A DNA stretch of 63,678 nt, filler included, from Octopus bimaculoides (lineage: Eukaryota), in NCBI RefSeq assembly GCF_001194135.2. It is 8 parts of 7 records of this genome, joined end to end, with 100 filler letters (N's around TTAATTAATTAA, not from the genome) between each part and the next. Parts side by side here need not be neighbours in the genome. Positions count along the whole stretch, not along the records: positions 31,560 to 55,009 come from NC_069010.1; 7 more parts are not named here. One strand, given 5' to 3'. The notes beneath the pieces were generated by a model. That model did no database searches. It worked only from the letters and a program-made list of their open reading frames with translations, and was not told where the DNA came from. Made by a program: the position numbers and the translations under genes. Positions 1 through 63,678 of the stretch are shown piece after piece (position 1 is the first letter of the stretch; each line of letters starts with the position of its first letter).

Positions 1-12110: not shown

Positions 12111-13521
12111 AGTTCAAACAAATATTACTCTTTTTCTTGGTAGTACAAATGTTCTACTTTAATCTTTATTTCTCAATGTAACTCTTACCAAATTTTCTCG
12201 ATTCGCATCGAGACTGATTTGTTTCAGTTAATATCTACTTTTATGCATAAGATGTATTTATTAATTTATATTTGTTTTTTTGCAGTCGGAAATATAAAAA
12301 AAATAATAATATGTAATTACTCCTTCATTAATGTAGCTTTACTTTATGCTTGTATTGATGGTGATGCAGGTAATTCTGTTGGTTGTGCTGGTGGAGTTGA
12401 TGCTATTGAATTGTATTCTAGGTAATTCCATTATAATTTCGTGTTCATTACGCGTCAAATGATGTGGCTTGAAACTAATCAAAATGCTATTAATATTTTA
12501 AAATTAATCCTCATAAAACTTTCGCACTTTCAAGAGAACATTGATCAGCTGTACAACGAAATGGGGCGGGTACGTACTTTTGTTATTAGCAAATCAACGT
12601 CGGTTACACTGTGATTTTCAAGAGTAGGCGTCTGTCCAAGTTCGTGAAACATCTTTCAAATAATTGTGATGATTATGGAAGATGTAAATTGACAATCTAA
12701 ATGCATTAGATTAACAACACCTGCAATATAGTGGTATTAAAACAATAAGAATTAACTAAAAGTTTAGGCATTTACCATGCATGGGAAAAACATATTGCAG
12801 GTAAATCTTATCAACACTATTTCAATAGTGGATTAGAAAATGGCTTGAGAAATTGTATACACGGAAGTCATATGCTGTAAAATCAAATAGTAACTTTGAA
12901 TATGTGCCAATTACATACTTATATCGATCACCTTGACTTAGATGGCTCCTCGTGAAATCAATATTCAAACGAGTTATAGCTTGTAAAAATGCGAGAAAGT
13001 TTCGAAGGGAAGACAACCTGTGTTCAGTTATTAGTGTTAAAGTATGTAAAAACACCAGAAAACTATTCCGAATAGAAGAGTCATTCCGAAAATGCTGCAA
13101 TCGTTTCACAAGATTCTAATACCGAAGTCTTTGTTTCTAAGTTATGTTCTATTAGGTTTTGAAGGAAGCTGTTGTTAAAATATCCAATTATGATATTATA
13201 AATGTGTTAAATCATGCTGCTAGTCATAACATTTTGATTACTCTTGAATAAAATCTAGCGTCCTGTCTGATAATATCTTAGACTACAAGGCATAATCCAT
13301 CATTAGCATATGTCGCTATAACGAAGACGTATTAGAACAAAGGTGTGTTCAAGCAATATAGCCCAGAAAAGAACACAAACAAGAAACTTTTCAATACCAT
13401 GATTTATATAGAGGTGAGGTCTGGTGAGGAAAATTTATTGGTAATAGAATTAAAGAGTCTGAGTAGCATATTCCGATGGGCACGCCAAGGAAACATATTT
13501 TAATAGATCATAGGGTTGCAA

Positions 13522-13621
13522 ACAATCCTGTATATTTTTGCACCGTTAAATGTACGGATAAATAAAGAAACACAATCCTGTATATTTTTGCACCGTTAAA
13601 TGTATGAATAAATAAAGAAAC
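13522..13621. repeat. 50-bp tandem duplication (2 copies)
   Basis: ACAATCCTGTATATTTTTGCACCGTTAAATGTA... starts at both 13522 and 13572. Confidence 0.9.
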
Positions 13622-13762
13622 GAATATGCCTCAATTTAATAAACATAGCGAAGTATTTGAAGATACAATGAAGTGATTATAATATTTGTAGTTTTTGTTG
13701 TGACGATTGAAATGAAGACGATGTTTAAGACGAGTATATGGTGACAATAATGTTGATGATGT

Positions 13763-13825
<63 letters not shown>

Positions 13826-14234
13826 CGATGATGACGATGATAAAGACGACGATGATGACGTCGAGAACGATGATGATGATAAAGGAAAATATTTAAGGTG
13901 ATAAAGCAACCAGTATTCTCTTGCAACACAAACACGATAACGAAATATCTTTTATACATCTCTGGTTGAATAATACACACTACTTATATAAATGATACTA
14001 CTTTATGAGATGCATAGCAATTTAATATTAAAAGTATATATAAATGAAATCATAAAGATATAATTTCTTGTCATGAAGAAAATATCACATATAGAAAATC
14101 GCAAGTAATCGAAATGTGAAGTGTAAAAGTTTTATATAACTGAATACAAAAAAAATGCAGAACATGAAAATACGGTATACGTACACATACACACACACAC
14201 ACACAAACTCTCACACGCACACACACACACATAC

Positions 14235-14266
<32 letters not shown>

Positions 14267-14304
14267 GCACGCACACACATATATATATATGTATACATAT
14301 ATTA

Positions 14305-14542
14305 CAGTTCTATATTTAAGAGATGAGGATTTATGCATATTATTTACATTTGTCGGATATTTGTCCTCATCTTGCGTGTTCTTAACACAGTGTTTAGGCT
14401 GATATACCCTCCAGCCTTCGCCAAGGGGAAATTTCGAACCTGGGTTCTCATTCCTAAGGTATTTCTCAATGTAATTCTTCTTCTTCTTCTTCTTCTTCTT
14501 CTTCTTCTTCTTCTTCTTCTTCTTCTTCTTCTTCTTCTTCTT

Positions 14543-14573
<31 letters not shown>

Positions 14574-14589
14574 TTATNNNNNNNNNNTT

Positions 14590-14666
<77 letters not shown>

Positions 14667-14757
14667 CATTATTATTATTATTGTTATTATTATTATTCTG
14701 AGCCACTATTATTAACCACTACGCCATATGCCCGTGGGCATATGATGTAGTGGTTAA
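14305..14757 (-). mobile_element. Family H copy with hammerhead core deleted, expanded internal (GAA)/(TAA) microsatellite and a retained 5' hairpin
   Basis: Minus strand: GAGAAATACCTTAGGAATGAGAACCCAGGTTCGAAATTTCCCC-TTGGC-GAAGGCTGGAGGGTATATCAGCCTAAAC. Palindrome at 14712-14757. Confidence 0.7.
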
Positions 14758-14837
14758 ATACTATGAATATAATATGTAAAATAACATGATATTATATAAC
14801 ATAAAAAACCATAACAGGCCAACAAATTGTATATCAC

Positions 14838-14962
14838 TTACAAGGCTTTGGTCAACCCGAGATTATAGCAGAAGACACTTTGCCAAGGTACCACGCAATA
14901 GAACTGAACCCAGAACCATGTCATTGGGAAGCAAGTTTCTTAACCCACAGTCACGCCTGCGC
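14838..14962 (-). mobile_element. tRNA-derived SINE family B (CORE-like CCTTGGGCAAGT motif), 5' part
   Basis: Homologous to the full-length copies at 61270-61680 and 61868-62345. Confidence 0.75.
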
Positions 14963-16087
14963 CTACATGTATAGATCATTAGATAGATATACATCTACAC
15001 ATCCATACACACACACACACACACACACACANNNNNNNNNNNNNNNNNNNNNNNNNNNNNNNNNNNNNNNNNNNNNNNNNNNNNNNNNNNNNNNNNNNNN
15101 NNNNNNNNNNNNNNNNNNNNNNNNNNNNNNNNNNNNNNNNNNNNNNNNNNNNNNNNNNNNNNNNNNNNNNNNNNNNNNNNNNNNNNNNNNNNNNNNNNNN
15201 NNNNNNNNNNNNNNNNNNNNNNNNNNNNNNNNNNNNNNNNNNNNNNNNNNNNNNNNNNNNNNNNNNNNNNNNNNNNNNNNNNNNNNNNNNNNNNNNNNNN
15301 NNNNNNNNNNNNNNNNNNNNNNNNNNNNNNNNNNNNNNNNNNNNNNNNNNNNNNNNNNNNNNNNNNNNNNNNNNNNNNNNNNNNNNNNNNNNNNNNNNNN
15401 NNNNNNNNNNNNNNNNNNNNNNNNNNNNNNNNNNNNNNNNNNNNNNNNNNNNNNNNNNNNNNNNNNNNNNNNNNNNNNNNNNNNNNNNNNNNNNNNNNNN
15501 NNNNNNNNNNNNNNNNNNNNNNNNNNNNNNNNNNNNNNNNNNNNNNNNNNNNNNNNNNNNNNNNNNNNNNNNNNNNNNNNNNNNNNNNNNNNNNNNNNNN
15601 NNNNNNNNNNNNNNNNNNNNNNNNNNNNNNNNNNNNNNNNNNNNNNNNNNNNNNNNNNNNNNNNNNNNNNNNNNNNNNNNNNNNNNNNNNNNNNNNNNNN
15701 NNNNNNNNNNNNNNNNNNNNNNNNNNNNNNNNNNNNNNNNNNNNNNNNNNNNNNNNNNNNNNNNNNNNNNNNNNNNNNNNNNNNNNNNNNNNNNNNNNNN
15801 NNNNNNNNNNNNNNNNNNNNNNNNNNNNNNNNNNNNNNNNNNNNNNNNNNNNNNNNNNNNNNNNNNNNNNNNNNNNNNNNNNNNNNNNNNNNNNNNNNNN
15901 NNNNNNNNNNNNNNNNNNNNNNNNGAGAGAGAGAGCGATAGATAGATAGATAGAATGACAGACAGACTGATAGACAGATAGATAGATTGATAGATAGATT
16001 GATAGATAGATAGATAGATAGATAGATGGAAAGACAGACAGACTGATTGACAGATAGATAGATAAATAGATAGATAGATAGATACAT

Positions 16088-17268
16088 TTCTTTTATTAGC
16101 CACACAGGGGTCAACGAAGATGGGACAAATACAATGTAGAGCTTTTCTTTTTGGGAGGGGGAAGGAAGGAAAAAGTAAAAAAAAAGAAAAAAGGGGTGGT
16201 GTCGATCAAAAGGTTTCGTAGGAAGAGAAAAAGGGGGAGATCGATCAAAAGGGATCGAGAAAAAAAAAAAAAAGGAAAGGCCGATCAATAGGAATCGTGT
16301 ATCACACAGTAATGTTCTCGTGTAAAAAGAGGGGAGGACAGTTTAGCTTTAGCCGTGGAAAGAAAAGCCTACGGAGAAGACCACGGTAACCTTGGTCAAT
16401 ATTCTCATTGAAGAAACTATAACAGTAAGTGACCCTCTTTTGCCATTTTGTTCTATTTTTTTTCTTGGATTTTTTTTCTAGTTCATAGGGTTATGCTCAA
16501 GATGGCTCCGTCGTTCACATGTACCATCCTTGTTACATTTACCCATCTTTTTTTGAAGCATTCACTAGACAAGACTTCCTTTTCTACTCTCACCTTCCTC
16601 TTCAGGTGATACTTGAAGAAGTTGATGAGAGATTGCCCAGAGAAGAAAGTCTTTGTCTCTAGACTATTCAGACGCGTCCACCATACACATTCTTTCGCCA
16701 TAGCCACAAGTGCGATGAAAATAGCTCTTCCTNNNNNNNNNNNNNNNNNNNNNNNNNNNNNNNNNNNNNNNNNNNNNNNNNNNNNNNNNNNNNNNNNNNN
16801 NNNNNNNNNNNNNNNNNNNNNNNNNNNNNNNNNNNNNNNNNNNNNNNNNNNNNNNNNNNNNNNNNNNNNNNNNNNNNNNNNNNNNNNNNNNNNNNNNNNN
16901 NNNNNNNNNNNNNNNNNNNCTGCGGGAAAGCGCGCCGCACAAACGGTGACCACACCTGTTGACCGCTGTCTACGTAGAGCCGGAGATGTCGCAGTCTCAG
17001 CGCGTGTTTTCGCATCATCAACCACAGCATGCCCAGTCCTCCTTTTAACGGGTGTTGGCAGCAAACGGATCGCCTAACCATCGGAACGCTTCCTTTCCAC
17101 AAGAAGCGGAAGAGGATGCGCTCCAGTTTGGTGATGGTAGGGTCGGGACAAGGAACGACGGTCAGGCGGTAGTAGATGACGGACGGGATGTACGTGTTCG
17201 CCACCTCCGCCCGACCTTCCAGGGAAAGCTTCCTCTCGGCCCATTGCTGGGCTAGAGTGGCCACCCTT
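16088..17268 (-). mobile_element. 5'-truncated Tx1/L1-clade LINE (end of ORF2, 3' UTR, polyA signal)
   Basis: QQWAERKLSLEGRAEVANTYIPSVIYYRLTVVPCP...LERILFRFLWKG...VCCQHPLKGGLG is the L1/Tx1 RT-thumb signature. The frame continues after the gap to a stop at 16483. AATAAA lies at ~16092-16097 on the minus strand. (GATA)n flanks both sides. Confidence 0.85.
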
Positions 17269-18007
17269 CAGATAGATAGCTAGATAGATAGATATGTATG
17301 TATGTATATAAAGTCTATATAATATTTGTAAACAAACCAGAAAGACTGCTATATCTAAACTTTTTCAACCGTGAATAATGCACATTCACTCTTTCTGCTA
17401 TTTTTTTTTTTGTCCTTTTTTTATTTATAGGCTGATCCCGGAAAATCATAAAGTAAAACTGTGATATATGATGTCTCAGTTGCGACAAGAAATTAGTATT
17501 TTGTATATCTGAAAATATTTCCTGATAGAGGTTTTGTGTAAATGCTTCTCTGTTTTATTGTCATTTTCACTTCCATCAATGATAACAGATATTTTTGTTG
17601 TTGACCTGAGAAACCGCTACGTGTTTGATGTAAATCTGGTAGAATGTCTCCTATAGCTGAAATGCACATGTTTTATAATTTACGCCAATGTATCAACAGT
17701 TTCAGAATAAAATCAAACATGTAACTGTAAGTTGTAAAATTCTGTGTAAAACTTACTTATGCTTTGTTGGATAACATTTTACTTTAAAATGAGATTTTCC
17801 TGTGCAATATAAACTTATCGATTTTAATCTTCTAAGCTATATTCAACGGCACCAAATTTTAAAAACTTCAGCTCAAGTAAGGTCAAGTCACGTTGGCTGT
17901 AGACGCAAAGGCACGTAGGCCATAGAAAATCTAATTTTTCGATCATATGATTACATATGAACATGCGTACCTAACAAATATGCATACATAGATAAGGTAT
18001 GTAATCT

Positions 18008-18178
18008 TTTACTTGTGTCAGTCATTTCACTGCGGCGATGCTGGAGTAGTGCATTTAGACCCTAGGATTTATTCTTTATAAGCCTTGTACTTATTCTATC
18101 TGTATCTTTTGCTGAATCGGTAACTTACGGGGACGTAAACACCCCATTATCGGTTATCAAACACAGAGACAAGCACAA
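18008..18178 (-). mobile_element. SINE family B, 3' part
   Basis: Homologous to the 3' half of the full copies (GTCAAATGACTGA, AATAAGTAC). Confidence 0.65.
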
Positions 18179-18228
<50 letters not shown>

Positions 18229-18320
18229 AATAATAATATTTCGGCTTAAAATCCAAATTTACAGGTAAAAACTCAATTAAAATTAATTTATTAAAAATTA
18301 AAATTAAATTATGTTTCACA

Positions 18321-18384
<64 letters not shown>

Positions 18385-18761
18385 TTAGGGAAAAGAACCA
18401 AGGTTCATGAACTCATCGATGAAAATCCACTGTCACATATAGAAAAATTAATAAGTAAAAGCACAATATATAAGTATAATATAATACAAAGTGAATATCA
18501 TAAGATAATGATAATAATAATAATACTATAGATGATAATACGGACAGACGAACACACACACATACACAAGGACACATATGGAGACATACATCCATACATA
18601 ACTGACGCACACACATACACAAACCTATACGCATATACACACTCAAACATTCACAGACAAGGAGACAGAGGTACACACACAAATACATACACACACGCAT
18701 ACAAACACACAAACACATGAATATGCAGAATACATACACACAAACGTGCACACACGCATGC

Positions 18762-18808
<47 letters not shown>

Positions 18809-18818
18809 NNNNNNNNNN

Positions 18819-18873
<55 letters not shown>

Positions 18874-20929
18874 ATGTGTACACATACATGCATACATACA
18901 TACATGTATGTATAGAAATGCATAGTGTTGCATAGACATGCGCACAAACACACAAACGAACAAACAATAAGAACGCAGCTCCGATACCAGTGTTAAAGAC
19001 TATTGAAGAGGTTGCAAAAAACAACGAAACTTTTAGAAAATATAAGTAAATGATTGGAAATTGAAGCGGTTGGTGTGTTAAATAATGAGGCATTAAAACA
19101 AAATGACTCTCCCGAAACACACTATTTCACATAAAGGATCTTGCAAAACAAATACAAATACAAAAACGAAATATATATATATATATATTTCTGTGTGTAC
19201 ATGTGTGTGTGAGTGTATGTGTGTGTATGAGAGAGTATGAGTGTGAATATGTTAGAGTGCGTATACACCAATGTCTAGATCTAAAACTTAATTTGTTCTA
19301 GGAGACCGTTCGTAAAGCAAAGCAATATTTTCCCATAGAAGCAATGTTAGAAATCGTAATTCATTCTCAAAAATATATTCTACCTATACAATTTATAACA
19401 CTTATGAAATAAATGGCTAGAAAAGACCAGTAGAATGATTATTTCATGTAAAATAAAACAAAATGGCAAGATATTTCACAATAAAAAAAATTATTATTAA
19501 ATCACTTTCAATCGCACTAGACTTGCGCACACCATCTCTTGTAGACGCGATCAACAATTCACAAGCACTCGCAGATGGAATTGTAGATTTCTCTTTAAAA
19601 AAAACAAGTCCAGAATTTGCCTGCTTAGAAGAACATGCGGAACCTTTTTTGTTATGGCGGCGTTGCCACGTGATGCGACGTTGCCACACACACAATATGG
19701 CTGTTTAACTTTTTTATATTTATTATAAAATAAAACTCGTAAAACCGGAGTCTCATAAAGCAGCCCTTCTTGAAGTGAGGTATTATTGTNNNNNNNNNNN
19801 NNNNNNNNNNNNNNNNNNNNNNNNNNNNNNNNNNNNNNNNNNNNNNNNNNNNNNNNNNNNNNNNNNNNNNNNNNNNNNNNNNNNNNNNNNNNNNNNNNNN
19901 NNNNNNNNNNNNNNNNNNNNNNNNNNNNNNNNNNNNNNNNNNNNNNNNNNNNNNNNNNNNNNNNNNNNNNNNNNNNNNNNNNNNNNNNNNNNNNNNNNNN
20001 NNNNNNNNNNNNNNNNNNNNNNNNNNNNNNNNNNNNNNNNNNNNNNNNNNNNNNNNNNNNNNNNNNNNNNNNNNNNNNNNNNNNNNNNNNNNNNNNNNNN
20101 NNNNNNNNNNNNNNNNNNNNNNNNNNNNNNNNNNNNNNNNNNNNNNNNNNNNNNNNNNNNNNNNNNNNNNNNNNNNNNNNNNNNNNNNNNNNNNNNNNNN
20201 NNNNNNNNNNNNNNNNNNNNNNNNNNNNNNNNNNNNNNNNNNNNNNNNNNNNNNNNNNNNNNNNNNNNNNNNNNNNNNNNNNNNNNNNNNNNNNNNNNNN
20301 NNATATATATGTATATATGCATTTATGTGGGTATGCATGCATGTATGTATGTGCGTATGTATACATTTATATATGAATGCCACTCTATGTGCCTATATGT
20401 ACTTATGCAAATATGAAATACGTGGGTCTTGTTTCAAAATTAACTTTTATGCAACTGGAAAGAATTTTAGAAATAATACAGTGCGTATACTTTATGTTTT
20501 ACATAACTGACACTTAATAAAACGATCATATAGCAGTTACGTTGATATAAGCTGTTTACTTCAGAGAAATCACAGTTCCTATGTTTCACAGTTTCTGAGG
20601 TTCTCTCGTTAATTTTGAAGCCTAATCCTTCATACATTTCTCATCACTTTCATAATAATTTCTTTTGGATTCGTTACACAAGTATTAAAAATAATAGACT
20701 TTACACATTTTGTACAGGCAGCAGTTACACATTACATATGGATATGGTTTATTTTGCCTTTTGTGTTAACTCAGCCTTTCGCGCCCCACATCATTCCCAA
20801 TCTGATGCGTTAGGTATCTTTTAACTGACACACTGTCACACACACACGCACACACGCACGCACGCACACATATACACACAATAACAAAAACAAACACCCA
20901 TATGTATGTATTTATATATGAAAGTATAC

Positions 20930-21197
20930 ATACAGTTCTATGTTTAATAGATGAGGAATTATGCACATTATTTACATTATTTACAATTGACGAATATTTG
21001 TCCTAATCTTCTTTGTTGTTAACCCAACGTTTCGGCTGATATACTCTCCAGGCTTCATCAGGTGTCTTGAGGCAATTTCGAACCTGCGTTCTCCTTCTTA
21101 AGGTATTTTTCGTTGTTGTTGTTGTTGTTGTTATTATATTCTTCTTCTTCTTCTTCTTCTTCTTCTTCTTCTTCTTCTTCTTCTTCTTCTTCTTCTT

Positions 21198-21275
<78 letters not shown>

Positions 21276-21478
21276 NNNNNNNNNNTTATTATTGTTACTG
21301 TTATTAACAACAACAACAACAAAAAACAACATCGAAAAATGTCTTAGGAATGAGAACCCAGGTTCGAAATTTCCCCAAGACACCTGATGAAGGTTGGAGG
21401 GCATATCAGCCGAAATGTTGTGTTAACAACAAAGAAGGTGAGGGAAAATATCTGTCAATTGTAAATAATGTAAATAAT
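20930..21478. mobile_element. Two family H hammerhead modules in divergent inverted orientation around (GTT)/(TTC)/(TTA) microsatellites
   Basis: Minus-strand core at ~21021-21066 and plus-strand core at 21379-21424; both read outward from the microsatellite block. Confidence 0.8.
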
Positions 21479-22425
21479 GAATGTATACATGTTTATATAT
21501 GTGTTCTTGTAGGAATGCACGTGTGTGTACATCAGATTTGACGAGGCCCTAGCAATATGTGAAGAATAAATGAGAGGCAGAAGATTTATCATGTTCGTCC
21601 TCTGCTGATCAATGAATTCATTTTGAAACCACATTCAAGCCAAGTGTGTTTTCAAACATAAGGTCTACAGCAATTGTGTATGTGATAATAAGCTATCTCT
21701 GAGTAAGGCATCGTAAATTAATGAAATTTTCCCGGAAATCACTTGCGTCGTGATAACATAAACACCTATAAATTATCAAGTAATATAATGCGTGTTACAA
21801 GTAACTAGCGTTAATATGGCTTCTATTTTTACAGTTTATAAAAATATTTAATGCTGATTTATTTCTGATTAAACATAATAATTAAGATTTTATGTACAGT
21901 GGAAATTATGATTCATCATATTCTATTATCATTCCCTTTAATCCTAAATTTACATGAATGAAATCCATGCGATATCGATTTATTTTATCATACCATTGTA
22001 GAATAATATGATAAAAATATGATTTTATACCATGAAGTTTTCTAAGTAATGAATAATTCAGACTTATAACATTTTATTTATAAAGCTGCTTTAGCATGCA
22101 ACTATTTTTTCTTTTCAGAGCAATACATTTTATTGAAATTCATTTAAAGTAGTTTTTGAATTGTATTTAATTTAAATAGTCATTATTATCTGGAATCTCA
22201 GGGATGCGAATAATATGAGCTTAATCCTTTCTACGTAACTGTAATACAACATACAGATATGATTCAGTGACATCCAACATGACGGGGATCTATAGTATAT
22301 AGGATATATGAAAAATCAAATACTCTTGCTCTCTTTCTTGTTAAATAGTCGTATTAAACAGTTAATTAAAAATTGTTTTTATGTCATTGTAATGCGATAT
22401 CTGGTGCATAAGAAAATGCATTATT

Positions 22426-23457
22426 TTAGTGGTTTTGGTAATAGAGCGAGAGTTTATGTTTGTTAGAAGCTGCTATAATAGATTCAAAGTTAGGAGTGGT
22501 AGAATACGATAATTTTAAAGTGGATCTGTTGAATATAGAGTGGTATTTGTGTTGTCGTGGGAAGTTAGAATCTAGTATTTTAAAGAAAGATTTGGCTAGG
22601 TTNNNNNNNNNNNNNNNNNNNNNNNNNNNNNNNNNNNNNNNNNNNNNNNNNNNNNNNNNNNNNNNNNNNNNNNNNNNNNNNNNNNNNNNNNNNNNNNNNN
22701 NNNNNNNNNNNNNNNNNNNNNNNNNNNNNNNNNNNNNNNNNNNNNNNNNNNNNNNNNNNNNNNNNNNNNNNNNNNNNNNNNNNNNNNNNNNNNNNNNNNN
22801 NNNNNNNNNNNNNNNNNNNNNNNNNNNNNNNNNNNNNNNNNNNNNNNNNNNNNNNNNNNNNNNNNNNNNNNNNNNNNNNNNNNNNNNNNNNNNNNNNNNN
22901 NNNNNNNNNNNNNNNNNNNNNNNNNNNNNNNNNNNNNNNNNNNNNNNNNNNNNNNNNNNNNNNNNNNNNNNNNNNNNNNNNNNNNNNNNNNNNNNNNNNN
23001 NNNNNNNNNNNNNNNNNNNNNNNNNNNNNNNNNNNNNNNNNNNNNNNNNNNNNNNNNNNNNNNNNNNNNNNNNNNNNNNNNNNNNNNNNNNNNNNNNNNN
23101 NNNNNNNNNNNNNNNNNNNNNNNNNNNNNNNNNNNNNNNNNNNNNNNNNNNNNNNNNNNNNNNNNNNNNNNNNNNNNNNNNNNNNNNNNNNNNNNNNNNN
23201 NNNNNNNNNNNNNNNNNNNNNNNNNNNNGATTCATACCTGAGAAAAATTTATGCAGATCCTTTTTTGTTCTCTCAATGGAAGATTTGTTAGTAGTCTTGG
23301 TAATAAGGAAAGCGTCATCCCTATATAGACCGCCGTGGATGTTAGGGAAGTGTGATTTTAATTGATGGAGTATATATAATCCAACTAAATCCGTGGCCTG
23401 TGCAGAATCGGAAGAACCCATGGTTACATCAAATGGTCGCTCCATCCTGTGGTACAC
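22426..23457 (-). mobile_element. Penelope-like element, RT core to thumb (inverted 5' portion, gap inside)
   Basis: FDVTMGSSDSAQATDLVGLYILHQL...GGLYRDDAF is the PLE RT core. After the gap: NLAKSFFKILDSNFP..H..IFNRSTLKLSYSTTPN. Confidence 0.85.
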
Positions 23458-24589
23458 CCCCCATTCTCTCTTAACACTAGGAACCTAGCCAAATCTTTCT
23501 TTAAAATACTAGATTCTAACTTCCCACGACAACACAAATACCACTCTATATTCAACAGATCCACTTTAAAATTATCGTATTCTACCACTCCTAACTTTGA
23601 ATCTATTATAGCAGCTTCTAACAAACTCTTGCTCTATTACCAAAACCTAAGCAACCGTAGCTATGCTAACACCATCACCCGACCCACACATACACCCAAC
23701 ACGGACATCAATATACGTTCTTCTAACGATAACGCTCATACACTGGAACAAAACCCACAATGGATCCCAACCCATTAATATTCTAGATAATAGCAATACC
23801 AATAATAACACTGATAGGACTAATAGCCAAAACAATAATTCCACTAATCTAGATTCCTACGCATCCCCTAATAACATATCCTCCAATAATAATAACTCAA
23901 CCACAAACATACGCAACCCTCTAGTCTCCTACACTTGTAACTGTCGCTCCGGGACTATCTACCGCTTCAAACACGTTGCGTAAGATACAATGTAATATAT
24001 AAATGCACCGTCAAAAATCTATTACATAACTCTACTGCCACGTACATTGGTGCAACTACTAACTTTAAACATCGCTACGCAGCCCACATGCACTCTTTTA
24101 GATACGAAAAACACAGTAAATCTAAAAACGTTAGCCAATCATATTCATCACCTCAAAAACAAAAATACCCAATACACCTTAAAATGGTCCATCCTAGACT
24201 CTGGAACTCCATACCAGGGCCAGCGCTCCAATTGCAAGCTTTGCCTAGCGGAGGCGTTCCATATTTTAAAATACAATTCTCCCACTTTACTTAATCGATA
24301 TAATGAAGCGTTTAGCAACTGCAACCACCGCTCTTTCCACACATTCAGGTTCTATCACAAACAAAATTGCGCAAATGATCACGCAACATAATAATACAAC
24401 CCCCGATAGGCAATATATTCAACCTGGCAAAAACATCCATCTTTCACCATCTTTTTGAAATAGGATTATTTCCTTTCGATCATTTCACCACACATATACC
24501 ACCAAATCTAATTCTCATATTCTCAATTTAACAAGAACACTACCTACACAAACAGACTCTTTCTATCCCTTTCCACCGTCTATAAATAG
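23450..24589 (+). mobile_element. Penelope-like element, thumb, linker, GIY-YIG endonuclease and 3' UTR (frameshifted)
   Basis: PPFSLNTRNLAKSFF..., CNCR, then VIYKCTVKNLHNSTATYIGATTNFKHRYAAHMHSF, WSILD, CKLCLAEAFHI, LLNRYNE..SNCNH. Confidence 0.85.
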
Positions 24590-24689
24590 NNNNNNNNNNN
24601 NNNNNNNNNNNNNNNNNNNNNNNNNNNNNNNNNTTAATTAATTAANNNNNNNNNNNNNNNNNNNNNNNNNNNNNNNNNNNNNNNNNNNN

Positions 24690-24726
<37 letters not shown>

Positions 24727-25134
24727 CACGCATATATAAATATATAACACTTGTATAAAAGGAAGAAAAGAGAGAACAATGTAATGTAGTATATATACAT
24801 ATATGTATATATGTATATATATGTACACACACACACATACGCACACGCACACACACGCACGCACATACACATACACATTGTAGTTATGTGTTGTGAGTGT
24901 AGTGCCGTTCCATAAACAAAACTGACCAAGGTACTGTAATAGTGTTATGCCAATTTCTATCAGAAGCCGCTGTGGTGGAATCTTTGAGTATTCCAAAGAA
25001 TTTAAGAATTCAACAGGATTGTTGATAAGTCATGCTAGGTTTGGGAGTTGAATCTAAAAAAAAAACAAAAAAACAGAAAGCATGTCTCTGCGTATTTCCT
25101 GAATGAGATACAATGATTAATACTACTAACAATA

Positions 25135-25166
<32 letters not shown>

Positions 25167-26416
25167 ATATATATACATATGCATATACATATAAATATAT
25201 ATGCATATATATATATATATATAAAAATTAAGTAGAGAGATACTATTAATAATCCAATAATTTATTTATATCATAATGTTACATAATATACTATGAATAT
25301 AATATGATATAATATCATATAACAAAAAAATTATTAAAAAAACCAAAAAGGCCAACAAATTATTCCGACTTATACATTTTCTGATGTATGTGCGCAATAA
25401 TAGTTCCTTTATATATATATATATGTCACTCCAGGGTCATGGTTTAAAGATAGACGAAATTCCGTGTGAAAGGACGGCTGGATTGTAAAAATTAATTCAA
25501 ACGTGTATGTATTATGAACGTGAGCATTAACAACTCAATCATGCATCAATTACGATTAAAACACAACAAAAACGCTCTAACGGACAATAAGACCTATTAA
25601 GTGCAATTCACAACCATCAATATTCACTTATTAGTTAATTTAAACAATAATTGCTTTTATATCAATTAATTTAAATAAATAGAAGAGTTATATATATATA
25701 TATACACACACCTATCTTATTATTGTATGTTCTGGTGACGAGGGACGCTCTCGGACATGAACGGGTTTCGATTGGTATGTGTTTGAGATGAAGTGAAGTG
25801 AATTTCGATGGCTGTGAATTGCACTTACTTGGCTGTGTCGTCCGTTAGTGTTTTTGTTGAATTTTTAATTGTAATTGATGTATGATTGAATAGTTAACGC
25901 TCATGATCATAATACATATACATTTGAATTAATGTTTGCAATTCAGCCGTCGTTTCACATGGAATTCCGTCTATCTTTAAACCATGACCCTGAACTGACA
26001 TATATATATAAGGGAACTATTATTGCGTATATATATATATATCAGAAAATGTATATACGTCGAAACAATTTGTTGGCTTTTTTCTTTTTTCTTAATAATT
26101 GTTTATATTATATAATATTATGTTATATTCATGATATATTATGTAATATTATGACATAAATAAATTATTGGAATATCAATAGTATCTCTCTATTTTATTT
26201 ATCTTTGTAATTGCATTAAATCCATATTTATATGGTATTTAACTGACGTACCAGTGAATTGGATGTTTAACATACCCCTTTGAAGGAACTCTTTTCCTCA
26301 GTTTCTTATTATATATTTATAGTAACATCAAACATCAAATCATCCTGCTAACTCACGCGTAGTTTGAGATGTATCCGCTTCCACTACAGTTTCCATCTCA
26401 TCATTATCCACCTTGG

Positions 26417-26475
<59 letters not shown>

Positions 26476-26536
26476 GTCTGTCTGTCTGTCTGTCTGATTG
26501 TCTGTGTGTATACCTGTATAACTGTCAGTCAGTCTG

Positions 26537-26604
<68 letters not shown>

Positions 26605-27011
26605 GCTATCTGTCTGTCTCCTTCCACTCCCTCACCTACCCCTTTTCTTCCGAATCTAATTTAATGAAATCAATGCTATCCCTTAATCAACTTCCAGCAA
26701 CAACAAGAACACCCTCAACAATACACAGAGATATACAAACATCTCTACAATACGTGCATATGAGTCTCGCTTTTTCCTTATGGTCTGTTCTCTCTCTTTA
26801 GCATTCAGCCTTGCTCTCTTGCACTTTAAATGCTTACTTGCCCATCATTATATTCACGTATTTGTGTGTATAATGGTGCTTAACACATGTTCACACACGT
26901 AAACACAGACACACGCATACACACACACACACACACACATACACTCACACACAAACATACACACACAATAATGTGCTATAAACAAAGAAATACGCCACAA
27001 TATGCATGCAT

Positions 27012-27042
<31 letters not shown>

Positions 27043-27191
27043 CTTTTATACATATATAGGCATATGTATGTGTGTGTGTGTGTGCATCCGTGCGTGTGTA
27101 TGTGTATGTTCGTATGTATGTATACATGTATGTGCATGTATATATACATATATACATATATATACATATATACATATATCTACAACGATTG

Positions 27192-27292
<101 letters not shown>

Positions 27293-27708
27293 CATATATG
27301 TGTGTATATGGGTGTGTATGTATATATATATATATATACATCAATTCATACATAGCTAAGAATACATAATCATTTCCTTCTCTTTGCTTCTCAAGGCGAG
27401 ATTCTTTTAATTTTAACCCATTCAAATGTCTGTCTAGCTTTGTCCCTCACTCACTCTCTCTCGCATCCCTTTCTCTCACTCTCCCTCTCACATTTCATCT
27501 CTTCTCTCTCTCATTTCATCTCTTCTCTCTCTCATTTCATCTCTCTCTCTCATTTCATCTCTCTATCTCTCTGCTTACCCTTGTTACTTTTCCGTCATCT
27601 CTTTTTGTCCCTTTCCCCAATGCCAACCTCTCCAACGCAATATCCTAATACACCCACCTCTTGTGCACAGGGCCACTTTACAACTATTTCGTTCCTTTCA
27701 TTCCCCAT

Positions 27709-27709
27709 T

Positions 27710-27792
<83 letters not shown>

Positions 27793-27809
27793 CTCTCTCT
27801 TTCTTTCCT

Positions 27810-27860
<51 letters not shown>
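27709..27860. repeat. (TTTC)n microsatellite, within a dense microsatellite zone (26400-28270: CTAT, CA, TA, TAC)
   Basis: Direct reading. Confidence 0.95.
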
Positions 27861-27881
27861 ATATACTGATANNNNNNNNNN

Positions 27882-27919
<38 letters not shown>

Positions 27920-28077
27920 CACACACACACATACTTATGTACACACACACACACACACATGCATATGTACATACATAAATATATGTACATATATATGCAC
28001 ACATGTATATCAAAATCTCTCTCTATTGTTATTGTTGTCACTGTTGTTGTAGTTCCTCATTTTCTTTTCCTTTTAAA

Positions 28078-28142
<65 letters not shown>

Positions 28143-28565
28143 ATGGTAATGACAATAATGATAATGATAATAATATTAAATACAGAAATTTATTCTTTTA
28201 TTTCATACGTATATATACGTGTATGTGTGCAATTGTACCTCTGATATATATATATATATATATATATANNNNNNNNNNNNNNNNNNNNNNNNNNNNNNNN
28301 NNNNNNNNNNNNTTAATTAATTAANNNNNNNNNNNNNNNNNNNNNNNNNNNNNNNNNNNNNNNNNNNNAAAATAATTTCATACAGTTTTGTTAAAAATAA
28401 ATTAATGAAGGAATAGAAGTGTCATCATCGGTCTTAAACTTATTTTGACCAGTGTATGTTCTCTCTTACTAGTGATGGGGCATCAGCTATAGTGGAAAGT
28501 AAAATGAGGTTCAATCCGCCCCTCTTCAAGAATCATCATAGCAGATAATGATGATTTCAAATTTC

Positions 28566-28754
28566 GGCACAAGGCTAGCAACTGCGTGCTGGGGTGAGTC
28601 GATCCCAGTACTCATCTGGTACTTATTTTATTGACCCTGAAAGGATGAAAGGCGAAGTCGACCTTGGCGTAATTTGAACTTAGCACGTGAAGACGGACGA
28701 AATGCCGTTAAGCATTTTGCCTAGCATGCTAACGATGCTACCAGTTCGTCGCCT
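28566..28754 (-). mobile_element. SINE family A
   Basis: Family homology. Confidence 0.8.
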
Positions 28755-29126
28755 TATGAAACAAATAATAACGTTATCAAGTTGTCACTAGGAAAACTTG
28801 TCGGCTTTTCAATGTGATATATTTGAGAATGTGAAGGAATAGTTTGCTGTTATTGTGAGCTACATCCGTGTACATACAATATAGTGAACCACTTTCAAAA
28901 GATGAAGTAAGATGTTTGTCAAAAGGACCCAGTTTAGATGGGTTCTTCTACTTCATTCGAATAATATATTCATAGTTATCTTATTGAGAAAACGCACTAG
29001 AGAAAATTTGACAGTAAAATTTGGACGGAATACCCAGCGTTCCTGACAGACATTATTTTATTATTTCGATAATTTCAAATTGGAGTTTCACGAGATGTTA
29101 ATGTTTACGCCATTGACATCCTTCGA

Positions 29127-29159
<33 letters not shown>

Positions 29160-29379
29160 AGTATCGTCTGTTTCAGGCACACCTCACGTAACTTATTTTG
29201 TGTATATAATTTTGCTATAGAATATATATTTATATAATTATGAAAAAATGCCTGCAATAGATGGAATCTTTTAAATATCTTTACTTACTACCAAACAATT
29301 TTATCAATGCTGCAACCGTAAGACAAACACCACCGAATAATTTTGAAAATCCCAGTGATATTTTGTGTCCAAATCTGTA

Positions 29380-29903
29380 AAAGAAAAATGGTATGTATAT
29401 GTTATAACTTGCTCAGGTTGTAGACACAACTATATAGGACAGACAGCCAATACACTTAAACGGAGAACCACACTACATAAGGAATGATCCGTCTCCCACA
29501 GTACAGACAGATTCCTTTGAGTGAACACATAGAGAGATGTGCAGGTAATATCCAACCAAACTTCACAGTTTTCCCCATCTACCAGTGCAAAGAATCAATT
29601 TATGTACAAGAACGTTTAAATAAAGAAAATTTCACTGGACGATACCTCAACTTCAATTCCCACCATCCATACAGTGTAAAGAGAGGAATTGCTCAATGCC
29701 TAAAACATCGAGCAAAGAATATAAGTGGCGATCGTGATACCCACCACGAAGAAATCATCAAGCTCAGTAACAATCTATTAAGCAACAACTACCTTAAAAC
29801 ATACTATCCACTCCAATTATGAAGAAAAGAGAGGATGAAACCAATAAACTGCCCACAATCTGTCTACCCTATGTGAAAGCCTTCTCCGAAAAGATACAAA
29901 AGA
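29380..29903 (+). mobile_element. Penelope-like fragments: GIY-YIG piece joined to an RT-thumb piece
   Basis: VITCSGCRHNYIGQTANTLKRRTTLHK / IRLPQYRQIPLSEHI...CA (endonuclease), then TGRYLNFNSHHPYSVKRGI...RAKNI and ICLPYVKAFSEKIQK (thumb). Confidence 0.75.
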
Positions 29904-30349
29904 NNNNNNNNNNNNNNNNNNNNNNNNNNNNNNNNNNNNNNNNNNNNTTAATTAATTAANNNNNNNNNNNNNNNNNNNNNNNNNNNNNNNNNNNNNNNNN
30001 NNNAGAATTGATAAATTGTGAAGATTTGAAAACAATAAAGCAAAAAAATTAATCTCAACACTAATATGACGCTAAATCGAGAAACTGAAATAAGAGAAAT
30101 ACAAGAAATACAGACATGTTCAGAAAGAGTACTAATCCCAAACCAAATAATATGTAGGAAATTATATTACAAGCGCATTAGATTAACACGTAAAAGAGGA
30201 CAGGATGCAAAGAAAAATAAGGCAATGTGCAACACTAATAATGTATAGCTGTAATATTCTCTCCTGGAGGCTGAATGNNNNNNNNNNGCAACACTAATAA
30301 TGTATAGCTGTAATATTCTCTCCTGGAGGCTGAATGAATTAACAAGTCT

Positions 30350-31450
30350 AGACAGAAAAAGAAAGAAAAATAATTGCTGTATTTAGAAAACAGCGCGAAA
30401 AATGTGACAGAATGATTACATGTACTAGAAACTGAAGGAGGTAGGGACCTTACGCAACCCGAAGCGTATTATGAAATATCAACTGTAGGACTACAATAAT
30501 ATTTAGTCAAAAAATTACGGAAAACTTACAAACAGCTACAAACGATTAAAATGAAAAATAGTTTTCTATCTTCAAGGAAGCAATAAATAAAATGGAGATT
30601 CATGTGATAAACAGAAGTGAAGAGAAAGAAAAATTGGCAAGAGATATAAAGTAAACTCTAATAAAACTGTGTTAAAATGGGGTTGTATAGACAACACCTG
30701 ATGAAACTAAACAGGGTAGAAATAGACCAAGAAAATTAAGCAGTGACTGGCAAGCACCGAAGTTCAAGGGTTTCTTCGGTGTAAGAAAGTTAAATGTATT
30801 CCAGAAGCGGGATACATTAAGTAACTTCAGAATATGTGCGAACTGGAAAGAAATAGTTTCCAAAATTTTATATGGTTGTCCAGGAATAGGTGCTTATATA
30901 TTGGTTTCAAATTTTGACACAAAGCCAACAACATTGACCCAAGTGCTCTGCTGGTACTTATTTTATCTACCCCGAAAGGATGAAAGGCATACACAACTTT
31001 GGCGGAATTTGAACTCAGAACGTAAAGAGTGACAAAATGCCGCAAAGCATTTTGCCCGGCGTACAAACGATTCTGCCAACTCATCACCTTCGGGTGTTTA
31101 TATATTGGCATTTATACAAGGGAGAAAAGGTGTCGCATAATCATCTATTAGAAGATGACCCAAAAATGATGATGAGATATCCAGTAAGATATGACAATCT
31201 ACGTGGACAAAAAGATGAGACAAATCAGCGAGATAGTGTTGTGAAGGACCACTAGCAAAGTTCTTTCTAATATAAATTTCATTTGCGACAGACGATAGTG
31301 AATTTCTAAAAGAAAAGGAAGGGATGTCCAATAATAAAGATCTGGCAACAGAGATACTCTTTATGTACAGTCTGAAAAAAATCCCTATAGCAATAGGTCT
31401 CTTAGGAATGATTTTATAAGCATGAAAACGCCAAGACAACAAATGTGGAA
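30350..31450 (+). mobile_element. Highly degenerate R4/Dong-clade LINE, interrupted by a SINE A (~30905-31082, -)
   Basis: GGRDLTQPEAYYEISTVGLQ (RT C-terminal GGRGL motif), NQRDSVVKDH (NRPD-like) and KEKEGMSNNKDLATEILFMYSLKKIPIAIGLLGMI (RLE). Confidence 0.6.
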
Positions 31451-31822
31451 ATTACACAANNNNNNNNNNNNNNNNNNNNNNNNNNNNNNNNNNNNNNNNN
31501 NNNTTAATTAATTAANNNNNNNNNNNNNNNNNNNNNNNNNNNNNNNNNNNNNNNNNNNNTATATATATATATATATATGTATACATACATAACTATTCAA
31601 TGTGTCAAGTGTAACCTTCACATTTCAAATTCCAGAACTTCCAACCAAACCTCAATTAAATAAAACAACACACAAACACACACACATACATGCATTCATT
31701 CATGAAAACACACTCACGCAAATATTTCATCATACACCTGCACGCACAATTTCGTCAGCTACATGCATTGGAATTCAACACAATCCCTTCTCTCTCTCTC
31801 TCTCTCTTTCACTCGTTCTCTG

Positions 31823-31858
<36 letters not shown>

Positions 31859-32145
31859 ACATAGTGTTAACTACACATTTCAACAAATGTACATATTACA
31901 CACACGCACGTGCACACACACGTACGTGCACACACACACACATATATTTGAAGCTGATGATTTCGTCCATCCATCGTCCTTCGTTATTTTGCTGATGTGT
32001 TTTGCATTTAAGCTCCAGAAATGTAAACCTTAATTAAACAAACTCGGAGCAACAACATCGCTAAGGATAAGCTTTGACTGAATCAGAAATAAATTCTATG
32101 TATTGATTACGTGTGTGACTCTTTATGTATTTAGTTATTGCAAGT

Positions 32146-32850
32146 GTGGTTAAGAAATTTGCTTGCTAACAACATGGTTCAGGGTTCAGTCCCACTGTGT
32201 AGTATCTTGGCAGCTGGGTCATCGTTTAATGTCCGCTTTCCATGCTAGCATGGGTTGGACGATTTGCTTGAGGACTGGCGAACCAGAAGGCTACACCAGG
32301 CTCCAATCTAATTTGGCAGAGTTTCTACAGCTGGATGCCCTTCCTAACACCAACCACTCCGAGAGTGTAATGGGTGCTTTTATGTGCCACCAGCACGAGG
32401 GCCAGTCAGGCGGTACTGGCAACGGCCACGCTCAAAATGGTGTTTTTTACGTGCCACCCGCACAGGAGCCAGTCCAGGGGCACTGTCAACGACCTCACTC
32501 GAATGTTTTATATATTATAACAATTGCAGCGTGGAAGGTGTTTATAAGCCATTTTAAGAAACACACAAAAACCTGTTAGATTCACTTCAACATTTAAATT
32601 TAATTTGCTAAAATATTTTCGTCACTTTGAGACCACGACCTGTTTGTCCCCACCACCACCACCACCATCGCTTGACAACCGACTCTGATGTGTTTACGTC
32701 CCTGTAACTTAGTGGTTCAGCAAAAGAGACCAATAGGTTAAGTACTAGGCTTACAAAGAATACGTCCTGAGGTCAATTTTTTTCGTCTGAAGGCGGTGCT
32801 CCAGCATGGCCGCAGTCAAATGACTGAGACAAATGAATGAATAAAAGAAT
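32146..32850 (+). mobile_element. SINE family B split by a nested opposite-strand repeat (~32219-32500; RTE-tail-like end CCAACCCATGCTAGCATGGAAAGCGGAC..AAACGATG)
   Basis: Head at ~32146-32215 and tail at ~32640-32850. A short copy of the nested element's end, with (CAT)n, lies at ~47710-47758. Confidence 0.65.
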
Positions 32851-33111
32851 ATACACACACACACACACATAGTAATCTTTTCTTTTTCTACTTGTTTTTT
32901 TCAGTGTGACCCCTGACTGACCAGAAGCAGGCCTGCCTCCAACCAGTCCAATCCAGTCCAGACAAGACATCTGAACAATCCTTTTATTTATTAATCTATT
33001 TATCTGTCTATTTACCCGCCCGCTTAAATATCTACATTTATATTTATCTATATATCTATATTTATCTACATTCTATATATACATATATATATATATACAT
33101 ATATCTACCCA

Positions 33112-36100
33112 ATGGCTGTACAATTCTCAAACAGGACCCTATTGTCCACCACTGACCAAAACAACCACCGATACTGGGCCGAGTTTGAATACAAACCAGT
33201 GAAGGAAGGAAGCAGCATGTACGTCTTCAAGGGTCGACTCAACGGCGATGGCCCCAGATCGGGAGAATACTGTGCTGTTAAGATGTTCCGCAAGTTCGTT
33301 GCGGAACCCTCCGACTGGAACCAATATGTGGCAAAGGCAAACATGGTGAACATCTTGGCGGAGAAATTCAACAACAAGCTGAAAGGCCAGTATAAAGTAC
33401 AGTTCTTGATTCCGATTTTGGCACACCTTGACACGGTATCTACCTGTACCGGTTGTCTTTACTGGTGCTCTGACATCAAGGCCATCGACACAGACGATTG
33501 CGTGGTCATTGAACCGTATTTACGCCACGGTTTTCGAAAGTTTTATCGCAACAGTCCATTAAAAGGGGCTGAAAATGCTTACATCTTGCAGGCCTTTAGT
33601 CATTTTACTGCTTGTGAAACTTGCGATACCTTGGTCTGTGGCCTCCAAGGTATCGCACACGAGAACGAGTTCAAACTGACCAATCCCATCATACACTCGT
33701 CTGACAAGCAGTGGGGGTCAACGGATAGAGGTCGGTCGGGCATAAAGAGTTTTTTTAGGAATCACTCGTGCAATCGGATCTGTAAAACTTTGAACTTGCC
33801 GTTTCTGCTGGAGACGAATGAAATCAACGACAGCGTGTCGACGATAAATAACGGTGAAGACGAAGAGGCCGCGGAAGAGGATGACGTGAAAAATTCCGGT
33901 GAAACGAGGAAAACGAAAATGAGAGACGCAAACGTTGGGACCGATTCTGATAACTTTGGTGAAGAGACACTCGTGAAAGAATTAGCTGAAACAACGAAAA
34001 AAGATAACGAGAGTGATGGTAATGACAGAGAAGGGAAACAAGATCAAGAGGATGAGGGCAAGGAAGATAAAAAGGCTGTGGGTGGGAAGAAATTGGATGA
34101 GAACACTGAAGAAGATGCAGAACATAAGGAAGAAGGGATAGACGCGAATGTGGAAAAGAAGCCAGGGGAAATTGCTGAAAAGAGCAGGGAAAAGAAGGCA
34201 GAGAGCAAAATTGATAAAAGTGTGGAAACTGAGCCATTTAACAAGGTGGAAGACCTGGCTGATTTTGGTGGAAGAAATGAATCTGTGATGGGTGAGAAAA
34301 ACCTCCCGGTTGTAAACGAGGGAGTCCAGGCCACTGTAAATGCACGAGTTGAGCCCAGTGTTAGTCCAAGAATAACAGCTGGGGTGTTTGTGGAACAGGG
34401 CCCTCTTTTAAGGGTGGAAAGTGAACCCGGCATGTATCTGGAAGAGGGCCCATCAGTAAGCGCCGCCGACGGAATTGGTAAAAGTGTGGAAGTAGATACA
34501 AATAAAGTTGATGAAATTGTACAGAAGAATCTCGAGTCTGTTGGAAGCGTTACTGAGTTGGATGTTAGAACTGACGGGGAATCAGCTTCCTATGTAGCTG
34601 GTACCCCTTTGAAAGTAACCCGAGGACATACTGGAGCAGCGTCGACACCAAGCAATGAAATCACTGTGATATCTGGATCTTTTGATGAGAGCTTTAAGAG
34701 GAGTCCAACGTCTGACGGCCATGACCATCCCTACAGTAGCGATAGCAGCATCAACGAAATCAACTACAACGATTTCGGTGCTGATAAGAAACCGTCGGAA
34801 CCCATTGCGGTTGCAGGAGGAGAAACGAGTTTCTATGGCAAACACAATTTGGTACCAAATTACGAGGACGAGGAGAATGACGATATGGGAATGGATTCAG
34901 GGCCACCACATCACCGAGATGAAATTTACTTGCCGCCAAAGATTCTGCAGACGCCACCCAGCAACCGCACTGGGCGAATATTCGTGGTTCCAGTCTGCCG
35001 ACAGACGGGTTCCGTGAGGAGTGCTACAAGTTCTGCTTCAGTGACGCCACCGGTTCTCTTAGAAACAGTCAGCCTAATCTGTCGGTGCCCAGCAAGTTTC
35101 CAGCCCATAGCCAGCAGCGACGATGTCGGTATTGGCGTTGGAAATAGCCCCAGTAGCAGGACCACCTCTCCTCTTCCACCTCTCTCTCCTATAAGTACAG
35201 ATGAAATGAAAACAGATGGATGGTCGGAGCAGAGTTCAGATTTGGGCCCATCCACAGCAGCCAAGGATCACCCTAATCCCCCATTGCCCTTATTTTCATC
35301 AACTCCTACTCCTGTTGAACCGCCTCCCCTTCTTTCTCCTCCTCCCGCTGAATTACCTCCCCTTCCTCCTACCCCTCATCCTGCTGCCACTGCTAGGAAC
35401 AGCATCACCACCCCACCGTCACCTTCAACAATGGCATCGACGTCAGCTTTGCCCAGGTGCTTGAGGCAACTGACCAGCTGCTGCTCGCTGCGCATGTCAA
35501 AGAAGAAGAAGAAGAAGAAGAAAAAGGAGAAAGACGAGAGCCCTGGGTCAGCGACAGATCCTGTCCCGCTGTCACAGACTTCGGAAACCGAGGTGCCAGT
35601 GGAAACTTCCAGTTCCAAAAGCAGCGGGAAAAGACGGAGCAGGAGTTGGCGTACGGCATGGCGCAGTCCGAAAACAAGCGGAACTTGTAGCACGTCCGAC
35701 ACAGAGGCATCCAGTCCAAAGAAGCCTGCCATGGTGTCGATCGAAATGAGTGCCCCAGAGGAGGGTGACGGCACCGTTTGTCCGAAGAACCCGTTCCAAA
35801 TGGTAACAGATGGCCGCGACGAAGAAAACAATCGCAACAACAACAACAACGATGACGATTATTACGTCAACGCTTACATCAACAACAATAATAATAATAT
35901 TAATAATAATGACACTAGTGGTGTTGCTGGGAGTGATGGTCAGTGTTATATTAACAACAACCGCGACCAAAACCACACCCATCAGATGGTTTTACAAAAG
36001 GCTTTTGTGGAAAAGGGGCAGCGGTTTACCTCGCCCCCACCACTGCTTCTTGACTCTGGACAGCCAGAGAGTAGTACCTATTGGGAGTACCACTGTATGA

Positions 36101-39100
36101 ATCCAGACGAAAGAGGAGCTGTTGGTGGCGGTGTTGGTGGTTGTAGATGCTGTGGTGGTGCAGGTGGTAGCTGTAGTTGTTGTGGTAGCAGTGGCGAAAG
36201 GGATTTTCCTCGGACGGTTTCCGATAACAGGACGCCACCACAGCTGGAAACGAGCATGAATGGCAGCAGTATCTCCATGACAACAGCAGACACTGATGCT
36301 GGCGCCGGTGAACCAAATCATCATGAGTACGACACGCTTCCAAGACGGACTTTCGATATGGGTTTCGAGCCAAACCGTGGCGGTATCTGCGATACATTAC
36401 CATGCAGGGGGGACCTTTTCACCGTCGAAGTCCACTACAATGGTGAAGCTGTTACAGACTATAGGTCTGACCCAGCTGCAGCAATGTCGACGATGACAAC
36501 AGCGGTGATGACGCCGCCAAAACTAGAAGCAATGACAGTAGCAACGACATCTGCAATGCCATTGTCATCGTCTTTGACAGAAATCATAGAAATGGTGCCG
36601 AAGGACAGCATCGCAGACGTCGATCCAAGGTTACCTGCTGACGGATGCCCGCCACAGATGCATGACCGTGAGAGCGGTAGCGGTCAGACCCTTTCTGGAT
36701 CTGAAACGACGGGTGTAACGACAGCAGGCGGAGTAGGAAGCGTTGGCGTTGCATTACGAGCAGAAGAGAATGATGAGGAGGAGGCGGTGGCAAAAGAAGA
36801 AGTATCAATAGTATCACCCTCCTTGGGATCAACCTCACAAACTGCCGGAGGAGCAATAACAGCAGCAGAAACAATGGAGTTAACTCAAGCTGATAGAATA
36901 CCAACATCTTCACAGTCACCATTCTTAAAATCTTCGGTAAACACTCTTAATTCTGGAACCCCAGACACCGAAGGAACAGCTTCTGTGTTTTCAGGGTCAG
37001 TTCAAACAGGTACCGACAACGCTAGTGACGGTGCCTCGACGGCTGGTGTCAAACCCATCACACCAAAATGCTATGACGATGTTGCGTCATCACTCGCCAC
37101 TACACCAACACCGTTGTCGTCATCATCATCATCATCGTCGTCTTCTTCATCGACGTTATTGTTATTGCCCGGTAGAGGAACGTTACAAAAAGCTCGGACA
37201 GAAGTAATGGAGAAGATCTCAACGTCAACAGACGATCGTTCATCAGAGTGTCCGAGGTTGGACATTCCGAACATTCCACTTTTGCTTTCAGAAGATGTCG
37301 ATGGTGATGGTGGTGATGGTGGTGACGGTGATGGAAAAACTGTTGCTGGTGGTGCCGAAGATACTGCTGACATACCATATATTGATGAATGCGATTCAGA
37401 TGACAGTGTGCAACAACAACAGCAACAGCAACAACAACGTGAACAAGATGAGCAAAGTTCTGGCAAGGCACGAATCGATAGTTACGCCCTTGATCATCAC
37501 GTATGTAAACATCAACAGCAGTCTCTTGTGGTACCTTCCAGTGACATATGCAGTGAAGATCAGCAACAACAACAACAACACCAACAATCGCTTGAGGTAC
37601 CTTTTAATGATGCATACGGTGAAGAACAGCAAAAGCACCGACAATTCCTCGAGGTACCTTACAGCGACATAGATAGCGAGCAACAGCAATCTGAAGTACC
37701 TGTTGATGTGTGTTGGCAAGAAAAGCAACAACAATATGAGGTACCTGTCAGTGATACATATGAACAACAGCAAGACAAAGAATCTGAGGTACCTGTTCAT
37801 ATCTATGGTCAGGAACAGCAACATGAGTTGCCTGTTAGTGGCACATTTGGTCAACAACCACAGCAGCAATGCCAGCCATCTGAGGTACCTTTTAGTGACA
37901 TACATGGTCAGGATCAGCAGCAACAAACTGTGGTACTTTCTAGTGACATATATAGTCAACAACAAACTGAGGTACCTTCTAGTGACATATACAGTCAACA
38001 ACAAACTGAGGTACCTTCTAGTGGCATATGTAGTCAACAACAAACTGAGGCACCTTCTAGTGACATATATAGTCAACAACAAACTGAGGTACCTTCTAGT
38101 GATATATATAGTCGACAACAAACTGAGGTACCGTCTAGTGGCATATACAGTCAACAACAAACTGAGGTACCTTCTAGTGACATATACAGTCAACAACAAA
38201 CTGAAGTGCCTTCTAGTGACATATATAGTCGCCAACAAACTGAGGTACCTTCTAGTGAAATATATAGTCAACAACAAACTGAGGTACCTTCTAGTGAAAT
38301 ATATAGTCAACAGCAAACTGAGGTACCACCTACTGATGTACATGGGCAACAACACTATCATCAATCTGAGGTACCTTCCAGTAATATATATAGTCGGGAA
38401 CAAAATCAACAAGCTGAGGTACCATCTACTGACATATATGGCCAACAACAGCAATATCAACAATCTGGGGTACCTTCTACTGACATATATGGTCAACAGC
38501 AACAACATCAGCAATTTGAGGTACCCTCTACTGACATATATGGTCAGCAAGAATATCAACAATCTGAAGTACCTTCTAGTGAAATATATAGTGAACAATC
38601 TAAGGTACCTTCTACCAACATATATGACCAACAACAGTATCAACCATCTGAGGTACCTTCTGCTGACATACATAGTCAACAACAGCAGTTTGAGGTACCC
38701 TCTACTGATATATATGGTCAACAACAGTACCAACAAACTGAGGAACCATCTAGCAATATATATAGTCAACAACAGCAATTTGAGGTACCCTCTAGCGATA
38801 TATATTGTCAACAACAACAATCTCAGATACCTTCTAGTGACATATATAGTCAGCAACAACAACAAACTGGGGTACCTTCTAGCAACATATATAGTCAACG
38901 ACAGCAATTTGAGGTACCCTCTACTGACGTATTTGGTCAACCTCAGTACCAACAAACTGAGAGACCTTCTGACATATATGATCAACAACATCAACCATCT
39001 GAGGTACCATCTACTAACATGTATAGTCAGCAACAGCAATTTGAGGTACCCTCTACTGATGTATATCGTCAACAACAATATCAGCAATCTGAGGTACCTT

Positions 39101-62120: not shown

Positions 62121-62345
62121 TTATGTATGTGCATGTATATGTTTGTGTTTGTCCCCACAACATCGCTCCACAATCAATGCCGATGTGTTTATGTCCCTGT
62201 AACTTAGCAGTTCAGCAAAAAAGGGGGCTGATAGAATAAGTACTAGGCTTACAAAGAATAAGTCCTGGGGTCGATTTGCTCGACTAAAGGCGGTGCTCCA
62301 GCATGGCCGCAGTCAAATGACTGAAACAAATAAAAGAGTAAAAGA
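61868..62345 (+). mobile_element. SINE family B, full length, head-to-head with the previous copy
   Basis: Same organisation on the opposite strand. Confidence 0.85.
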
Positions 62346-63678
62346 GAGAGAGGGGGGATTATTTGCAGGGAGCTTTGACATGCTACTTCTGTTCCTGTCT
62401 GCCAGCAAGCAGGGATGTCACATATTTCTTTCCCATCTGCCCAGCACACATCACCAAATTCCAACTGCTTTGAAAAGCAAATAAGTATATTTTCTTCAGA
62501 CAGCATCATTTCATAAAGCACCAACAGTTGCTGTACCGATTCCTTTAGTGGTTGTGTAAAACNNNNNNNNNNNNNNNNNNNNNNNNNNNNNNNNNNNNNN
62601 NNNNNNTTAATTAATTAANNNNNNNNNNNNNNNNNNNNNNNNNNNNNNNNNNNNNNNNNNNNATATATATATATATATATATATATATACGTTCATTCCA
62701 CATTTCGTTCCTTCGTTCCTCCTCGCTGCTCACATTTCCTTGCCTTCTCTTCTCTTTCCACTTTTCACTTCACTGTGTCCCTCATTTTTTCTCGCCCCTC
62801 CTTAATTCTTTTGTCCCTCTGCCTCTACCTCTCTCCAAGCCTTACTTTTCTCTCTTGGGCGGCCGTTGTGTGTGAAACATCGTTATTCCACCCTGTGCCT
62901 ATGAAATCTTGTATCCCGGCTGTAAGGCCTTATTTCCATAAACGCCAGCTTAATTTTATTCGTCCTTAGTCGAAAGACATCTGTTGTTATGTCCTGTTAT
63001 TATTCCTACTGTATTTGGGTAACACTGTTCGTTTTTTTCCGTCCTTGTTTTGTATACATTCGCTGCTTTCTTCCAAGGAATATAATGCTCTTAGCTTAGT
63101 TTTATCCTTGGGGCTGGCCAGATTGGAGCAATATAGAGAATAACCAGCCGAAAGTGCAAAGATAATCTGGATCTAGACTGAAGAAAGAAAACTCCGAATG
63201 ACCTGTCCGTGTTTTCTTTGTATCGTCTATCTGAATGTTTTGTCCCTTTCTCGTATCACCTAACTCTCTGGATATTTTGCGTTCTTGTCCCATTCTGTAT
63301 TATATATATATATATAGTGAAACCCGGTTGCATATCACGACATCCATAAAATATGTATATATATATATAAATTTCTTTATAAAAAGGTATTAAACTATGT
63401 GAAACGAAGGCATTTCTCTTTCTCGTCTTATGATTTCCACATATTTTCAACTTATAATTTTGCCACATGGCATATAGCAAATCTCCAGTATTTTCGCTCC
63501 TTATATATTTTTATTTTTCTACTATTTGCCTCACGTGGTACACAAAATTCCTGCGAAACCTACCTCCACCTCATCGGATAAAATAACCAATGAGGACATC
63601 CCTGAGGAAGTAAAAGAAATCAACACAAATTTAGTCACTCTAACCAACAAAATCGATGGACTATACCACCAAACCCGA

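What the first reader, a model, noticed from the sequence alone, without database searches (positions are those of the whole stretch)
33172..33800. Alpha-kinase domain with both catalytic aspartates replaced, heading a ~3,000-aa intronless protein
Seen: the canonical D(L/I)QG reads CGLQG (G177, GGC at 33640) and LTDP reads LTNP (N191, AAT at 33682); each is one base from an Asp codon. The VAVK-type Lys (K57), hinge Glu, QAFSHFT, Gly-rich loop and Zn ligands (H164, H218, C220, C224) are kept. Established: these Asp residues (MHCK-A D756/D766; TRPM7 D1765/D1775) are needed for catalysis and metal binding. Inference: the fold is preserved and the catalytic residues lost in a 9.5-kb stop-free ORF, which suggests a selected alpha-pseudokinase scaffold. 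The architecture (kinase at the N-terminus, ~2,900-aa disordered tail) differs from eEF2K, ALPK1-3, TRPM6/7 and MHCK.
Basis: partly seen in the sequence, partly recalled or inferred. Interest (0 to 1): 0.8.

Follow-up and report, generated by a model that had tools for sequence, protein, structure and literature searches.

The report
Octopus giant protein with dead alpha-kinase
An octopus gene encodes a 3,163-residue protein that starts with a well-folded alpha-kinase domain lacking both catalytic aspartates; the change is real, conserved and under strong selection, and it belongs to a large, apparently undescribed group of such "dead" alpha-kinases in molluscs.

Summary
ORF 33112-42603 (+) encodes 3,163 aa. 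Residues 32-224 match Pfam Alpha_kinase (E 6.5e-29), and an AlphaFold model (pLDDT 92) matches only solved alpha-kinases. G177 (GGC, 33640) and N191 (AAT, 33682) align with MHCK-A D756 and D766. The P-loop Arg is also lost (M36). Lys57, Glu134, Gln179, the Gly-rich loop and the four Zn ligands are kept.

The substitutions are not errors. DNA contigs from four runs and RNA contigs from four runs agree with the window. Octopus sinensis (98% identical) and a 55%-identical 1,530-aa homologue have the same Gly/Asn, encoded by different synonymous codons. Kinase-domain dN/dS against O. sinensis is 0.027; the tail averages about 0.24.

- The coding sequence is a single exon, but the gene has a spliced 5' leader (acceptor at 32904/32905), and the ORF contains a 198-N scaffolding gap.
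- This is not a one-off. Among the 150 closest family representatives, 57 lack both Asp, and every one I looked up is a mollusc. ALPK3 is already published as an alpha-pseudokinase, although it keeps both Asp.

Most likely this is a non-catalytic, zinc-stabilised binding module on a long acidic, S/Q-rich repetitive scaffold. Loss of activity is inferred, not measured.

The parts
32905..33111 (+). 5' UTR part of the large exon. The splice acceptor ttttttcAG lies at 32903-32904. The upstream leader exon is outside the piece.
   Evidence: An RNA contig of run X2 matches 32903-33070, then continues upstream with 119 nt that do not occur anywhere in the window. Three in-frame stops and no ATG lie between 32905 and 33112.
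33112..42603 (+). Single-exon coding sequence of 3,163 aa, including 66 codons of N.
   Evidence: ORF list and translation. RNA contigs tile 33075-37900, 39850-40747 and 41029-42699 collinearly, with no consistent GT-AG joint. The O. sinensis orthologue has one uninterrupted ORF of 3,386 codons.
33112..33807 (+). Alpha-kinase-fold domain (aa 1-232; Pfam match aa 32-224 = 33205-33783).
   Evidence: Pfam E=6.5e-29. AlphaFold2 pLDDT 92.4, pTM 0.88. The top 40 Foldseek PDB hits are all alpha-kinases, TM 0.56-0.71. dN/dS 0.027 against O. sinensis.
33217..33219 (+). Met36, in place of the P-loop Arg (MHCK-A GALREAY).
   Evidence: Profile alignment to MHCK-A and EhAK1. This column is Arg in 42 of the 53 Asp/Asp relatives with a residue there, and never Arg in relatives lacking both Asp.
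33280..33282 (+). Lys57 (the ATP-phosphate lysine, VAVK/CAVK motif), retained.
   Evidence: Aligns with the Lys of MHCK-A FVLKLYK. Lys in 112 of 129 aligned relatives.
33640..33642 (+). Gly177 (GGC), in place of the catalytic Asp (MHCK-A D756, TRPM7 D1765).
   Evidence: Alignments. Codon check: GGC here, GGT in O. sinensis and in P0002. No variant in DNA or RNA contigs.
33646..33648 (+). Gln179 (the metal-binding Gln of D-x-Q-G), retained.
33682..33684 (+). Asn191 (AAT), in place of the metal-binding Asp (MHCK-A D766, TRPM7 D1775).
   Evidence: Alignments. Codon check: AAT here and in O. sinensis, AAC in P0002. No A>G in the RNA contigs of four runs.
33601..33783 (+). Zinc module: H164 (33601-33603), H218 (33763-33765), C220 (33769-33771), C224 (33781-33783). 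Includes the Gly-rich loop G202-G210.
   Evidence: These columns are invariant or nearly invariant in the 150 relatives (H 148/148, H 141/143, C 142/143, C 143/143 of aligned residues).
34936..35052 (+). Conserved short linear motif in the tail (aa 609-647, ILQTPPxxxxGRxxVxPV).
   Evidence: Shared collinearly with the 55%-identical homologue P0002, aa 299-334.
37882..39858 (+). Tandem array of 13-16-aa units (QQQ-x-EVPS[ST]DIY-[SG]); 37 strict matches to the EVPSxDIY pattern.
   Evidence: Tandem Repeats Finder gives periods of 39, 48, 90 and 138 nt over 37921-39858. Motif count, aa 1591-2231.
40790..40987 (.). Assembly gap (198 N) inside the ORF, at a (GGT)n run.
   Evidence: The last 63 nt before the gap recur 6 nt after it. 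No contig bridges it. O. sinensis is continuous at this place.
42103..42147 (+). Conserved C-terminal motif (aa 2998-3012, YIExxxSIEIxFRIN).
   Evidence: Collinear match to P0002 aa 1387-1402. The last ~160 codons have dN/dS 0.13.
42604..42699 (+). Start of the 3' UTR.
   Evidence: RNA contigs run through the stop codon to 42699, where they break at a simple repeat.

Best explanation
The window carries a transcribed octopus gene. After a spliced non-coding leader, one 9.5-kb exon encodes a 3,163-aa protein.

The first ~232 residues fold as an alpha-kinase domain that has lost three residues of the phosphotransfer machinery: the catalytic Asp (now Gly177), the metal-binding Asp (now Asn191) and the P-loop Arg (now Met36). 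It keeps the zinc module, the hinge Glu, Lys57, Gln179 and the Gly-rich loop.

The domain is therefore most likely a pseudokinase. I read it as a stable, zinc-stabilised module whose former active-site cleft now binds something (a nucleotide, a peptide or a partner kinase) without transferring phosphate.

It is tethered to a ~2,900-aa acidic, Ser/Gln/Glu/Pro-rich, largely unstructured tail. The tail carries a long EVPSxDIY-QQQ repeat array and a few conserved short motifs, so the whole protein would act as a multivalent scaffold.

Shown: fold, substitutions, their fixation and conservation, purifying selection, transcription, single coding exon.
Inferred: lack of catalysis, ligand binding by the cleft, scaffold role of the tail.
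For: Domain and fold
- Pfam Alpha_kinase E=6.5e-29 over the whole profile.
- AlphaFold2 pLDDT 92.4. The best 40 structural matches are all alpha-kinases.

Lost residues
- G177 aligns with D756 and N191 with D766 of MHCK-A; M36 aligns with the P-loop Arg.
- PDB entries 4zs4 (D756A) and 3lmi (D766A) are titled 'inactive' alpha-kinase domain, and both were crystallised with ATP.
- The review PMC2827801 calls the Lys and both Asp invariant key catalytic residues.

Not an error or a private mutation
- The sequence is identical in DNA contigs of 4 runs from 3 studies and in RNA contigs of 4 runs.
- O. sinensis XP_036370910.1 and the 55%-identical P0002 both have CGLQG / LTNP.
- Codons differ synonymously: GGC vs GGT, AAT vs AAC.

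Selection
- Against O. sinensis the domain shows 33 synonymous and 4 non-synonymous differences, dN/dS 0.027. The tail ranges from 0.13 to 0.51.
- The cleft segment aa 147-196 is 82% identical to P0002, against 44-50% for the rest of the domain. The former active site is therefore the most constrained part.

Family context
- Of 145 relatives with both positions aligned, 74 are Asp/Asp, 57 lack both, and 14 lack only one.
- Those lacking both never have the P-loop Arg, and more than half have lost Gln179 as well. All still keep the Zn ligands.

Tail
- No Pfam domain and no hydrophobic segment.
- 53% of residues are of disorder-promoting types; acidic 14.9% against basic 6.6%.
- The C-terminal 204 aa give pLDDT 39.7.
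- Short motifs are collinear with P0002.

Transcription
- A spliced leader and RNA contigs along the ORF.
Against: - No activity or ATP-binding measurement exists. Several proteins once called pseudokinases from sequence later proved to be active by unusual mechanisms.
- Lys57, Gln179 and Asn191 could still hold a nucleotide and metal, so a weak or altered chemistry cannot be excluded.
- Only assembled contigs were available, not raw reads. Low-level A-to-I editing of AAT (Asn191) to GAT (Asp) cannot be excluded, although Gly177 (GGC) cannot be turned into Asp by A-to-I editing.
- The disorder of the tail rests on composition, absence of domain hits and one single-sequence model.
- The species of P0002 is unknown, so it may be a paralogue rather than an orthologue.
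- RNA coverage of the repeat array (37900-39850) and of the gap was not tested.
Confidence: 0.72

Rival explanations
1. The domain is still an enzyme. It would use a non-canonical mechanism or substrate, for example a different general base, Asn191/Gln179 for metal binding, or a reaction other than protein phosphorylation. In that case 'pseudokinase' would be a misnomer.
For: - Lys57, Glu134, Gln179 and the Gly-rich loop are retained.
- The cleft segment is the most conserved part of the domain (82% identity to P0002). That fits any cleft-dependent function, catalysis included.
- dN/dS is 0.027.
Against: - Each single Asp-to-Ala mutant of MHCK-A is deposited as 'inactive' (4zs4, 3lmi). Here both Asp and the P-loop Arg are gone.
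- In relatives that lack both Asp, other nucleotide and metal ligands decay too (Gln179 kept in only 25 of 57, P-loop Arg in none). That is the pattern of relaxed catalytic constraint, not of an alternative catalytic set.
Confidence: 0.12
2. RNA editing restores the enzyme. A-to-I editing, which is common in cephalopods, would recode AAT (Asn191) to GAT (Asp) in some tissues and give a conditionally active kinase.
For: AAT to GAT is the kind of change A-to-I editing makes (sequence). Only contigs were available, and they drop minority variants.
Against: - RNA contigs of four runs carry A at 33682.
- The only A>G seen in the first 1.9 kb (34753) is also present in DNA runs, so it is a polymorphism.
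- Gly177 (GGC/GGT) cannot become Asp through A-to-I editing.
- P0002 uses AAC and keeps Asn.
Confidence: 0.04
3. Artefact or decaying gene. The substitutions would be assembly errors or a private mutation, or the long ORF would be kept open only by stop-poor repeats in a pseudogene.
For: - The assembly has a 198-N gap inside the ORF.
- The repeat array also gives long ORFs in other frames: 37703-40189 (+) 828 aa and 37396-39498 (-) 700 aa.
Against: - Independent DNA and RNA assemblies agree.
- The same residues occur in O. sinensis and P0002 with synonymous codon differences.
- dN/dS is 0.027 in the domain and 0.24 overall.
- A 3,386-codon uninterrupted ORF exists in a second species.
- The transcript is spliced and covers the ORF.
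Confidence: 0.02

Closest known systems
Octopus sinensis LOC115225996, XP_036370910.1 ('uncharacterized protein', 3,296 aa)
   Same: - Orthologue: 98% identical over the kinase domain, with the same CGLQG / LTNP.
- Same architecture and C-terminus.
- The locus aligns from about 470 nt upstream of the ATG to beyond the stop codon.
   Different: - A different species: dS is about 0.26.
- The repeat array differs in length.
- The RefSeq model is 90 aa shorter than the uninterrupted 3,386-codon ORF, and the differences lie inside the repeat array.
- It carries no functional annotation.
Molluscan and lophotrochozoan small N-terminal alpha-kinase proteins (auto-annotated 'alpha-protein kinase vwkA-like', 'alpha-protein kinase 1-like', 'eEF2 kinase-like')
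   Same: - The domain starts at residue 1, with the same M-A-x-x-x-S-N-x-T start.
- 30-40% identity.
- Many also lack both Asp. Named examples come from Haliotis, Aplysia, Biomphalaria, Nucella, Elysia, Mizuhopecten/Pecten, Pinctada, Potamilus and Sinanodonta.
   Different: - Most of the 150 relatives are 200-500 aa and little more than the domain. Here a ~2,900-aa tail follows.
- The nearest small relative (P0003, 234 aa, 40% identity) keeps both Asp.
[quoted passage not shown]
   Same: An alpha-kinase fold regarded as non-catalytic, in a very long and largely disordered protein, with a proposed scaffolding role.
   Different: - ALPK3 keeps both Asp (D1774, D1784). It deviates at four other cleft positions that are conserved in the other alpha-kinases (given in the paper as G1725, K1729, Q1769, N1797).
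- Its kinase domain is C-terminal and is preceded by Ig domains.
- It has 14 exons.
- Nothing indicates orthology. The window protein has no Ig domain hit, and its closest relatives are molluscan.
Dictyostelium MHCK-A, Entamoeba EhAK1, eEF2K, TRPM7 and ALPK1 kinase domains (solved structures)
   Same: Same fold (TM 0.56-0.71), zinc module, Lys, hinge Glu, Gln and Gly-rich loop.
   Different: - All of these have both Asp and are active enzymes.
- They have other accessory domains (WD40, SEL1-like repeats, channel) that are absent here.

Membership tests
Alpha-kinase domain family (Pfam PF02816) | Significant match to the family profile over its full length | tested here: met
   E=6.5e-29, 101.8 bits (cut-off 21.3), profile positions 2-185 of 185.
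Alpha-kinase domain family (Pfam PF02816) | Alpha-kinase three-dimensional fold | tested here: met
   AlphaFold2 pLDDT 92.4, pTM 0.88. The top 40 Foldseek PDB hits are all alpha-kinases, E down to 1e-14, TM 0.56-0.71. This is a prediction, not a solved structure.
Alpha-kinase domain family (Pfam PF02816) | C-lobe zinc module (His, His, Cys, Cys) | tested here: met
   H164, H218, C220 and C224 sit in the invariant columns.
Alpha-kinase domain family (Pfam PF02816) | Invariant ATP-binding Lys and hinge Glu | tested here: met
   K57 and E134.
Active alpha-kinases (enzymes) | Catalytic Asp of D-x-Q-G (MHCK-A D756 / TRPM7 D1765) | tested here: not met
   Gly177, codon GGC at 33640.
Active alpha-kinases (enzymes) | Metal-binding Asp of T-D-P (MHCK-A D766 / TRPM7 D1775) | tested here: not met
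   Asn191, codon AAT at 33682.
Active alpha-kinases (enzymes) | P-loop Arg that contacts the ATP phosphates | tested here: not met
   Met36 aligns with the Arg of MHCK-A GALREAY. The role of this Arg is from my own knowledge of the MHCK-A and TRPM7 structures.
Active alpha-kinases (enzymes) | Measured phosphotransfer activity | not testable with these tools
   Needs recombinant protein.
Pseudokinase (general definition) | Kinase fold lacking one or more catalytic residues, yet kept by purifying selection | tested here: met
   Three residues are lost. dN/dS is 0.027. The residues are conserved in two homologues with synonymous codon turnover.
Pseudokinase (general definition) | Demonstrated absence of catalysis | not testable with these tools
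   Inference only, from the MHCK-A D756A and D766A 'inactive' entries.
ALPK3 orthologue | Ig-like domains with a C-terminal alpha-kinase domain, and the ALPK3-specific cleft substitutions | tested here: not met
   The kinase domain is N-terminal and the tail gives no Ig hit. ALPK3 keeps both Asp.
vwkA (von Willebrand factor A kinase) | N-terminal vWFA domain with a C-terminal alpha-kinase domain | tested here: not met
   No VWA hit, and the domain order is reversed. Architecture taken from PMC2827801.
eEF2 kinase | Calmodulin-binding N-terminus and C-terminal SEL1-like repeats | tested here: not met
   No Sel1 or other repeat-domain hit in the tail. eEF2K is only a distant structural match.

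The most novel reading that the evidence does not exclude
Molluscs may harbour an old, large and so far undescribed radiation of alpha-kinase-fold proteins that gave up phosphotransfer and re-used the zinc-stabilised cleft as a ligand- or partner-binding site. In the sample here, 57 of 145 cluster representatives lack both Asp.

In cephalopods, one lineage fused this module to a multi-thousand-residue repeat scaffold. It may pair with the small Asp-containing paralogues as a pseudokinase/kinase couple, or it may have a new chemistry.
Probability: 0.3. Interest if true: 0.7.

Novelty: new variant of a known kind. Interest (0 to 1): 0.5.

Why it matters
Alpha-kinases are a small atypical kinase family. 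Only one member, vertebrate ALPK3, has been argued to be a pseudokinase, and it keeps both catalytic aspartates.

This locus shows a cleaner case. Both Asp and the P-loop Arg are gone, yet the domain evolves under very strong constraint, and the former active-site cleft is its most conserved part. The case also turns out to belong to a broad molluscan set of similarly degenerate domains, which automatic annotation labels as kinases ('vwkA-like', 'eEF2K-like').

If confirmed experimentally, this would:
- give a natural series for asking what an alpha-kinase fold does when it no longer phosphorylates;
- correct the kinome counts of molluscs;
- add a giant, single-coding-exon, repeat-rich scaffold protein to cephalopod biology.

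The gene itself is already in public databases as an uncharacterised protein, so the novelty lies in the interpretation, not in the sequence.

Tried and rejected
1. The word-indexed protein search with the window domain found nothing. With P0002 as query it found only two distant hits. The exhaustive HMMER search was what worked.
I used shorter stretches instead.
No paper cites the accession numbers. There is no nucleotide similarity to the window. This stays unresolved.
4. RNA editing at the two codons: only assembled contigs exist for these runs, so fractions cannot be measured. The one A>G found (34753) is a DNA polymorphism.
5. The many 'joints' are not introns. They connect short low-complexity words (AAC/CAA and GGT runs), lack consistent GT-AG ends, and also occur in a DNA run.
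6. A hidden folded domain in the tail: Pfam found nothing above threshold, and the weak MsddA-like and Nucleoporin_FG hits are below their cut-offs and lie in Q-rich repeats. The C-terminal 204 aa modelled poorly.
7. The literature search for a description of Asp-less molluscan alpha-kinases found none in the held library. The oyster kinome paper only lists 'alpha' among atypical kinases.
8. The NJ tree is rough and has no support values. I use it only to say that the Asp/Asp and degenerate sequences largely separate.
Full report
**What is there.** The piece 31560-55009 contains one dominant feature, an ORF on the + strand from 33112 to 42603 encoding 3,163 aa.
- A stop lies 24 codons upstream of the ATG in the same frame. 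There is no ATG or AG dinucleotide between that stop and the ATG, so 33112 is the start codon.
- The ORF contains 198 N (40790-40987). The 63 nt before the gap recur 6 nt after it, inside a (GGT)n run, so this is a scaffolding artefact and not missing coding sequence.
- The orthologous locus of Octopus sinensis has no N and one uninterrupted ORF of 3,386 codons.

**Checking the observation.** Residues 32-224 match Pfam Alpha_kinase (PF02816) over the whole profile, with E=6.5e-29 and 101.8 bits against a cut-off of 21.3.
- Sequence searches of the PDB align CGLQG with V-D-I-Q-G of MHCK-A and C-D-I-Q-G of Entamoeba EhAK1. They align LTNP with Y-T-D-P and L-T-D-P of the same proteins.
Each is one base from an Asp codon.
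- K57, E134, H164, Q179, G202/D205/G207/G210, H218, C220 and C224 occupy columns that are invariant or nearly so in the family.
The P-loop Arg (MHCK-A G-A-L-R-E-A-Y) is Met36 here (G-S-S-M-Y-V-F).
- An AlphaFold2 model of aa 1-243, built on a 66-sequence alignment, has pLDDT 92.4 and pTM 0.88. Its 40 best Foldseek matches in the PDB are all alpha-kinase domains (MHCK-A, EhAK1, eEF2K, TRPM7, ALPK1; TM 0.56-0.71). Ordinary protein kinases follow only at E>1e-3.

**Are the substitutions real?** Logan contigs of four DNA runs from three studies, and of four RNA runs, cover 33080-35000 without any difference at 33640 or 33682.
- The only A>G in that stretch (34753) also appears in three DNA runs, so it is a polymorphism and not RNA editing.
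- Contigs hide minority variants, so low-level editing of AAT to GAT cannot be excluded. Gly177 (GGC) cannot become Asp by A-to-I editing in any case.

**Relatives.** The exhaustive HMMER search found 2,622 proteins at E<=1e-3.
- The best hit (98% identity, 3,296 aa) is XP_036370910.1, 'uncharacterized protein LOC115225996' of Octopus sinensis. The window therefore comes from another Octopus species; dS against O. sinensis is about 0.26.
- The second hit (P0002, 55% identity, 1,530 aa) comes from an unnamed ENA assembly. It is encoded there by a single ORF.
- P0002 has the same layout: the domain at residue 1, then an acidic, repeat-rich tail.
- It shares two short motifs collinearly with the window protein, at aa 609-647 and aa 2998-3012.
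- Both relatives read CGLQG and LTNP, with synonymous codon differences: GGC/GGT/GGT for Gly and AAT/AAT/AAC for Asn.
- The third hit (P0003, 234 aa, 40% identity) has Asp (GAC) at both positions.

**Selection.** Against O. sinensis the domain shows 33 synonymous and 4 non-synonymous differences, giving dN/dS 0.027.
- The tail ranges from 0.13 (last ~160 codons) to about 0.5. The whole ORF gives 0.24.
- Against P0002, the segment aa 147-196, which forms the former active-site cleft, is 82% identical. The rest of the domain is 44-50% identical.
- The cleft is thus the most constrained part, although its catalytic residues are gone.

**The family context changes the picture.** Among the 150 best cluster representatives, position 177 is Asp in 87, Gly in 33 and Asn in 23. 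Position 191 is Asp in 77, Asn in 22 and Thr in 20.
- The two positions go together: 74 are Asp/Asp, 57 lack both, and only 14 lack one.
- Proteins lacking both never have the P-loop Arg and keep Gln179 in only 25 of 57. All still keep the zinc ligands, the hinge Glu, G180 and D205.
- A rough neighbour-joining tree, built with these sites masked, places nearly all Asp/Asp sequences in one large clade. The degenerate ones fall in other clades, and the octopus lineage sits next to P0003.
- The named Asp-less members come from gastropods (Haliotis, Aplysia, Biomphalaria, Nucella, Elysia) and bivalves (Mizuhopecten, Pecten, Argopecten, Pinctada, Potamilus, Sinanodonta). They are auto-annotated as 'alpha-protein kinase vwkA-like', 'alpha-protein kinase 1-like', 'eEF2 kinase-like' or 'uncharacterized'.
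- Most are 200-500 aa, with the domain at residue 1. The N-terminal position of the domain is therefore normal for this family. The giant tail is the peculiarity.

**Gene structure and transcription.** RNA contigs tile 33075-37900, 39850-40747 and 41029-42699 collinearly with the genome.
- The contigs break only at low-complexity runs. The many 'joints' listed there connect such runs, lack consistent GT-AG ends, and also occur in a DNA run. I do not read them as introns.
- Upstream, a 320-nt RNA contig of run X2 matches 32903-33070 and then continues with 119 nt that occur nowhere in the window. The genome there reads ttttttcAG|TGTGACC.
- The gene therefore has a spliced non-coding leader, whose exon lies more than 1.3 kb upstream and outside the piece. 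The coding sequence is a single exon.
- The repeat array (37900-39850) and the gap were not covered by my read tests.

**The tail.**
- Composition: S 13.2%, Q 9.6%, E 7.8%, G 7.6%, P 7.3%, D 7.1%. Acidic residues are 14.9% and basic 6.6%.
- No hydrophobic segment would fit a membrane span. There are homopolymer runs of K, S, Q and G.
- Tandem Repeats Finder reports a 1.9-kb array (37921-39858) with units of 39-48 nt. It encodes 37 strict copies of EVPSxDIY between Q-rich spacers.
- Pfam finds no domain above threshold. A single-sequence model of the last 204 aa has pLDDT 39.7, with only two terminal helices.
- This fits intrinsic disorder with embedded short motifs, but the evidence is indirect.

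**How it most likely works.** PDB entries 4zs4 (MHCK-A D756A) and 3lmi (D766A) are titled as inactive alpha-kinase domains, and both are complexes with ATP. The review PMC2827801 calls the Lys and the two Asp invariant key catalytic residues.
- With both Asp and the P-loop Arg gone, phosphotransfer by the usual mechanism is very unlikely. Nucleotide binding may or may not persist.
- The strong constraint on the fold, and above all on the cleft, argues that the cleft still binds something.
- My best reading (confidence about 0.7) is a pseudokinase: a zinc-stabilised recognition module at the head of a long multivalent scaffold.
- A pairing with the small Asp-containing paralogues, as in other pseudokinase/kinase couples, is attractive but purely inferential.
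- Rivals are a non-canonical enzyme (about 0.12), restoration of Asp191 by editing (about 0.04), and artefact or pseudogene (about 0.02).

- ALPK3 keeps both Asp, differs at four other cleft residues, and has its kinase domain at the C-terminus after Ig domains. It is an analogue, not a relative.
- The labels vwkA, eEF2K and ALPK1 attached to the molluscan relatives are not supported as memberships here. No vWFA, SEL1 or other accessory domain is present.
- I found no paper in the held library describing the Asp-less molluscan alpha-kinases.

**Verdict.** The protein is already in databases as an uncharacterised protein, and alpha-pseudokinases have a precedent, so this is a new variant of a known kind. 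The added value is the strength of the evidence for selection and the finding that this protein belongs to a broad molluscan set of catalytically degenerate alpha-kinase domains. Interest 0.5.

Noticed in passing
window 40790-40987: A 198-N scaffold gap sits inside the coding sequence. Its flanks overlap by 63 nt at a (GGT)n run, so the peptide GGGGIGGGGGGGGVDFMENSMS appears twice. The true protein is probably about 90 aa shorter here than the translation suggests (66 gap codons plus one ~23-aa duplicated copy).
   Followed up: yes
window 32903-32905: A splice acceptor (ttttttcAG|TG) is used by an RNA contig. The 119 nt of leader upstream of it occur nowhere in the window, so at least one non-coding 5' exon lies beyond the piece.
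   Followed up: partly
window 34753, 35432, 36978, 40056, 40415 and others: Single-base differences between the window and RNA contigs. Three were also checked in DNA runs: 34753, 40056 and 40415. All three are present in DNA, so they are polymorphisms and not editing. The sites between 35000 and 37900 were compared with RNA only.
   Followed up: partly
window 37396-40189, both strands: Long ORFs in other frames (37703-40189 +, 828 aa; 37396-39498 -, 700 aa) overlap the repeat array. They are by-products of stop-poor CAA/GTA-rich repeats, not genes.
   Followed up: partly
window 42609: A 6-nt deletion just after the stop codon is seen in RNA contigs of two runs and in one DNA run. This is a 3' UTR length polymorphism.
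   Followed up: no
window 53820-54236 (+): A 138-aa ORF matches Pfam DUF4371 (E=5e-8, profile positions 81-198 of 237). From my own knowledge this domain is usually found in hAT-type transposase-like proteins. It is probably a transposon fragment.
   Followed up: partly
window 42736-43387, 43902-44855, 46879-47338, 48964-48973, 51735-51913: Five more N gaps, with TA/CA-rich simple repeats, lie downstream of the gene. The very low GC values in the composition profile there are largely an effect of the N runs.
   Followed up: partly
L002 3001-13158 (Octopus sinensis): The RefSeq protein model (3,296 aa) is 90 aa shorter than the uninterrupted 3,386-codon ORF at the locus. All differences lie inside the repeat array (aa 1731-2555 of the ORF), so the model probably removes pieces of the repeat array as introns.
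   Followed up: partly
P0176 (ENA assembly, 522 aa): A distant relative carries a papain-like peptidase domain (PF00112) together with an alpha-kinase domain. This is an unusual combination.
   Followed up: no
P0004 (Lingula anatina XP_013396847.1) and other family members, N-terminus: The family shares a conserved extreme N-terminus (M-[AG]-x-x-x-S-N-x-T). The Lingula protein starts MGAEQS, which looks like an N-myristoylation signal. The octopus protein starts MAVQFS and lacks the Gly.
   Followed up: no
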